Shown: in pieces, positions 1-64,000 of the stretch
Position numbering within the stretch: position 1 is the stretch's first letter
How the letters are laid out: every line of letters starts with the position of its first letter
NCBI GenBank assembly: GCA_963827275.1
Contig: CAWHAA010000009.1
Coordinates: 104,923 to 168,922, forward strand
DNA from: an uncultured Spirochaetota bacterium
Lineage (GTDB): Bacteria; Spirochaetota; UBA4802; UBA5550
Length of the DNA stretch: 64,000 nt
Direction of reading: 5' to 3'
Made by a program: the position numbers and the translations under genes
The notes under the pieces: model-generated
The model's input: the letters and a program-made list of their open reading frames with translations, nothing else
Databases searched by the model: none
What the model was told of the DNA's origin: nothing

Positions 1-230
1 CACCATTCAGGCCTGTTGGGCGAAAAAAGACCGACCCGATCGCCTTTTTTTACGCCTGCAGACAAAAGGAAATACGCGAGATTTTTAACTTTTTTATCCA
101 TCTCGTTCCAGGAGATGTCGACATACTGGCCCTTGATCTTGTCGCGATATGCGACGCAGGCGCGGTCGCCGTATTTTGCGACCTGCTCCTGGAATACAGC
201 GGGTATTGTCGTGTTGGTTAGCGTGCTCAT
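1..230 (-). CDS. Long-chain fatty acid--CoA ligase (AMP-binding), N-terminal part, runs off the window edge
   Basis: Manual translation from ATG at 230 (GGGAGG SD upstream): MSTLTNTTIPAVFQEQVAKYGDRACVAYRDK...ISWNEM...LAYFLLSAGVKKGDRVGLFSPNRPEW, a typical acyl-CoA synthetase N-terminus. Not in the ORF track. Confidence 0.8.
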   Translation of the reverse strand, partial: MSTLTNTTIPAVFQEQVAKYGDRACVAYRDKIKGQYVDISWNEMDKKVKNLAYFLLSAGVKKGDRVGLFSPNRPEW

Positions 231-358
231 GGGACCTCCCTATTATATGTGTTATATAGTTACTAACATTACCGTATGCCGATTGCAGGGCATGCGGTAA
301 AATCAGAATCAAAATAGTGGTGTTCCGCGGGCAATCATGCCGCGCCCGCAGCAGGCGG

Positions 359-1513
359 TCAGCGCTCCAATCCCGGCAATGCCTTTTCGATAAAGCCGAA
401 TCCCGCTTCCCGTATCTGCGACTCATTTGTCTCAATGATGACGATGTCCCTGGAAAGGACGTCGCGTTCCCAGTTGACCCCGTCCCTGTCGATCATGCCC
501 TTGCGCTTGCCCGGATATGAGTAATCAGTGTTGAAGTAGTAATAAAAATTTATCCGTGAGCAGGTGTTGTTCATGTCAAGATAGTACAACATGTTCCAGC
601 AGAAGCTGGACCCGACGAGCAGGATGTCGGGCCGGTAGGCCCCGCTCCCCGAATCGGGGCCGGTGACGGGGTACCGGTACTCGGTGAAGAGTGACCTGGT
701 GAAGAGGATGTTGCCGAGCCGCGCGACGTCCTTGTCGAGCTCAATGGGCTCGCCGCTTACGATCGTCTGCTTTGACTCGATGCGCACCAGCCTCCTGCCG
801 AGAGCCTGCTCCATGCGGCCGATGAGCGCGGTTGCAAAGCGGTATCCCCCGTACAGGCTCCAGTGGGTCCCGCTGGAGGGGAAGAGGCCGGTTACCCCCT
901 GCTTTTTCAGGTCGAGGAACTGCGCCCTCCCGTCAACGACATTGACGCCGTACCGCTTGAGTATCGGCATGATGAGCTGGTAGATGTCCTTTTTGGCAAG
1001 GTTGCCGCGGAGGATGTATTTTTCAGGTATGTATTCCGGGTAAACGGTGGCCTTGCTCGGCGTGAGCACCAGCAGGAATTCGACATTGCGGCGCTTCAGG
1101 AGGTCCTGGAGCTTTTTTATTCCGGCCACCTTGTCCTCGAGGACACGCACGGGGGGCACGTCAAGCCTGTTGTAGACGTCGATATACTGCTCCTCGAACA
1201 GCTGCTTGTTTTTCCCGAGGATGATTTTACGGGGATGGCTCCGCGAAAATTCGTTGAACACAGAATAGTTGATCTGGTTGTCGGTCTTCACGAAGTAGCC
1301 CCTGAACCCGATGTTCTGCTTCAGCCATGTTTCGACCTTGTCCTGGAAGCGGCCGGTGACCAGGTCCCGGGGCGATGAAATTTCAGGCTGGGCTTTCTTC
1401 TCGGCGCCGCTCAGTATCATGTCCGGAAAGGGACGCAGATACGACTGGACCAGGACGATCGCGATGAAGATGTTTGCGGCTATGATGTATATGCGTTTGA
1501 GGTCCATTGTCAA
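359..1513 (-). CDS. AlgJ/AlgX-like SGNH O-acetyltransferase
   Basis: N-terminal TM segment, PSKATVYPE, GTHWS and VGSSF motifs; overlaps the upstream MBOAT gene. Confidence 0.75.
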   Translation of the reverse strand: MTMDLKRIYIIAANIFIAIVLVQSYLRPFPDMILSGAEKKAQPEISSPRDLVTGRFQDKVETWLKQNIGFRGYFVKTDNQINYSVFNEFSRSHPRKIILGKNKQLFEEQYIDVYNRLDVPPVRVLEDKVAGIKKLQDLLKRRNVEFLLVLTPSKATVYPEYIPEKYILRGNLAKKDIYQLIMPILKRYGVNVVDGRAQFLDLKKQGVTGLFPSSGTHWSLYGGYRFATALIGRMEQALGRRLVRIESKQTIVSGEPIELDKDVARLGNILFTRSLFTEYRYPVTGPDSGSGAYRPDILLVGSSFCWNMLYYLDMNNTCSRINFYYYFNTDYSYPGKRKGMIDRDGVNWERDVLSRDIVIIETNESQIREAGFGFIEKALPGLER

Positions 1514-2946
1514 AACCTGAAATAGATAAATGGGCTGAAGCTGTTATTTATCAGCGATATGAGCGACAGCACGAACAGCAGGCACGCCGCCGAAATTTTC
1601 AGCCTGGACATGCCGCGATCGCTGAGGCGCGATTTCAGCGCGGCGCCGAGCCTGTCCGCCGCCGGCTGCGGGAAGAAGCTGATAAGGCCGCACACCATCA
1701 GGACGAAAAGCTCCCTGTTGCCGATGAGGTCAGACCAGAGCACCGTTGACGGTATCGCGCCGATTGCGGTGACATCGAACATGCGGTGGATGTACAGCAC
1801 GGCGCCCGTCAGCGTTTCGGAACGGAAGAACACGTACCCGACCATCAGGAGGACAAAGAACAGCGCCATGTTGACGGCTGCCGGGAGCCGCTTCATTTTT
1901 TCAACCAGGAAGAGCCTGTCGAGGAACATGAACAGGCCGTTATATATGCCCCATACGATAAAGGTCCAGTTCGCGCCGTGCCAGAGGCCTGACACGATGA
2001 AAACGATCCAGAGGTTGCGGTATGTTTTTAAATTGCCGGCCCTGTTGCCCCCGAGCGGGATGTACAGGTATTCCCGGAACCAGTTGACCAGGGTGATGTG
2101 CCAGCGCTTCCAGTGCTCGGTGAAATTCAACGAATAGAAGGGCCGGTTGAAGTTTTCGGGAATGGTAAAGCCCAGCATGCGGCCTATGCCTATCGCCATG
2201 TCGGAATACCCCGAAAAATCGAAATAGAGCTGGAAGCTGTAGCAGGCGATCCCGAGCCAGGCGTATCCGACGGTAAGTGAGGATAGCTCCATGCTGAAGA
2301 TCGGGTTCGCCACGGCGCTCATCGGGTCGGCGAGGAGCACTTTTTTTGCCAGGCCGGTGAAGAAACGGATACTCCCCTCGTAAATGTCGTCAAGGGTGAA
2401 GGACGGTTTCGTGATCTGCTCCGCAATGGTATGGTAGCGGACGATCGGGCCCTGGGTCAGCTTGGGGAACATCGCGAGGTAGAGCGCATATTCGGTGAAG
2501 CTCCTGGCGGGCTCCACGCGGCCGTAGTAGATGTCCACCAGGTAGCTTATCTTGTGAAACGTGATAAACGAGATCCCCACGGGAAAGATCACCGAGGTCC
2601 AGGGGATCGCCGCGAGGTCGAAGAATGTCAGCGTCCTGTTCAGCTCCCCGATGAAGAAGTTCATGTACTTGAAATAAAAGAGCACGGCGATATTCACGAT
2701 GACCGAAGCGGCGAGCAGCGCTTGCCTGGCCCTCTGCCGGTCCGCGCCGTGGATCGCCTTCCCCAGGAGGAAGTCGAAGATGGTCCCGAGGAGAAGGACC
2801 GTCGCGCCGGTCGGGGATCCCCACAAATAAAAAGCGTAACTTGACGCCAGGAGGACCGGCACCCTGGCCTTCCCCGGGGCCAGGTAGAAAAGAATAAGCG
2901 CCAGCGGGAAGAAGTAGAAAAGGAATGTAATCGTACTGAAGCCCAT
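1510..2946 (-). CDS. MBOAT family O-acyltransferase (AlgI/DltB-like)
   Basis: PVGISFITF, QLYFDFSGYSDMAIG, HWKRWHITL, YLYIPLGG, GLWHGANWTF motifs and C-terminal FIYFRF. Confidence 0.92.
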   Translation of the reverse strand: MGFSTITFLFYFFPLALILFYLAPGKARVPVLLASSYAFYLWGSPTGATVLLLGTIFDFLLGKAIHGADRQRARQALLAASVIVNIAVLFYFKYMNFFIGELNRTLTFFDLAAIPWTSVIFPVGISFITFHKISYLVDIYYGRVEPARSFTEYALYLAMFPKLTQGPIVRYHTIAEQITKPSFTLDDIYEGSIRFFTGLAKKVLLADPMSAVANPIFSMELSSLTVGYAWLGIACYSFQLYFDFSGYSDMAIGIGRMLGFTIPENFNRPFYSLNFTEHWKRWHITLVNWFREYLYIPLGGNRAGNLKTYRNLWIVFIVSGLWHGANWTFIVWGIYNGLFMFLDRLFLVEKMKRLPAAVNMALFFVLLMVGYVFFRSETLTGAVLYIHRMFDVTAIGAIPSTVLWSDLIGNRELFVLMVCGLISFFPQPAADRLGAALKSRLSDRGMSRLKISAACLLFVLSLISLINNSFSPFIYFRF

Positions 2947-2976
2947 GTTCTCTGGTGTCCCCTCTCCGCGGTCGCG

Positions 2977-3648
2977 CTATGCTTCGTTCTTCTTCTTTTC
3001 GATATTGCCGCTTATGTGCTCCACGAGGGAATCGATGCCTTCTCCCGTCTTTGCGCTCACGTGGAACACCCTGATCTTCGGGTTGACCTTCTTTAAATTG
3101 GCCATCATCTCCTCTACGCTGTAGTCGAGGTGCGGCAGGAGGTCGATCTTGTTCAGCACCATGGTGTCGGAGGTGTTGAACATGAGCGGGTATTTCGCCG
3201 GCTTGTCCTCGCCCTCGGTGACGCTGAGCACCACGATGCGCTCGTCGTCGCCCAGCTGGAATTCGGCGGGGCATACCAGGTTCCCGATGTTCTCGATGAT
3301 GACCAGGTCAAGCGTGTCCAGGTCGAACTGCTCGAGGCATCGCTTGATCCAGGAGCTTTCGAGGTGGCAGTCGCCGCCGAAACGGTCGGTCTCGATCTGG
3401 AAGATGGGTATGTTGTGCTTCGCAAGGCGCTCGGCGTCCTTGGTGGTCTTGATGTCGCCTTCTATGACCGCGATCCGGTATTTTTTCTTGAGTGCCCCGA
3501 TCAGCCGGTCGCTCAGCGCGGTCTTGCCGGACCCGGGCGAGCTCATCATGTCGATCATGTATATTTTTTTTTCCCTGAGGAGCGACCTGACTTCGGCGGC
3601 GGCATTTTTATTCAATTCAAGTATGTCTTTCAGTATCTTGATTTCCAT
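2977..3648 (-). CDS. hypB: Hydrogenase nickel-incorporation GTPase
   Basis: SSPGSGKT, IEGD, CHL, ENIGNLVCPAEF, EGEDKP, NKIDL and SAKTGEG motifs. Confidence 0.95.
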   Translation of the reverse strand: MEIKILKDILELNKNAAAEVRSLLREKKIYMIDMMSSPGSGKTALSDRLIGALKKKYRIAVIEGDIKTTKDAERLAKHNIPIFQIETDRFGGDCHLESSWIKRCLEQFDLDTLDLVIIENIGNLVCPAEFQLGDDERIVVLSVTEGEDKPAKYPLMFNTSDTMVLNKIDLLPHLDYSVEEMMANLKKVNPKIRVFHVSAKTGEGIDSLVEHISGNIEKKKNEA

Positions 3649-3828
3649 GTAGAGGCTCCTGTTGCATCCGGACGCTTGATCGTATCATTTGTATAAATGC
3701 GTGCAAAACTGTCCATAATTTTTTTAATCCGCACCCCTTCCCGGCGGGCTGAACCCCCTGTAAAAATGTATTGACGAAATATCAATCACGCGGAGTACCA
3801 TTTGTTACTTTAACATCGGAAAGCCTGC

Positions 3829-4746
3829 ATGAAAAAACTGATAGTGACCTCCCTCCTCGTATCCGGCGCAGTATTTTACAGCGCCGGGGCCGGATATGCC
3901 GCCTCGAAAGCTGCCGGGCCGGAGCGCGCCGCCCAGCCTGCGGCCGGCGCCCGGGCGGAGAAGACGGGACCGGCCGACCAGGGGCCGGCGACCGGGGATG
4001 ATGCCGCGGAGTGGATGGACCCCGACAGCGAAAAGAGCGCCGGCCTGGAGAGGAAGAGTGACGGCGAGGCCGACCCGGCGCCCTCCCGGAAGGAATACGT
4101 CTCAATCAGAAAAAAACGGAAGCCGTTTGAATTCCACATGGGCTTCAGCCTCGGTGCGCAGGGATACGGGGCCTTCGGTCCCCGGCGCGCGGTCACCGAA
4201 CGGTACCGGTACCGCTATGAAAAAGGCTCGTTCAACCTGGGGTTCCGCGGCGGGGTAGAGGCGTATTTTTTCATCATGAAGCGGCATTGCCTCTCGGCCG
4301 GCTTCTTTTATGAACAGCGGAAAATCCAGGTCAAGATCGTCGACCTTGCGCTGATGGCCGCTGTCCTGAACGGGGTGCCGCCGGCGCTCCTCTACTTCAT
4401 GCCGCTGGAGCAGCGGATCGACAAATCGAACATCGATACGAATTACTTCGCGTTTCCGATTGCGTACCGCTTTTATATCCTGGACGAATTTTATACCGGC
4501 CTGAGCCTTGATCTTGCCGTCCCGTTCCAGGCGCGGGCGCGCTACGGCATCACCTTTTACGGCAGGAAGATGGATTTCAGGAAGGTGCTGCGGCCGGTGG
4601 ATTTCGGGGGCAGGCTGCTGTTCGGCTTCACCATGAACCGCGTTTTTCTCGAGATCGGCATCGGCTGCGGATTTATTGACCTTGACCGGATTGAAGGCGA
4701 ACGTCATCCCCTCAGTCTCACCGGCATGATGGGATACAGGATTTGA
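3829..4746 (+). CDS. Outer-membrane beta-barrel protein (PorT-like) with low-complexity N-terminal linker
   Basis: Signal peptide, alternating aromatic beta-strands, C-terminal GYRI. Confidence 0.55.
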   Translation: MKKLIVTSLLVSGAVFYSAGAGYAASKAAGPERAAQPAAGARAEKTGPADQGPATGDDAAEWMDPDSEKSAGLERKSDGEADPAPSRKEYVSIRKKRKPFEFHMGFSLGAQGYGAFGPRRAVTERYRYRYEKGSFNLGFRGGVEAYFFIMKRHCLSAGFFYEQRKIQVKIVDLALMAAVLNGVPPALLYFMPLEQRIDKSNIDTNYFAFPIAYRFYILDEFYTGLSLDLAVPFQARARYGITFYGRKMDFRKVLRPVDFGGRLLFGFTMNRVFLEIGIGCGFIDLDRIEGERHPLSLTGMMGYRI

Positions 4747-4837
4747 GCGCCCGTTTTCATGCCGTCATGATAATCTTCATCTGCGGGCGGGACACGGGCC
4801 GGCTGACCATCTCCCGGCCGCCGCATTCGTAACAACA

Positions 4838-7120
4838 ATGAAAAAGTCGATTGATATCAGGATAAAAGGCATTGTGCAGGGGGTCGGGTTCCGCCCCTTC
4901 GTGTATAACCATGCCCTGGCCCACAAGATACGCGGGAGCGTGCTCAACGACACGGAGGGGGTTATTATCCATGCCGAGGGGGAGCCGGCGGACGCTGGAG
5001 CGTTTCCTGGAAACTCTGCCGCAGGCGGCGCCGCCGCTGGCGATGATCATGTCGGTCCGGGAGACCGAATCGGCCGTCACCGGATGCGACGGCTTTTCCA
5101 TCGGGCCGAGCAGGATATCCGCGCGAGCGTCTCGCGTTCTACTCGCCCGATGTGGCCGTGTGCGACAGCTGCCTGGCGGAGTTCTTTGACCCGGCGGACC
5201 GCAGGCACCATTATCCCTTCATTACCTGCATCAACTGCGGGCCGCGCTTCAGCATCGTGCGCGATATCCCCTATGACCGGGCCAACACCTCGATGGACCC
5301 GTTTCCGATGTGCGACCGGTGCAGGGCGGAATACGGCGACCACGCGGACCGGCGCTTTCATTCCCAGCCCAACGCCTGCCCGGTGTGCGGGCCCCGCATA
5401 TCGCTCTATACCGCCGCGGGGGACCCGGTCACCTCGGATTCCGAGTACCGCGGCGCGGATGACCGTTGACCTTCTGAAACAGGGGGCCATCATTGCCATC
5501 AAGGGTATCGGCGGGTACCACCTTGCCGTGGACGCGCGGAATGACGCGCGCCGTCATTGAGCTCCGGAAGAGGAAAACGGCGGCCTTTCAAGCCCTTCGC
5601 CGTCATGGCCGGGAGCATCGACGAGGCGGAGCGCTTCCTCGAAATCGGCCCTGCCGAGCGCGACCTCCTTCTCTCGCAAGGAGCGGCCCATCGTGCTCAT
5701 GAGAGAGACGCGCGCCGGCCCTGAGCCGGCAGGTGGCGCCGGGCCTGACCTACACCGGGCTGATGCTGCCCTGTACGCCCGTTCCAGCACCACCTCTTTT
5801 CACTTGATCCCGCCATGGTGCTGGTCATGACCAGCGGCAACGTGTCGGATGAGCCGATCGAGTACCGCGACGACACCGTGTTCGAGCGGCTCGGACGCAT
5901 CGCCGATTACTTCGTCACCTATAACCGGGAGATCATAGGGCAGGGCGACGACAGCGTCCTGTACGTGGTGGACGAACAGCCGTTTTTCATCCGCCGGTCG
6001 CGCGGGCTACATCCCGGTCCCCTTCCTCTCCGGCGAAACGCGCCCGCCCATCCTCGCCGCGGGCGGCGATCTGAAGAACAGCTTCGCCGTGGCGCGCGCG
6101 GAGCTTCATCATCATGAGCCAGTACCTGGGCGACATGGCTGACCCGCTCACCTACGAGGTTTTCAGCGAAGACGGTGGACCACTTTATCAGAATGTTCGA
6201 CGCGGACCCGGAGGTGGTCGTGTCGGACATGCACCCGGCGTACCTCACCCGGCAGTACGCGGAGGAGCTGGCGGCGGGGGGCAAGCGCCTGATCGAGGTC
6301 CAGCACCATCACGCGCACATCGCCTCGGTCATGGAGGAGCACGGCCTGGACGGCCCGGTCATCGGCATCGCCTTTGACGGCACCGGCTACGGCACGGACG
6401 GGACCCTCTGGGGGAGCGAATTCCTGGTCGCCGGCCGCGGCGGGTTCGAGCGGGCCGCCCACTTCTCGGATTTTCCCCTCCCCGGCGGCGAGAGCGCCAT
6501 ACAGGACGTGTGGAAGATCGGCCTCTCGCTGCTGTATCAGCGATACGGCGAAGCACTACCCGGTCATGGAGCGTGACGACGCGTCCGCCGGCGTTATCGA
6601 GATTATAAAGAAGAAGATCAACTCCCCCTTGACCTGCAGTATCGGGCGGATATTCGACGGCGTTGCGGCCATCCTTGGCCTGTCCCGCTCCGTAAGCGCG
6701 GAGGCGGAGGCGGCCCAGCTCCTGGAGGAGGCGGCCATGCGGGGCAGGGCCCCGGAGCGCACGTATATCATCCCCTTTGCCGATGACGGGCACGATAGTT
6801 ATCGGTACCGAGGACCTGGTCGGGTACGTCGTGTCCCTGCGTGAACGGGGCGTGCAGCGTCGAGGATGTCGCCGCGGCGTTTCACCAGGCGATCATCCAT
6901 ACCTCCGTGGCGGTGGCCCGCCGCTTAAGGGATAAAGACCGGCATTACGTCTGTTGCGCTGAGCGGCGGGGTATTTCATAACAGGCTCCTTCTGTCGGGC
7001 ATGATGCGCCTCCTCGGTGAGGCCGGTTTTACTGTTTATACCCATCGGGCCGTTCCCTGCAATGACGGCTGCATCGCCCTCGGGCAGGTCGTGGTGGCTA
7101 AAGATCTCTTAAATAGATAG
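4838..7120 (+). pseudogene. hypF: Carbamoyltransferase HypF, broken by many frameshifts (possibly assembly indels)
   Basis: Pieces in different frames: GIVQGVGFRPFVY (acylphosphatase domain), [22 protein letters not shown] zinc fingers, KGIGGYHL, VMTSGN, QHHHAH, AFDGTGYG, SIGRIFD, SGGVFHN and PCNDGCIALGQ; TAG at 7118-7120. Confidence 0.9.
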
Positions 7121-7438
7121 AATTATGATATGATGATCTGCTCTGACCCTATACCTGATAAATTATTCAATTATTAAAATTTGTAGATATATTTGTTGCT
7201 TTATCCGGGTGTTCATCCTGTAAAATTTTGATTATGATTAAAAAATTATCTTGTTTTTTTATGGTCTTCATTTGAAATATCCCAAAAAACAGTGATGAAT
7301 AATAACAATATTTAGTATAACAAAATATACTATAGCAATAAATAGTTATTCATTAAAACTGCTTAAAATTATACCAATATCTCAAGTGAATACTTTTTAA
7401 ACTAACAAAGAATAGTTTATAAACCAAGGAGTAAGCCA

Positions 7439-10141
7439 ATGGATGAAATCCAGCTAACCATTGACGGTAAGCAGGTGACCGGCAAAAAGGGCCAAACCAT
7501 ACTGGAGATTGCCAGAGAAAATAATATCGATATTCCATACCTGTGTTATCATCCGAGAATCAGCAAGACCGGCGCCTGCCGTATCTGCATAGTGCGTATA
7601 AACGAAGCGGCGCTCAAGACTTCCTGCACGGAACCTGCAACCAACGGTATGATCGTCGACACTGATGATGAAGAAATCCGGGACTTGCGCAGGAGTCTTC
7701 TCGGAATGCTTCTTGCCGAAGGTGATCACAATTGCCTCTATTGCGAGTGGAACGGTGAGTGCGAGTTACAGCGCCTGTGCCACCGCTATGATGTGCCCGA
7801 GCCGGCCGGGAACGTGCCGCGCAGGCAGCGGGCCGTCGATACGGTAACCAGCAAGGGCCTCCGCCGGAATGAAAACAGATGTGTCCTCTGCGGACGCTGC
7901 GTTAAGGCGTGCGGTGAAATCCAGATGAACAGCGTGTGGAACTTTACGGGCAGGGGATCGACGACCACGCTGACATCGGACATGTTCGCGAACCTCGGCG
8001 ATTCCAGCTGTGTCATGTGCGGCACCTGCGTACAGCTCTGCCCCACGGGCGCGCTTTCCTTCCAGCCCGTTCTGGGGAGGGGGCAGGCATGGGAATTGAA
8101 GAAAGAAACGAGCGTGTGCATCTACTGCGGCGTCGGGTGCCAGATCGACTTCTATACCAACAAGGAAGGGCAGCTCGTAAAGGCGATCGGCAATGAAAAT
8201 GGCCCCAATAAAGGGCATCTTTGCATCAAGGGCCGCTTCGGCTTTGATTTCGTGCAGAGCGACAAGCGTCTCACAAAGCCGCTGATAAAGAAAAACGGAA
8301 CATTCGAGGAGGCGAGCTGGGACGAAGCGCTCGGCCTGGTCGCCTCGAAACTTTCAGAGATAAAATCGAAGAGCGGCCCCGATTCAATCATGGCCTTCTC
8401 TTCAGCGAAGTGTACCAATGAAGAAAACTACCTGATGCAGAAATTCATGAGGGCGGTGATCGGGACAAACAACGTCGATCACTGCGCCCGATTGTGACAC
8501 AGCTCCACTGTCGCCGGTCTGGCGGCCACGCTCGGTTCAGGAGCAATGACGAATTCAATCAGGGAAATCCCGGTTTCTGAAGCGTTCCTCGTCATCGGGT
8601 CCAATACAACGGAAAACCATCCGGTGATAGGGTCCATGATAAAGAGGGAAGTCATCCTCAACAAGAAGAAGCTTGTTGTCGTTGATCCGAGAAAAATTGA
8701 ATTGGCAAAATACGCCGATGTATTCCTGCAGATCAAGCCGGGAACCAATATAGCCATCCTTAACGGGCTGGCGCATGTGATCCTTAAAGAAAACCTTTAC
8801 GACGCGGAATATGTCGCGGGCCGGTGCGAGGGTTTCGAGGATCTGAAAAAGACGCTTGAGAAATATACCCCCGAGCACGTTGCCGGGATCTGCGGCATCG
8901 ATGATCCCTCGCTGATCGTAAAGGCCGCGAGGATCCTCGCGGCAGCGAAGCCGATGGCCCTCTACTACTGCATGGGGATAACGCAGTTTAAATCCGGCGT
9001 CAACGGCGTCAAATGCTGCGCCAACCTCCAGATGCTCCTCGGGAACATCGGTGTCGCGGGAGGCGGCGTCAACCCGCTCCGCGGCCAGAGCAACGTGCAG
9101 GGCGCCTGCGACATGGGCGCGCTCAACGCGGTGTACCCCGCCTACCAGCCGGTAGGGAACGCGGACAACATGGCAAAATTCAAGAATGCGTGGAAGGCCG
9201 CCTTCGACCTGTCCATGAAGCCCGGCCTTACCATCGTCGAGTCGCTGAACGGCGCCATCGCCGGTGACGTGAAGGCCCTTTACGTGCTGGGTGAAAATCC
9301 GGTCATGTCCGATCCGAACCAGCACCATGTGATCGAAGCGCTTGAAAAGCTGGATTTCGTGGTGGTGCAGGACATCGTGATGACCGAAACCGCCCAGTAC
9401 GCCGACGTGGTCCTTCCCGGTTTTGCGTTCCTGGAAAAGGAAGGGACGGTCAGCAATACCGAGCGGCGCGTGCAGATGATGCACCGGGTGGTCGCGCCGG
9501 CGGGCGATTCGCGCGATGACTGGTGGATACTGACGGAGATCGCGAAAAAAATGGGCGCGCCGTGGGACTACAAGTCCGCCAGGGAAATATTCGAGGAGGT
9601 GCGCGCCGTGACGCCGTCGTACGCGGGCATCACCTACGAGCGCCTGGAAAAGGAGCTCATACAGTGGCCCTGCCCCAACGAGAGCCACCCGGGTACGCAG
9701 TTCCTCCACAGGGAGAAATTCTCCCGCGGGCTCGGCCTGATGAGCCCCATAGAATACACTCCGCCTGCCGAGGAAGTCGATCCCGATTATCCCGTGATAC
9801 TGACCACGGGCCGGATCCTGGAGCATTTCCACACCGGCACCATGAGCAGGAACTCGCGCATACTGGTTGAGACCGTGAACGAGAACTACGTCGAGCTCAA
9901 CCCGAACGACGCGAGCAATTACAACATCAAGGACGGTGAGCTTGTAGCGGTATCAACACGGAGGGGCAGCATACGGGTCAAGGCACGGGTAAGCGACCGG
10001 CCGAAGGCCAATGTGGCGTTTGTTCCCTTCCATTTTGTCGAGGCAGCGGCAAACAAGCTGACGATTGACGCCCTCGATCCGACATGCAAGATACCTGAAT
10101 ACAAGGTCTGTGCGTGTAAAATCGAAAAGGTCACCATCTAG
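7439..10141 (+). CDS. fdhA: Selenocysteine-containing Mo/W formate dehydrogenase alpha subunit (900 aa) with N-terminal NuoG-like Fe-S domains
   Basis: ORFs 7439-8497 and 8546-10141 are in one frame, joined across TGA 8495-8497 in the motif NNVDHCARL-U-HSSTVAGL. Contains [2Fe-2S], His-ligated and 2x[4Fe-4S] motifs, CIYCGVGC, PLRGQSNVQGACDMG and IPEYKVCA. Confidence 0.95.
8498..8526 (+). promoter_or_regulatory. Bacterial SECIS element
   Basis: Hairpin GTCGCC-GGTCT-GGCGGC (8510-8526) starting 12 nt after the UGA. The GGUCU loop matches the fdhF-type SECIS. Confidence 0.85.
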
Positions 10142-10154
10142 GCGGGGTAATGAA

Positions 10155-11984
10155 ATGAAACAGGAAACAATCAATAAAACAATACAGAAATACAATGCCG
10201 CGTCAGAGCATATGATGCTTATCCTGCGTGACCTGGAAGTCCAGTCCGGCAAGAACGTGCTGGACGTTCAGACGCTGCGATCAGTCGCGGAACAGATGAA
10301 TGTCCCCGAAAGCGCGGTCGCCGGGTTTGTCGGGTTCTACACCATGTTTAAAACGGAACCGCGCGCGAAGTTCGTCATCCGGGTGTGCAAGTCGGGCCCC
10401 TGCCATGTCATGGGTTCCACCACGGTATTCGACGCCATACAGAAGCACCTCGGCATCGGTATCGGCGAGGCGACGAAAGACGGGCTGTTCTTTCTTGAAA
10501 AATGCGAGTGCCTCGGGGTCTGCTCCGTGGCGCCGGCGATGATGGTCAATTACGATATCCACGGAAACCTCACCCCGAAGAAAATCGTTTCACTGCTGAA
10601 TACCTACAAAAAAATGAAGCCCTCTCTGCTGGAATCTTGCGGAGACGAGGTCGAGGGGAAGAACTGCATCATCGAAGAACCGAAGCAGACGAAGCGCCTG
10701 CTCGCGGACATCGGGAAGGTCGATCCCCTTGCGATAGACAGCTATATCTCGGCGGGAGGATACGGTCCGCTCAAAAAATCATTATCGATGGACCCCGGAA
10801 CGGTCGTGGGCCTGGTCAAGGACTCCGGCCTCCGCGGCAGGGGCGGCGCGGGGTTCCCGGCCGGAATGAAATGGTCGTTTGTCGGGAAGGGCCCGATGCA
10901 GAAATATGTGATATGCAACGCTGACGAGGGGGAGCCCGGCACCTTCAAAGACCGGATCCTCATGGAAGAAAACCCGCACCTGCTGCTCGAGGGGATGGCC
11001 ATCTGCGGTCATGCGATCGGCGCGACCGTGGGCTATATCTATATCAGGGGAGAGTACCGGCGTTCGATCGAACGGCTCCAGAGGGCCATTGATCAGGCGC
11101 GCGAAAAGGGTGTCCTCGGGAAAAACATATACGGGTCCGGGTTTGATTTCGATGTGTATATAAAAGAAGGGGGCGGGGCCTACGTATGCGGCGAGGAGAC
11201 CTCCCTCATCAATTCAATGGAAGGGAAGAGGGGGTATCCCCGCTTCAAGCCGCCGTTCCCGGGCGGGGCCGGCTTCAATAATCTTCCTTCAAACGTCAAT
11301 AACGTTGAGACGCTCATGTCGGTACCCATGATCATCGATAAGGGCCCCGAGTGGTATAAATCCGTCGGTCCGACGAACTGCTCCGGCACCAAGCTGTACT
11401 GCCTTTCCGGACAGCTTAACCGGACGGGCCTGGTGGAGCTGCCCATGGGCGCGACCCTGAAAGAGATCATCAACGTATACGGGAAGGGGATGCCGAAGGG
11501 AAAGAAATTCAAGTTCGCGCAGGTAGGCGGAAGCGCCGGCGGCATTCTCGGCAAGGACCTTATGGACCTGCCGCTTGACATCGACCAGCCGATAAAGCAG
11601 GGGGTAACCCTTGGCTCCGGCGTCGTCCTGGTGTGCGACGACAAAACGTGCGCGGTCGATTTTCTTCTGCAGATAATGAGCTTCTTCGAGCACGAGTCGT
11701 GCGGGCAGTGCGTCCCCTGCCGCGTGGGCACGTCGCACCTCCACCATCTGGTAAAGAAATTCGCCTCGCGGACCGCGGTCCCGGCGGATATCGATCTTCT
11801 GGTGGAAAAGGCGACGGTCATGAAAAAGGCGTCGCTGTGCGCGCTCGGCCAGTCGCCAATCATGCCCATTACCACGACGCTGAAATACTTCAGGAAAGAG
11901 TTCCTGGAGCACTGTGATCCGAAACACAAATGCCCGCAATGCGACAGGTCGCTAAGCCGGTATTATGCCGGCGGCGGGCATTGA
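10155..11984 (+). CDS. NuoE-NuoF fusion (FMN/NADH-binding diaphorase subunit of the FDH)
   Basis: N-terminal [2Fe-2S] motifs CKSGPC...CLGVC; GLRGRGGAGFP, NADEGEPGTFKDR, GAYVCGEET and ESCGQCVPCR. ATG at 10155 follows the fdh stop. Confidence 0.9.
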   Translation: MKQETINKTIQKYNAASEHMMLILRDLEVQSGKNVLDVQTLRSVAEQMNVPESAVAGFVGFYTMFKTEPRAKFVIRVCKSGPCHVMGSTTVFDAIQKHLGIGIGEATKDGLFFLEKCECLGVCSVAPAMMVNYDIHGNLTPKKIVSLLNTYKKMKPSLLESCGDEVEGKNCIIEEPKQTKRLLADIGKVDPLAIDSYISAGGYGPLKKSLSMDPGTVVGLVKDSGLRGRGGAGFPAGMKWSFVGKGPMQKYVICNADEGEPGTFKDRILMEENPHLLLEGMAICGHAIGATVGYIYIRGEYRRSIERLQRAIDQAREKGVLGKNIYGSGFDFDVYIKEGGGAYVCGEETSLINSMEGKRGYPRFKPPFPGGAGFNNLPSNVNNVETLMSVPMIIDKGPEWYKSVGPTNCSGTKLYCLSGQLNRTGLVELPMGATLKEIINVYGKGMPKGKKFKFAQVGGSAGGILGKDLMDLPLDIDQPIKQGVTLGSGVVLVCDDKTCAVDFLLQIMSFFEHESCGQCVPCRVGTSHLHHLVKKFASRTAVPADIDLLVEKATVMKKASLCALGQSPIMPITTTLKYFRKEFLEHCDPKHKCPQCDRSLSRYYAGGGH

Positions 11985-12043
11985 TGTTATAAACATTAAT
12001 AACACTTATACTAATAGGTGATCAGAAAAAATTTGGAGGAAAT

Positions 12044-13321
12044 ATGAGTAACGAGAACCTGGAATCAAAAAGATGGCTGATTGCCATCGCGGCTGTTGTC
12101 ATACAGCTCTGCCTCGGTACCGTGTACGCATGGTCTGTTTTTAAACTGCCATTGATGGACATGTGGGGCTGGGACGGAAAGACGGTGCAGTATACTTTCA
12201 TGCTGCTGATGCTCATCATTGGTCTTGCAGCCGCCTTCGGCGGAACGCTGGTGCTTAAAAAAGGCCCCCGTTTCGTGGCTACCATCGGCGGTATTCTCTT
12301 CGGTATTGGAACCCTGGTCGCAGGTTATGCTGCCCAGACAGGAAACATTGCTCTTCTCTATCTCGGCTTTGGCGTAATCGCGGCCCTCGGTAATGGTTTC
12401 GGATATGTTACTCCTATCGCGACGCTGATCCAATGGTTCCCTGACAAGCGCGGCCTGGTTACCGGCCTTGCCGTTATGGGTTTCGGCGCCGGCGCATTTT
12501 TCATGGGAAAAATTGCACCTGCCATGATCAAAGCGTACAATGTGGTTGATGAAGCCGGCAAGGTCACTTCTACCGGTGTGGCCATGACCTGGTATATCTG
12601 GGGCATTATTTTTCTTGTTCTTGTTGTGGGCGCGGCCCAGATGTTCAAGAACCCGCCAAAGGGATGGCTGCCTGCCGGATTTACACCTGCCAAGACATCC
12701 GTTTCCGCCGCTGATTCCTTCCAGTTCGGCGAAGCGGTGAAAAGGCCCCAGTGGTGGATGCTGTGGGCAATGCTCTGCCTCAACGTCTCAGCCGGTCTTG
12801 GACTTATTTCCCAGCACTCTCCGCTGGCGCAAAAAATGTTTACTTTTTCAAACCCGGATGTAGTCGATGCGGCGGTTATAGCAGCTGCCGGCGGGACCGT
12901 TGTGGCTGTTGCCGCCATATTTAACGGTCTTGGAAGGCTCTTCTGGGCAAAACTTTCAGACAATATCGGCCGCAAGATGGTCTTCATGATCATGTTCGCA
13001 ACCCAGGCCGTTTTGTATCTGCTCGTTGCCCTGGGCTATGTACCGAGTTACACGCTCTTCCTCGTGGTGTCCTGCTACCTGCTCGCATGCTACGGCGGCG
13101 GATTCGCCACCATGCCTGCGTTTGCGGCTGACTCCTTCGGCCCGGCCTATATCGGCAAGGTCTATGGATTCATGCTCACTGCCTGGAGCGCTGCCGGTAT
13201 TATCGGTCCCCTTGTTTTCGAGGCATTTAAACCCCAGGCGCTGTATATTGCAGCCGGTCTTTTAACTGTTGGTTTTCTGATTGCCCTGGTCTACAAGGCA
13301 CCTAAAGGTAAAAACGCATAA
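12044..13321 (+). CDS. MFS transporter, oxalate/formate antiporter (OFA) family
   Basis: LGTVYAWSVF, WFPDKRGL.TGLAVMGFG, FNGLGR.FW..LSD.IGR and YGGGF..MP motifs; about 12 TM segments. Confidence 0.9.
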   Translation: MSNENLESKRWLIAIAAVVIQLCLGTVYAWSVFKLPLMDMWGWDGKTVQYTFMLLMLIIGLAAAFGGTLVLKKGPRFVATIGGILFGIGTLVAGYAAQTGNIALLYLGFGVIAALGNGFGYVTPIATLIQWFPDKRGLVTGLAVMGFGAGAFFMGKIAPAMIKAYNVVDEAGKVTSTGVAMTWYIWGIIFLVLVVGAAQMFKNPPKGWLPAGFTPAKTSVSAADSFQFGEAVKRPQWWMLWAMLCLNVSAGLGLISQHSPLAQKMFTFSNPDVVDAAVIAAAGGTVVAVAAIFNGLGRLFWAKLSDNIGRKMVFMIMFATQAVLYLLVALGYVPSYTLFLVVSCYLLACYGGGFATMPAFAADSFGPAYIGKVYGFMLTAWSAAGIIGPLVFEAFKPQALYIAAGLLTVGFLIALVYKAPKGKNA

Positions 13322-13334
13322 TCAGTAACATGGA

Positions 13335-13378
13335 CGCCAGGATCCCGGGATAGCCCGGGGTCCTGGCGCTTTTCTTTC
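13335..13378 (+). terminator. Rho-independent terminator
   Basis: CGCCAGGATCCCGGG-ATAG-CCCGGGGTCCTGGCG followed by CTTTTCTTTC. Confidence 0.8.
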
Positions 13379-13423
13379 TCCGCATGCTGATGCGGATACT
13401 GTGAGCAAAAGGGGACGGTGCAT

Positions 13424-13891
13424 ATGGAAAATGTAACACTTGAGAATCTTATTGATAAGGCTATATTGAGAGAGGAAGAGGCTTTCGATTTTTATGCGAA
13501 GCTGGGAAACACCGTCGCCGACCCAATGGCAAAAGACGCGTTAAAGTTTCTCGCCGATCAGGAGAAAAAGCACAAGGAATTTCTCGTGTCATATAAAAGC
13601 GGGAAAACCGGCTCCGGCGCGCTGAGAATGACGGATGTCATCGATTATAAAGTCGCACAGCACCTCGATAAGCCGGACATTGAGAAAAATCTTGATTCGA
13701 AGGATGTCTACCTCGTGGCCGCCCACCGTGAGATGAATTCATACAACTTTTACAAGGGACTGGCTGATATTCAGCCCGAGGGTGAGGTAAAAGAGATGCT
13801 TCTCAAAATGGCCAATGAAGAGATGAAGCACAAGGAAAAAGTCGAATACCTGTATTCGAACACGGCATTTACCCAGACCCAGGGCGGCTGA
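13424..13891 (+). CDS. Rubrerythrin/ferritin-like diiron protein
   Basis: Duplicated AI.REE.A..FY / LA..E.KH helical motifs. Confidence 0.85.
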   Translation: MENVTLENLIDKAILREEEAFDFYAKLGNTVADPMAKDALKFLADQEKKHKEFLVSYKSGKTGSGALRMTDVIDYKVAQHLDKPDIEKNLDSKDVYLVAAHREMNSYNFYKGLADIQPEGEVKEMLLKMANEEMKHKEKVEYLYSNTAFTQTQGG

Positions 13892-13958
13892 TTTTCGGCG
13901 AACGATATACGGGTGAGCAATTATACGGATAGTTTATTACGTCACTGGAGGAGTATGT

Positions 13959-14333
13959 ATGTCTGAAAAAAAACTGATATTGGTAATTGACGATGATATC
14001 GATATCGTCGATTCAATCAAGGTTGTTCTTGAAAAAAACGGCTTTGATGTGGCCACGGCAATGAGCGGACATGAAGGAATAGACGCAGCAATACAAAAAA
14101 AACCTGATTTAATCCTCTGCGACATGATGATGGAACGGATCGACGAGGGCTCGAAGGTGGCGGAGGAGCTTAAAAAAAAGGGCGTACCCGCTCCCATTTT
14201 CCTGCTCAGCAGCATCGGTGATGCGACCGCGGCAAATATTGATGTAGATAATCTTGGTTTCAAGGGTGTTTTCCAGAAACCGGTAAAATCAGACTATCTG
14301 GTATGGGCCATTAAGAAGACACTCAATATGTGA
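13959..14333 (+). CDS. Single-domain response regulator
   Basis: ILVIDDD, KPDLILCDMMM and QKPV receiver motifs. Confidence 0.9.
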   Translation: MSEKKLILVIDDDIDIVDSIKVVLEKNGFDVATAMSGHEGIDAAIQKKPDLILCDMMMERIDEGSKVAEELKKKGVPAPIFLLSSIGDATAANIDVDNLGFKGVFQKPVKSDYLVWAIKKTLNM

Positions 14334-14495
14334 GTATGGCATCATGAGCAGAAGCGGTTATACGACGGGTGTTGCGTAAATTATTTTTCGATGTTTACAC
14401 GCCATATGTTATCATACCGATAATCCCGAAAATATCTATCTTGTTGTCTTTACCTCATTATTGAAAAGCATACAAAAAATTCAAAAAGAGGAACT

Positions 14496-16307
14496 ATGGA
14501 TGGCATGGGCAATGTAGTCGAAAGAGCTGTAAAAAAACATGGCGCGCATGCCTCCGCATTGATTGATATTTTACGAGATGTACAGGGCGAATTGGGATAC
14601 ATTCCGGATGAGGCATCGGCACTGGTTGCGGAGAGTCTTTCTATCTCAAAAATCGATGTCGATGGCGTTGTCTCCTTCTATCATTTATTTTCCCGTGACC
14701 ACCGCGGGAAGTATACAGTCTACCTGAACAACAGTGCCGTGGCCGTCATGAAGGGGAGGGAGGCCGTGGCGCGGGCCTTCGAAAAAGCGGCAGGGTGCTC
14801 GTTCGGCACAACAACATTTGATGCCCAGATCGGCCTCTATGACACGTCAGATATCGGCATGAACGACCAGGAACCCGCGGCGCTGATAAACGGAATCGTG
14901 TTTACCAACCTTACCCCCGAAAAGGCGAAAGACCTCGTGTTCCAGATGAAGGCCGGCAAGAATGTCGCGTCCATGGTCAAGGAGAGCGGTGAGGGCCGGA
15001 ACAGGTCCGATCTTATCCGCGCCATGGTGAAGAACAATATCCGGAAGCATGGCCAGGTGGTCTTTGTCCCGTATGAAGCCGGCTCCGGCATAAGAAAAGC
15101 GCTCGCCATGACGCCGGAAGAAGTGATTGATGAGGTGAAAAAATCAAACCTCCGCGGACGCGGCGGTGCGGGATTCCCCACCGGGATGAAATGGGACTTC
15201 ACGCGCAACGCAAAGGGCAAGAAAGCCTATATTATCTGCAACGGTGACGAGGGTGAACCGGGGACCTTCAAGGACCGCGTGATTTTAACCGAAAGAACTG
15301 AAATGCTTTTTGACGGGATGGCGGTAGCGGGATATGCGATCGGCGCCGCCGAGGGAATCCTCTACCTCCGGGCGGAGTACGAATACTTATTGAAGCACCT
15401 TGAAAGCGTGCGTGACTCTATGCGGAAAAACAACTTGCTGGGGAAGCACATCGCGGGCAGGAGGGGCTTCAATTTTGATATAACAATCAAGCTCGGCGCC
15501 GGCGCCTATATATGCGGCGAAGAGTCGGCGCTCATAGCGTCTGCGGAGGGCAAGCGCGGCGAGCCCCGCAACCGGCCGCCGTTCCCGCCGCAGAGCGGGT
15601 ACTTCGGACACCCGACTTCCGTGAATAATGTGGAGAGCCTCTGCGCGGTCGCGCGGATCATGGTGCAGAGCGCCGTGTGGTTCACCAAGATGGGCACCTC
15701 CCAGTCGTTCGGCACCAAGGTGCTGTCGCTCTCCGGCGACTGTGCCAGGCCGGGCATCTACGAGGTCGAGTTCGGCGCCACGCTGCAGAGCCTTCTTGAC
15801 GAGGCGGGCGGCTCGGACGCCGTGGCCGTTCAGGTGGGCGGCCCGTCCGGTACGTGCGTGGGGCGGAAGGATTTCGGGAAGCAGATATCCTTCGAGGAGC
15901 TCGCCACCGGCGGCTCGATCATCATCATCGGTCCGGACCGCGATCTTCTCGATATCGTGCATAATTTCATGGAATTTTTTGTCGAGGAATCATGCGGCTG
16001 GTGCACGCCCTGCCGCGCCGGCAACATGATCCTGAAAAAGAAGCTCGAGAAAATAATGGCGGGCAAGGGGACCGGAACCGACCTGAATGAAATGGAGCAA
16101 TGGTGCCGGCTCGTCAAGGCGACGAGCCGCTGCGGGCTCGGGCAGACATCGCCCAATCCGATAGCGTCCACCATCGAAAATTTCCGGGAAGTCTACGAGG
16201 CGAAATTGCAGAAGGGCGTTGACTTTGCGACCGAGTTCGACCTGGGCAAGGCGGTGCAGGAGTACTGCAGGGCGGCGGGAAGAAAACCAGGCATCGAGAT
16301 ATATTAA
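14496..16307 (+). CDS. hoxF: NAD-reducing [NiFe] hydrogenase diaphorase large subunit
   Basis: NuoE-like N-terminus plus GRGGAGFPTG, NGDEGEPGTFKDR and ESCGWCTPCR; first gene of hoxFUYH. Confidence 0.9.
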   Translation: MDGMGNVVERAVKKHGAHASALIDILRDVQGELGYIPDEASALVAESLSISKIDVDGVVSFYHLFSRDHRGKYTVYLNNSAVAVMKGREAVARAFEKAAGCSFGTTTFDAQIGLYDTSDIGMNDQEPAALINGIVFTNLTPEKAKDLVFQMKAGKNVASMVKESGEGRNRSDLIRAMVKNNIRKHGQVVFVPYEAGSGIRKALAMTPEEVIDEVKKSNLRGRGGAGFPTGMKWDFTRNAKGKKAYIICNGDEGEPGTFKDRVILTERTEMLFDGMAVAGYAIGAAEGILYLRAEYEYLLKHLESVRDSMRKNNLLGKHIAGRRGFNFDITIKLGAGAYICGEESALIASAEGKRGEPRNRPPFPPQSGYFGHPTSVNNVESLCAVARIMVQSAVWFTKMGTSQSFGTKVLSLSGDCARPGIYEVEFGATLQSLLDEAGGSDAVAVQVGGPSGTCVGRKDFGKQISFEELATGGSIIIIGPDRDLLDIVHNFMEFFVEESCGWCTPCRAGNMILKKKLEKIMAGKGTGTDLNEMEQWCRLVKATSRCGLGQTSPNPIASTIENFREVYEAKLQKGVDFATEFDLGKAVQEYCRAAGRKPGIEIY

Positions 16308-16315
16308 ATACCGCT

Positions 16316-17011
16316 ATGAGTAAAATAACGTTCGAAATAGACGGAAAAGAATGCACCGGCAAGGCGGGCCAGACGATCGTCGAGGCTGCCCGCGTAAACG
16401 GTATATATATTCCTGTGCTCTGCTGGTACGAGGGGCTGAAGCCTGCCGGGGCCTGCCGCATCTGCACGGTGAAGGTCGGGGGCCGGAACATGGCCGCCTG
16501 CACCACGCCGGTGGCGGAGGGGATGATCGTTGAGAACGCGGTTCCCGAGCTGGAAGACATGCGCAAGGCGATCGTCGAAATGCTGTTCGTAGAGGGCAAC
16601 CACATGTGCCCCGCCTGCGAAAAGAGCGGCAATTGCGAGCTGCAGGCATTGGGGTACCGGTACCAGCTCCTTGCGCCCCGGTTTCCCTATCTCTTTCCGA
16701 AGCGCACAATGGATGCGGCATACACGAAGATCATGATCGACAACAACCGGTGCGTCCAGTGCCGGCGGTGCGTGCGAGGTATCGTTACGAAGGATGGGAA
16801 ACACATTTTCTCGATGATGAACAGGTCGGGTCGTTCGACGATTGTTGCCGATCCGGTGCTTGAAGCGGTCATGTCCGAAGAAATGGCGCGCAAAGCAATG
16901 GACCAGTGTCCGGTTGGCGCGATCTTGAAGAAAGAAGTCGGCTTCGAGGTGCCCATCGGCAGGCGCAGGTTCGACAGGGCGCCTATCGGCAGCGAAATCC
17001 CGGCAAAATAG
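16316..17011 (+). CDS. hoxU: NAD-reducing hydrogenase Fe-S subunit
   Basis: [2Fe-2S] CRIC, H.CPACEKSGNCELQ, CVQCRRC and CPVGA motifs. Confidence 0.92.
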   Translation: MSKITFEIDGKECTGKAGQTIVEAARVNGIYIPVLCWYEGLKPAGACRICTVKVGGRNMAACTTPVAEGMIVENAVPELEDMRKAIVEMLFVEGNHMCPACEKSGNCELQALGYRYQLLAPRFPYLFPKRTMDAAYTKIMIDNNRCVQCRRCVRGIVTKDGKHIFSMMNRSGRSTIVADPVLEAVMSEEMARKAMDQCPVGAILKKEVGFEVPIGRRRFDRAPIGSEIPAK

Positions 17012-17024
17012 GAAGGGAGGTAAC

Positions 17025-17567
17025 ATGGCGGGCAAACCAGTTGTGGCCACAGCATCCCTGGCCGGTTGTTTCGGATGCCACATGTCCTTGCTGGACATAG
17101 ATGAGAGGATACTGCAGCTCATCGAACTTGTCGAATTCAACAAGTCGCCGATTGATGATATAAAGAGATTCACGAAGCCGGTGGATGTCGGCATCATCGA
17201 AGGTGGGTGCTGCAACAGCGAGAACGTGGAGAACCTTGTCGGGTTCCGCAAGAATTGCAAGGTGCTGATTTCCCTGGGAGAATGCGCCATAATGGGGGGG
17301 CTGCCCGCAATGCGGAACGGCATTGCCATCAGGGAGTGTCTCGAGGAGTCATATCTCAACTGCCTTACCGTGGACGACAAGATCATCCCCAATGATCCTG
17401 AAATCCCCATGATACTGGACAGGGTATATCCCCTGCATGAAATTGTGAAGATCGACTATTACCTTCCCGGTTGCCCTCCGCGCGCGGACCTGATATGGGA
17501 AGCGCTGACGGCGCTCCTTTCCGGAAGGCCCCTCAGTATCCCGCATGATGCGTTACGGTACGATTAA
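17025..17567 (+). CDS. hoxY: [NiFe] hydrogenase small subunit
   Basis: GCFGCHMS, GECA and PGCPP motifs; 180 aa. Confidence 0.92.
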   Translation: MAGKPVVATASLAGCFGCHMSLLDIDERILQLIELVEFNKSPIDDIKRFTKPVDVGIIEGGCCNSENVENLVGFRKNCKVLISLGECAIMGGLPAMRNGIAIRECLEESYLNCLTVDDKIIPNDPEIPMILDRVYPLHEIVKIDYYLPGCPPRADLIWEALTALLSGRPLSIPHDALRYD

Positions 17568-17578
17568 GTGAGACGATC

Positions 17579-19030
17579 ATGACGAGAAAGATAACGATTG
17601 ATCCGGTGACACGGGTCGAGGGACACGGGAAGGTGACCATACAGCTCGACGATGACAACAACGTGGTCCAATCGCGTCTCCATATCGTTGAGTTCCGCGG
17701 TTTTGAGCGCTTTGTCCAGGGCCGGCCCTACTGGGAGGCCCCGGTGCTGGTGCAGCGGCTGTGCGGTATCTGCCCGGTGAGCCATCACCTGGCCGCGGCC
17801 AAGGCGATGGATGTGATCGTGGGCGCGGGGACCGGCGATGGCCTCACGCCTACCGGTGAGAAGATGCGGCGGCTCATGCATTACGGCCAGACCTTTCAGT
17901 CCCATACCCTCCATTTTTTCCACCTTGCGTCGCCCGATCTCCTCTTCGGGGTCGATGCCGACCCCGCGATACGCAATATCATCGGGATTGCCCTTGAGCA
18001 CAAGGAGCTTGCCGTCCAGGCGGTGCTGATGCGCAAGTTCGGCCAGGAGATCATCAGGGCAACCGCGGGCAAGAAGATCCATGGCACCGGCGCGATACCG
18101 GGCGGCATCAACAAGAGCCTGAGCCCTGAAGAGCGGGACGAGTTCCTGAAGGGCGCCGACCCGCTCAACGCCGACAAGATGATTTCCTGGGCGCAGGCGG
18201 CGGTGGCCTTCTTCAAGGACTTCCATTCGAAGCATAAAGACATGATCGACAACTTCGCGGTCTTCCCGTCGAACCACCTCAGCCTGGTCCGGAAGGACGG
18301 GGCGCTCGACCTTTACCACGGGGTGCTGCGCGCTGTCGATCCCGTGGGAAAGAAGATCCTGAACGATGTTGATTACCAGGATTATTACAACCATATCGGC
18401 GAGGAGGTCAGGAGCTGGAGCTACATGAAGTTCCCCTACCTCAAGTCGATCGGCAAGAGCGACGGGTGGTACACGGTGGGTCCGCTGGCGCGGCTCAACA
18501 CATGCGACTTCATCCCGACACCGCTCGCGCAGAAGGAGTTCGAGGAGTTCAAGGCCTACACGAACGGCAGGCCGAACAACATGTCGATGCACATGCACTG
18601 GGCGCGGCTCATCGAGAACCTGCACGCGGCCGAGATGATCAAGCAGCTGCTCCTTGACAAGGACCTCCAGGGCAGGGATCTGGTGGTAAAAGGGAATAAG
18701 GCGCATGAGGGCGTCGGCCTTATCGAGGCGCCGCGGGGCACCCTGTTCCACCATTACAGGATCAACGAGCAGGACCAGATCGTAATGGCGAACCTGATCG
18801 TGTCCACCACTAACAACAACGAGCCCATGAACCGGGCCGTATCGCACGTGGCGAAGAGCCTGTTCACCGGCAGGGCGGAGATTACCGAGGGCATGATGAA
18901 CAGCGTTGAGGTGGCCATCAGGGCGTACGACCCGTGCCTTTCATGCGCGACCCATGCGCTGGGTAAAATGCCCCTCGAGGTGGCCATGTATGACGCACGG
19001 GGCGATATCATCGACATGAAGAGTAAATAG
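17579..19030 (+). CDS. hoxH: [NiFe] hydrogenase large subunit, group 3d
   Basis: TRVEGHG, L1 RLCGICPVSH, EAPRG, L2 DPCLSCATH, and a C-terminal extension for proteolytic maturation. Confidence 0.95.
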   Translation: MTRKITIDPVTRVEGHGKVTIQLDDDNNVVQSRLHIVEFRGFERFVQGRPYWEAPVLVQRLCGICPVSHHLAAAKAMDVIVGAGTGDGLTPTGEKMRRLMHYGQTFQSHTLHFFHLASPDLLFGVDADPAIRNIIGIALEHKELAVQAVLMRKFGQEIIRATAGKKIHGTGAIPGGINKSLSPEERDEFLKGADPLNADKMISWAQAAVAFFKDFHSKHKDMIDNFAVFPSNHLSLVRKDGALDLYHGVLRAVDPVGKKILNDVDYQDYYNHIGEEVRSWSYMKFPYLKSIGKSDGWYTVGPLARLNTCDFIPTPLAQKEFEEFKAYTNGRPNNMSMHMHWARLIENLHAAEMIKQLLLDKDLQGRDLVVKGNKAHEGVGLIEAPRGTLFHHYRINEQDQIVMANLIVSTTNNNEPMNRAVSHVAKSLFTGRAEITEGMMNSVEVAIRAYDPCLSCATHALGKMPLEVAMYDARGDIIDMKSK

Positions 19031-19035
19031 GAGCT

Positions 19036-19506
19036 ATGCGAAACAAGGTACTGGTGTACGGATACGGCAACCCGGGCCGCCAGGATGACGGCCTGGGGCC
19101 CGCCCTCGTGGAGCGCCTTGCCGCGGAGCGTCTTTCGGGCGTCGCCACGGACAGCAATTACCAGCTGCAGGTGGAGGACGCGCTGTCGGTGTCAGAGAGC
19201 GACACGGTGATATTCGTCGACGCGGCGGTAAGCGGGGAGGAGCCTTTCTCGTTCACGGAGCTGGAACCGGCGGATGAAATCACCTTCACCACGCACTCCG
19301 TCTCCCCCGGCTCCGTCCTGGCCCTCTGCAATGAGATGTATGGTCGGGCGGTCCGGGCCTATGTCCTCGCCATACGGGGGTACGGGTGGGAGTTCCTTGA
19401 GGAGTTGACGCCCGTGGCGCAACAGAATCTCGATCAGGCGCTCTGTTTTATAAAGAAAAAAATCGATGACATTATTAATGCGCCCGATACTATGACATTT
19501 AATTAA
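19036..19506 (+). CDS. hoxW: Hydrogenase maturation protease
   Basis: GYGNPGRQDDGLGP, FVDA and TTH motifs; directly after hoxH. Confidence 0.88.
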   Translation: MRNKVLVYGYGNPGRQDDGLGPALVERLAAERLSGVATDSNYQLQVEDALSVSESDTVIFVDAAVSGEEPFSFTELEPADEITFTTHSVSPGSVLALCNEMYGRAVRAYVLAIRGYGWEFLEELTPVAQQNLDQALCFIKKKIDDIINAPDTMTFN

Positions 19507-19524
19507 CATCAAAGGAGTTATCAA

Positions 19525-19902
19525 ATGGCAGAAAAGAAAAAGATACTCGTTATCGATGACGATATTGACATTACCGAATCGATCAAGGCGGTCCTCGCGG
19601 CACACGGTTTTGAAGCGTTCGCGGCGACCAACAGCAGGGACGGGGTCGATGCGGTCGATAAGGTAAAGCCGGACCTGGTTCTCTGCGACATGATGATGGA
19701 GCAGGTTGACGCCGGCTCCAGGGTCGCCCATGATATCAGGAAAAAGGACAAAAAGCTGCCCATATTTCTCTTGAGCAGCATCGGCGCGGCGACCGCGCAG
19801 AACATCGAGCTTGACAAGCTCGGCTTCAACGGGGTGTTCCAGAAGCCGGTGTCGCCCGACCAGATGATCAAGACCATAAAGAAAGCGCTTCACATGCAAT
19901 GA
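19525..19902 (+). CDS. Single-domain response regulator (paralog of 13959-14333)
   Basis: ILVIDDD, KPDLVLCDMMM and QKPV. Confidence 0.9.
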   Translation: MAEKKKILVIDDDIDITESIKAVLAAHGFEAFAATNSRDGVDAVDKVKPDLVLCDMMMEQVDAGSRVAHDIRKKDKKLPIFLLSSIGAATAQNIELDKLGFNGVFQKPVSPDQMIKTIKKALHMQ

Positions 19903-19992
19903 CATGCGCTGACCCGGAGGCGGGCCATGAACACTGCGGGCCCGTTTTCGGGTCATCTCGAGACGGGTCAATGCCGCCCCCGGCCGCTGCCG

Positions 19993-21526
19993 TTAGAATA
20001 TATTCTTGAAGATCAGGGGCGTCCCTTTTTCGGCGAACTCCCGGAGCAGGACCTCTCCCTGCTCAACATCGCGGGGATCGACTATGCGGGAGAGCCGGAT
20101 CATGCTGCAGTCCCTGTTGTTCCCGAAATCAGTGAGCATGGCATGCTGCAGGTCCATATACCCGCCCAGATCCTTCCCGTTATACCTGTACCAGTAATAC
20201 ACCAGCAGGCCTTTTTCTCCATATATGAACAGCATTCTTGTCACTGTTCTTCCGGAAGGTAAGGCGAGCACACTCTGGCTTAGAAGATTGTATCCCTCAT
20301 TTTTAAGGCAGAGTTCCGGTCTGTGCAGGAACGGGGTGCGGTCTCCCCGTGCGTGAATGAAATACAGATAGACGCTCATTTCTTCCGGAGGTGTCGTCTG
20401 CTTTATAATATTCCCGCATCAGGACATCGTCCGTTTTCAACATCGAAAAGTAGATTTCCTCGAGCTTTTCATCGCGTGATTTCCAGCCCGGGGCTTCTGT
20501 GCCGATAGAATTAATGAGAAGCGGGTATTTCACTTCTTTTGACCCGATGCTTTTCAGTTGAATGGCCAGTGATCCGGCGGCCATCAGTGCCATGATTATG
20601 ATGAGCGGCACCATGTTGTTTTTCTTTTTTTCAGATGAGGGTGTGCCATCCGCTGTTTTTTCATCACCGACGGTTTTAAAATTTGGCACATCGTTAATGA
20701 GGGTGATTAAGACAAAAATAATAATAAATACTATGGTCCCTATGACCTCGTGAAATGCGCCCAGGGCATATTTCCCGTACCCGTGTACGGTCAGTATCGT
20801 AACAATTATTATTCGCAATATATTGGACAGGAGCGCCGCGGGTATGGCTATCAGGTAATCCACTGCCGCTATCAGATTTCGCTTTTGAAAAAGCGCGAGG
20901 CACCAGAGAAGGGACGCCATGCCGAATATATTTTGCATCCCGCTGCATGCGGGGGTTATCTCGATAATATAATTGTTTATGTTCAATGTAGTCCCATGGA
21001 GGCTCGTCGAGGGATACATCAGTGAAAGAAAAAATCCGGATATGCCGGCGGCCGCGAGTTTTAAATAGAATGTCGCATGGTCGAGTAAAAAAGCGGGCAG
21101 GGGAATGGCCAGCAGAAGATATACAAAAAGCCCTTTATTGCGGTTAACAAAATATTTTCCCAGGAATAAAAAAGAGCATCCCAGGATAAATAGATATATG
21201 GCAAAAAACCGAGAGGTTACTATTGCAGCGTATCGCCCGAAGACCTCGGCGGCCAATGCAATTGATAATAACGAGAAGCCCGCTACAGGGGAATCCCCGG
21301 TGTTCCTGTTGAAGGTCCCGTATCTTTTTTTGAGGATCCAGAGGAAAATCGCGAAAACAAAAGGCCCTTGTGAATAATATGAGCCTGATGCAAACCAGCG
21401 GAGAAGAAGCTCCCTGAGTGAGCCGAAAAAAAACAGGACTGAAAAAACAAATAACAATACCCGGAAAATCCAGATATTGTTATTTGTTTTTAAAAAGCCC
21501 TTTATTCCAGATATGGCTGGATACAA
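19993..21526 (-). CDS. Exosortase (EpsH) fused to an EpsI domain; one frameshift near 20380-20390
   Basis: Multi-TM domain with ACSG (Cys), NILR (Arg) and FHE (His) triad motifs. EpsI-like DD.LMR.Y...H.PE.C...GY...YYWY continues in the next frame. Confidence 0.8.
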
Positions 21527-21534
21527 AATAATGC

Positions 21535-21771
21535 TTATTTTTTATCCAGGAACTTCTTTTTTACCGCAAAGGCAGCGCCCGCGCCGCCAAGGATTAAAAG
21601 TATTGTCGCAGGCTCAGGCACTCCGCCGCCCCCGGCATGGGGAGGATTATACCCCTGGAAAGGAGGTGTGGAAGGGTTGTTGTATTGCCAGATATTAGAT
21701 ATCCATGACATGCTAAAAGCCGTAGTAGAGCAGAGTAAGGTAAGAAAAAGTATAATCACAGTTTTTTTCAT
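21535..21771 (-). CDS. Very short PEP-CTERM sorting-domain protein
   Basis: Signal peptide MKKTVIILF..., about 30-aa cargo, then VPEPATILLILGGAGAAFAVKKK; immediately upstream of the exosortase. Confidence 0.85.
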   Translation of the reverse strand: MKKTVIILFLTLLCSTTAFSMSWISNIWQYNNPSTPPFQGYNPPHAGGGGVPEPATILLILGGAGAAFAVKKKFLDKK

Positions 21772-22214
21772 ACAAAACCTCATTAAAAATTATTCCTTAA
21801 ATTCTTCATATAGCCTGATACAAAATAGCCCAATCGGGCTTTTTTGTATTCATGAATTAGTAAGCACTGTCCAGATTGTCCGATTACTTCCTTAATTGAT
21901 AAAAATTAGTACTCTTTTACAGGTACTGAAATGGAAAGATTCTCTTAACTATTTTGTATAGGATGAAACTATCTTTTGTTTATATAATAAACCATAAATT
22001 GGTATTAGGCAAAAAAAACAAGATATTTTTTGTTTTTTTGAAATTTTACACCTGACTTTATCGGGAAATATATATGAATTCATATCAATTTCGTGCAAAG
22101 TGTCTTTTTATTTAATAATAATTGACAGATTGCCTGAAAACCTGTCCAGTGCGTGCTGCTGCGGCCGTGAACGACCGGCCCCGCGCGTTACTGTCGTGTC
22201 CCGGGGGTGATGAA

Positions 22215-22478
22215 ATGAGCGCGTTTGAAATCGTGATGCTGGTATGCTTCGGCTCGGCCTGGCCGTTTTCTATTTACCGGTCATGGAAATCGAAAACGGT
22301 GAAGGGGAAGAGCCTGGTGTTTCTGCTTATCGTGCTGGCGGGCTACCTCTCGGGGATATTGCACAAGCTGTTTTTTAACTACGACATGGTGATATACCTT
22401 TACTGCGTGAATTTCGCCCTCGTCATGGCCGATACTGCGCTGTACCTCCGCTACCGGAAGTCCGATGCGCGTCCGTAG
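22215..22478 (+). CDS. Small PQ-loop/SemiSWEET-like membrane protein
   Basis: FE..ML.CFG..WP.SI.KS...K...GKS motif, three TM segments. Confidence 0.65.
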   Translation: MSAFEIVMLVCFGSAWPFSIYRSWKSKTVKGKSLVFLLIVLAGYLSGILHKLFFNYDMVIYLYCVNFALVMADTALYLRYRKSDARP

Positions 22479-22481
22479 GGC

Positions 22482-22820
22482 CTATCCCCTGATCCCCAGC
22501 TCGTAGAGCTTGCCGACGATTTCGAAGGCGGTCATGCGGGTCGACAGGAGGGGGATGTTTTCCTCGTTCGCTTTTTTCAGCGTGTCCTCGTCGGGCAGGC
22601 GGCCGTTGATCAGGACCACCGCGGCGAACGATTTCAATGACGCGACGGAAACGATGTTTCGGTGGGTCTGGAGGGTGACCCAGATGCTCCCCTCCTTCGC
22701 GTGCGACATCACGTCGCTCAGGATGTCGCCGGCATACGCGTCCCGCACGTCGGCGTCAAGGGCCGTTGAATCGCTCTTCAGCTCGAGGCCGAGTTTTTCC
22801 ATCAGCTCTTTAAGTTTCAT
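22482..22820 (-). CDS. DRTGG-domain protein
   Basis: AGDILSDVM, WVTLQTHRNIVSVA and L.KA..E.IPLL patterns. Confidence 0.8.
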   Translation of the reverse strand: MKLKELMEKLGLELKSDSTALDADVRDAYAGDILSDVMSHAKEGSIWVTLQTHRNIVSVASLKSFAAVVLINGRLPDEDTLKKANEENIPLLSTRMTAFEIVGKLYELGIRG

Positions 22821-23733
22821 TGTCGGCTCCTATGAGGATTTCGATCTTTAACGTTGTCCCCTTTCCCGGGGCGGACTGTATCTCCATCGTATCAGAACAT
22901 TTTTTGATATTGGGAAGGCCCATGCCGGCCCCGAAGCCGAGCTCCCGGACCCACGGCTCGGCGGTGGTATAGCCTTCCTGCATCGCCAGCTCGATGTTCT
23001 CGATGCCGGGACCGTTGTCTTCGGCGACGATTGTCAGCGCCTCCCTGCTGATATTGAACGTCATCGTTCCCCCGTCCGTGTAGATGACCATGTTCATCTC
23101 CGCCTCGTAGGACGCGATGGCCGTGCGACGGATGATTTCGGGCCGTAGCCCAAGGCGCTTCAGGTTTTTCTTCATGGTGGTCGATGCGTTGCCTGCCCGG
23201 TCGAAGTCCTTCCCCGCGATGGTGAAGGTGAGCGAGAGGTCCACGTGGTCCGCGTTGATGTCCTGAAAGAAGTGGCTTGCCCGGTATTGCCTCACTTCCT
23301 CTTCGCTATATTCATGCTCAAGCTTCCGCAGCGTACCCAGGATGATGTCGCCGTTGGTTATGATGCCCACCAGCTTCCCGCTTTCGCGGTCGAGTACGGG
23401 GAAGCGCCCGAAGCGAAGCTGGTCAAACCGCTTGATGGCGTGGATGAGGGGCTGGTCGGAATAGAGGCACTGCGGTTCCTTCACCATCCAGTCCTTCACC
23501 GCGGAGTCCTTCCCGCCCGCCATGAGCCATGCGATCAGGTCTGATATGCTGATGATGCCCACCAGCCTGGTATCCTCAACCACGGGAACGCCGCTGAGAC
23601 GGTGCGAGCTCATCGCCTCGTTAAGCATTGACATGGAGTCGGCGGGGCCCACGGTGACGACGTCCTTTTTCATGGCGTCTCCCACCTTGAGCTCGAAAAG
23701 AATTTCCGCTGTTTTATCGAATCGTGTTTCCAT
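22810..23733 (-). CDS. Tandem CBS plus HATPase (RsbT-like Ser/Thr kinase, anti-sigma factor) protein
   Basis: Two CBS repeats, then YEAEMN, DNGPGI and GFGAGMGLPN ATP-binding motifs. Confidence 0.85.
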   Translation of the reverse strand: METRFDKTAEILFELKVGDAMKKDVVTVGPADSMSMLNEAMSSHRLSGVPVVEDTRLVGIISISDLIAWLMAGGKDSAVKDWMVKEPQCLYSDQPLIHAIKRFDQLRFGRFPVLDRESGKLVGIITNGDIILGTLRKLEHEYSEEEVRQYRASHFFQDINADHVDLSLTFTIAGKDFDRAGNASTTMKKNLKRLGLRPEIIRRTAIASYEAEMNMVIYTDGGTMTFNISREALTIVAEDNGPGIENIELAMQEGYTTAEPWVRELGFGAGMGLPNIKKCSDTMEIQSAPGKGTTLKIEILIGADNET

Positions 23734-23759
23734 CGGCGATCAATTCCGAATGCCTGCCA

Positions 23760-24113
23760 TTATTTTTCACTGGCCCCGCGTATGCCCCGGCCGTAGAGCC
23801 TGCCGCATGACGTAAACAGGCTTAAATTGGTGCTCATGACGACGACATTTTCCTGGCAGGCGAGATCGATCATCTGGCGGCTTGCCAGCTTCCCCCTGAC
23901 GAAAATCACCGCCTTTATGCCGAACACGGACGCGGTGCGTATCACCTGCGCGTTGCACAGGCCCGTGAGGAGCAGGTCCGGCACCCCGTCCTCGACCAGG
24001 ACTTCGCTCATAAAATCGCTGGCGCGGGCGGTCCTGACGGTCTCCTCCAGCTGGTTCGGCCTGGTGAAGTGGACGTCCGCTTCGATAAGTTCTATGGTTT
24101 CCCGCAATATCAT
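23760..24113 (-). CDS. DRTGG-domain protein
   Basis: ASDFMSEVL, LLLTGL.N.QVIRTA, FVRGK and CGRLY patterns. Confidence 0.8.
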   Translation of the reverse strand: MILRETIELIEADVHFTRPNQLEETVRTARASDFMSEVLVEDGVPDLLLTGLCNAQVIRTASVFGIKAVIFVRGKLASRQMIDLACQENVVVMSTNLSLFTSCGRLYGRGIRGASEK

Positions 24114-24318
24114 GGCATCGAAATGTAATCCGGGCCCTCATGGTAAGCCGGCGGGACCGGATAAAAATAATTTCTTATCTATAAAGAGAAAAAAAATTAT
24201 GTCAAGGATAAAAATATTTCATGCCATGTGCTGTCGGATCAAAATTATTTATTGTAAAATTATGGATTGGTGCTACATTAGTGGATAACTATAGCTACTG
24301 ACTCACGGGGAGAATGTT

Positions 24319-25566
24319 GTGGGAAAAACCGGACATGCACAGGAAGAGCAACGGATTCTTGAATTGATCGCCGGAAAGGTGTCGGCGGGGGCCGGGCTGA
24401 AGGAGATTTGTGACACGGTTTTCCCCGAAGTCTTCCGCATAATGCCCTGTGACAGAATCGATGTCGGCATGGTCGAGGAGGCGGGCAAGCGTATCGTCTT
24501 GAAGTTTGTCAGGGCCGCGTACAGCCCGGTCCGCGCCGAGGAGGGATATGCCGGTGATGTCCCGAAAAGCTTTTATCAGCGCGCCATCGAACTCCGGGCG
24601 CCGTTTGCTTTCGATCCTGCGGTTCAGGGGGGTGAATTCGAGGAACATGAGCTCTCGGACCTGCTCGCCGAAGAGGGGATCCGTTCCATGATCGTAGTGC
24701 CGATCGGGGGGGGCGGATCAATCATCGCTGTTCTCGTGTGCGGTTCGCGTTTACCCGGGGTCATGTCTGAAGGCCGGATAAGATTTTTGTCCGGGGCGGC
24801 GGACCTTCTCCGTTACCCGGTTGAGCGGGCGCGCCAGGACGATATGATCGAGAAGAACTACCGGTCGTACATGGAGATGCTCGGGTTTGTGTCGCACGAG
24901 CTGAGGAGCCCCCTTTCGTCAATCATCACGCTGACGGAGACCCTTTCCGAAGGATATTACGGCAGGCTGGAGGACCGGCAGCGGGAGATACTGGGGAAGA
25001 TACTCGTCAAGGCCGAATACCTGCATACGATGAGCAGCCAGTATCTCAACCTGTCTCGGTTCGAGAGCGACCTGATGGAGCTCCGGCCGCGGCTCGTGGA
25101 TTTCATCGATGACATCATCGAGCCCGCCATCGGGATACTGGAGCCGCAGATTGAAGAGCGGGGCGTGAAGATCGAGCGTGACTACCATATGTCCGTCTTT
25201 CCTGTCCAGTGCGACCCGGACCAGATCAGGATCGTCGTTATCAACCTCCTGGGAAACGGCATAAAATACGGGAACCGGGAGGGGCGGTTGCGGCTGACCA
25301 TCGAAAAGGGGTTTAAAAAGTTTTCTGTCGCGGTATGGAATGAAGGCCCCGGCTTCAGCGAACATGAAAAGCACCTGCTTTTCAAGAAATTTTCGCGGCT
25401 TCAGGCGCCGGAGCTTGTCGATCGGAAGGGCAGCGGCATCGGCCTGTACGTGTCATGGAAGATCGTTAATCTTCACTGCGGACGCATATTCGCGGAATCG
25501 GAGCAGGGGTCCTGGGCCCGGTTCACCGTGGAGCTGCCGCAGTACCAGGACCTCTGCATCATCTGA
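24319..25566 (+). CDS. GAF-domain sensor histidine kinase
   Basis: N-terminal GAF domain; H-box SHELRSPL, N-box NLLGNGIKY, GPG and GSGIGL. Confidence 0.88.
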   Translation: MGKTGHAQEEQRILELIAGKVSAGAGLKEICDTVFPEVFRIMPCDRIDVGMVEEAGKRIVLKFVRAAYSPVRAEEGYAGDVPKSFYQRAIELRAPFAFDPAVQGGEFEEHELSDLLAEEGIRSMIVVPIGGGGSIIAVLVCGSRLPGVMSEGRIRFLSGAADLLRYPVERARQDDMIEKNYRSYMEMLGFVSHELRSPLSSIITLTETLSEGYYGRLEDRQREILGKILVKAEYLHTMSSQYLNLSRFESDLMELRPRLVDFIDDIIEPAIGILEPQIEERGVKIERDYHMSVFPVQCDPDQIRIVVINLLGNGIKYGNREGRLRLTIEKGFKKFSVAVWNEGPGFSEHEKHLLFKKFSRLQAPELVDRKGSGIGLYVSWKIVNLHCGRIFAESEQGSWARFTVELPQYQDLCII

Positions 25567-25816
25567 TGTTTTTTGGGGGGCCGGGCTCCTCCTCCTTGTC
25601 GAGCAGCGCCAGGTACTGGTCCCAGACCTTGTCAATCTCGGCGGCCTCCTTTTCGTCGAGCCGCTCTATTATGAACCCCGCATGGACAATCACCTTGTCG
25701 CCCTTTTTCACCTCGGGCATGAAGGTGATATCGACGGTCTTCTCCACCCCGCGGGACTCGGCCACGGCGCGGTTTCCCTCTATTCGTATTATGCTCATCG
25801 GTACTGCGAGACACAT
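25559..25816 (-). CDS. hypC: Hydrogenase chaperone HypC
   Basis: MCLAVP start at 25816; GD.VIVHAGF. Confidence 0.93.
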   Translation of the reverse strand: MCLAVPMSIIRIEGNRAVAESRGVEKTVDITFMPEVKKGDKVIVHAGFIIERLDEKEAAEIDKVWDQYLALLDKEEEPGPPKNIR

Positions 25817-25952
25817 GGTAGTGCACCTCTGGTATATAAGTCTTGGATAAAAATGCTTGTTACAATAAAATACCCTCACCCGCGCTGCCGCGCACCCTCT
25901 CCCATTACATCATGAAGAAAGGAGAGGGTTTCTGCAGCATGGAGCCTTCGGT

Positions 25953-26957
25953 TCAGCAGATCCTCGGCAGCTGCTCCTCGGTCAGAAGCGGCAGTATCCG
26001 TCTCCCGCCGATGGCGGTCTCGAGGTACGCCTTGCCCGGGAATTCCATGTTTATCTCGCCGATAACCGCCGCGTCTGTTCCTTCCGGCGACTGCTTCAGG
26101 ACGGAGACGACACCCTCCGCGTCTTCGGCCTTCACTATCAAAATGACTTTTCCCTCGTTGGCCGCGTACAGCGCGTCGATGCCGAGGATGCCGCACACGC
26201 CCTTCACCTCGTCCCTGACGGGAAGCGATTCCTCCACGAGCTTCGCGCTGAATCCCTTGCCCTTCACGATCTCGTTCAGGACCGAGGCGACGCCGCCCCT
26301 GGTCGGGTCCCGCATGAATTTCACGCTGTCAGGGAACGCGTCAGTTACCTTCCGTATCATGTGGTTCAGGTGGGCGCAGTCCGACGAGAGCCCCTTTGAA
26401 AACGAGAGGTTGTTGCGCAGCGCCATCACCGCCATGCCGTGGTCGCCGATGGTGCCGCTCGTTATGATGCGGTCGCCCGGAACGATCTCCTCCCGCGCGG
26501 TCTTTCGCTCGATCAGGCCGATGCCGGAGGTGTTGATGAACATCCGGTCCGCCTTGCCGGAGGGCACCACCTTGGTGTCGCCGGTCACGATCTTCACGCC
26601 TGCCGCGTCCGCCTCGGATCTCATGGAATCAAGGACGCGCTCCAGGTCCCCGAAGTCGAGGCCCTCTTCGAGGACAAGGGCGCAGGAAATGTAGAGCGGC
26701 GTCGCGCCCATGACCGCGAGGTCGTTCACCGTCCCGTTCACCGCGAGCGTGCCGATGTCGCCGCCCGGGAAGAAGAGCGGCGTTATGGTGAAGGTGTCGG
26801 TGGTGAAGGCGATGGTGGCGCCGCCGATGGAGAGCACGGCGGAATCATCGAGCTGGACGCTGTCGCCGCCGAAGCGCTTCCTGATGACCGTGTCGATCAT
26901 ATCGTTCATCAGCTTGCCGCCGCTGCCGTGGCCCGGTAGTATCTTTTTTGTCATCAT
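25953..26957 (-). CDS. hypE: Hydrogenase maturation dehydratase HypE
   Basis: HGSGGK, FPGGDIG.LAV.GTVNDLA, GDTKVV, RDPTRGG, ANEG and C-terminal PRIC. Confidence 0.96.
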   Translation of the reverse strand: MMTKKILPGHGSGGKLMNDMIDTVIRKRFGGDSVQLDDSAVLSIGGATIAFTTDTFTITPLFFPGGDIGTLAVNGTVNDLAVMGATPLYISCALVLEEGLDFGDLERVLDSMRSEADAAGVKIVTGDTKVVPSGKADRMFINTSGIGLIERKTAREEIVPGDRIITSGTIGDHGMAVMALRNNLSFSKGLSSDCAHLNHMIRKVTDAFPDSVKFMRDPTRGGVASVLNEIVKGKGFSAKLVEESLPVRDEVKGVCGILGIDALYAANEGKVILIVKAEDAEGVVSVLKQSPEGTDAAVIGEINMEFPGKAYLETAIGGRRILPLLTEEQLPRIC

Positions 26958-28021
26958 CTGCTCCAGTACCGATAGTACGCCGCGCAGGGACCTTCAAGCG
27001 AAACCATGCAGGGGCCCACCGGCTCCTCGGGGGTGCAGGCCTTCCCGTACAGCGGGCAGGAAGGCGGGGAGATGAGGCCGCGGAGCAGCTCGCCGCACCG
27101 GCAGCCCTTCGCCTCTCGGACCGGCGGCGGGACGACCGGGAACTTGCGTGCCGCGTCGAAGTCCGCGTATTCGTCCCGGACCTCGAGGCCGCTTCCCGGT
27201 ATCACGCCGATGCCGCGCCACTGCGCGTCGGATGTTTTGAAGACGCGGTCCATTATCTCGACGGCCTTCACGTTCCCTTCTTCCCTGACAACGCGGGTAT
27301 ACTGGTTTATGGTTTCGATCTTTTCCCTGATGACCATGTCGGCAAGCGCTATCATGCCCATCATGAGATCGGGTGCGTCGAAGCCGGATACCACGCACGG
27401 CTTTCCGTAGCGCTCCGCGATGAAGCGCCACGGCGCGACGCCGATGACCGCGCTCACGTGGCCCGGGAGGATGAACCCGTCGATCTTCACCTCCCGCGCG
27501 GCAAGGAGCGCGTCCACCGCCGGCGGGGTGAGCTTGTTCCCGGCAAGGAGCGAGAAGTTTTTCACGTTGCGCTGCTTCGCCTCGATGACGGTGGCCGCTT
27601 CCGCCGGGGCCGTGGTCTCGAAGCCCACGCTCAGGAAGATGACCTCCCTGCCGGCGTCCGCGGCGGCCATCTCCAGCGCGTCCACCGGCGAGTACACGAT
27701 GCGCACGTCCATCCCCTCCGCCTTTTCCTTCGCGAGGGAGCTGTAGGACGAGGGGACCTTTATCATGTCGCCGAAGGTGGCGATGACGGGGCGGTGCTTC
27801 CTGCCGATCTCGATCGCGCGGTCCAGAAAATCGTTGGGCGTCACGCACACGGGGCACCCGGGCCCGTCAATGAGCTCCAGGTTTTCCGGGAACAGGTCCT
27901 TCACGCCGGTGCGGAAGAACTCGGTGGTGTGCGTGCCGCACACCTCCATGATCCGGACCGCCCGGTCCAGGCGGAGGCCCTTCAGGCGCGCCGCGAGTTT
28001 TTTATTCAGCTCGGTCGTCAT
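26954..28021 (-). CDS. hypD: Hydrogenase maturation protein HypD
   Basis: MEVCGTHT, GPGCPVC, GFETT, PGHVS and C-terminal Cys cluster. Confidence 0.96.
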   Translation of the reverse strand: MTTELNKKLAARLKGLRLDRAVRIMEVCGTHTTEFFRTGVKDLFPENLELIDGPGCPVCVTPNDFLDRAIEIGRKHRPVIATFGDMIKVPSSYSSLAKEKAEGMDVRIVYSPVDALEMAAADAGREVIFLSVGFETTAPAEAATVIEAKQRNVKNFSLLAGNKLTPPAVDALLAAREVKIDGFILPGHVSAVIGVAPWRFIAERYGKPCVVSGFDAPDLMMGMIALADMVIREKIETINQYTRVVREEGNVKAVEIMDRVFKTSDAQWRGIGVIPGSGLEVRDEYADFDAARKFPVVPPPVREAKGCRCGELLRGLISPPSCPLYGKACTPEEPVGPCMVSLEGPCAAYYRYWSR

Positions 28022-28368
28022 TACGTTATTTCTATGCTTATGATCGAAAATTCCCGCCCTTCAAGGAGCTCAATGTCGTTCTCGTTGCATTTCAGGCAGG
28101 TGAAGCCCCATTCGCCGTCCGAGAAGGTGTGCTCGTTTCCACAAGATCTGCAGCGTACCTTGACCGGCACCCGCTCGATGTCCAGGACCGCCCCGTTCGC
28201 GATGGTGTCCTTGCAGAGCATGTCGAAGTAGCTCTGCGCCCATTCCGGGATGATATCGGAGAGGCGGCCGATGCGCAGGTTAACTTTCGTGACCCTTTTC
28301 GCGTTGTTCCGGTTCGCGTGGTCCAGGACGATGTCCAGGATGTTGCCCATTATTGAGAGTTCGTGCAA
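28021..28368 (-). CDS. hypA: Hydrogenase nickel chaperone HypA (TTG start)
   Basis: MHELSI, CRSC/CLKC and GRE motifs. Confidence 0.94.
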   Translation of the reverse strand: MHELSIMGNILDIVLDHANRNNAKRVTKVNLRIGRLSDIIPEWAQSYFDMLCKDTIANGAVLDIERVPVKVRCRSCGNEHTFSDGEWGFTCLKCNENDIELLEGREFSIISIEIT

Positions 28369-28639
28369 TTGCGCTCCTGTGCTGACGGCGTTTTCTCTTT
28401 ATAACCATCATAATCATAACGGGAAGGCGTTGATATATGTCAACTATTAATGGGCGGCTTGGACCGGCGTCCGGTTCCGGCGGGTCTGTCCGGTATTCAG
28501 GGCGGAGGCGTCTGATTAATCGGCGGCACCGTCGCATGACGGCGCAATTAGTACCGTGCATCACAGGGGTGTCATACAATCCGTTCCGGATTCAGTATAA
28601 CTCCCCGTGTGCAGTAAACGGCAGGTTTACATGTTGAAA

Positions 28640-28711
28640 TTAAAATGGTAAAAGCGCGATTAACGCGATCGCGGTAAATACCATTGCGAGCACCATCAAT
28701 GTCTGCTTCAT
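28640..28711 (-). CDS. Small hydrophobic peptide, 23 aa: MKQTLMVLAMVFTAIALIALLPF
   Basis: AGGGGG SD upstream; close paralog at 30793-30864. Below the ORF-track cutoff. Confidence 0.7.
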   Translation of the reverse strand: MKQTLMVLAMVFTAIALIALLPF

Positions 28712-28958
28712 GTCATATCCCCCTTAAGACCAGTGAGATCTATTTTTTTTGTGTAAACAAAATTCCGCCCAAGTGGGCTTTAATATTGTTATAGGAATTA
28801 TTAATATATATTTAATTATATGTCTCGTTAATTTCTGATTAATCAGATATTGGTATAAATAAATAATTATTCTTGTAATTATATAGCTTCCTGATGGCAT
28901 ATTTCATAGAAATTGTATTGAAAACCGCATATTGGATGTTTTCTTGAGGAGGCCCCCC

Positions 28959-30561
28959 ATGTCACAGCCGGACCGCAACAATCCCTACAGTTTCAACGAA
29001 TTCCTCGAATGGCGAAAGAATGTCGATTACTACGCCGACGATCCCTTCATCCAGAAGGTCGTGAAGCATTTCTGCGGACCGGACAGGAAAAAGGTCGATG
29101 CGCGGGCGCGCGTGATATCCGCGAAGGCATCGTTCCGGTGGCGCGACATGGCGGAGGCCATCGCCTGGCCGGAAAAGCGGCCCTACATGATGCACTACGA
29201 CGGCCATCACAACCGGATCGACCGGATCGTGCGGCCCCACGAGACGGAGATCATGGAACGGGAGGTGTTCGGCGAGCGCCTCTTTTCGGACGCCGTCACC
29301 CCCTGGGAGAAGCTCATCGGCATGTACATCATCTACCAGAACAGCGAGGCCTGTATCGCCTGCCCCCTGACCTGCACCGAGGGCCTGGTGAAGCTGCTGG
29401 AGAAATATGCGGACACGCCGGAGACGCGGCGCATCCTCGTGCACTGCAAGAACGGGATCGACGGCGAGGTGGCCATCGGCGCGCAGTACCTCTCGGAGAT
29501 ACAGGGCGGCTCCGACGTGCCGGCGAACCTGCTCGAGGCGGTGGAGGAGGAGGGGCGCGTGGCGGCTGTACGGGACCAAGTTCTTCTGCTCTGCCACCCA
29601 CGCGGATTACGCCGTGGTGACGGCGAAGCCGCGCGGCTCGGAGAAGGTGGCGCTCTTCGTGGTGCCCTCCTGGCTGCCGGGAGACAGGGAGAAGGAGATA
29701 CGCAACGGGTACACCATCGACCGGATCAAGTGGAAGATGGGAACCAGCGAGCTGACCACGGCCGAGCTCACCTTCAACGGCGCGGTCGCCTACCCGGTGG
29801 GGCCCCTGGACCGGGGCCTGGCAAATGTCGTGGGGATCGTGCTGACCTATTCGCGCCTGACCGTGGGCCTGGCCGCGGGCGCGAGCATGGCCCGCTGCTG
29901 CCGCGAGGCGAAAAAGTACAGCGAGTTCCGCGAGGCCTTCGGCCTGCGGATCGGCGGCTTCCCGCTGGTGAAGCTGCAGCTGCGCGGAGATGGAGCGGTC
30001 TCGCGCGGCGGACCACCGCCGGCTCGTTCAAGCTCTACAGCGAGTTCCTGGGGCTCGAGGGCGGACTGAAGGGCGGCCTGGTCGGCCGACGAGCCGCCTG
30101 CAATGCGGCGGAAGCGCTTTGACGTGCGCGAGCTCATCATGCTGCAGAAGATCACGGCGGCGGCCGACTCGACAGACATCGTGCGCACGGCGATGTCGAT
30201 CTTCGGCGGCCACGGCGTGATGGAGGACTTCTCCTCCCTGCCGCGCTTCTACCGCGACGCCGCCATCAACGAGCTGTGGGAGGGGCCGCGGAACGTGCTC
30301 CTCACCCAGATGCATAACGACATGAAGAGGGCGGCCGACTGGTACGGCCCGGCTGACTTCGTCGGGTCTGTGCTGCGCGGGGCGGACACCGCGCATATCA
30401 ATGCCTGTGCGGAGGAGATGGCGGAGCTCACCGCGCATCCGAACCTCTTCAGCGGCGATGAGAAGACGCTCGAGGTGTGCGGCAGGTGGGACCGGTTCTG
30501 CACCGATCTCTTTCATTCTTATCAGGATCTGGCCATGGCCGAGGTGGAGGGGGGCGCATAG
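28959..30561 (+). pseudogene. Acyl-CoA dehydrogenase (AidB-like), several frameshifts (possibly assembly indels)
   Basis: CPLTCT, QYLSEIQGGSD, LYGTKFFCS, RIKWKMGT..L.TAE, R.AFG..I..FPLV, FGGHG.MED..LPR.YRD...ELWEG..NV spread over three frames. Confidence 0.85.
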
Positions 30562-30792
30562 TGCGCGATCGCGCTGTGATGTTGATTCAGAGTAATCTTT
30601 TCTGATAAAATTACATTTTAGAATATACAAAAATAAATATATATTATTAGAAAATAACTATTATTTTATTCTTAAAAAATTCCACGGTATTCATGAAATT
30701 AATTGACTAATTATAACGAAAACAATAGTTATGTTTTAAATAAAGCCCATATAGGCGGAATATAAATATATAAATTTTTCAGGGGATGAACA

Positions 30793-30864
30793 ATGAAACA
30801 GACCTTGTTTGTTGTGGGCATGGTAATCACGGCAATCGCGTTAATTGCTTTAATGCCGTTTTAA
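30793..30864 (+). CDS. Small hydrophobic peptide, 23 aa: MKQTLFVVGMVITAIALIALMPF
   Basis: AGGGG SD, downstream terminator, paralog of 28640-28711 with synonymous codon differences. Confidence 0.7.
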   Translation: MKQTLFVVGMVITAIALIALMPF

Positions 30865-30903
30865 GTTTTTCAAGCTGATTTTACTTAACATGCGATTGTT
30901 GTT

Positions 30904-30939
30904 AAAAGGGATAGGTATTTTGATACTATCCCTTTTTTT
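30904..30939 (+). terminator. Rho-independent terminator after the small peptide gene
   Basis: AAAAGGGATAG-GTATTTTGATA-CTATCCCTTTTTTT. Confidence 0.75.
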
Positions 30940-30979
30940 GTTTATGGCCCTGTCTTTTGTTTATGCGCAATATACGCAA

Positions 30980-31074
30980 GGGGTCAGAGCAACTTTGACG
31001 GGGTCAGAGCAACTTTGACGGGGTCAGAGCAACTTTGACGGGGTCAGAGCAACTTTGACGGGGTCAGAGTAACT
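30980..31074. repeat. 20-bp tandem repeat GGGGTCAGAGCAACTTTGAC x4 plus a partial fifth copy
   Basis: Four identical abutting units, then GGGGTCAGAGTAACT. Confidence 0.95.
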
Positions 31075-31540
31075 GCTCTTCAATACCGGCGTAGCCGATA
31101 ACCCACTACCAGCTCTTAGCAGTATAATCACTTAAACAAAATAAAATACCCACTTATATATTTGAAACATAGAATTCTGGATTACCCGCCTGCATTGTTG
31201 CCCTGGTATAACTATTCCCGTTTTATTTTGACTTTTTCTAAATCAATGAGCTATTATAAAATAAGAATATTCATTCAGTTACGCGTAATCCATGCACAAC
31301 ACGTAGGATACTATCATGAAAAAAAAATCATACTATGGCTATCGTTTCTTTGTGTATTCGTCATGGATCTGTCATCTGGCCTTTATTGAGTGCAGGGGGA
31401 TAGTTTATAAACAGGGATGGGGGGATCGCAGGTAATGATGCGGTCCGGGTGCCATAAAAAGCATAAAATCCAGATAAAGAATTGATTTATTATCACCCCG
31501 GGCCTACAGTGTGATCATTCAATACAACTGCGGGGCATGT

Positions 31541-32776
31541 ATGAAACAGGTCAGGGGCGTTGAGCTTATTGTCGGTATCCCGTCTTACATGGAGGCGGAC
31601 ACGATCGGATTCGTGACCCGCCAGGTGGACCTCGGGATCCAGCGGTATTTCGGCTCCATGGTTTCGGTCATCATCAACCTGGACAACAAGAGCGAGGACG
31701 ATACCCGGGGCGCGTTCCTCGGCGTTGAGACCGCCACGCCGAAGCTCTATTTCTCCACGCCGGAGGGCGTGAGGGGGAAGGGGAACAACCTGATGAACCT
31801 GTTCAGGTATGTCAGGGCGCACATGGGCACCGTGAAGGCGGTCGTGGTGCTTGACGCGGACCTCCGGTCAATCACGCCGGAGTGGATCAGGCACTTTCTG
31901 GAGCCGATCCTGAAGGGGTACGATTACGCGCTGCCGCGGTACAGCCGCCACCAGTTCGACGGCACCATCACCAACCACATCTGCTATCCGCTCCTGTACG
32001 GGCTCATGGGGGAGAACGTGCGGCAGCCGATCGGGGGCGATTTTTCATTTTCCCCGCGCCTGGCGGCCCACTGGCTCGAGCAGCGATGGCTGCCGACCAC
32101 CCGGCTCTACGGCATCGACATCTTCATGACGCTGAACGCGATCATCGGCGGGTTCAAGATCTGCGAGGTGGGCCTGGGGGCCAAGGTCCACAAGGCGAGC
32201 GCCCCGAAGCTGGGGCCCATGTTCACGCAGGTGGTCACCACCTTCTTCGACCAGATCCTCTCGAAAAAGAGCGAGTGGATCGGCATACCGGGAGAGCAGC
32301 TGAAGCCGAAGCCGCTCTTCGGCATCAGGAAGCTCGACCCGCCGCAGGAGCTCTCCATCGACATACGCGATTTAAAGGACAAGCTGCGGCAGGAGTTCGT
32401 CACCCGCGAGAAGCTGCTGAAGAAATATTTAAGCCCCTACCTGTACCTGAACATCAGGCACATGATAGACCGGGACCACTACGACATGGACACCCTGATG
32501 TGGACGCAGTCGGTGTACCAGACCCTGTTCACCTACGACATCGGCACCCCGAAGATGAAGAGGGACATCATCGAGGCGCTCAAGCCGCTCTACTTCGCCC
32601 GCTCGGTCACCTTCGACTACGAGACGTGGAAATACCGCATCGATTACGCGGAGGAGCTGATCCTCCACCAGGCCATGGCCTTCGCGTCGCAGAAGCCCTA
32701 TTTCTACGGCCTCTACCTGAAGATGGCGCAGGACAATGACATGAAGAAAAAATCAAGATCCCGGAGATCAACGTAG
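31541..32776 (+). CDS. GT-A glycosyltransferase, glucosylglycerate/mannosylglycerate synthase-like
   Basis: GIPSY.EADTI, GKG, DADLRSITPEW, RH.FDGTITN, RQPIGGDF and YGIDI.MT motifs. Confidence 0.75.
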   Translation: MKQVRGVELIVGIPSYMEADTIGFVTRQVDLGIQRYFGSMVSVIINLDNKSEDDTRGAFLGVETATPKLYFSTPEGVRGKGNNLMNLFRYVRAHMGTVKAVVVLDADLRSITPEWIRHFLEPILKGYDYALPRYSRHQFDGTITNHICYPLLYGLMGENVRQPIGGDFSFSPRLAAHWLEQRWLPTTRLYGIDIFMTLNAIIGGFKICEVGLGAKVHKASAPKLGPMFTQVVTTFFDQILSKKSEWIGIPGEQLKPKPLFGIRKLDPPQELSIDIRDLKDKLRQEFVTREKLLKKYLSPYLYLNIRHMIDRDHYDMDTLMWTQSVYQTLFTYDIGTPKMKRDIIEALKPLYFARSVTFDYETWKYRIDYAEELILHQAMAFASQKPYFYGLYLKMAQDNDMKKKSRSRRST

Positions 32777-32783
32777 GACCGGC

Positions 32784-34232
32784 ATGAAGGTGCTGCTGAC
32801 AGGGGCGACCGGGTATATCGGCCGGCGCCTGAAGGTGAGGCTGCTCGAGGACGGGGACGTTGACCTCAGGCTCTTCGTGCGCAACGCGAGGAAGGTACGC
32901 GATGCGTCGCGGTCGCGGGCCGATATCGTCGAGGGCTCGTCCTTCGACAGGGACTCGCTCCGGAGGGCGCTGGACGGGATCGAGGTGGCGTATTACCTGA
33001 TCCATTCCATGGGCGCGCGGGGCGATTTCCGCGCGCTCGACCGGGTGAGCGCGGAGAACTTCAGGGAGGCGTGCATCGGGGCCGGCGTAAAGAGGGTCAT
33101 CTACCTCGGCGGCCTGGGGCGGAAGGAGTGCGCGAGCAGGCACCTGCTGAGCCGCATCGAGACCGGGGAGGTCCTCTCCGCCCGCCCCGACAGGATACAG
33201 ACCATCTGGCTCCGCGCCGGCATCATCATCGGGTCGGGGAGCGCGAGCTTCGAGATACTCTGGAACTACGTGGAAAAGACCCCTTTGATGATTCTCCCCC
33301 GGTCGGTCGCGACCAGGACCCAGCCGATCGGCATCGATGACGTGCTCTCCTACCTGTCGCGCGCCCGGCATATCCGCGTCGATGGCGACCTGGTGGTGGA
33401 TATCGGCGCGGACGTGATGAGCTATCAGGAGATCCTCATGCAGACGGCCCGCGTCATCGGTGTGAAGCGGCGCATCGTCACGATACCGCTCCGTCGGCTC
33501 CGGGCGACCTCCTACCTGATGGGGCTCGTCTTTCCGGTCCCCCGGCGCATCACCGCGTCGCTGCTCCAGGGCCTGAACTGCGAGACGGTCATGGGCAATG
33601 ATGCCGCGCGCCGGTATTTTCCGGAACTATCGCCCGTGCCCTTCGAAGAGGCGATGCGGCGCGCGGTCGCCGACATCGAGAAGAACCAGGTGCTGAGCCG
33701 GTGGAGCGACAGCAGCGGCGGCGAGGCCTGTGACGTGAAGGGGCGCGACGAGATCGCCCATGAGGTGCTGGTTGACACGCGGTCGGTGGCGTGCCGCGGC
33801 GTGCCGCCTGCCGCGATCTTCCGCTCCATCATGTCGATCGGGGGCGAGAACGGCTGGTTCACCTACCATTTCCTCTGGGAGGTCCGCGGCTTTTTCGACA
33901 AGCTGGCAGGGGGATACGGCATCAACCGGGGCAGGAGGCACCCGGAAGAGCTCCGCGTCGGGGACAGCCTCGACTTCTGGAAGGTCGCCGACATACGGGA
34001 GGACCGGCGGCTCCTCCTCTTCGCGCAGATGAAGCTCCCCGGCAGGGCGTGGCTTGAGTTCGTCATCGAGGGCGGGGCGCTCCGCCAGACCGCCTACTTC
34101 CTGCCCCACGGCCTGTGGGGGTATATCTACTGGTACCTGATGAAGCCGGCCCACCTCCTGATTTTCCATGACATGGCGAAGAACATTATCAGGCGGGCCG
34201 CGGAAATCGACGCCCGGGGGACGGAAGGGTGA
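32784..34232 (+). CDS. Atypical SDR/NAD(P)-binding protein with C-terminal DUF2867 (YbjT-like)
   Basis: TGATGYIG, YYLIHSM, HL.SR, IIGSGSASFE; C-terminal GD.LDFW.V...MKLPG.AWLEF...P.GLWG..YWY. Confidence 0.85.
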   Translation: MKVLLTGATGYIGRRLKVRLLEDGDVDLRLFVRNARKVRDASRSRADIVEGSSFDRDSLRRALDGIEVAYYLIHSMGARGDFRALDRVSAENFREACIGAGVKRVIYLGGLGRKECASRHLLSRIETGEVLSARPDRIQTIWLRAGIIIGSGSASFEILWNYVEKTPLMILPRSVATRTQPIGIDDVLSYLSRARHIRVDGDLVVDIGADVMSYQEILMQTARVIGVKRRIVTIPLRRLRATSYLMGLVFPVPRRITASLLQGLNCETVMGNDAARRYFPELSPVPFEEAMRRAVADIEKNQVLSRWSDSSGGEACDVKGRDEIAHEVLVDTRSVACRGVPPAAIFRSIMSIGGENGWFTYHFLWEVRGFFDKLAGGYGINRGRRHPEELRVGDSLDFWKVADIREDRRLLLFAQMKLPGRAWLEFVIEGGALRQTAYFLPHGLWGYIYWYLMKPAHLLIFHDMAKNIIRRAAEIDARGTEG

Positions 34233-34277
34233 ATTATTTCCTTGCCGAACGCGTCTTTCTGTAGTACCCTTACTACT

Positions 34278-34669
34278 GGAGAGGGCCAAGCGGCAGCGCT
34301 GGCCCGCCGCAAGGCGGGCGGTGAGGAAAGTCCGAACACCACAGGGCAGGGTGCCGGGTAACACCCGGGCGCCGCGAGGCGATGGAAAGTGCAACAGAAA
34401 GGATACCGCCCCTCGGCTTCGCTCGGGGCAGCGCCCGAAAGGGCGTCGCTCCGAGCGGAGTCGAGGAGCAAGGGTGAAATGGTGAGGTAAGAGCTCACCG
34501 CGTCCGCGGTAACGCGGGCGGCAAGGTAAACCCCACCTGGTGCAAGGCCAAGTAAGCAGCCGCATCGAACTGCCCGTTCGTGGCTGCGGGTAGGCCGCAA
34601 GGATGCGCGCGGCGACGCGCGCACAAGATAGATTGCCGCATAAACAGAATTCGGCTTATGTCCCCCTCC
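34278..34669 (+). ncRNA. rnpB: RNase P RNA, bacterial type A
   Basis: GAGGAAAGTCC, GGAAAGTGCAACAGAAA, GGGTGAAA.GGTG.GGTAAGAGC, GGTAAACCCC and ACAGAATTCGGCTTAT motifs; P1 pairing GGAGAGGG / CCCCCTCC. Confidence 0.95.
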
Positions 34670-34833
34670 GTTTATCACGGGCCCGGGGGTCCCGCGTCGT
34701 GCGGGGCGCCCCGGCCCGTGGTAAATTAATCCTTGATTTTTCTTTCGGCCCGCGTAGAGTACTGTTGCGGGCACGGAGTGCGGGCGGCGGGGCGCAACGG
34801 GAGGCGCCCCCAATTCATGCAGGGAGGTATGTC

Positions 34834-35130
34834 ATGAAACGATTGCTGACGGTTGCGGCTGCTGTTGTCCTCTTTCTTTCCGCGGGGGCGCTGTACAGCT
34901 CCCGGATGAGCGCGTACCAGGTCGTGGAAGTGTATATCTGCGAGGAGGAGCTGATCCTGGCGGAGATGATCGCGAAGTCGAGCCTGAACAGGCAGGAGCT
35001 GACCACGGTGAGCTACTGCACCTGCGAGGGGGTCGATTCGAGCATGAAGCCGCTGGTGAAAAAGACGGCGTGCGACCCGCCGAAAGACATGGTCTACGCC
35101 TGCACCTGCATCGGCAGATCGCGTTATTAA
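34834..35130 (+). CDS. Small secreted Cys-rich hypothetical protein
   Basis: GGAGG SD, signal peptide, six Cys including two CTC motifs. Confidence 0.6.
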   Translation: MKRLLTVAAAVVLFLSAGALYSSRMSAYQVVEVYICEEELILAEMIAKSSLNRQELTTVSYCTCEGVDSSMKPLVKKTACDPPKDMVYACTCIGRSRY

Positions 35131-35184
35131 ACCGCGCACCGGTCCCCCCGCGCGCGAACCTCACATTTCAGGAAGGCGATACAC

Positions 35185-36144
35185 ATGGATCGTAACAGGA
35201 AAATACTCATATCCATACTGGCGCTGCTGGTCCTCTCTTCGGTCATCGCCATAGTCGAGATCAGCATGAACATGCAGCAGAAGCGCGGCACCGGGATCTC
35301 GCTTTCGGGCCCGTCGATCGGTCCCGGCGTCGGCATCGTGCGGGTCGAGGGGCCCATCGACATGAGCGGCTCGGCCTCGCCCATGCTCATGTCGCGCGGG
35401 GCGGAAGGCATCATCAGCCGCCTTGACGAGATGGAGAAGAACGGCGACATCCGGGCGGTGGTCGTGCGGATCAACTCGCCGGGCGGCACCGTGGGCGCCT
35501 CGCAGGAGATATACCAGAAGCTCTGGCGGCTCAGGAAGAAGAACATACCGCTCATCGCCTCCATGGGGGAGGTCGCCGCGTCGGGCGGGTACTACGTCGC
35601 CTCGGCCTGCGATTACATCGTGGCGAACCACGGCACCATTACCGGCTCCATCGGCGTGATCGCGATGTCCCCTAATTTAAAAAGGCTCTTCGAGAAGATC
35701 GGGATCGACATGCGGGTGATCAAGAGCGGCAGGTACAAGGACATGCTCTCGGCCTTCCGCGACATCAGCCCGGAGGAGCGCCAGCTCGTGCAGGAGATCA
35801 TCGACTCGTCGTACCGCAAGTTCCTGAAAGACGTGGCCCTGGGAAGGAACATGAACGAATCCGACATCGCGCCGATCGCTGACGGCCGCGTGATGAGCGG
35901 CGAGACCGCCCTGAAGAACAAGCTGGTCGACATGCTGGGCACCTTCGAGGACGCGGTGGACAAGGCGCGGAAGCTGGGCAAGCTCCCCGAGGACGCGCCG
36001 GTATACGACGAGGCCAGGATGCCGCTCGAACAGCTCCTGATGCGCATGGAGATGATATTCGGCGGCCGCGCCCTGATGGAACGCGAGCTTCGCCTCCAGC
36101 ACTTCGAGAACAACTACATGCTTGAATACAGGTACCTGCCATGA
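35185..36144 (+). CDS. sppA: Signal peptide peptidase SppA (S49)
   Basis: RINSPGG, AASGGYY, TGSIGV, KSG.YKD and ADGRV motifs. Confidence 0.92.
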   Translation: MDRNRKILISILALLVLSSVIAIVEISMNMQQKRGTGISLSGPSIGPGVGIVRVEGPIDMSGSASPMLMSRGAEGIISRLDEMEKNGDIRAVVVRINSPGGTVGASQEIYQKLWRLRKKNIPLIASMGEVAASGGYYVASACDYIVANHGTITGSIGVIAMSPNLKRLFEKIGIDMRVIKSGRYKDMLSAFRDISPEERQLVQEIIDSSYRKFLKDVALGRNMNESDIAPIADGRVMSGETALKNKLVDMLGTFEDAVDKARKLGKLPEDAPVYDEARMPLEQLLMRMEMIFGGRALMERELRLQHFENNYMLEYRYLP

Positions 36145-36746
36145 TACTGACCGAGATCAAGTCCCTCAGGTGGGCCGACCTGTTCCTTTCCGCGCTGCTC
36201 GACCCGCGCGCGCTCTACCGGCAGATTGACCGCGGGGAGCCCCGCGCGCTCCTGCTGAGCTTCGCGCTCCCGGCCGCGGTGGCGGTGATCGACATCATCA
36301 CCCTGTCCCTGCTGGGCAGGCAGACGCCGTTTTTCTATTACAAGGTCACCTACGGCTGGATCCTGCTCTTCCTGTGGCAGGCGCTCGCGGTCGTGCTGGC
36401 GGCCGCGCTCATGGACACGGCCTCGCAGTTCTTCGGGCACGGCGGCGCCGTCCGCCGCCTCATTATACTGGTAAACTTTTCGCTCTTCCCGAAGGTGTTC
36501 ATTCTGCCGCTGGTCTATATCTTCCACGTGTTCAATTTCGCCCCGATATTCTTCTACTTCTTCTTCTCGATGGGGCTCTTCATCTGGTCCGCGATGGTCG
36601 CGGTCCAGGGTGTCTCGGAGATGCATGCCGTCAGCCTGGGCAGGGCGGCGGTGATCTATCTCTTTCCCGCGATACTGCTCTGGACCTCGGTCTTCTTCAT
36701 GTTCATCCTGCTGGTGATCTGCGGGGTCGGGTTTGTCGCGGGGTAG
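36141..36746 (+). CDS. Yip1-like integral membrane protein
   Basis: About five TM segments, P...Y N-terminal pattern, overlaps the sppA stop. Confidence 0.55.
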   Translation: MILTEIKSLRWADLFLSALLDPRALYRQIDRGEPRALLLSFALPAAVAVIDIITLSLLGRQTPFFYYKVTYGWILLFLWQALAVVLAAALMDTASQFFGHGGAVRRLIILVNFSLFPKVFILPLVYIFHVFNFAPIFFYFFFSMGLFIWSAMVAVQGVSEMHAVSLGRAAVIYLFPAILLWTSVFFMFILLVICGVGFVAG

Positions 36747-36748
36747 GT

Positions 36749-37561
36749 CTACCGGCCGGGAAGCGCTTTTTTAAACAGGAGAAGCGACAGGAAATAGAGG
36801 AGCGTGCCGGCCGTCACCATGGTGGCGCCTGCCGGCGTATCGAGCAGGTACGAGAGGAAGAGCCCGCCGATCATCACCGCGGCGGTGAAGAGTATCCCCG
36901 CGGCGATGACCTTCCGGTAGTCACGCGAGACGAGCAGGCCGAAGCTCGCCGGGAGCACCACGAGCGCCGACACCAGTATTATCCCCACGATCTTTATGCT
37001 GATGACTATGATCCCGGCGAGGAACACCAGGAGGACCGTGTCCAGGAGCCCGGTGCGCACGCCGCTGACCGAGGCCACCTCCTCGTCCATTGTCATGAAG
37101 AGGATCCGGTGGACGAATATGAAGATGAAGGGGGCGAAGGCCGCCAGCGCCGCGAGGGCGATGAGCGCGTCGGTCCGCGTCACCGCCAGGATGTTGCCGA
37201 AGAGGTAGCTCATCAGGTCGAAGGTGTACCCTTTCTTCAGCGAGAGGAAGATGGCGCCCAGTGCCATGGAGAACGAGAAGAAGATGCCGATACCCGTGTC
37301 GTACGATATCCTGCCGTGGCGCGCCATCGTGCCGAGGAGCACGGCCGCCGCGGTGCAGAACACGAGCGAGGTGAGGAACGGGTCGAGCCCGACCAGCACG
37401 CCGAGGGCCACGCCGCCGAACGCGGTGTGGGCGACCCCCGCGCCCAGGAAGGACATCTTGCGCATCACCACGAAGAACGAGAGCATGCCGAAGAGCGCCG
37501 CCAGGATGCAGCTCATGACAAACGCGTTCATGAAAAAATCGAGGCGGAAGAGCTCCATCAT
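36749..37561 (-). CDS. Zn/Mn ABC transporter permease (ZnuB-like)
   Basis: R.MSF.G.G.AH.AFGG, YLFG.IL and K.VG..LV.AL...PA. Confidence 0.9.
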   Translation of the reverse strand: MMELFRLDFFMNAFVMSCILAALFGMLSFFVVMRKMSFLGAGVAHTAFGGVALGVLVGLDPFLTSLVFCTAAAVLLGTMARHGRISYDTGIGIFFSFSMALGAIFLSLKKGYTFDLMSYLFGNILAVTRTDALIALAALAAFAPFIFIFVHRILFMTMDEEVASVSGVRTGLLDTVLLVFLAGIIVISIKIVGIILVSALVVLPASFGLLVSRDYRKVIAAGILFTAAVMIGGLFLSYLLDTPAGATMVTAGTLLYFLSLLLFKKALPGR

Positions 37562-38334
37562 GACCGGTCCCCGTCCCCGCCGCAGCCGCTGCCGTGGTTG
37601 TGGTTGATGTAGTACATGTTCTTGCCGAACACGTCGGCAAGCGCCTTGTTGGCAAAGCAGTCGGCGGGTGTCCCGTGGAAGTGGAGCCGCGTCTTCAGGC
37701 AGGCCAGCCGGTCGACGATGCTGGAGACCGCGCCGATGTCATGCGAAACCATGACGATCGACAGGCCCATCGAGTCGCGGAGCGAGAGGAGCATCTGGTA
37801 GAAGTTGTCCTGGGCCAGGGTGTCGAGGCCGGTCGACGGCTCGTCGAGGAGGAGGATCCGCGGCCGGACCGCGATGGCCCGGGCGATCAGGGCCCGCTGC
37901 TTCTGGCCCCCGGACAGGCTCCCGAAGTGGCGGTCCCGGAGCCCGGCGATCTCGACCGCCTCGAGCGCGCTGTCGATGAGGGCGCGGTCGTCGGCGTTCA
38001 GGCGCTCGAACATGCCCTTGCCGGCGTAGCGCGCCATGGCCACGACGTCGAAGACGCTGACGGGCATGGCGATATCGACCGCGCTCTTCTGCGGAAGATA
38101 CCCGATGGAGCCGCGCGGCGCGTTCCGCGGCGCGTTTCCCAGCACCGTCACCGAGCCGCGGTAGGGCTCCTTGAAGCCCATGATGGTGCGGAGGAGGGTG
38201 CTCTTGCCGCTCCCGTTGGGCCCCACGATCGACAGGATCTCCCCGGGGCCGACGGCGAGGCTCACGTCCTCGAGTATCACGGACCCGTTGTACCGGACCC
38301 ATACGTTCTGCAGCGCTATGACCGCGTTGTCCAC
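37558..38334 (-). CDS. Zn/Mn ABC transporter ATPase (ZnuC-like)
   Basis: GPNGSGKST, LSGGQKQR, LLLDEP, VSHD and a His/Cys tail. Confidence 0.92.
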   Translation of the reverse strand: MDNAVIALQNVWVRYNGSVILEDVSLAVGPGEILSIVGPNGSGKSTLLRTIMGFKEPYRGSVTVLGNAPRNAPRGSIGYLPQKSAVDIAMPVSVFDVVAMARYAGKGMFERLNADDRALIDSALEAVEIAGLRDRHFGSLSGGQKQRALIARAIAVRPRILLLDEPSTGLDTLAQDNFYQMLLSLRDSMGLSIVMVSHDIGAVSSIVDRLACLKTRLHFHGTPADCFANKALADVFGKNMYYINHNHGSGCGGDGDRS

Positions 38335-38348
38335 GGCGACTCCTTGTG

Positions 38349-39209
38349 TTAACGCAACGCGTCCGCCAGGGCTTTCGCGTTGTAGTGCATGAGCTTCAGG
38401 TAATCCGACCGGTCGGCGGAGGCGGGATCGCCGATGGCGTCAAGCCCGGTCACCCTGCCGCGTATCTCGCCCGCGAGGACCTGCGCGGCCCTGTTCTCGG
38501 CGTTCAGGCTCACGGCCACGACCGTGACCCCGTCGCGGCGGGCGCGGGCCACGATTTCGCTGACCGAGCGGACCGACGAGCGGTCGCTCCCCTCGCGCTG
38601 GACCGTGCCGGCTATCGTGAGCCCGTAGTCGGCGGCGAAGTAGTCCCACGCCTCGTGCCACTGGATGAACGACCGCTTCGTAGTGCCCATGAAAAGTCGG
38701 GCGATGGTTTTGTCAAGCCGATTCAATTTTTCCAGGTACGCGGACAGGTTCCCGCGGTAGCTGGCGCACTGCCCGGGATCGTTGTCGCACAGCAGGCGCG
38801 CGACGGACGCGGCGATTGTTTTCGCCTCCCTGACGCTGAGCCACACGTGCGGGTTCCGTGCCGGCGCGCCGGGCCGCGGCGCGTCCATGAGGTAGCCGCG
38901 TGCGCAGGCCGGCGCGAGGTACCGCTCGACCCAGCCGTCCAGCTCCGGCGTGATGCCGATGAAGAGGTCCGCGGCGGCGAGCTCGCGCGCGAGCGACGGC
39001 CGGGGCTCGAAGGTATGGGGGTCCGCGCCGGCGGGGACCGCGAAGAAGATATCGGCCCTGTCGCCGCAGATGTTTCTCGCAATGTCATAGACGGGGAAAA
39101 TGGATACCGCGACCCGCAGCCTGCCGGGCGCCGCCGCGTCCTTCTTCCCGCATCCGGCCAGCGCGAGCATCGGCAGGATGATGATTGCGCAAAGTATTGT
39201 TTTTTTCAT
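38349..39209 (-). CDS. Zn/Mn ABC transporter substrate-binding lipoprotein (ZnuA-like)
   Basis: Lipobox LAGC; DPH.FEP, NPHVWLS and H.AW.YF motifs. Confidence 0.9.
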   Translation of the reverse strand: MKKTILCAIIILPMLALAGCGKKDAAAPGRLRVAVSIFPVYDIARNICGDRADIFFAVPAGADPHTFEPRPSLARELAAADLFIGITPELDGWVERYLAPACARGYLMDAPRPGAPARNPHVWLSVREAKTIAASVARLLCDNDPGQCASYRGNLSAYLEKLNRLDKTIARLFMGTTKRSFIQWHEAWDYFAADYGLTIAGTVQREGSDRSSVRSVSEIVARARRDGVTVVAVSLNAENRAAQVLAGEIRGRVTGLDAIGDPASADRSDYLKLMHYNAKALADALR

Positions 39210-39260
39210 GTCAACTACACTCTATCCCCCGGAAACTATACGCATGGCCAGATCACCGAC

Positions 39261-39406
39261 CCCCTGTCCCCCGGAGGGGGCAATTAAGAGAACTGTTGAA
39301 TTACATCACAAACAGAACTCGTACCCCCGTCTCTCCCACAGGGGGGCTTATTCACCAGGTAGCGCTTAAAGTCCCCCCTCCGGGGGACTTAGGGGGGATT
39401 TTAGGG
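39261..39406. repeat. REP-like GC-rich palindromic element
   Basis: CCCCTGTCCCCCGGAGGGGGC at 39261 and an inverted related copy GTCCCCCCTCCGGGGGACTTAGGGGGG near 39371-39397; same motif at 53860. Confidence 0.55.
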
Positions 39407-39433
39407 GACGGCCTCGCATGAGGGAGACTGCTG

Positions 39434-39730
39434 TTATTTTTTCTTGAATAGCGATTTTGCTTTGTCGAACGCCTGGGAAAGGTCATTGACGGCCTGCTCG
39501 ACGCCCTTTTTCATCTCTTTCCAGCCTTCACTGCTGGCCGACTTCACTTCTTTGAGCTTTTGCTCGGCCTCGGCTTTCTTTGTCTTGAGGTCGGCCGCCA
39601 TCCTGGTGTAGTCTTCTTTCATGACCGACGTGGTTTCGCTGCCCTGCTTTTTCAGCTCTTCGATTTTCTTGTCCAGCTCCAGTATTTTATCTGACAGCTT
39701 TTGCATGTAGGATTTCTGGTCATTGTCCAT
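39434..39730 (-). CDS. Small coiled-coil hypothetical protein (sll1863-like)
   Basis: GGAGG SD; K/E-rich helical 98 aa with W.E.K.G.E.A...L..AF pattern. Confidence 0.7.
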   Translation of the reverse strand: MDNDQKSYMQKLSDKILELDKKIEELKKQGSETTSVMKEDYTRMAADLKTKKAEAEQKLKEVKSASSEGWKEMKKGVEQAVNDLSQAFDKAKSLFKKK

Positions 39731-40055
39731 GGTGTCCTCCCCGTGTTTGTTGTATGGCGCGCCCCGCAGCCGGCGCCTCTCTCCGCATGTCATGCGTATA
39801 TTCATACTATATAAAGACGGCCCCTTTTGTTCAACTAAAAATCCGGTGCGTGGTCTTTTTTGTGTTTCAAGCGTCCCGCCGTCCTGAAATAGCCCGAAAA
39901 AATACCGGTCCACCGACCCCCCGGGAAGTAATATTTTTGTTCCACTTCCGCGATAACCGGGGTCTAATAAAATAACGGATATTGGGGAAAGCGTCCGGAT
40001 TATATTTGACAGAAGTCAATAATGATATACAGATTAAAGCAGAGAGGAGTTGACA

Positions 40056-40433
40056 ATGAAAAGGGTGAAATTGACGGTATCGGCGGCACTTGTCGCGTGT
40101 CTGGTCATCGCCGGGCAGGCGTACGCGGGGCCCCTCGAGCATTTCGAGAGCGCCCTGGTCTTCCTCCAGAAGGCGCGTATCACCACGGCGGTGCAGGCCA
40201 GGAGCGATGACCTCAGGAAGGCGAAGGAGCAGCTCCTGCTGGCGAACTATGACAGGGGCGGGAACACGGTCGCGGCGCTGGGGTTCACCATGCAGGCAAT
40301 CGCGAGCGTCAGCGAATTCAGGACCGACCAGGCGAACCGGCAGATCGACATGGCCATCGTCAAGGTGAAGCACACGGTCCTTGCGCTGAAGCAGGAGGCC
40401 GCCGTGAAAAGCAAGAGCGGCTCGGCCAGGTGA
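40056..40433 (+). CDS. Secreted helical hypothetical protein
   Basis: GAGGAG SD; signal peptide ending AYA. Confidence 0.65.
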   Translation: MKRVKLTVSAALVACLVIAGQAYAGPLEHFESALVFLQKARITTAVQARSDDLRKAKEQLLLANYDRGGNTVAALGFTMQAIASVSEFRTDQANRQIDMAIVKVKHTVLALKQEAAVKSKSGSAR

Positions 40434-40449
40434 AGGGTGGTGACATGAC

Positions 40450-41172
40450 ATGAAAGCGGTCAAGATATTCATTGTTTTCACGGTAGTCGCGGTAACGGTG
40501 CTCCTGACGGCGAAGTACCTGAATTGCGGGTTCGTGAGGGATTACGCCGACGACAGGGACAGGAAGATACAGGAGATCAGGGACACGATCGCCGACCTCG
40601 AAAAGGACAGTATAAAAGACGAGAAGGCCCTGAACACCCTGGCCAGCCAGTACAGCCGCCTCGGCACGATCTATATAGAGAAGGGGCTCTGGGACCTGGC
40701 CATAGAGTACTATGAAAAGGCCATCAAGTACGGGAGGAACACCCCGGGCATCTACTATTCAGCGGGCCTGGCCTACGCGAACCGCGGCGCTGAAAAAAAC
40801 AGCGGCGACGACTTCGAGCGGGCCGAGTCCCTGTACCGGAAGGCGGTGTCGCTCCAGGAGAGCTACTACGACGCGCAGAACGCCCTGGCGATACTCCTCT
40901 TCTATCACAGGGACGGGCAGGCTGAAGCCACCGGGATAATGGAAAAGGTGGTCTCGCGCAACAAGAAGAACTACATCGCGCGGTTCACCCTGGGGCGCTT
41001 TTACTACGAGCTGGGGAAGCTGCCCCAGGCCCTCTCCATCTACGAGGACCTGAACACCGATTTCGACAGGCTGCCGCCTTCGGAGATCATAAATGATTAC
41101 AGGAAGAACGCGAGGGAAAACATACAGCGGATCATGTCAGAGATGAGGAAGGAGAAGGCGAAGGCCGAGTGA
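40450..41172 (+). CDS. TPR-repeat membrane-anchored protein
   Basis: N-terminal TM; LG.IY...G.W..A...Y.KA type repeats. Confidence 0.8.
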   Translation: MKAVKIFIVFTVVAVTVLLTAKYLNCGFVRDYADDRDRKIQEIRDTIADLEKDSIKDEKALNTLASQYSRLGTIYIEKGLWDLAIEYYEKAIKYGRNTPGIYYSAGLAYANRGAEKNSGDDFERAESLYRKAVSLQESYYDAQNALAILLFYHRDGQAEATGIMEKVVSRNKKNYIARFTLGRFYYELGKLPQALSIYEDLNTDFDRLPPSEIINDYRKNARENIQRIMSEMRKEKAKAE

Positions 41173-41178
41173 CCCGGC

Positions 41179-41964
41179 CTACCGCCATTCCTCGTCCGGA
41201 AGCGGCCGCGGGATCCTGCCGTCCTTCGATTTCTGCACAAAGTGCTCTTTCAGTATGACGATGTCGACCCGGCGGTTGTACGCCCTGCCCTGCGGGGTGG
41301 CGTTTACGTCGATGGGCCGGTATTCGCCGAAGGCCACGGATGAGAGCTGGGCGGGATTCACGTTCTCGTCATCCGCGAGGAAGTGGAGCACGTTCAGCGC
41401 CCGCGCGGAAGAGAGCTCCCAGTTCGTCCTGTAGAATTCCTTCGACTTCGGGACCGTCACCGGCGAGTTGTCGGTATGGCCCTCGATCCGTACGAAATTG
41501 TCCACGTTCTTCACTATCCTGGCGATCTTGCGCACCACCGGGCGCACCTCGCCCTTCAGCCGCGCCGATCCCGGATCGAAGAAGACGTCGCTGCTCAGGG
41601 TGATCACGAGCCCGCGCTCGTCCTCCATCACCCGCACCTCGCGCGCTTCGATCTCCGGCTTGAAGGCCTCGACCGCGCGCTTCAGCATCTGCGACATGTA
41701 CTGCTGCTTCTGGCTGCTCGGCAGGGCGGTGATATTGTGCCCGAGCTCCATCATGTTCCCCTTGGAGATCGACTTGCCGCCCGCCATGATGCCGATGCTC
41801 CCCTTGAACGAGGAAAGCACGTACAGGAACTCATGCCCCCGCACCACGGTCTCATCGCCCATGAGGACGATGAAGAAGCAGAGGAGGAGCATGTTCATGT
41901 CCCCCAGCGTCTGCATCCACGGAGGTGACGGCCTCGGTTTTGATTTTTCCCTTTTACGGGCCAT
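41179..41964 (-). CDS. motB: Flagellar stator MotB (OmpA domain)
   Basis: W..T.GDM..LLLCFF TM with conserved Asp; EGHTD, NWELS..RA and NRRV. Confidence 0.92.
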   Translation of the reverse strand: MARKREKSKPRPSPPWMQTLGDMNMLLLCFFIVLMGDETVVRGHEFLYVLSSFKGSIGIMAGGKSISKGNMMELGHNITALPSSQKQQYMSQMLKRAVEAFKPEIEAREVRVMEDERGLVITLSSDVFFDPGSARLKGEVRPVVRKIARIVKNVDNFVRIEGHTDNSPVTVPKSKEFYRTNWELSSARALNVLHFLADDENVNPAQLSSVAFGEYRPIDVNATPQGRAYNRRVDIVILKEHFVQKSKDGRIPRPLPDEEWR

Positions 41965-41967
41965 GGG

Positions 41968-42747
41968 CTAGTCGCTCACTTCCTCGCTGATCGCTTCCCG
42001 CATGTTCGGGGCAAGGAAGGATATCAGCTTGTCCTTGACGATGCGCGGGTTGTCCCCGGACTGTATGGAGAGGACGCCCATGAGGATGATAGACCGCATG
42101 AGCACCTCGTTGTTGGTCATGATGTCGAGGCGCGACGCCATCGGCTGGAACACCAGGTAACACATGATGGCGCCGTACATGGTGGTGATGATGGCCACGG
42201 CCAGGTAGGGGCCGATTGAGGCGCGGTCGCTCAGGTTGACCAGCATCATGACCAGGCCCATCAGGGTGCCGATCATACCGAAGGCGGGCGCGAAGCCGGC
42301 CCAGTCGTCGAACATGCGCTTGTTGTCGTCATGGCGCATCACCATCTGGTCGATCTCGGTCTCCATGATGTTTTTCACGAGCTCGGGGTCGGTGCCGTCC
42401 ACGACGAGCTGGAGCCCTTTCTTCATGTAGGGGTCGTCCAGCTCCTCCAGGTCGTCTTCAAGCGCCAGGAGGCCCTCGCGGCGGGCCTTTTCGGAAAAGG
42501 ACACGATCGTCACGATCAGTTCGCTCAGGTTATAGTTGGGGGGAAACAGGGCCACCCTGAACAGGGTCGGGATGTTCAAGAGCTGGGGCAAGGTGTAGCC
42601 GACCATCATGGCCGCGGCGCTGCCCCCGACGGTAATCATAACCGATGGGAGGTCATAGAATAGAAGGACGCTGCTTTTTGCGAATATAACACCGAGGATG
42701 AGGAATGTTAAACCCGCCACCATCCCGATAATCATCGTTATCTGCAT
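41968..42747 (-). CDS. motA: Flagellar stator MotA
   Basis: ARREGLLALE, VDG, APAFGMIGT.MGL, TT.YG and IQSG.NP. Confidence 0.93.
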   Translation of the reverse strand: MQITMIIGMVAGLTFLILGVIFAKSSVLLFYDLPSVMITVGGSAAAMMVGYTLPQLLNIPTLFRVALFPPNYNLSELIVTIVSFSEKARREGLLALEDDLEELDDPYMKKGLQLVVDGTDPELVKNIMETEIDQMVMRHDDNKRMFDDWAGFAPAFGMIGTLMGLVMMLVNLSDRASIGPYLAVAIITTMYGAIMCYLVFQPMASRLDIMTNNEVLMRSIILMGVLSIQSGDNPRIVKDKLISFLAPNMREAISEEVSD

Positions 42748-43002
42748 ATGATACCCCTGATACGAATGTCTATTTTACTATTTCGGTATTTTTTATTCAT
42801 TTAACGAATAATTTTTCCTGATACCGAAAACTGGACGAATTTATCCGTCAGATGAGCCGGCTCCCGCAACAATTTCCCAGATTGTAGTATTTGGCGGGAA
42901 AATGTCAACAAATTCCCCTTTTTTGCACGATACCCGGCGCGCGCGGCTGTTTTCGCGGCCCGGGGATCGCATTCCGCTGGCGTGAGTGAGGAGCGTCGCG
43001 GC

Positions 43003-43887
43003 TCATCTGCCCTGATGCCGCTGTTCATCACCCACGATCAGCTGCAGCTTTGTAATCACCGTGTGCCTGACGGGATCGTCGGTGGACTGCTTCACGATGG
43101 TCATCGATTCCTCGACGCCCTTGATCAGGTGATCGATGCTGTCCGGTATGGAAAGATAGGTGATGGCGGCGGTGGTGACCGTTATGGGCCACTTTTTGCC
43201 CGCCAGGACGCCGGTGACCGCCGACTGGAGCCTGCGGATGACGGTGGTGGACTGGCTGTAGTCCCCGCCGGGGAGCAGGATGGCGAACTCGTCGCCGCCG
43301 ATCCTGGCCACGATGTCGGTGATACGAAGCGAGTCCTTCAGTGTCGCCGCGACCGACTGGAGCGCGCGGTCCCCGACCCTGTGGCCGAGCGCGTCGTTGA
43401 GCGATTCCAGGTCATCGATGTCCATGTACACGATGGTGAGGGGGACGCGGGCCCGGCGGCACCGCTCCATCTCCAGGACGCCGTCCTCGTAGAAGGACCG
43501 GATGTTGTCGATGCCGGTCAGGTAGTCCTTTCGTATGAGGTCCCGCTCGGCTTCAATGTGCCGCCGGGTGTAGAAGACCAGGCGCGCCACCGCAACGCAG
43601 ACGATCAGGATGGTGAGGACGTCCCACGCGAGTGAAAGCGGGGCATCCGTGCCCGCCGCGGCCCGTACAGCGAGCTCAACAGCGGCGGCGACGGCGCCCG
43701 TGGCCGTCCCCCATTTTTTCCCGATGGACCAGGAGGCGGCGGCGGTGACCGTGACATAGAACAGGAGCATGGAGACGCCGGGCGCGGCAAAATACTCAAA
43801 TACGCCGATGCCGGCCAGTATGACGACATGCACGGGAAAGAGGATGGGAGCACGGCTCGTGGTTTCTTTGTGTATGGATCGTCTCAT
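43003..43887 (-). CDS. Membrane-bound diguanylate cyclase
   Basis: N-terminal TMs; DYLTG, DID...LND..GH..GD and RIGGDEF. Confidence 0.85.
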   Translation of the reverse strand: MRRSIHKETTSRAPILFPVHVVILAGIGVFEYFAAPGVSMLLFYVTVTAAASWSIGKKWGTATGAVAAAVELAVRAAAGTDAPLSLAWDVLTILIVCVAVARLVFYTRRHIEAERDLIRKDYLTGIDNIRSFYEDGVLEMERCRRARVPLTIVYMDIDDLESLNDALGHRVGDRALQSVAATLKDSLRITDIVARIGGDEFAILLPGGDYSQSTTVIRRLQSAVTGVLAGKKWPITVTTAAITYLSIPDSIDHLIKGVEESMTIVKQSTDDPVRHTVITKLQLIVGDEQRHQGR

Positions 43888-44109
43888 TGTTTTATCGCTG
43901 CCGGCGATACGGATTGTCCTCTATTGTATTCAATACAGGAAATGTTTCAATAACAAAAATACCTTTGTTATGAAATTATTCACGGGTGGTGCGCCGCGCC
44001 GGTGCTCCGGTATATGCACCGGCAGGCCCGCAATCCGGAGGTTTGTAAATCCCTTGACAGTCTGAGCGGGATGCATATAAATCCCATGAATACCGCAAAT
44101 GAGCTCTAA

Positions 44110-44496
44110 ATGCTGAAATTCAAATCCGTATATGATCCGATTGCGCCTTCGGACGGCCTGCGCATACTGGCGACGCGCTTCCGCGGGCACGGGATGAAGG
44201 CCGACCGCTACGACATCTGGATGCCCAGCCTGGGGCCGTCGGAGGAGCTTTTAAGAAACATGCTCGGCGGGACGATCGCCTGGAAGGATTTCGCGAAAGC
44301 GTACAGGGAAGAGGTGCTGGCGTCCGAGGCCATTGACAAAAAGAACAGGACCATACTGAACCACGGGCAGAAGTTTACGCTGCGGCTCGTTAAAAAACTC
44401 GCGGAGAAGCGGAACGTGACCATCATGTGCCACTGCGCGACCGGCGAGGAACATTGCCACCTGCGGGTGATGGAAAAGATCATCAGGGGGATATGA
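44110..44496 (+). CDS. DUF488/YeaO-family protein
   Basis: K.VYD....DG.RIL..R, W...LGPS and C...HCH motifs. Confidence 0.75.
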   Translation: MLKFKSVYDPIAPSDGLRILATRFRGHGMKADRYDIWMPSLGPSEELLRNMLGGTIAWKDFAKAYREEVLASEAIDKKNRTILNHGQKFTLRLVKKLAEKRNVTIMCHCATGEEHCHLRVMEKIIRGI

Positions 44497-44705
44497 ACGC
44501 GGGGAGCGGGTTCGCGGCGCGCCTCCCCATCAAGTCATATCCAATGTATCCATGCGCCGGCAGATCGAACAACGCATGATATGCGCTGCCGCATGAAATC
44601 CACATGCGGATGACGGGGAGAAGGGACCGGCCTCCGGGCGGGGGAGGCCGGCGCCGTCCTCCACCCGGGGTCCTCAAGCAATCGATACGCGATAGTGTCC
44701 CCGGA

Positions 44706-47631
44706 CTACCAGCATACAAGAAAGCACGTTGACTGGACCTTTGACTCCACCGAATAGCCGTAGGAGTTTTCCGCCACGACGATTATCTTGTAGGATACCC
44801 CGCCGGCCAGGCTGTTGAATTGATAGCTGCCCGTGGATACGTCCTTCGGGCCCTGCAGGGCGTTGTACACGTTCCCTCCTGACGCGTAGATGACGCCGTT
44901 GAGGCCGATATACGCCCGCACCGTCGGCGCGGGGTTGCCGGCCGTGGAGAAGGTCGGCCGCGCGACTGTTATCGAATTGGTATCGTAATCGGATATGGAC
45001 AGGCCGTTTAATACCGGCGCCACGCCCGTGGTGCTCTGGACTATCTGCTGTACCGAATACCCGGCGCCGTTTTCCGCCACGACGATTATCTTGTACGCCG
45101 TATTGGTACTCAACCCGCTGAACTGGTACCCGCCCGTGGAGACGTCCCTCGGGCCCTGCGTGTACCCGTACACTATGCCGGACAACACCCCGATGATGCC
45201 GTCGATGCCGATGTACGCCCGCACCGTCGGCGCGGGGTTGCCGGCCGTGGATAATGTCGGCCGCGCGATGGTTATCGAGCCTGAGTCAAATGCCGATACC
45301 GACAGGCTGTTCAGCACCGGGGCTATGCCCGCCGTGCCCTGGATGATCTGCTGCGTCGAATACCCGGCGCTGTTCTGCGCCACGACGATTATTTTGTACG
45401 TGGTGCCGGTGCCCAGGCCGCTGAACTGGTATCCGCCCGCGGACACGTCGACCGGGCCCTGGAGCGCGCCGCTCACCGCCGCGCCGGTAAGCGTGATGGT
45501 GCCATTGAGCCCGATGTACGCCTGTACCGTCGGCGTCGGGTTGCCTGCCGTGGAGAAGGTCGGCTGCGCGACGGTTATCGAACCCGTATCGAAGCTGGAT
45601 ACGGAGAGGCTGTTCAACACCGGCGCCGCCGGCGCGTGCGCCGTGCCCTGGTTTATCAGCTGCACGGAATAGCCGATGCTGTTTTTCGCGACAACGATGA
45701 TCGTGTATGATGTCGCGTCGTTCAGGCCGCTGAACTGGTATCCGCCGGCGGATACGTCTGCCGGTTCCTGCAGGTAGCCGTACACCGTTCCGCTTAACAC
45801 CGTGATGAGGCCGTTGTACCCTATGAAGGCCCGCACCGTCGGCGCCGGGTTGCCGGCGGTGGAGAAGGTCGGCTGCGCGATGGTTATCGAATCGTCGTCA
45901 AAGCCGGAGATGGACAGGCTGTTCATTACCGGCGCCATGCCCGTGGTGCCCTGGATGATCTGCTGCACTGAATACCCGGCGTTGTTCTGCGCCACGATGA
46001 TTATTTTATACGTCGTATCGGCGCGCCAGGCCGCTGAACTGGTAGCCGCCCGAGGAGACGTCGACCGGGCCCTGGAGCGCGCCGCTCACCGCCGCGCCTG
46101 ACGCCACGATGGTGTCATTGAGCCCGATGTAGGCCTGTACCGACGGCGCCGGGTTGCCGGCGGTGGAGAAGGCCGGCTGCGCGACGCTTATCGAACCCGT
46201 ATCGAAACCGGAGATGGAGAGGCTGTTCAACACCGGCGCCATGCCCGCCGTGCCCTGGACTATCTGCTGCACGGAATAGCCGGAGCTGTTTATCGCCGTG
46301 ACGATTATTTTATACGCCGTATTGGTGCTCAACCCGCTGAACTGAAACCCGCCCTGGGACACGTCTATCGGACCCTGGATCGCGCCGCTCACGGCCGAGC
46401 CGGAAACCGAGATGATGTCATTGAGCCCGATGTACGCCTGTACCGCCGGCGTCGGGGTGCCGGCCGTGGAGAAGGCCGGCTGCGCGAGCGTTATCGAGCC
46501 GGTATCAAAGGCGGATACGGACAGGCTGCTCAGCACCGGCGCTGCCGGCGCGCCCTCCGTGCTCTGGGCTATCTGGCGCGTTGAATACCCGATGCTGTTT
46601 TTCGCGACGACAACGACCATGTACGATGTCCCCACGTCCAGGCCGCTGAACTGGTAGCCGCCCGTGGACACGTCGATCGGGCCCTGGAGCGCGCCGTTCA
46701 CCGTCTGGCCGAACACCGACATGGAGCCGTTACGCCCGATGTACGCCTCTACCGTCGGCGCGGGGTTGCCGGCGGTGGAGAAGGTCGGCTGCGCGATGCT
46801 TATCGAACCCGTATCGAAGCCGGTTACGGAGAGGCTGTTTAAGAGCGGCGCTATGCCCGCCGTGCCCTGGATGATCTGCTGCACCGAATACCCGGCGTTA
46901 TTTTCCGCCACGACAATTATCTTGTAGGTGTTATTGGGCGTCAGGCCCCAGAAAGAGCCGTCGTACGCGGACACGTCCAGCGGGCCCTGGAGCGCGCCGC
47001 TCACCGTTGAACCCGACACCGAGATGGTGTCGCTGAGCCCGATGTACGCCTGTACCGCGGGCGCCGGCTTGCCGGCCGTGGAGAAGGTCGGCTGCGCGAC
47101 GGTTATCGAATACGCGTCGGAATATGATATCGACAGGCTGTTCATTACCGGCGCTATCTCGCTCGTGCGCTGCATGATCTGCCGTATCGAGTACCCGGCG
47201 GTGTTATGCGCCTCGACGAGTATCGTGTAGGTCGTTCCCTCGGTGAGCCCCTTGAATTCACATCCGGACATGGATACGTCGACCGGGCCCTGCAGGGTGT
47301 CGTAGATAAACGAGCCGATGACCCACACGGAATTGCTGAGCCCGATATACGCGTGCAGCGTGGGCTCGGGATCGCCGGCGGTCGAGAGGGTCGGCCGCGC
47401 GATCGTGATTGAATTCGATCCTGAACCCGTGATCACCAGGTTGTTCAGGACGGGCGCGGTGCCGGCGCCGAAAATGACCTCGACGAGGCGATCAACATAC
47501 GACATGAGCAATAATGTCGACATCGTGGAACCGGAATCTTCCTGAGGCTTGGTCGTGTTAGGGTTGTTGCATGCAAGCGAGAATGCCAGCATGACAGCGG
47601 CAATAATAAAAAGAGTGCGTTGTCTTTTCAT
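44706..47631 (-). CDS. Large surface lipoprotein with nine ~100-aa Ig/FN3-like repeats; one frameshift near 46020
   Basis: Lipobox SLAC; repeat APVLNSLS...I..AQPTFSTAGNPAP.V.AYIG...QGP.DVS.GGYQFSGL...Y.IIVVA.N..GYS. ORFs 46006-47631 and 44706-45995 join within repeat 5. Confidence 0.8.
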
Positions 47632-47950
47632 GGTGTGTGCTCCAGGGCTGTAATGAATTGCAATGCGAACGTATGGCGCAATATCAGATATTAAAATTTA
47701 AAATAGAGGCGCCATGGTAGCACACTATGCGTTGTATATCTTGCACCAATGTGATATATCAGGAAATGGCCGGTATTAATGTTGTTTCAGGGATTGGAAC
47801 AGGCCGCCGGGGAGAGAGAACTATACATTCGAAGATATTCTATATATTTTATATTTACCTGTCAGCGCGCCTGCCAATTCCCTGCATGGCCGCGCCCGGC
47901 CGCAGGCTTCACGGGGTGCCGTCGTGGAACGGTCACCGGTGTATGGTATA

Positions 47951-49117
47951 TCAGTACCAGAGCACGCGGTTGTTCCCGGCGTCAACGATATAGAGCCCGC
48001 TTGAATCGACCGCCAGCCCCATCGGTCCGCTGAGGCTTGTGGCGCTCGGAAACAGCGGCGTGCCGTTGTTGAGGTAATTCGTGGTAAAATCGCCGGATTG
48101 ACCGTACACGCGCGCTGCAGTCGTGCCGGCGCCCGGATAGAAGAGCACGCGGTTGTTGGCGAAATCGGAGATATAGAGGCCGTTTGCGGCAAGCGCCAGC
48201 CCGCTGGGCCGGTTCAGGCTGTCCGCGCTGATCCCGCCGTTGTTGGGTGTGCTCGCCAGGAAGCTGCCGAACTGGCCGTACACGCGCGACGCGGTCGTGC
48301 CGGCGCCGGAATAGAAGAGCACGCGATGGTTTCCGTAATCCGAGATGTAAATGCCGTCCGCGGCAACGGCGATTGAGTTGGGATGGCTCAGGCTGTCGGC
48401 GCTGACCCCGCCGTTGTTCTCGCCGTTCGTGGTGTAGCCGCCTGCCTGTCCGTACACGCGCGAGGCGGTCGTGCTCGTGCCGGCATAGTACAACACGCGG
48501 TTGTTGTCCGCGTCGGCGATATAGACGCCGCCCGCGTCAACAGCGACGCCGACGGGCCCGCTCAGGCTGGCAGCGCCGAGACCGCCGTTGTTCTCGTCGT
48601 TCGTGGTGAAGCCGCCTGCCTGTCCGTACACGCGCGAGGCGGTCGTGCTCGTGCCGGCATAATACAGGACGCGGTTGTTGTCCGCGTCAGCGATATAGAC
48701 GCCGCCCGCGCTGACAGCGACCCCGGCAGGCGAATTCAGGCTGTTCGCGCTGATGCCGCCGTTATTGGCCAGCATTGAAGTGAAGCTGCCAGACTGCCCG
48801 TACACGCGCGACGCGGACGTGCTGCCGCCCTCGTAAAACAGGACGCGGTTGTTGGACCTGTCAACGATATACACCCCGTCAGCGCTGACCGCCGTGTCAC
48901 AGGGCAGGAACAGGCTGTTTGTTCCCGGGAGGAGATTGCCGTTGTTTATGTAATTCGTGGCGAAGCTGCCCATCTGTCCGTACACGCGGCGGGCGGTCGT
49001 GGACGGGAAGAGGGACGGGGCTACCGGGACGATCTGCCGGTCGATTACATCCGTATAGATATCGCCGCATCCCAGCGCGGCAAAGGCCAGCAGTATGATT
49101 CTGATTGCCTGTTTCAT
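47951..49117 (-). CDS. NHL-repeat (beta-propeller) lipoprotein
   Basis: Lipobox ALGC; repeated P.G.AV...G.YIAD..NNRVL.Y....A.RVYGQ. Confidence 0.88.
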   Translation of the reverse strand: MKQAIRIILLAFAALGCGDIYTDVIDRQIVPVAPSLFPSTTARRVYGQMGSFATNYINNGNLLPGTNSLFLPCDTAVSADGVYIVDRSNNRVLFYEGGSTSASRVYGQSGSFTSMLANNGGISANSLNSPAGVAVSAGGVYIADADNNRVLYYAGTSTTASRVYGQAGGFTTNDENNGGLGAASLSGPVGVAVDAGGVYIADADNNRVLYYAGTSTTASRVYGQAGGYTTNGENNGGVSADSLSHPNSIAVAADGIYISDYGNHRVLFYSGAGTTASRVYGQFGSFLASTPNNGGISADSLNRPSGLALAANGLYISDFANNRVLFYPGAGTTAARVYGQSGDFTTNYLNNGTPLFPSATSLSGPMGLAVDSSGLYIVDAGNNRVLWY

Positions 49118-49146
49118 GAGATATGCCCTGTAAAAACGGTCTCCTG

Positions 49147-50136
49147 TCACAATCTGACGCCAGCGGCGAAGTATATCGAGATGAGGCTCATCACCCCCGT
49201 TGTTTCCGCGATCCCGGCATAGTCCGCTTCCATGCCCGCGAACACGAGGCTGTTGATGCGATAGGAAACGCCGGCCCCGAACGCGAACATGAACTCGACG
49301 CCGCGTTCTGTCGTATAGCGGGGCTTGAAGTAGAGCGCTGCCGGCCCGGCCCTTTTCACCGCATGGTAGCTCCCTCCCAGACGGACCCTCGGCTCAATCA
49401 CGAAATTGTCCCGCACCGTAAATCGATAGGTCATGCCTGCCATGAACGGAACGATGTCCGCGTACCGCGATTTGTTCGTGCTCCCGTGCAGCCAGGCGTA
49501 TCCGGACTCGATGCCCAGGCCGATGCCGGGGTAAAAACAATTGTCAATAGAGACGCGGACAGTGACGCCCGCGCCGCAATCGTAGATGCGCGCTAATTTA
49601 CCCACCGGGATGAGGACGCCCGCGCCTGCTGTAATGACCAGGTATCGCGTGAGCCCGGTGTGGGGCAGGAAGCCGTTGCCGCGGAGCGGTATGCCGTATG
49701 CCCCCTCGTGCGGGACTCTTCCCCCTGGACCGGCGGATTTTTCCCGTGCGATGTATGACACGTCGGTACGCCTGATCGTGAACTCTTTGGGCTTTCTGAT
49801 GTCCGCGCGTACCGTGTAATTTTCCTGGTCTTCCTCCACTACGTGGCCCTCGAGAATCGTGCCGTCGGTCTTATAAATATACACCCTGCCGAGGTATAAT
49901 TTTGTATAGAGAACGCGCATGATGTTTTTTCTGAAGAAAATTTTTTCCCCGCCGCCTTCCAGGCGCACGGTGTATGCTTCGGGGGTCTCGTCCACTATTT
50001 TGCATTTGACGATTGAGCCGTCTTTGAGGAAGACATGCTCGGCGGATAATTGCCCGCACGGGGCCAGCACAATAAACAGAGCCACTAGTAAAGCATAGCG
50101 AGGCATCGCACCCTTCACAATTTCCATAACTGGCAA
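49147..50136 (-). CDS. Outer-membrane protein: duplicated LA_0442-like N-terminal domain plus beta-barrel (start may be 50106)
   Basis: E.VFLKDGSI..CKI..E repeated twice; C-terminal barrel strands ending GVRL. Confidence 0.6.
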   Translation of the reverse strand: MPVMEIVKGAMPRYALLVALFIVLAPCGQLSAEHVFLKDGSIVKCKIVDETPEAYTVRLEGGGEKIFFRKNIMRVLYTKLYLGRVYIYKTDGTILEGHVVEEDQENYTVRADIRKPKEFTIRRTDVSYIAREKSAGPGGRVPHEGAYGIPLRGNGFLPHTGLTRYLVITAGAGVLIPVGKLARIYDCGAGVTVRVSIDNCFYPGIGLGIESGYAWLHGSTNKSRYADIVPFMAGMTYRFTVRDNFVIEPRVRLGGSYHAVKRAGPAALYFKPRYTTERGVEFMFAFGAGVSYRINSLVFAGMEADYAGIAETTGVMSLISIYFAAGVRL

Positions 50137-50156
50137 TAATCAGCTGTAATAATTTG

Positions 50157-51431
50157 TCACTTTGAAGAATTTCGAACGTATCGCGCCCGTGTGGCGCGGA
50201 TCTGTCGTTCAGGGACACTTATTGTACCCTTCGGGGTTAGTATACTATAATTTTTTCCCCTGTGGAGAATAATGCCCTCTATCACCTTGCCGTTATACAG
50301 GCTCACGGTATGGATGTGGCCGTACCGCGCCTTCATCTGTTCCAGCGTCGTCCCGGGCTTTGTCATGGCGCCCATGTGAGGCTCAAGGAGGTCAAGCAGT
50401 TCCGCTTCGCTTCTGGTTCCTATGCCTTGTACGATGGGAATTTTTGAGACAGCGCCAAGCGCGCGGGTTTCCGCGTCGCTTATCTTTCTTCTCTTTTCAC
50501 TGCCGGTAAAGACCGCAGTCGTGCCGGCGCGCACCAGGGTCTCTTTTCCTTCCCCGGCCGCCGTGGCGCCGACAGCGCCCCTGCGCACCGCCAGGACCGC
50601 GCTCCCCGGCGTATACCTCACGCTGAACTCGGTGCCCTTCACCGCGGCTACAATGGTGGGCGTCGCGATCGTATATGAGGCGTCCCCGGCAAGCTTTTCC
50701 ACCTTCGAAAGGATTGTTCCCCTGCCGATGAAAAGCTCGCGTTTTGTCCTGTCCAGGACCGACGTCATGGTGACCGCGGAATTCTCGGCGATCTTGATGA
50801 CGATCGTTTCATCGACCTGCACCGTGACAAGCGAATTCGCCCCTGTTGTAATGGTGTCCGCGTCATTGAGCGCGAGTTTGACGGCGGGGGCGGCAGGCTT
50901 CCCGTTGTGGACCACTGTGATGCTGCCCGCGAAGAACGTTATGTACGCGGCGCCGGGGTGCGGTTTGAGCGCCTGGTAGAGGAGGCCGGAAAGGACGATG
51001 GCGGCGGCAGCCGCTGCGGCGAGCGGGAAGAGCATGCGCCTGCCTGGCGCGGGCTTCCGCCCTGCTGTCAGGGCCCGCGCTTCGTCAAAGGCCCGGGCGA
51101 TCACGTCCGACGGGGGCCGTGATTTTTCTGCCGCCCTGTCCGGCAGGAGAAGCGCGGTCAGTTCGGCCGCCCTGGCGCGGCACGTCGCGCATTCGGCCAT
51201 ATGGCGGAGGGCGCGATCATATCCCCGGGAGTCTTTTTTCAGCTCGATAAAGGCGGCCATCTCATTGTCCGTGAGACAGCGTGCGGTGCGGCCCCGGACC
51301 GCGTCCGCCGCCCTGGCCTGGTCCGCGCGCCGGGCGAGGGCCCTGACCGCGATCCGGTCAACCGGTCCGCCGGCCCCGGCCGGTTTCCGTTTTCTGTCGA
51401 GGAGCGCGTTAATATAGCTGTCAATTCCCAT
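50157..51431 (-). CDS. FecR-domain anti-sigma factor with zinc-finger (HxxxCxxC) N-terminus
   Basis: HMAECATC, one TM segment, FecR motifs I.TG..S, TPT.VAAVKGTEF and V..G.V. Confidence 0.82.
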   Translation of the reverse strand: MGIDSYINALLDRKRKPAGAGGPVDRIAVRALARRADQARAADAVRGRTARCLTDNEMAAFIELKKDSRGYDRALRHMAECATCRARAAELTALLLPDRAAEKSRPPSDVIARAFDEARALTAGRKPAPGRRMLFPLAAAAAAAIVLSGLLYQALKPHPGAAYITFFAGSITVVHNGKPAAPAVKLALNDADTITTGANSLVTVQVDETIVIKIAENSAVTMTSVLDRTKRELFIGRGTILSKVEKLAGDASYTIATPTIVAAVKGTEFSVRYTPGSAVLAVRRGAVGATAAGEGKETLVRAGTTAVFTGSEKRRKISDAETRALGAVSKIPIVQGIGTRSEAELLDLLEPHMGAMTKPGTTLEQMKARYGHIHTVSLYNGKVIEGIILHRGKNYSILTPKGTISVPERQIRATRARYVRNSSK

Positions 51432-52107
51432 GGCGCGTCTCCTCCAGCAGCTCTTCAATGTTCCTGCGGACCGGGGTGTCGATAGAGCTCCTGATTGTAT
51501 TAAGGATTTTTGAGAACAGGTACTTTGAATTATCGATGCCGAGGGTTTTGTCGATCTCGCGGAAGCTCCTGCCGTCCTCGATCCTGAGCCGGAAGATGCA
51601 ATGGTCCAGGACGTCCAGCCTGCCGACCTCCCGGGAAATCATGTCCGCCGCCTGGGCGACGAGCGCCTCCTCTTCGTTCCGTATGAGCTGGAGCGCAGGA
51701 TCGCCGGCGAACAGGTCCGGCCCCAAATCCTCGGAGGAAAGGCCCCGGAGCCTGTCCGTGTCGTCGATTGTGGTGGTCAAACGCTTCTTTCGTATCTCGG
51801 AACGCAGGTAGTCGATGGTCGCGTTGCCGCACAGTACCGTCAGGTATGTCTTGAAGGAAGACCCTCCCCTGAACTGGCGCACCTTTTTGCAGTTGTTCTC
51901 CGCGAGCTTCATAATGACATACCCGTAGCAATCGTTCGTGTCGTCTTCGGAAAAACCTGCTGATTCCATTTTGGTCCGAACGATTGTATAGATGTATTCG
52001 CCATAGGCGCGGTATATGCGGTCAAGGACCTCGGTGTCAGAGAGTGATCCGATCTCTTCCGGGCTGTCAAGGGACCCGGGATCTGTATGGGAAGGGTTCT
52101 GTCGCAT
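51421..52107 (-). CDS. ECF-type RNA polymerase sigma factor
   Basis: Region 2 F.G.SSFKTYL......IDYLR and region 4 HTH; overlaps the anti-sigma gene. Confidence 0.82.
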   Translation of the reverse strand: MRQNPSHTDPGSLDSPEEIGSLSDTEVLDRIYRAYGEYIYTIVRTKMESAGFSEDDTNDCYGYVIMKLAENNCKKVRQFRGGSSFKTYLTVLCGNATIDYLRSEIRKKRLTTTIDDTDRLRGLSSEDLGPDLFAGDPALQLIRNEEEALVAQAADMISREVGRLDVLDHCIFRLRIEDGRSFREIDKTLGIDNSKYLFSKILNTIRSSIDTPVRRNIEELLEETRHGN

Positions 52108-52272
52108 GGCCTGGTAAATACTGATGAATTGCTAATGAATGATAGTATCGCACTCTTGAAAATTACAGGCCCCCTGTCAAGATATAATTTGCGGTGGGAC
52201 CATGACACGGCTGCCGGATGGCTCCGATGCTGGCGTTTTTTAGCGCGGGCGAGGGACGCGCGTCCCGGGCTG

Positions 52273-52452
52273 TTATGATTTGCACAGGTACAGGTTTGCA
52301 TTGCCGCGACCCTGGCGTATGGTAGTGTTTATGGTGTTCGACGGATGCCGTCTCTGCCTGCCGGCCGGAACCCTGGCAATCCGGATGAGCTGTTTCATTG
52401 CGTGGCCGATAATCAGCACCAGCATAATAGTGCTGCTGGCCAGCGTCAGCAT
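52273..52452 (-). CDS. Possible small membrane-anchored peptide (59 aa)
   Basis: GGAG SD, hydrophobic N-terminus MLTLASSTIMLVLIIG; no recognisable family. Confidence 0.25.
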   Translation of the reverse strand: MLTLASSTIMLVLIIGHAMKQLIRIARVPAGRQRRHPSNTINTTIRQGRGNANLYLCKS

Positions 52453-52810
52453 ACTCCGTTCCAGGTACCGGGTCCCCGCGCCGCGCTTTTTCCTCCTGGC
52501 GGGCGTATGCCCGGGCGCCGCGTTGCCGGAATCGCAGCAGAGCCGGAGACTGTTTTGCCGCGTTTTCGCCTCTGCGTCGGCCCACATCGAAAACGGGGCG
52601 CTTCCCTTCGCGTGATCCGTATTAATCAGTATCAGCGACATATCGGTTGTACCCCCACTGGCATTCAGATCCGGTCGTGGTGGCGATGACCGGCGGGGCA
52701 AACGGCCCCGTATATACTATTAGACGACGCTGCGGGCGTAATGGGAAAATTATTCTTTAGAGTGCGTCCCAAAACCCGGGGCGCGTTCTTATTGAAATCG
52801 ACTGGCATGA

Positions 52811-52849
52811 GAAAGAAACGGCCGGTCTGCTCACTGCAAACCGGCCGTT
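52811..52849 (-). terminator. Rho-independent terminator after the lipoprotein gene
   Basis: Minus strand AACGGCCGGTTTGCAGTGAGCAGACCGGCCGTT followed by TCTTTC. Confidence 0.7.
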
Positions 52850-52882
52850 GATTAAGGCAGGATACAATGCGGTTTATGCGCA

Positions 52883-53671
52883 TCAATTGTTAAAGAGAAT
52901 CGGGGATATGTTCACGGATACGATCGGCAATTCAAAAGCGAACGTATCCAGCACCGTTATCCCGTTTGCAGCATACACGGTCACGTTCGATTGAAGCGTG
53001 GTCGGTCCGACCGCCGTTGCGACAATGTCCAGTGACTGATGATAATCCACCACCGTGCCGCTGAAGACATCGACATCCCATTCAAAGTTAAACGTTCCGG
53101 CTCCCGTTGCGGGGCTCCAGTCCGAGAAATCGAATTTCCAGTCGACCTCCTGCACCGGGACATTGAACTCGCTGTTCTTTTCATTCATATAATAGTAGCC
53201 GCTTACCAGCCCGTTTTCGTCCATGGCGATATACAGGTGGTCCTGGTACGAAAAGTCGGTCACCATGTCTTTATAGGTGATGGTCAGCTGATACTCAAAC
53301 GCGTTCGCCGGCACATCCCTGCGGATCTTCAGTGTCATGCTGAACCCGTGCACATCGACATAGTGGTTGGTCCACCATCCTTCCAGGTCCGGACCGCGCC
53401 ATACGCCCCGGTAGGGGTTAAACAGTATGGCGCCCGGCGCCAGCGGTTCCTCAATCTCTCCCTGTACCACGGCCCTGCCGCCTATGCCGAGCAGCGACGA
53501 CTGGACGACCTGGGCTTCCGAAGCCATTGCCGCGGCGTTCTGGCTCATGCTCGCCATCAATAATGCCATGTTCGTGGCTTCCTCGTCGCTGTATATGTTG
53601 TTCTCACAACCGGCGAGCGCGCCCGCCATGATAACGGCTGAAAGGTAAATGAGTATTCTGTTTTTTTTCAT
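52883..53671 (-). CDS. Hypothetical beta-rich lipoprotein
   Basis: Lipobox LAGC; GGAGGG SD. Confidence 0.75.
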   Translation of the reverse strand: MKKNRILIYLSAVIMAGALAGCENNIYSDEEATNMALLMASMSQNAAAMASEAQVVQSSLLGIGGRAVVQGEIEEPLAPGAILFNPYRGVWRGPDLEGWWTNHYVDVHGFSMTLKIRRDVPANAFEYQLTITYKDMVTDFSYQDHLYIAMDENGLVSGYYYMNEKNSEFNVPVQEVDWKFDFSDWSPATGAGTFNFEWDVDVFSGTVVDYHQSLDIVATAVGPTTLQSNVTVYAANGITVLDTFAFELPIVSVNISPILFNN

Positions 53672-53909
53672 GAACAGACCCTCCCTGAAAAATTTAATTT
53701 ATAAGACCCTTTAACCCTCATTCTCCATCAAACGGACCGAAAACTCCCATTTGATAACGTGAAGATCGCCTTTTCCTGGCCTTCAACATACTCTTAGACG
53801 ACATGAGGATTGATTTGGGAAAAAATTTTACTCTGACACCCTCCCGGCCGCCGAACTCCCCCCTGTCCCCCGAAGGGGGCACGAATGAAGAAACTTTTTG
53901 TAGGGTAAT

Positions 53910-54401
53910 ATGAATAAAGGTATTAAAACGCCTGACTATGTTGTGCAGCTGGCAAGAGACATGAGGAATAATCTAACCGCCAGTGAACATTTATTATGGG
54001 AGAGGTTGAAGAGAAAACAGCTTGAAGGATATACATACAGATGCCAGCATCCGATATATCGCTACATCCTTGATTTTTACTCTGATGAAAAGCTTCTGGC
54101 GATTGAATTGGATGGCGATATTCATAATGAAAGATAAGACTATGATGAGTATCGTGATGAATTTATGAAGAGTCTTGGGATAAAAAGATTGCGATTTGAC
54201 AATGATGAAGTCGTGAAAAACATCAATTCAGTTATAGATAAAATTATGTTAGAACTGATCCTGCAGCTCAATTGCCATCTAAAATTCCTCGATTTAAAGC
54301 GTTTTGATGAAGAACGGAACAAGCTGTTGTGGGTTTCGGCGTGGTATGAGGTCAAAAGGAATACTGTATCAATTTCTGGATTGAATGCCTTTTTTGAATG
54401 A
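53910..54401 (+). pseudogene. DUF559 (Vsr-like) endonuclease with internal TAA (54135-54137), 3' end running into repeat copy 1
   Basis: AR.MR.N.T.SE..LW..L...QL.G...R.QHPI..YILDFY....LAIELDG..H, then RD.FM...GI..LRF.N in the same frame. Confidence 0.8.
54264..54401 (+). repeat. Island repeat copy 1 (5'-truncated)
   Basis: Matches the 3' 138 bp of copies 2-4 (CAGCTCAATTGCCATCTAAAATTCCTC...TTTGAATGA). Confidence 0.9.
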
Positions 54402-54450
54402 TTTGAAAGTCGGGCAAATGTATGGACCAGTTGCCCGACATGTTGTCAAT

Positions 54451-54783
54451 TTAATCTTTTTCGTTGCTTATTACCCGATCAGCCTTGCCTGTTTTCAACG
54501 GTATGATTTTACGATATTCGCTCTCCCTGGCCTTCATCGCGTCCCACAGCTGAACATCGGTCTGGAGTCCCATCCAGAATTCAACTGTTGTGTGGAAGAG
54601 CCGGGAAAGGCGTATCGCGGTGTCCGGAGTGATGGCGCGTTTCCCGGAGATGATCTCATTGACCCGGACCCTGGTTATGCCGAGACGCTCCGCCAGCTGC
54701 TGCTGGGTAAGTCCGAGCGGCTCTATGAATTCATATTTCAGGATTTCTCCCGGAGGTGTGGGTCTTCTATTCTTTGGTAACAT
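54451..54783 (-). CDS. higA: HigA-family antitoxin (XRE HTH)
   Basis: PPGEIL..EFIEPLGLTQ..LA..LG.....VNEI..GKRAIT..TA.RL...F.TT.EFW..LQ. Confidence 0.9.
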   Translation of the reverse strand: MLPKNRRPTPPGEILKYEFIEPLGLTQQQLAERLGITRVRVNEIISGKRAITPDTAIRLSRLFHTTVEFWMGLQTDVQLWDAMKARESEYRKIIPLKTGKADRVISNEKD

Positions 54784-54799
54784 AGTTGTGCTCCTTTGC

Positions 54800-55083
54800 T
54801 CAATGATATTGAACGAGCTCGACATTATAGGCATCGTGTTCCCTGAATTCAAAACAGAGGCGCCATGGTCCGTTTATCGATATGGCCCACTGTCCCTGCC
54901 GGTCGCCAGAAAGGGGATGAAGCCTGTTCGATGGTGGCGCACTAAGGTCAATCAGGTCGTATGCCCTGTTAAGCATGTCGAGCTTCCTTGAATAAGGCGA
55001 TCGGCAATTTCAGACGGCACCTTTTTGTTGCGGCCGTTGTTCCAGAATTCCTCCAGCCATTTATGCTTGAAATGCCGTATCAT
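54800..55083 (-). pseudogene. higB: HigB/RelE-family toxin, one frameshift near 54990
   Basis: MIRHFKHKWLEEFW..G, then in the shifted frame KLDML..A..L.DL..PPSNRLHPL.GDR.GQW.I.INGPWRLCF.F....A..VE..QYH. Confidence 0.85.
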
Positions 55084-55195
55084 TATTACAATGTAATGAG
55101 TCATATGACATATGACAAGTATTTTATTTATCGGGGTTATATTAACGGGCATAAAAAGGAGGCTTTGATGTAATGCTATTTGAGCCGGTGGCTAT

Positions 55196-55455
55196 AAACA
55201 GAACAGCCCGAACCTGACGGTTAGGGCTGTGTAAGCGGCTGCGGGCCAAAAACGACACGGGTCGAACTTTTTCCGCATCCCACGAGCTGCCGAAACAGGC
55301 TGGTGCAACGGGAATACAGCTCAATTGCCATCTAAAATTCCTCAATTTAAAGCGTTTTGATGAAGAACGGAACAGGCTGGTGTGGGTTGTCGGCGTATTA
55401 TGAGGTTAATAGGAATAATTTACCAGTTTCTAGATTGAATGCTTTTTTTGAATGA
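55196..55455 (+). repeat. Island repeat copy 2 (~260 bp)
   Basis: Hairpin ACAGCCC-GAACC-TGAC-GGTT-A-GGGCTGT plus conserved body. Confidence 0.92.
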
Positions 55456-55641
55456 TAAGAATACAGTCATAATAAAAATTTGCGAGTATACAAGAACTAT
55501 ATTTCAAACCAGCGACATGAGAGGAAATGGAAAATAGTTGCCATAATTGATGGTCGGGTATATTATATAAACAAAAATCGATTTACAAAATTATAAACAA
55601 AGTAAAAAATAAACCAGGAATATGCAAGAGGTGATAGCATC

Positions 55642-55878
55642 GTGAAAGCAATAAAAAAATCGGTAATAATGAAGAGCTCCGGCAGAATAACGCTGTCCGG
55701 TCTTCCTTTTAAAAAAGGAGAAAAATTAGAGGTGATTGTTTTCGCAGATGAAAAGAGGAGCGCTCTTGCCAAGGAAATGAAGTCACTGTTTAAGGAAACC
55801 CAAAAGCTTCCAGTAATAAAAAAAATATCTGAAGCGGACATTATTAAGGAAATACAGGATTACAGATCCGGAATATGA
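55642..55878 (+). CDS. Putative antitoxin of a PIN-family TA pair
   Basis: 78 aa, beta-rich N-terminus (L..LPF..GE..EVIV), C-terminal I.EI..YR; overlaps the PIN start. Confidence 0.65.
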   Translation: MKAIKKSVIMKSSGRITLSGLPFKKGEKLEVIVFADEKRSALAKEMKSLFKETQKLPVIKKISEADIIKEIQDYRSGI

Positions 55879-56289
55879 AGGTGGTCATAGATACAAATGT
55901 ATTGGTCTCCGCCATTATCAAGGATAAAACACCGGAAAAAGTTATACTCTTCATTGTTGAACATCCTGATATAGAATGGGTGGTAACTCGCAAGATAATC
56001 AAAGAGTACAAGAATGTACTTTCACGTCCTAAATTCAATCTCCCCGTACAATATTTTAAAGCATTGGTTTTCTCTCATTGATGGTGCCACGAAGCGCATT
56101 GAAACTTCAATAAAAATTAAGTTTCCACGCGATCAAAAAGATGCTTCGTTTCTGGAATGTTCGATCGATTCGGATGCTGATTATTTGATAACCGGCGATA
56201 AGGATTTTATCGGAGCACGGAGACTTTTAAATACGACAATATTATCGGTTTCTCAATTTGAAAAACTTGTATGCACTAGATTAAAATAG
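55875..56289 (+). pseudogene. PIN-domain toxin (PIN_3 type), one frameshift near 56050
   Basis: VVIDTNVLVSA, I..EY..VL.RPKF, then RD.KD..FLE......ADYLITGDKDF in the shifted frame. Confidence 0.85.
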
Positions 56290-56336
56290 AAGTCACATAT
56301 TATAAATAACATAGCCGTCGGCAAATGCCTGCATAT

Positions 56337-56596
56337 AAAACAACACAGCCCGAACCAAGTGGTTTGGGCTGTGTAAGCGGTTGCGGGCCAAAAACGACAC
56401 GGGTCGAACTTTTTCAGCGTCCCACGAGCTGCCAAAACAGGCTGGTGCAACGGGAATACAGCTCAATTGCCATCTAAAATTCCTCAATTTAAAGCGTTTT
56501 GATGAAGAACGGAACAGGCTGGTGTGGATTTCGGCGTGTTATGAGACCAATAGGAATAATGTATCAATTTCTGGATTGATTGCTTTTTTTGAATGA
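56337..56596 (+). repeat. Island repeat copy 3 (260 bp)
   Basis: Colinear with copies 2 and 4. Confidence 0.92.
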
Positions 56597-56626
56597 ATTT
56601 CCAATATCATACAATATCAACGAGGG

Positions 56627-56721
56627 TTGCCCAACAATATTGGAGAAATTCAGATTTGTTGGGCAAATCCTGCTTGACTGGTTGCCCAACAATATGTATA
56701 TTATTGGATAATGTTGGGCAA
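56627..56721 (+). promoter_or_regulatory. Sigma70 promoter overlapped by two inverted operator pairs
   Basis: TTGACT(56674)-N17-TATATT(56697); TTGCCCAACA-N20-TGTTGGGCAA at 56627-56666 and again at 56682-56721. Confidence 0.7.
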
Positions 56722-56736
56722 TAAAGGGTTATCGCC

Positions 56737-57052
56737 ATGAGTACGATAAAAGAAGTTCTTAAAGAAGAACTTGCAAGGCTGAAGAGGCTTAATGGACGTT
56801 ATATCCATGATATAGCAAAACTGCCTTCAGGATCATTGTCAATAAAATCCAGGAAGGGCAATGAATATGCCTACAGGGCATACCGCAGCAATGAATAAAG
56901 TAAAAACCGATTATATAGGACCGGCCGATTCTGATGATGTTAAAAAGCTGAAAGAGAAGATCACAAAGCGAAAGAAATTGGAATCGTTACTGAAGACCAC
57001 CAATGAGCAGATCACCGAGATAGAGAGGTCTTTGCGTGGAAAAAAGATTTGA
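56737..57052 (+). pseudogene. Small basic partner/antitoxin of the nucleotidyltransferase, one frameshift near 56895
   Basis: MSTIKEVLKEEL.RL...LP.GSL..K...G..YAY..YR, then KV...YIG plus coiled coil in the shifted frame; overlaps the next gene. Confidence 0.65.
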
Positions 57053-57719
57053 GCTGTTTCATAAAGTCATAATCAAACTTGGTGAAACCGGTGTTTTAAC
57101 GGATATTATTCTCATCGGCAGCTGGTGCCTTTATTTGTATCGCAATGTATTTAAAGATGCCGATACCATGCCGGCGGTTAGAACTGTAGATCTGGATTTC
57201 CTTGTGCCCAATCCTCCGAAGATCAAACATAAAGTTGATATTACAAGGATACTTGAGGAACTCGATTTCGTTGAAGAATTTTCCCATCTCAGCGGCAATT
57301 CAAAATTCGTTCATCCTGACCTTGAGGTGGAGTTTATTATTCCGGAGAAGGGCAGGGGCAAAGACGGTCCGCATATCATCAAGGAAATCAATGTGCGCGC
57401 TCAGGGCCTGCGATATGTGGATCTATTGCAAGAATACACCATAATAATTCCGTTTGAAAATTATCCGGTAAAAGTGCCGGAGCCATCTGCCTTTGTCTTG
57501 CATAAGATACAGGTGAGCGGCAGAAGAAGTAAGAAAGAGAAAAGGGTTAAGGACCTGGAAACAGCCACAGGTCTGGGTGAATATCTGTTAACTCGCGACG
57601 ATCAGATTGTAAAGATGCAGGATATTTATAGGAGTCTTCCGGTTAAATGGAGGAAGGAGATCCTGGAGATAGCGAAAGAACATTCAGAGAGTATTTATAA
57701 GATTCTGCATGAGAAATGA
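57036..57719 (+). CDS. GSU2403-like nucleotidyltransferase-fold protein (AbiEii-like putative toxin)
   Basis: LIGSW, RTVDLDF, VEF..P, P.P.AF.LHK and K..KD motifs. Confidence 0.75.
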   Translation: MEKRFELFHKVIIKLGETGVLTDIILIGSWCLYLYRNVFKDADTMPAVRTVDLDFLVPNPPKIKHKVDITRILEELDFVEEFSHLSGNSKFVHPDLEVEFIIPEKGRGKDGPHIIKEINVRAQGLRYVDLLQEYTIIIPFENYPVKVPEPSAFVLHKIQVSGRRSKKEKRVKDLETATGLGEYLLTRDDQIVKMQDIYRSLPVKWRKEILEIAKEHSESIYKILHEK

Positions 57720-57743
57720 CACTTGTTCATAACGCATAGGCTG

Positions 57744-58003
57744 AAAACAACACAGCCCGAACCAAATGGTTTGGGCTGTGTAAACGGCTGCGGGCCAAAA
57801 ACGACACGGGTCGAACTTTTTCACCTTCCCACGAGCTGCCCAAACAGGCTGGTGCAACGGGAATACAGCTCAATTGCCATCTAAAATTCCTCAATTTAAA
57901 GCGTTTTGATGAAGAACGGAATAGGCTGGTGTGGGTTTCGGCGTGTTATGATGTCGCTAAACAAGATATGAAAATATCCGGGTTGATAGCTTTCTTTGAA
58001 TGA
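57744..58003 (+). repeat. Island repeat copy 4 (260 bp)
   Basis: Colinear with copies 2 and 3; more diverged in the last ~50 bp. Confidence 0.92.
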
Positions 58004-58353
58004 TTATAATTATTAGTATTCAAGAACGATTTTCGAACTTGTTAACAAACCTGCGATAGGTGAGATGAGATATGAACCGAAATGAACCATTTTGAACCAT
58101 CAAATTATATTGCCAACATAATACAAAATAGAATATACAAATAAAAACTAATGTGACATAATCCTTTTTTGATTTTTTCATCTTGCACGCAGTAGTGTTT
58201 CACAAATTATTTTTTATGTGACTTGTTCTTCATCTGTCATCGCTTCATATGTAAAAATAATCTGAATTATTTATTTCGCCACTTACTAATATTTAAATGA
58301 ATCCGCCACTTTTGACAGGTTCATAATTTAAATATTACGTGAGGAGAATTTAT

Positions 58354-58995
58354 ATGAAAAAGATTGTGAAGAAAGCTAAAAGTAAAAGACTTAACTGGAG
58401 TATGATTAAATCATACTATGTCATGGGTCTGCCCCTGGACTACATTTCAAGAAAGTATGGGATCTCCATCGAGACCTTGCGCACCAGAAGGAAACGTGGG
58501 AAGTGGGAGGAAGAAAAGAAGGCAGTTTGAAGCAGAGTCTTTTTAAAGGCAAAGGATGTCTATATGAATTGTCTTGTCGAACATCAAGTCAGATCACGAG
58601 AAAGATATGTTAAATACTATATCGAAGCATCCCATAAAACCATTGGAATGATGGATAACTGTGAGGATCCAAAGTCGCTGGTCATGTTGATGAATTCGCT
58701 AGAGCAATGTCAGTCTGGGGAGTTTAAGGCGTTAGCTATCACAGATAAGACAAATGAATATCTTTTCCGCCAGGTCGATCATCGTGAGATCAATGATGAA
58801 TCCCAGCAGCAGGTTCATATTATTGATAAGGCTATTGAAAATCTCAGAAATGACAAGGAGAACGTCATTAAGTTTTTCAAGGTATTGTATGAATATGGAC
58901 GACTTAAAGGGGTCGATATTCAAGCATTATTGGATGAAAAGGTTAAAGCAGAAGAGAATGGGTCAGAAGAGAAGAAGCCTGAGGAACGACACTGA
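58354..58995 (+). pseudogene. Phage terminase small subunit-like HTH protein with in-frame TGA (58528-58530)
   Basis: NW..IK..Y..G.....IS.KYGIS..TL..R..R.KW; downstream ORF 58564-58995 is in the same frame. Confidence 0.5.
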
Positions 58996-59167
58996 TCATT
59001 CGGCCCAAACAATTCTATTTGCCTCAAGAATCTGGTTCCCGTGTATACTGGCAGGGGAACCAGATTCTAATTATTTTTACACTGAAAAATTATTACGATG
59101 TGACACTATTTGTCATGGTACATTCTATACTATTTATTAAGATGGTTATTCAAGGAGAATTGATGGT

Positions 59168-59482
59168 ATGATGAAAGCATATATAACTTTTTGCGAGCCC
59201 CAGGATGAATTCGAGCATCAGCTTGTAGTGCATGAGAATCTTCTACAAGAAGAAGAGATCTTTTTCGCCGGTCCCTCCCATTCATGCGATCTTTGCGGAG
59301 CTTCGTTCAATAATAAACGGCTTATGCTGGACGCATGCCTTGATAGTGAAAAGAATGCATGGGGTTGCATCTGCTCCAGATGCTTTATTAAATATGCCTG
59401 TAAGATGGGTCCGGGAAAAGGACAAATGTTTACTCATCTTCAAAGCGGCGAGTGGCTTTTAACGGCTGGATACAATCAATAA
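59168..59482 (+). CDS. Small Cys-rich zinc-ribbon hypothetical protein (phage-like)
   Basis: CDLC...DA...WGCICSRCF...GPGKGQ; AAGGAG SD. Confidence 0.6.
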   Translation: MMKAYITFCEPQDEFEHQLVVHENLLQEEEIFFAGPSHSCDLCGASFNNKRLMLDACLDSEKNAWGCICSRCFIKYACKMGPGKGQMFTHLQSGEWLLTAGYNQ

Positions 59483-59535
59483 TTTGTAGTTGCAATGTTT
59501 CATCGTTATCAGACATATTGTGTTTCCAATTGTAT

Positions 59536-60249
59536 TTACAAAATTGATAGTGGTGGTGGTTCGGGGATATTGATGTACTTAAAACGTTCTAACCAAATCT
59601 TCCGAATCATTGGCGCTATGTTATTTTTAAATTCTTTATATGTGAATTCGTCACTTTTTGCGTTATTGCACCAGTAACAACATAGTACCATGTTCCCAGA
59701 CTCGTATCCTTTATTGGGTTCTTTCTGATCAATCTCTATTGAATGACCTCGATTGTAAAATCGTTTGGTATAAAAGCGTTGCGGATTATTGAAATCACCT
59801 TTTGTTGTTTCTATAATCTTATCAATATTATTTTTTGTTATACCACAATAATGACATTGAGGTGAACCATCGGCCTTTATACTTTGATCATAAAGCCTCT
59901 TAATATCTTCTTTAATATTTGAATTGTTAAAATCATTTTTGAAATATTCTTTGATTATAGTATTAAATGTTTCACCGAAATGTTTATTGAAGATCTCATC
60001 AATTTTATCAATATTATCTTCTGCATCTTTATCGGATTTAAGTTGCCATGAGTAAGTATACTCATTTTCTTTGTTATTATCTAAATTAAAATTTATAAAA
60101 TCATCATAGGTTATTGTTGATACATCTTTTCTAGTTGTATCGTTATTGATCCCGTGAATTAAAGTATGGTAAAAAAATATCTCTAGTTTTCTTTTTAATG
60201 TTTTTTTGCATAGTTCTTTTGCCTTTCTTTCTATTTCTTTATCGTTCAT
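59536..60249 (-). CDS. HNH-type endonuclease, very AT-rich
   Basis: CHYCG...IEIDQKEPNKGY..GN.VLCCYWCNNAKSD. Confidence 0.75.
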   Translation of the reverse strand: MNDKEIERKAKELCKKTLKRKLEIFFYHTLIHGINNDTTRKDVSTITYDDFINFNLDNNKENEYTYSWQLKSDKDAEDNIDKIDEIFNKHFGETFNTIIKEYFKNDFNNSNIKEDIKRLYDQSIKADGSPQCHYCGITKNNIDKIIETTKGDFNNPQRFYTKRFYNRGHSIEIDQKEPNKGYESGNMVLCCYWCNNAKSDEFTYKEFKNNIAPMIRKIWLERFKYINIPEPPPLSIL

Positions 60250-60423
60250 GTATTACTCCTGGAAATAGTATTATTCAATAAAATAATGAGCTTCAGTCTT
60301 TTTAATTGCTGAAGTAGCATTTATCAAAGGTATATTATTTAATTTAACAAGGTGGTCTTGTTTAGTCTGCTGTATATAAAAAAACTTGGGTATACTTTTT
60401 TGCATAATGATTGCAAATTATAG

Positions 60424-61344
60424 TCATTGATACACCGCCAGACTCTCTTCTAGCATCTCCTTCATGGCATCCCGCAATTCCTTCGGCTCAAGAATCTCGA
60501 CCTCTTTCCCATAGAAAAAAAGCTGCTTGCACAGGTAAATGTCGTCAGCCACGGTAAAGGTCGCCTCGTACCTGCCATCCCCCAGCTCCTTGATCTCCGG
60601 TTCAAGGATGGAGATGGTCTGCTCGATGGGCTGTAGCACCGCCTCTGTGAAGCGAATCTTCACATGGTATGTCTCGCCGATGAATGAGCCGAGCGATTCT
60701 TTGTACACCTCGGCCGGATCGCGGATTTCATCATCGAAGAACTGGTCTGTGACCACCAGGTTCTCGATCCTGTTGACGATAAACTGCCGGACTTCGGGGA
60801 ATCCCGGCCTCCGGCCGTGCAGGTAGAGGTTGTTGCCGCGAAATATCATGAAGTGCGGATTGAGGATGAGCTCCTTTATGCGCGCGCCGGTGTTGGTGGT
60901 ATAATTGAACTTGATTTGTCGTTTCTCGAGACAGGCAAAATAGATACGTGCCAGCATCCAGAGGCAGTCGATCGGGTGCTTCCTGATGAAGTTCTTTAAT
61001 ATAAGCTCACGTGTTGAATCGTGGACCACGAAGGATGAATATAGCGATGCAATGCGGAGTGTCATCTCATCTGAAATAGGCTCGGCCAGTTCGATTTTAC
61101 GACCGCCTTTGCGAACATCAACCCGGAGTCCCAATTCTTTCTTAAGATGTTTTTTGATGTACTCCCTGATTGTTTTGTCCGTGGGTGCCTCTCGCTCCTC
61201 TATGTTGAGCATGGAAGCCAGTGATGTACCGTTCCATTCGACTGGATCCTTGTTTCCCTGCAAAAGTGCGAGAATGTGCAGGTAGCGTCTGAGTATTCCC
61301 ATGGGTGTTTTGGGATCTGGCAGGAGAAGAGTTTTTCGTTCCAT
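60424..61344 (-). CDS. HTH-WYL-WCX transcriptional regulator
   Basis: N-terminal wHTH; I.F.Y, P......NLYL.G, R.F..NRI and L..YG..VEILEP.ELR. Confidence 0.85.
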   Translation of the reverse strand: MERKTLLLPDPKTPMGILRRYLHILALLQGNKDPVEWNGTSLASMLNIEEREAPTDKTIREYIKKHLKKELGLRVDVRKGGRKIELAEPISDEMTLRIASLYSSFVVHDSTRELILKNFIRKHPIDCLWMLARIYFACLEKRQIKFNYTTNTGARIKELILNPHFMIFRGNNLYLHGRRPGFPEVRQFIVNRIENLVVTDQFFDDEIRDPAEVYKESLGSFIGETYHVKIRFTEAVLQPIEQTISILEPEIKELGDGRYEATFTVADDIYLCKQLFFYGKEVEILEPKELRDAMKEMLEESLAVYQ

Positions 61345-61474
61345 GTTATACTCCAAATATGTACAAAGGTGTACATCCCTCGTACAGGTGGCAAGTGTAG
61401 ATTCTGTATATTATACTCATAATGAATAGGCGATCCAGGTGCATTGTCCAGCATAAAATATTTAAGAGGATTAT

Positions 61475-63210
61475 ATGATGAAAAAATCGCCGCGTTTGAA
61501 CAGGCGGGGCTCTTGCTCCGAATGTAATTTTATTGATACTGATTTTCCATTTAATCGACACATGGCTGGTTATTCTATACGGATATTGCGGTCCTATGGT
61601 CTCGTAGAACAGATGCTAGGGTATGTTCTTTCTTGTATGACTTTGAAAGAGCGTCGCAGCATGGTCAAATCTTTTTATACAGACACGAAAAAATCGGGAG
61701 ATAATGTTGAGGGAACAGGTAATTTCAGGAGGGTAATATCCGGCCTGAGCCGTCCAGGGAATATAGATGACGATATAGTCGAAGATATCCTTGACGGTAC
61801 TACTGTAATGAATGAACGCGCTGTTGTCCATGTTCTTACCTCGTGGCTCCGCGTGGCCCTGGTTTCACATGACCGGAGGGCAGGGGATGGATTGGAGAAG
61901 CGTTCAGAAGAATTGAAAAAGACCTTTGGTCTCGATGATCGGGATATTTCCCTCCTTATCTTCTTGTGCTGCACCTATGCGATCAACGTGGAGTACCTGA
62001 AAGAAATTCAGTCTGAAATGACATATAGCAGTTATCTGAGACTGGCATCAATTGCGACAGGTCTACCGATGCGTACTGTGCATGAGCGTCTGGGATCGAA
62101 TGGCCGTCTTTTTAAGACAGGTATTATTGAGAGCCATGGACACGCTTCGCCCGGAATATTTCATGCTAAACGATAATATCTCGGATTTTCTTTCAGGCTC
62201 CTCAGACTATACGCTTATAGAGAAGTGTATCCGCCTGGACAGGAGGAAAGGTTTTTGATATTGACTCGTATGGCATCGATAAAGAGAACGTGGGAATTAT
62301 CCGTGACATCCTGTCCGCGGGTAGCCCGGTCAACATACTCCTACACGGCACCGCAGGTACCGGCAAGACGGAGTTCGCGCGCTCGGTTGCGGCCCTGACC
62401 GGCAAGAAGGTCTATTTTCTCAACCACCGGCCTGAGTCCGGGACCAGGAAGCAGGGCAGGGGAAGCGATGATCCCCTGCTGATATTGAATGTTGCGGGTA
62501 ATTCCGTGTCCGCCGACCAGGGGATTATCATCGTGGACGAGGCAGATTATATCCTGAATACCGGGAGACCGTTTCAGCCTCGTCGCCGACACTGTCGAGA
62601 AGGGTATCCTCAACGATTTCCTTGACCGGAGCATGTCGCAGATGGTCTGGATTTCCAATCGGTCACGAACATGGAAGAGTCGACGCTACGCCGATTTTCC
62701 TACAGCCTCCATTTTAACTCGCTATACCAGCAGGGAGCGGGAGAACATCTGGAATGCCATACTTGCGAAGCATCCCCTGCGAAAATATATCAGTCCCGGT
62801 CTTGTACGCAAGCTCTCGCTCGAGTTCAGGGTCAACGCGGGGAGCATCGCATCCGCGCTGAAGGCCACGGAGATGATGTTCCACGGGAAAAAGAAGTCCG
62901 CGGAGGCTGTCACGGCCTGCCTGCGCCGTCTTCTGGAGCGACACCAGGAGATGATCCACCGCGATTTCCGTAAGCGAAAGAAGCTCCATGACCTGACCGA
63001 CAGGTATGACGTTGCTTCGCTCAACACGGATACGCCGCCGGACCGGGTTATTGCCTCGGTTTCCGGTTTTGCGGACATGTGGAAAGACTCATCCGAAACG
63101 CATGATGCGAATCTGAACCTGCTCTTCTGGGGGCCGCCCGGCACGGGCAAGACCGAGTTCGTCAAATACCTGGCAGATAAAGCTGGCATGCGGCTTGTTG
63201 TGCGTCGTCG
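61475..63210 (+). pseudogene. Double-AAA ATPase, several frameshifts, truncated after the second Walker A
   Basis: ILLHGTAGTGKTEF, IIIVDEAD, WISN...STLRRF.YS and LLFWGPPGTGKTEF; the sequence then changes abruptly. Confidence 0.75.
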
Positions 63211-64000
63211 GTTGATGATTTAGGCCGGCAAGAAAAAGAAGACAGCGCGATTGCTGATTTTAAGCGGGTTATCGCTCTTGATCCGTCTGACTATTTGGCA
63301 TTTAGCGTTCTTTGGGATGTCGGCAGTTCCCGGGATAGCGTTAAAAGTCATCTGTTGGCTGATTTCGCTAAGGCAACTAAAAAAAGATTGTCTCGCGCCG
63401 GGGATTACTCTGATCGCGGCGCCATAGCTTCAAAATTCGGCTTAACGCGGGAGGCGTTGGACGACTTTGATCAAGCTATCGCGCTCGACTCGAATCTTTC
63501 TCGGGCTTATTATTACCGGGCATCTTTGTTTAAAGACCTGGGTCTTTTTGATCAAGCAATAGTCGGTTTTATCAAGGCTATAAAGATTGATCCGTCCAGA
63601 GAGGCGGCGCGCGAAGAGTTGGAGCAGTTGTTTGGTTTTGATGTGTTGAGCAGTTTTGTCAGGAGTTTTACGCCTAAGCAGATGTGGCCGGCAAATTGGC
63701 CGATTAAAGGTGAGTTTGGTAAGAAGGATGTATTTCCCAGCCAGGAATCGCCAGGTATCAATACCACCGCTGATTCGGCACTGGCACAGGAATATTTTAA
63801 TCGCGGCCGGGCATCGTTGCAGTATGGCCAGACGGATGATGCCTTAGCAGATTTGAAGCGGGCGGTCAAGCTTGACCCCAAGCGTTGGGATGCTTTTTAC
63901 ACGTTGGGGATAGCTCGGTTGGCTTTAGGCGATGTTGATTCGGCAATCGCGGATTTCTCAAAGACCATCCAGATTAATCCTCAATACAAAAGGGCGTTGT
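63211..64000 (+). CDS. TPR-repeat protein fragment (no start seen, runs off the window edge)
   Basis: Open frame: AIADFKRVIALDP...EALDDFDQAIALDSNLSRAYYYRA...DALADLKRAVKLDP...AIADFSKTIQINPQY. Not in the ORF track. Confidence 0.75.

Follow-up and report, generated by a model that had tools for sequence, protein, structure and literature searches.

The closest described counterparts of the peptides reported here are small transmembrane regulators, peptide pheromones and type I toxins. Ibs toxins are multicopy and occur in tandem, and the LexA operator at tisB lies in a repressor-like position. The enterococcal PrgQ/iCF10 propeptide, which is 22–23 residues long and basic, then hydrophobic, belongs to the same likeness class as the streptococcal SHP peptides. 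SHP2 and SHP3, 23 and 22 residues in length, respectively, have active C-terminal octamers, according to the data given in PMC4162386. In the Bacillus cereus group, PlcR depends for its activity on the 48-residue PapR, whose gene lies 70 bp away from plcR, as described in PMC4147580. The account in PMC12648545 covers both small transmembrane feedback regulators, some of which are narrowly distributed (MgrB, YoaI, SafA and UgtS), and type I toxins that are tiny hydrophobic membrane peptides (IbsC, TisB and DinQ).

The window analysed here, a stretch of 64,000 nucleotides from an uncultured Spirochaetota bacterium (GenBank assembly GCA_963827275.1, contig CAWHAA010000009.1, positions 104,923 to 168,922), contains two genes encoding 23-residue hydrophobic peptides that share features with each of these systems. 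Like MgrB, YoaI, SafA and UgtS, the peptides are single helices, as predicted here, encoded by genes of their own under the putative transcription-factor box of a larger regulon. Unlike these proteins, to which no sequence similarity was shown, they have nearly no extramembrane domain and feature up to four paralogues per genome; MgrB, in contrast, is 47 residues long and carries periplasmic cysteines. A basic N-terminus, a hydrophobic body, paralogue pairs and a promoter box are shared with the SHP2/SHP3-Rgg systems, but the spirochaetal genes lack an adjacent rgg or RRNPP gene, the peptides have no acidic tail residue, the host is diderm, and the regulon exists without the peptide. As in the PlcR/PapR system, the palindromic box of the peptide gene recurs throughout a regulon of exported proteins; unlike PapR, the peptide is 23 residues long, is unlinked to any regulator and is apparently dispensable for the regulon. 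The small size and hydrophobicity of type I toxins are also shared, yet no antitoxin RNA, sequestration of the Shine-Dalgarno (SD) sequence or conserved mRNA fold was found, and the peptides generally carry no charge after position 3.

Two peptide genes in the window

The two genes, referred to as copies A and B, flank an acyl-CoA dehydrogenase (ACAD) gene. The relevant features of the window are as follows.

28640..28711, minus strand: peptide copy A, 23 residues, subfamily I; translation MKQTLMVLAMVFTAIALIALLPF, then stop
28719..28725, minus strand: SD-like AAGGGGG of copy A, from the sequence
28758..28783: palindromic regulon box of copy A, centred 59 nt above the ATG; 18.5 bits
28834..28847: second palindrome, TCTGATTAATCAGA, a putative site for a second factor, 64–70 nt above the box
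28959..30561, plus strand: AidB-like ACAD
30740..30765: palindromic regulon box of copy B, centred 40 nt above the ATG; 20.3 bits
30781..30786, plus strand: SD-like AGGGGA of copy B, from the sequence
30793..30864, plus strand: peptide copy B, 23 residues, subfamily I; translation MKQTLFVVGMVITAIALIALMPF, then stop
30904..30940, plus strand: intrinsic-terminator-like hairpin 3' of copy B

The first-pass annotation of this DNA had reported two 23-residue reading frames sharing 18 residues, and the translations obtained here agree: the copies are identical at 18/23 residues and 52/72 nucleotides. They differ by 9 synonymous and 5 non-synonymous codon changes, and the five synonymous codon pairs listed in that annotation are all found among the former. 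The selection on the peptide that it had deduced from this pattern is borne out by the values for the pair (Nei-Gojobori pS 0.81 and pN 0.15; Fisher p 7e-6). SD sequences precede both copies and, as also described earlier, a terminator follows only the second; this hairpin (30904-30936, -13.7 kcal/mol, with a T-run) is not kept at other copies of the family. When 100,940 small ORFs of the genome (G000) were scored against the A/B pair, four loci scored 70–108 and the top unrelated ORF 37. The pair previously reported as two paralogues is therefore real, but the genome holds four copies rather than two: A, B and the copies on contigs C2 (78% identical) and C5 (61–65%). On these comparisons, copies A and B are real genes.

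Two other features were observed in the vicinity. The genome-specific spacer after copy B contains, at 30980-31069, a tandem repeat with a 20-nt unit (GGGGTCAGAGCAACTTTGAC) present in four perfect copies and a partial one. At 31316-31389, a hydrophobic frame of 22 codons lies behind an ATG and a run of nine A residues, out of frame with that ATG; it could be another small ORF affected by a homopolymer error, and no homologue was found in the 16 other genomes of the genus. Elsewhere in G000, a repeat that has no relation to the peptide genes, at least 60 nt long and including TGATTAATCA, occurs at C5:48501, 53113 and 298239 and at C10:483784.

The ACAD gene is split over three frames in the assembly and has four single-base (+1) insertions relative to the intact 533-residue orthologue of G009 (87% nucleotide identity). 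Since rpoB and phoH2 are likewise frameshifted in this assembly (2/7 genes tested), the ACAD frameshifts are likely assembly errors, although four in a single gene are many. A link between this gene and the peptides, which the earlier description had implied, was rejected on gene order. In G009, about 220 nt separate hypA from ACAD and about 160 nt separate ACAD from a glycosyltransferase gene, versus about 590 and 980 nt in the window, and hypA adjoins the glycosyltransferase gene in G001, G010 and G014. The flanking arrangement of the two copies is specific to the window genome, and the neighbourhoods compared indicate that ACAD is a bystander, outside the peptide system.

Extent and conservation of the peptide family

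A profile built from 18 copies detected 19 full-length copies in 10 of the 17 genomes of the genus (E values from 1e-12 to 2e-5). All 19 ORFs are exactly 23 codons long. In the first 18 copies, pN was lower than pS in 153/153 pairs, which are not independent because the copies are related, and column conservation by codon position was 0.76/0.94/0.52. A metagenome scan yielded five loci, of which four are near-copies of genome loci and one is new. These figures indicate that the family is under purifying selection at the peptide level.

Small-ORF homologues were not found outside the genus, either in the other genera among 122 genomes of the order or in 401 sampled genomes of the phylum, nor were any found in viral contigs, phages or plasmids. 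Three weak matches outside the genus all fall inside frames of 317–396 residues. The libraries searched do not recognise the family, and neither had the first-pass annotation: Pfam gave sub-threshold matches only, NCBIfam had no match for four peptides, and PHROGs returned two weak single-member matches below cut-offs. By exact look-up, none of seven peptide sequences was present in a collection of 15 billion proteins. No description of the family or of the box was found in searches of the open literature that dealt with spirochaetal small transmembrane proteins and peptide pheromones, with biofilm motifs of Leptospira and with the core of the box. Among the small ORFs searched, the family is unannotated and restricted to one uncultured Spirochaetota genus.

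In G021 (L024:643-1551), the site of one of the three weak matches, the first 17 residues of a 302-residue ankyrin-like protein are signal-like and resemble the N-terminus of the peptide (E 0.004). This likeness may be due to chance, or may hint at an origin of the peptide from a signal peptide.

Subfamilies and genomic context

The genome copies fall into subfamily I (15 copies) and subfamily II (4 copies). In each of the 10 carriers, one subfamily I copy is found at a shared locus, downstream of rluD, DUF4416, archease and rtcB genes and often divergent from glpD. As far as the contigs extend, it is convergent with genes for TRL-like lipoproteins and a TonB-plug protein and with purD. The copy at this locus looks like a case of stable vertical retention and is the ancestral one, the window copies being located elsewhere. 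Copies A and B both lie in DNA missing from the sister genome G009, and the comparison identifies them as recent extras derived from duplication of a box-SD-ORF unit. In G004 and G010, units of the same composition are duplicated in tandem.

In five non-carrier genomes, the TRL gene leads on to glpD and the peptide gene is missing between them, and no diverged peptide was found at the empty sites of these five genomes, in which the TRL gene was found; G012 and G015, in which it was not, are left out of the comparison. In an RpoB tree of 16 genomes (G004 lacked a match), seven carriers group in one supported clade and two sit at an unresolved fork, with the non-carriers in three clades. This distribution does not distinguish between one gain and several losses.

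Subfamily II genes are located upstream of phoH2 in four of the 12 genomes with a phoH2 match. A role of the peptide as a phoH2 leader is unlikely, as the peptide ORF is followed by a promoter-like site of phoH2 itself (TTGCAA-17-TATTAT-like) and 8/12 phoH2 loci lack the peptide. As glpD and phoH2 flank some copies only, the neighbours yield no functional partner.

A palindromic box shared with other genes

The best clue to function, missed in the first-pass annotation, is a box shared by the upstream regions. The sole similarity upstream of the two window copies is a 21-nt element, whose core is CCRYM-YR-KRYGG with A/T flanks. It is found at all 16 subfamily I loci examined, about 38–64 nt above the start codon. 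A symmetrised version of the pattern occurs in 30/64 genomes of the bacterial family, including 17/17 of the genus, versus 0/64 for a reversed-pattern control. The box is thus present in all seven genomes of the genus without the peptide, and also in other genera, as expected if the peptide is an accessory modulator.

The consensus of 29 non-peptide sites is A6-CCCATC-CG-GATGGG-T6. A scoring matrix trained on these 29 sites, all from other genomes, retrieved 19 sites of at least 18 bits in the window genome, including both window boxes, and none with the reversed control. The C2 peptide box ranks first in the genome with 28.6 bits, a ranking that is not fully independent since the pattern used to gather the sites was generalised from peptide sites. 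Fourteen of the 16 subfamily I loci score at least 18 bits, with the box 38–61 nt from the ATG; the exceptions are G014a (6.1) and the second copy of G010, which is outscored by the box of its neighbour. In the four copies of subfamily II, the box is missing, the best score being 0.0. The box at 14/16 subfamily I loci, versus 0/4 in subfamily II, suggests that subfamily I genes are controlled by the regulator of the wider regulon.

The half-sites do not covary (17 matches versus 14.9 and 17 versus 15.6 expected, of 29), which argues that the box is a DNA site and not a hairpin. An RNA hairpin or bidirectional terminator was also rejected because the stem register switches between copies. By crude ORF calling, 2/30 sites lie between convergent ORFs, 12 are divergent, 9 are co-directional and 7 are overlapped by called ORFs.

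The position of the box differs between peptide genes and other targets. At 20/30 non-peptide loci, a -35-like TTG[AC][CA] hexamer starts 15.5–17.5 bp from the box centre, on either strand, and 20 of the 32 matches to this motif within 35 bp fall at that spacing. Located some 16 bp upstream of the -35-like hexamer, the box would have an activator-like position at many targets, with some 51 bp between its centre and the start site expected downstream. The hexamer is found at the corresponding spacing (about 16 bp) in 0/16 peptide loci, where, with the box at 38–40 nt, transcription in an activator geometry would have to start within the ORF. An overlap of the box with the promoter or leader of the peptide gene is therefore likely. 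A few secreted-protein genes have a box equally close as well, which makes the direction of control uncertain.

A second palindrome (TCTGATTAATCARGA) is found 64–70 nt above the box in 8/16 subfamily I loci with at most one mismatch. In the left spacer of the window, the TCTGATTAATC element occurs twice, at 28511-28521 (about 140 nt upstream of hypA) and at 28834-28847 (above copy A).

Box-associated genes and candidate regulators

Box-adjacent proteins were annotated in sets of 27, 21 and 18 (the first two overlapping) out of about 80 listed neighbours. Among them are Big_12, Big_5, Ig-like and cadherin-like proteins, LruC-domain proteins and adhesins. Other box-adjacent genes encode an EPS polyprenyl sugar transferase, Wzy, GGDEF/EAL (c-di-GMP) proteins, secreted lipases and esterases, a CocE hydrolase, and STAS and 7TM-DISM proteins. 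Many box-adjacent proteins have no family match, and the divergent neighbours include housekeeping genes that have nothing to do with the regulon. Example sites are L166-L195 and, in G000, C10:243277, C8:112102 and C2:183014. Taken at the level of gene content, the box appears to define an exoprotein/adhesin/EPS/c-di-GMP regulon in the bacterial family.

Individual arrangements were observed in several genomes. In G009 (L077:1235-1507), a 72-residue PEP-CTERM-like protein, named by eye from its C-terminus, is encoded directly under a box in this spirochaete and is followed by an exosortase. A 7TM-DISM gene and a divergent gene for an unannotated protein of 215–222 residues share one box at L181, L186, L188, L190 and L089. 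A STAS gene is boxed at L184 and L187, which suggests a partner-switching module in the regulon.

Candidate regulators in G000 comprise five NarL-type, two transmembrane LuxR-type, one CRP and four OmpR-type proteins. None of the 13 regulators scanned (one of the four OmpR-type proteins was left out) has a box upstream, and the cognate regulator of the box was not found among the candidates; no partner of the peptide emerged from neighbours or candidates. The half-site ACCCAT may resemble the NarL heptamer. Two paralogous membrane-anchored LuxR-type regulators (G000 C3:26770-28038 and C8:293496-295118) have several transmembrane-like segments and a C-terminal GerE HTH.

Peptide architecture

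The peptides consist of a basic N-terminus followed by about 19 uncharged residues, and in 15 of the 16 distinct peptides any charge is confined to the first three positions. Hydropathy values of 1.9–2.3 and summed membrane insertion free energies ranging from -1.7 to -4.9 kcal/mol predict a single transmembrane helix with short flanks. Conservation extends over the entire helix (mean entropy 1.04 at positions 4–16 versus 0.86 at positions 17–22). Residues M10, T13, A14, I15, L17, L20 and P22 are conserved and positions 6, 9, 12, 19 and 23 vary, 19 and 23 being hypervariable (entropy 2.36 and 2.16, respectively). The helical periodicity of conservation is weak (p 0.26; 0.097, 0.090 and 0.035 for ranges chosen afterwards).

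Discussion

We rank four readings of the peptide in decreasing order of probability: an intact membrane modulator, for which the chances seem evenly balanced, a pheromone precursor, a type I toxin and a structural surface peptide, the last three all being improbable. Of the options offered in the first-pass annotation, a regulator with a single transmembrane segment fits best; features of type I toxins were not found in the loci, nor was an RRNPP receptor found in the searches described below. The missing hallmarks of type I toxin-antitoxin and RRNPP systems, together with the existence of the regulon without the peptide, lead us to favour an accessory, intact single-pass modulator wired into the exoprotein/biofilm regulon and following an MgrB-like logic, a proposal that we hold about as probable as its negation.

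In such a modulator, the basic MK/MR end would reside in the cytoplasm, the 19 or so uncharged residues would span the inner membrane, and the terminal Pro-X would reach the periplasmic face. M10, T13/A14, I15, L17, L20 and P22 would pack against the helix of a putative partner, and a protein of the exoprotein/biofilm programme, active in membrane signalling or in building the surface, would likely be tuned by the peptide. As the box lies 38–64 nt above the start codon and lacks the -35 hexamer, the promoter or leader of the peptide gene is likely covered by the same regulator, which would probably act as a repressor there. The peptide would then be a feedback or counter-state element, with a logic like that of MgrB/PhoQ. 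Besides the missing box in subfamily II, the weak helical periodicity and the neighbours that yield no partner, two observations speak against the modulator: type I toxins, too, typically have dispersed and tandem copies, and the hypervariable positions 19 and 23 could be pherotype positions.

The latter observation belongs to an alternative that we consider unlikely, in which the 23-mer is a signal-peptide-like propeptide from which a site-2 protease or signal peptidase would release a C-terminal 5–8-mer, such as LIALLPF. Size and shape are those of the streptococcal SHP2 and SHP3, as far as these are described in PMC4162386, and a peptide gene situated within a regulon of mostly exported proteins fits the PlcR/PapR logic set out in PMC4147580. 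The peptide boxes are among the strongest of the genome, the hypervariable positions surround the invariant L17, L20 and P22, and an A-I-A motif is present at positions 14–16 in most subfamily I members, but subfamily II has M at position 16. The tail has no acidic residue, unlike SHP-C8, all copies are of one length, and conservation is no lower in the putative leader than in the tail. Receptor genes are not adjacent to the peptide genes at the annotated loci (both conserved loci, the extra locus of G014 and the window). RGG_Cterm (TIGR01716) has no match in G000, which is 92% complete, and RNPP_C (PF18768) none in 17 genomes, the latter being a weak and narrow model that matches only 1/14 control genomes; the 10 HTH_3 matches in G000 include none of the HTH+TPR-like type. 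A C-terminal peptide read by a membrane kinase or another non-RRNPP receptor that controls the exoprotein/biofilm regulon is conceivable, at a similarly low probability, yet the regulon persists in seven genomes of the genus and in other genera without the peptide, and the box is not in an activating position at the peptide genes. Quorum sensing in a diderm spirochaete, based on SHP-sized propeptides scattered and duplicated at a distance from receptor genes, with C-termini that vary by pherotype (positions 19 and 23), a non-RRNPP receptor and a new box in control of exoenzyme, adhesin, PEP-CTERM and EPS genes, is improbable as well.

Somewhat further down the ranking is a type I toxin of the Ibs/TisB/DinQ kind, i.e., a depolarising peptide under the operator of a global regulator and silenced by antisense RNA, which would give dormancy or persistence. 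The peptide is very short and nearly all transmembrane, like the 19-residue IbsC in the account of PMC12648545. Copies are dispersed and in tandem (four in G000; tandem pairs in G004 and G010), their presence versus empty sites is cassette-like, and the operator is in a repressor-like position. Across 20 loci, however, mRNA structure is not conserved (z-scores from +2.2 to -3.4), the SD sequence is not consistently sequestered (opening energies of 3–12 kcal/mol), and antisense terminators occur in two loci only. The check for antisense RNA called for in the first-pass annotation was carried out computationally and revealed no antitoxin: in 13 loci, the longest helix complementary to the flanks is within the range of 25 shuffles, except in two tandem duplicates, and Rfam gave no real match. 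Low z-scores for antisense pairing, obtained with 8 shuffles per flank, were not confirmed by these helix-length controls. Charged residues are missing from helix and tail, and the family is missing from the viral contigs, phages and plasmids searched. Least probable is a structural or accessory surface peptide that, as a small subunit or a hydrophobic component of the matrix, would be expressed together with adhesins and EPS and would not regulate them, which would agree with the regulon content, the extreme hydrophobicity and the strong SD sequences, but which is missing from 7/17 genomes of the genus that keep the regulon, has a box geometry different from that of many activated-looking targets, and has no apparent co-transcribed complex.

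The peptides add a previously uncalled small-protein family, tied to a sharp DNA box found family-wide, to what is known of uncultured Spirochaetota. The box is a result in itself, providing a regulon and a promoter geometry with which its regulator may be sought. An anonymous 23-mer thereby becomes a testable node, which may modulate a biofilm switch from within the membrane or, with lower probability, represent Gram-positive-style peptide signalling in a diderm bacterium.

Follow-up and report, generated by a model that had tools for sequence, protein, structure and literature searches.

Integron arrays are made up of short, shuffled cassettes that are rich in toxin-antitoxin (TA) modules and are added in a polar manner. 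The SCC/SCCmec composites (CcrAB/CcrC), as far as the available part of PMC11470126 describes them, have a pair of large serine recombinases (LSRs), tandem cassettes that are bounded by att sites and lack a recombinase, and defence cargo; their target is rlmH and their cassettes measure 17-26 kb. The LSRs of SCCmec have extra C-terminal strands at the site of directionality factors (RDFs) and show relaxed site pairing, and the accessible part of PMC12286644 leaves open whether such beta strands make SCCmec-type recombinases RDF-independent and non-directional. In streptococcal rumA ICEs, which have serine integrases, and in phage Mx8 (both as described in PMC4701971), as well as in elements with archaeal SSV-type suicidal integrases, the att site lies inside the integrase gene; integration exchanges the C-terminus of the enzyme, and the C-terminal fragment comes to lie at the far end of the integrated element. 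The SSV-type suicidal integrases are tyrosine enzymes, and the part of PMC7253208 that is available reports no tandem insertions for them. In tycheposons and tRNA-seeded accretion, successive integrations occur at a tRNA end and older units are pushed out, mostly by tyrosine integrases and with partial-tRNA repeats of roughly 40 nt, according to the accessible text of bioRxiv 10.1101/2020.12.28.424599.

The locus studied here had been proposed to be an undescribed system, but its kind is already known: it belongs with tRNA-Asp-targeting LSR elements that have non-autonomous islets, like the SCC composites. The combination of an att site inside the integrase gene with an SCC-like composite island in one system is a new variation. 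Typical of LSR elements are the end-located LSR genes in the relatives G013, G002 and G004, an inverted-repeat attP and an empty site with a short core; typical of the att-inside-integrase group are an att site within the LSR2 frame and an in-frame C-terminal fragment at the other end. By analogy with SCC, there are tandem att-bounded cassettes without a recombinase, but insertion is at the 3' end of tRNA-Asp rather than in rlmH and the units are single TA modules of ~1-2 kb. The extra strands, permanent in SCCmec LSRs, are here encoded across the att site. In contrast to what is described for rumA ICEs, Mx8 and SSV, each recombinase-free islet in the tandem array has retained the fragment, on whose codons constraint acts, and docking to the RDF site is predicted for it. 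The core measures ~6 bp and the repeat is element-derived, unlike the partial-tRNA repeats of tycheposons. The form of the array is that of integrons, but attC boxes and IntI are lacking and the chemistry would be that of double-strand serine recombination rather than of single-strand attC exchange. Nothing on this repeat/LSR family or on islet-retained tails was found in the literature covered, which was short of most subscription journals.

The repeat array and its surroundings

The window is a stretch of 64,000 nucleotides from the assembly of an uncultured Spirochaetota bacterium (G000; 4.13 Mb, 92% complete). The four-copy array of ~260-bp direct repeats with TA cassettes that the original prediction had described was confirmed; the copies were located by sequence comparison. 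A search for sequencing runs of the window itself reached a best share of 0.24, which did not identify them, and the assembly of the array was checked through independent genomes only. R2 (55195/6-55455), R3 (56337-56596/7) and R4 (57744-58003/4) are 88-96% identical over 208 nt, and R1 is a partial copy (54264 to ~54401-54404). Searches of the whole assembly with blastn and nhmmer gave these four copies only, all at one locus and in direct orientation. The intervals of ~0.8, 0.9 and 1.15 kb contain HigA/HigB (minus strand), a small ORF with a PIN_3 gene, and a small ORF with an NTP_transf_8 gene. The rule of one two-gene module per interval holds in the window and fails elsewhere in the family, where single Fic and single AAA_14/DUF4143 genes are also found as cargo. 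From left to right, the features are:

53830-54263, plus strand: DUF559 unit (Pfam PF04480) with GC-rich hairpin flank; in-frame stop at 54135-54137
54264-54401, plus strand: R1, a truncated copy that retains about codons 25-70 (the 3' part) of the recombinase-tail frame and has lost the left junction with its core and arm
54451-54783, minus strand: HigA-like antitoxin (HTH_3), start inferred from the sequence
54800-55083, minus strand: HigB/RelE-like TA toxin, frame change near 54988
55188-55241, minus strand: R2 left arm, a hairpin resembling a tRNA terminator, with its T tract on the minus strand; it forms the right end of the higBA islet
55242-55455, plus strand: R2 core, P' arm and 70-codon tail frame, with one additional nucleotide near 55389
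55642-55878, plus strand: small ORF (91% to the G013 copy), a putative antitoxin that pairs with the PIN gene
55875-56289, plus strand: PIN_3 (VapC-like) gene, frame change near 56044
56330-56383, minus strand: R3 left arm, a terminator-like hairpin that closes the PIN islet
56384-56596, plus strand: R3 core, P' arm and intact 70-codon recombinase-tail frame
56737-57052, plus strand: small partner ORF of the nucleotidyltransferase, frame change near 56895; 104 aa in relatives
57036-57719, plus strand: intact NTP_transf_8 nucleotidyltransferase, putative TA toxin
57737-57790, minus strand: R4 left arm, a terminator-like hairpin that closes the NTase islet
57791-58003, plus strand: R4 core, P' arm and intact 70-codon tail frame, probable left end of a larger island
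58004-64000, no strand assigned: left-hand portion of a larger island of low GC, truncated where the contig stops

The DUF559 gene had been listed at the start of the array; it is a dispersed hairpin-flanked unit and not a cassette, with nine other blastn matches in G000 (on C4, C5 and C10). Its 3' end runs into the truncated R1, and synteny of G000 with G014 stops at 53828. Five elements are damaged, namely higB, the PIN gene and the NTase partner (frame changes), DUF559 (stop) and the R2 tail frame (one extra nucleotide); in a control, 1 of 31 core-like G000 genes showed a frame change. The region from 58004 to 64000 holds a fragmented AAA ATPase and has in common with a 62.5-kb LSR element of G013 a 104-aa ORF (94%) and a WYL protein (53% identical). 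Since the window stops at the end of contig C9, the reported absence of an integrase, correct for the window itself, reflects an assembly gap; the system is not recombinase-free, and LSRs are present in relatives.

Each repeat joins three elements: a covarying hairpin that resembles a tRNA terminator, a crossover core with GG, and a frame of 70 codons that bears the mark of purifying selection. The conserved stem-loop and its minus-strand T tract are present as proposed, and the covariation check yielded compensatory changes across 22 distinct copies. A terminator scanner with limits on loop and T-run did not list the hairpin, so the label terminator follows from position and covariation. In R2, the core is CGG at 55242, with the central GG probably at 55243-55244, and the final ~16 codons of LSR2 are homologous to the left-arm hairpin. 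The boundary of a unit is the core, 46 nt inside the repeat, and not the repeat ends. What the original prediction overlooked is that ~210 of the 260 bp are protein-coding, a C-terminal piece of a recombinase. Weak matches in G008, G029 and G047 (26-30 nt) and G037 (E 5.5e-4) were not counted as repeats, and an Rfam search with the repeat gave a single chance-level match (rliH, E 0.3) and no credible one.

It is highly improbable that the locus is an integron-like cassette array (CALIN) with unusually long attC sites. TA-rich cassettes in both orientations fit such an array, and the attC reading was prompted by the bottom strand of R4, which folds end to end (z -2.2); it was rejected on account of the fold of R3, which is no better than that of shuffles (z -1.3), and of the missing boxes, as no RYYYAAC/GTTRRRY box occurs on either strand around R2-R4 and the position of GTT is not conserved among copies. 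IntI (TIGR02249) had 0 matches over the cut-off in the 92% complete assembly, and the tRNA anchoring and the coding frame would be left unexplained. The claim that the repeat is no attC, IS or CRISPR repeat was thus borne out: an IS or MITE, for which dispersed copies with terminal inverted repeats would be expected, is discounted by the four direct copies at a single locus, and a CRISPR array by repeats of 260 bp and gene-bearing intervals of 0.8-1.15 kb. CRISPR repeats measure ~25-50 bp, with spacers of similar size. A pdif/Xer reading was dropped on inspection by eye for its motifs.

The tRNA-Asp site and its two recombinases

In related Spirochaetota MAGs, the same repeat bounds TA islets and the arrays finish at the 3' end of tRNA-Asp (G007, G010, G011, G012, G015 and G021, as well as metagenome loci). 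Cargo and order differ between genomes. The G000 left flank is homologous to the tRNA-Asp left flanks of seven relatives; gene order differs in G000, in that ~11 kb separate the mot block from the array. A tRNA-Asp gene, LSR genes and a true fmt orthologue were not found in the 92% complete G000 assembly, and hence the link of the window to this site rests on synteny and on the genes common with the G013 island. Empty-type sites, with the order terminator-core-tRNA and no repeat, occur in G016, G008, G001 and G005, and the leftmost copies of arrays have host-type terminators in place of the hairpin, resembling the empty-looking sites of G016 and G008. The core common to the sites is ~6 bp.

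LSR1 and LSR2, both with Resolvase, Recombinase and Zn-ribbon domains, adjoin tRNA-Asp in G013 and G002, and the 3' part of LSR2 does so in G004; an 81-aa ORF lies between the two LSR genes. In all three genomes the LSR2 frame continues across the hairpin and enters the core in register with the 70 codons, so that a circle would encode a longer enzyme: integrated LSR2 has 549 aa, its frame closing in tRNA antisense two codons beyond the core, and the circle form would, judging from the reading frames, continue into the tail (617 aa). An LSR remnant in G025 is collinear up to the core, with one extra base. The large unit of G013 carries DISARM genes. Tyrosine recombinases gave four matches in G000, unlinked to the array and none over the IntI cut-off.

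The arm at the LSR end and the P' arm are complementary at 13 of 16 positions about GG (G013 type), which was reached at 3 of 20000 random positions; in G025 the arms are different and again complementary about the same GG (11/17). Islet left arms match the P' arm at 7-12 of 16 positions (7-8 in the window) and host arms at 5-10 of 16, an overlap which indicates that the internal junctions are not clean attP sites.

The array is very probably the left, variable end of a composite tRNA-Asp island built by serial insertion of an LSR family, a reading that includes the switch model for the LSR2 tail given below. The element family would carry two LSR genes and insert serially and site-specifically at the 3' end of tRNA-Asp, each unit having the layout core, P' arm, 70-codon tail, cargo, hairpin/P-derived arm and core. 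A new unit would enter at the tRNA-adjacent core, bring a replacement terminator hairpin and displace older units outward, and TA islets without a recombinase would be moved in trans. Mosaicism suggests that homologous recombination between the 260-bp repeats also exchanges cargo.

The 70-codon tail frame

The dN/dS of the tail frame is 0.24 on 14 intact copies, a value as low being obtained in 0/200 column shuffles, and 0.28 on all 27 copies (broken ones and the G012 copy included), against 1.18 and 1.88 in the other plus-strand frames; pairwise values are not independent of each other. Over the repeat, the other plus frames range from 1.2 to 2.0. The stop codon is preserved (TGA 10, TAA 3, TAG 1), and genus g10 has the same 70-codon length and register at 37-39% amino acid and 54-57% nucleotide identity. 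Intact tails number 18 of the 27; with nine broken, the selection signal may predate islet formation. Pairs with the same cargo have a tail dN/dS of 0.28. Variation in the first 100 nt (5') of the tail follows the genome, and that in the last 63 nt (3') follows the cargo (0/2000 permutations each, L083 being grouped with G011 because their arrays overlap).

Searches with the tail gave a Pfam family in 0/14 members, five short matches among 1.84 billion representatives, no longer protein containing the tail among 17 candidates and no natural LSR-tail fusion in two protein searches. The best fold-search Z of 3.6 was uninformative, the best ESM Atlas match (0.81) is lead-level only, and viral contigs showed no match by protein or 20-nt pattern.

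Database matches were short stand-alone gene calls only (51-88 aa), which would suit a small protein in its own right, with a start close to the core; the 70 codons might also be a DNA binding region, and in neither case would they be fused to LSR2. At a few higBA junctions an upstream SD and ATG lie in frame with the tail, and LSR2 relatives of 66% identity end at 519-524 aa. This reading is nevertheless rather improbable, since the codons ahead of the core vary (CTG, TTG, TAG, TTT and others), with no conserved start among them, and two divergent families have a register tied to the LSR2 frame. The 66% relative with known genomic context belongs to a pair in swapped order; it is the LSR distal to the tRNA, and the frame of its tRNA-proximal partner likewise runs into the tRNA. 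A site acting purely as DNA is at odds with the codon pattern.

A complex model of LSR2 (residues 290-549) with the tail scored 0.71 (best control 0.00), a mark being used that was passed by 116 of 157 solved pairs and 2 of 215 mismatched pairs; since LSR-RDF complexes have been solved and split-gene halves tend to pass, this score may reflect likeness. At least 56% of contacts recur between runs, and the partner pLDDT is 50-54. The predicted interface comprises strand 503-512 and helices 355-382 and 460-467, a surface that the AF2 model places at the base of the coiled coil. A beta-hairpin of the tail is thereby predicted to fold back on the DBD2/coiled-coil junction, where directionality factors bind.

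Mobility and control of direction

The same islets, ends included, are found in differing order in several species, and in G010:C29 a single PIN islet, standing alone, interrupts a dispersed repeat precisely at the core; eight uninterrupted copies of that repeat exist in 5 of 17 genomes. Among the contig ends listed, no circle junction was found in the contigs of four runs, in which rare forms are dropped; one contig in X1 spans the integrated LSR2-tRNA form of G013, and the circle junction is absent there. It is conceivable, though doubtful, that the islets are immobile and represent TA-bearing ends of former full elements, their LSR interior having been deleted down to the terminal hairpin, with the tail as a relic and homologous recombination as the cause of order changes. 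The 5' half of the hairpin does resemble the P' arm, and core-to-core mini-units of 54 bp (G014, G012, L080 and G013) are what such deletion would make; islet arms have decayed to the level of host arms, the cargo of the window is damaged and the G013 array contains a host-type terminator nearly identical to that of G016. Against immobility stand the differently ordered islets with the same ends, the core-precise single islet at a secondary site, the 18 of 27 intact tails and the dN/dS within same-cargo pairs. An origin as stranded left ends can explain the first islets and is compatible with later mobility. Serial insertion, the favoured reading, retains from the proposed cassette accretion the stacking at one site and the traces of site-specific and homologous recombination; the unit ends lie elsewhere than at the repeat ends.

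The att site lies inside the tRNA-proximal LSR2 gene, and in serial insertion the tail would be joined only upon excision as a circle. Once the fusion is granted, the most likely role of the circle's long LSR2, with roughly an even chance, is that of an integration-competent form of relaxed directionality that re-uses the occupied site, the integrated short form being restrained. The TA cargo would then be kept by addiction, by which TA modules persist.

A less probable alternative is that the tail acts as a fused directionality factor which favours excision and blocks re-integration, LSR1 or short LSR2 carrying out integration. The predicted docking and beta-strand addition would match the RDFs in the available part of PMC12286644, where engineered C-terminal RDF fusions inhibit attP x attB, and SprB stops SPbeta re-integration (accessible text of PMC5499854). 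On the other hand, an incoming circle would make the long form only and yet must integrate, and the long form of Mx8 is the more active one, as reported in PMC4701971.

It may tentatively be suggested that an RDF-site ligand is encoded across attP and that islets store tail alleles with a variable final hairpin, in an integron-like serine cassette system. Encoding the ligand in this way would let the circular or integrated state set the direction of the enzyme without a separate factor, and, as each islet holds its own tail allele, excision at different junctions would give different integrase isoforms. If so, the sites of the array would double as spare parts of their own enzyme. The question of the extra strands becomes directly testable, because one enzyme would occur in two natural forms, with and without strands, alongside about two dozen tail alleles and predicted att sites; this bears on the design of serine-integrase tools. 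Ecologically, the system shows that compact and shuffled TA/defence arrays can arise in another way than through integrons; annotation overlooks such arrays because a gene fragment that it does not record makes up the 'repeat'.

A parallel LSR array lies at tRNA-Trp in G011. In the three copies read, the tail frames are 7, 7 and 25 codons, none of them long, which indicates that stacking does not require the tail.

Repeat array and cargo

Four copies of the direct repeat are present in the window where they were originally predicted, and the intervals between them hold toxin-antitoxin genes or related small modules:

54264: R1, 141-bp 3' fragment of the repeat
R1 to R2: HigA/HigB
55196: R2, full repeat of ~260 bp
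R2 to R3: small ORF and PIN_3
56337: R3, full repeat of ~260 bp
R3 to R4: small ORF and NTP_transf_8
57744: R4, full repeat of ~260 bp

A search of the whole G000 assembly (11 contigs, 4.13 Mb), to which the window belongs, returned these four copies and none besides, so the repeat is not scattered genome-wide. Across the array stretch, GC drops from about 0.55-0.65 to about 0.3-0.5. One frame change is found in each of the three cargo pairs, versus 1 of 31 core-like genes tested; the cause is either gene decay or misassembly local to the end of the contig (C9), where the window also stops. The DUF559 gene at 53830-54263, originally counted in the array, is part of a separate dispersed unit with GC-rich hairpins on its flanks and nine other matches in G000. 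Tandem repeats also occur at 44721-47457 and 47959-49001 (nine of 303 bp, resembling coding domain repeats, and about six of 174 bp, inside a 399-aa ORF) and at 30980-31079 (perfect 20-bp repeat, about five units).

When 61 genomes were searched at the DNA level, 13 matched, G000 among them; three were left out, their matches being 26-30 nt only, and the repeat was convincing in eight genomes of the same genus and one of another. The repeat contains a short crossover site with a central GG (the core), followed by a 70-codon frame (the tail), and a protein profile of the tail found 12 of 122 genomes of the class, including G000, with one weak match left out; the new genome, G025, represents a third genus. 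Named records with the repeat are Spirochaetota or Leptospirales MAGs. In these relatives, the repeats likewise bound HigBA, PIN, NTase and MNT-HEPN pairs, DUF3024 with HigBA, and single genes (Fic; AAA_14/DUF4143). The number and order of units differ between genomes, and since repeats again delimit varied cargo there, an assembly artefact is ruled out as the source of the pattern.

Unit boundaries and serine recombinases at tRNA-Asp

In G007, G010, G011, G012, G015 and G021, the last copy of an array consists of the first ~50 nt only, a hairpin, and passes through the 6-bp core directly into a minus-strand tRNA-Asp(GTC). In first copies, this hairpin is absent, and most have another terminator-like hairpin, akin to those of empty-looking sites in G016 and G008. 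From the make-up of these last and first copies, a unit comprises, in order, the core, 213 conserved nt, the cargo, the hairpin and a second core, and is placed at the tRNA 3' end. Covariation in the hairpin was observed (one pair is T-A in 11, A-T in 8 and G-C in 2 of 22 distinct rows), as a replacement terminator would be expected to show. Neither tRNA-Asp nor a true fmt was found in the G000 assembly; because its left flank is homologous, with some reordering, to the tRNA-Asp left flanks of seven relatives, the missing array end probably lies in an assembly gap. The same tRNA-Asp in G006 (L063, C82 48.0-60.6 kb) harbors a 12.5-kb element with a long tRNA duplication and ORFs judged by eye to be terminase-like and integrase-like. 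At L081:8633-8651, repeat letters replace tRNA letters at the tRNA-Asp 3' end, probably an assembly chimera.

The original prediction noted no integrase or transposase in the window; in the relative G013, a pair of recombinases adjoins tRNA-Asp. There, a 62.5-kb island with DISARM genes and two genes in common with window 58-64 kb lies after the last repeat and ends at the tRNA with two large serine recombinases (LSRs; 501 and 549 aa) and an 81-aa ORF between them. The tRNA-proximal one, LSR2, occupies this position in G002 too and, so far as the assembly extends, in G004; the queries used did not find it in most array-bearing genomes. Four public runs, each from a different study, have contigs that partly cover the G013 LSR2 region, one spanning LSR2 and the tRNA, and no circle junction was seen in them.

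About the central GG, the LSR2-end arm is complementary to the one that follows the core (P' arm) at 13 of 16 positions, a value reached at 3 of 20000 positions in a random control; the arms of G025 have other sequences and are likewise complementary around this GG. Inverted-repeat arms about a central dinucleotide are the form of LSR attP described in PMC5499854. The islets (TA-bearing units without a recombinase) have arms of only 7-12/16 complementarity, overlapping host arms (5-10/16), which counts against a clean att picture. In G010:C29, a single PIN islet with no tRNA nearby interrupts a dispersed repeat, the break falling precisely at the core, and eight uninterrupted copies of this target exist in 5 of 17 genomes. 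On balance, it is likely that the repeats of the array are att sites used by an LSR.

The dispersed target (L144-L151) is a palindromic family of ~120 bp in five of the 17 genus genomes, a secondary target; in G025:C12 (L127 about 9680-9800), where there is no tRNA, a tail cut short to codons 1-43 is a possible second off-target insertion. Sister LSRs likewise read into tRNA-Asn, tRNA-Trp and tRNA-His. In the element at tRNA-Asn (L128, G007:C46), the order of the two LSR types is reversed, and the tRNA-proximal one again reads into the tRNA. A parallel architecture is seen in G011:C1 at about 201.8-224.6 kb (L137, L138, L132), where an unrelated array of about eight ~110-bp repeats with TA and other cargo lies upstream of an LSR reading into tRNA-Trp; no long tail frame was found in the three copies read.

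The tail frame and its predicted role

The LSR2 frame runs through hairpin and core and ends two codons on in the tRNA antisense; the 213 nt after the core, read in this frame, give 70 codons and a stop. Tails were intact in 14 of 23 copies located in a first count and 18 of 27 in a later one. For the intact set, dN/dS was 0.24 (0.135 for codons 8-50), compared with a mean of 0.89 in a column-shuffle control (0 of 200 as low); on all 27 copies it was 0.28, versus 1.18 and 1.88 in the other plus frames. The last position is occupied by three different stop codons. At 37-39% protein identity, the G025 copies still have the same length and register; the LSR2 remnant of that genome is collinear as far as the core, with one extra base. 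Since no start codon is conserved upstream of the tail, the simplest user of the frame would be LSR2 in an excised circle, with an inferred 617 aa. Such a fusion in the circle is probable; the databases searched held no LSR2-tail protein. An insertion of 80-98 bp at tail nt 118 in four copies (L027, G010:C8; L029, G010:C29; L025, G013:C3 449446-449738) is possibly a small MITE-like element.

AF2 predicted a three-strand meander for tail residues 30-69 (pLDDT about 80), and left the tail start and LSR2 525-549 disordered; together these would form a linker of about 55 residues. In the complex model, tail strand 47-53 packs on LSR2 strand 503-512 and the coiled-coil base (355-382, 460-467), with a score of 0.71 versus 0.00 for the best control, at least 56% of contacts agreeing between runs and a partner pLDDT of 50-54. 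The score mark for complexes was reached by 116 of 157 pairs with solved structures and by 2 of 215 mismatched ones; the docking score may reflect likeness, because LSR-RDF complexes are solved and split-gene halves pass easily. According to PMC12286644, recombination directionality factors (RDFs) sit at this LSR junction, mostly by strand addition, and SCCmec LSRs combine loose site pairing with extra C-terminal strands there. That the tail is a fused excision factor is unlikely, and plain domain completion is a doubtful, if slightly better, candidate. The favored reading, to which we give roughly even chances if the fusion exists, is that long LSR2 would be an integrating form with relaxed site choice, because an incoming circle could make no form but the long one and has to integrate; if true, re-use of occupied sites would also be explained.

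Known systems and probable exchange between units

The array appears to work like SCC composite islands (PMC11470126), though it is not inserted at rlmH. As predicted, the repeat is not an attC; searches for attC boxes around R2-R4 and for IntI in G000 were negative and an integron was rejected. Att sites inside integrase genes are already known for the serine integrases of rumA ICEs and for Mx8 (PMC4701971) and for the SSV type (PMC7253208), as is serial accretion at tRNAs for tycheposons (bioRxiv 10.1101/2020.12.28.424599). A literature search of partial coverage returned nothing on kilobase TA islets each retaining a selected recombinase tail, and this combination would be what is new here.

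In their first 100 nt, tails are closer within a genome (0.121 vs 0.187), and in their last 63 nt they are closer among same-cargo copies (0.238 vs 0.323), each with 0 of 2000 permutations. As the 5' part thus tracks genome and the 3' part cargo, the pattern is in keeping with homologous exchange via the repeats in addition to site-specific insertion. Core-to-core mini-units of 54 bp without cargo (arm-loop-arm) exist at L068:19199-19253 and in G012, L080 and G013, which suggests that islets may first have formed by deletion between the P' arm and the 5' half of the hairpin. An internal junction in G013 (L025:18060-18114) bears a terminator of host type that is all but identical to the one at the G016 empty site, suggesting that an array block may have moved between species.
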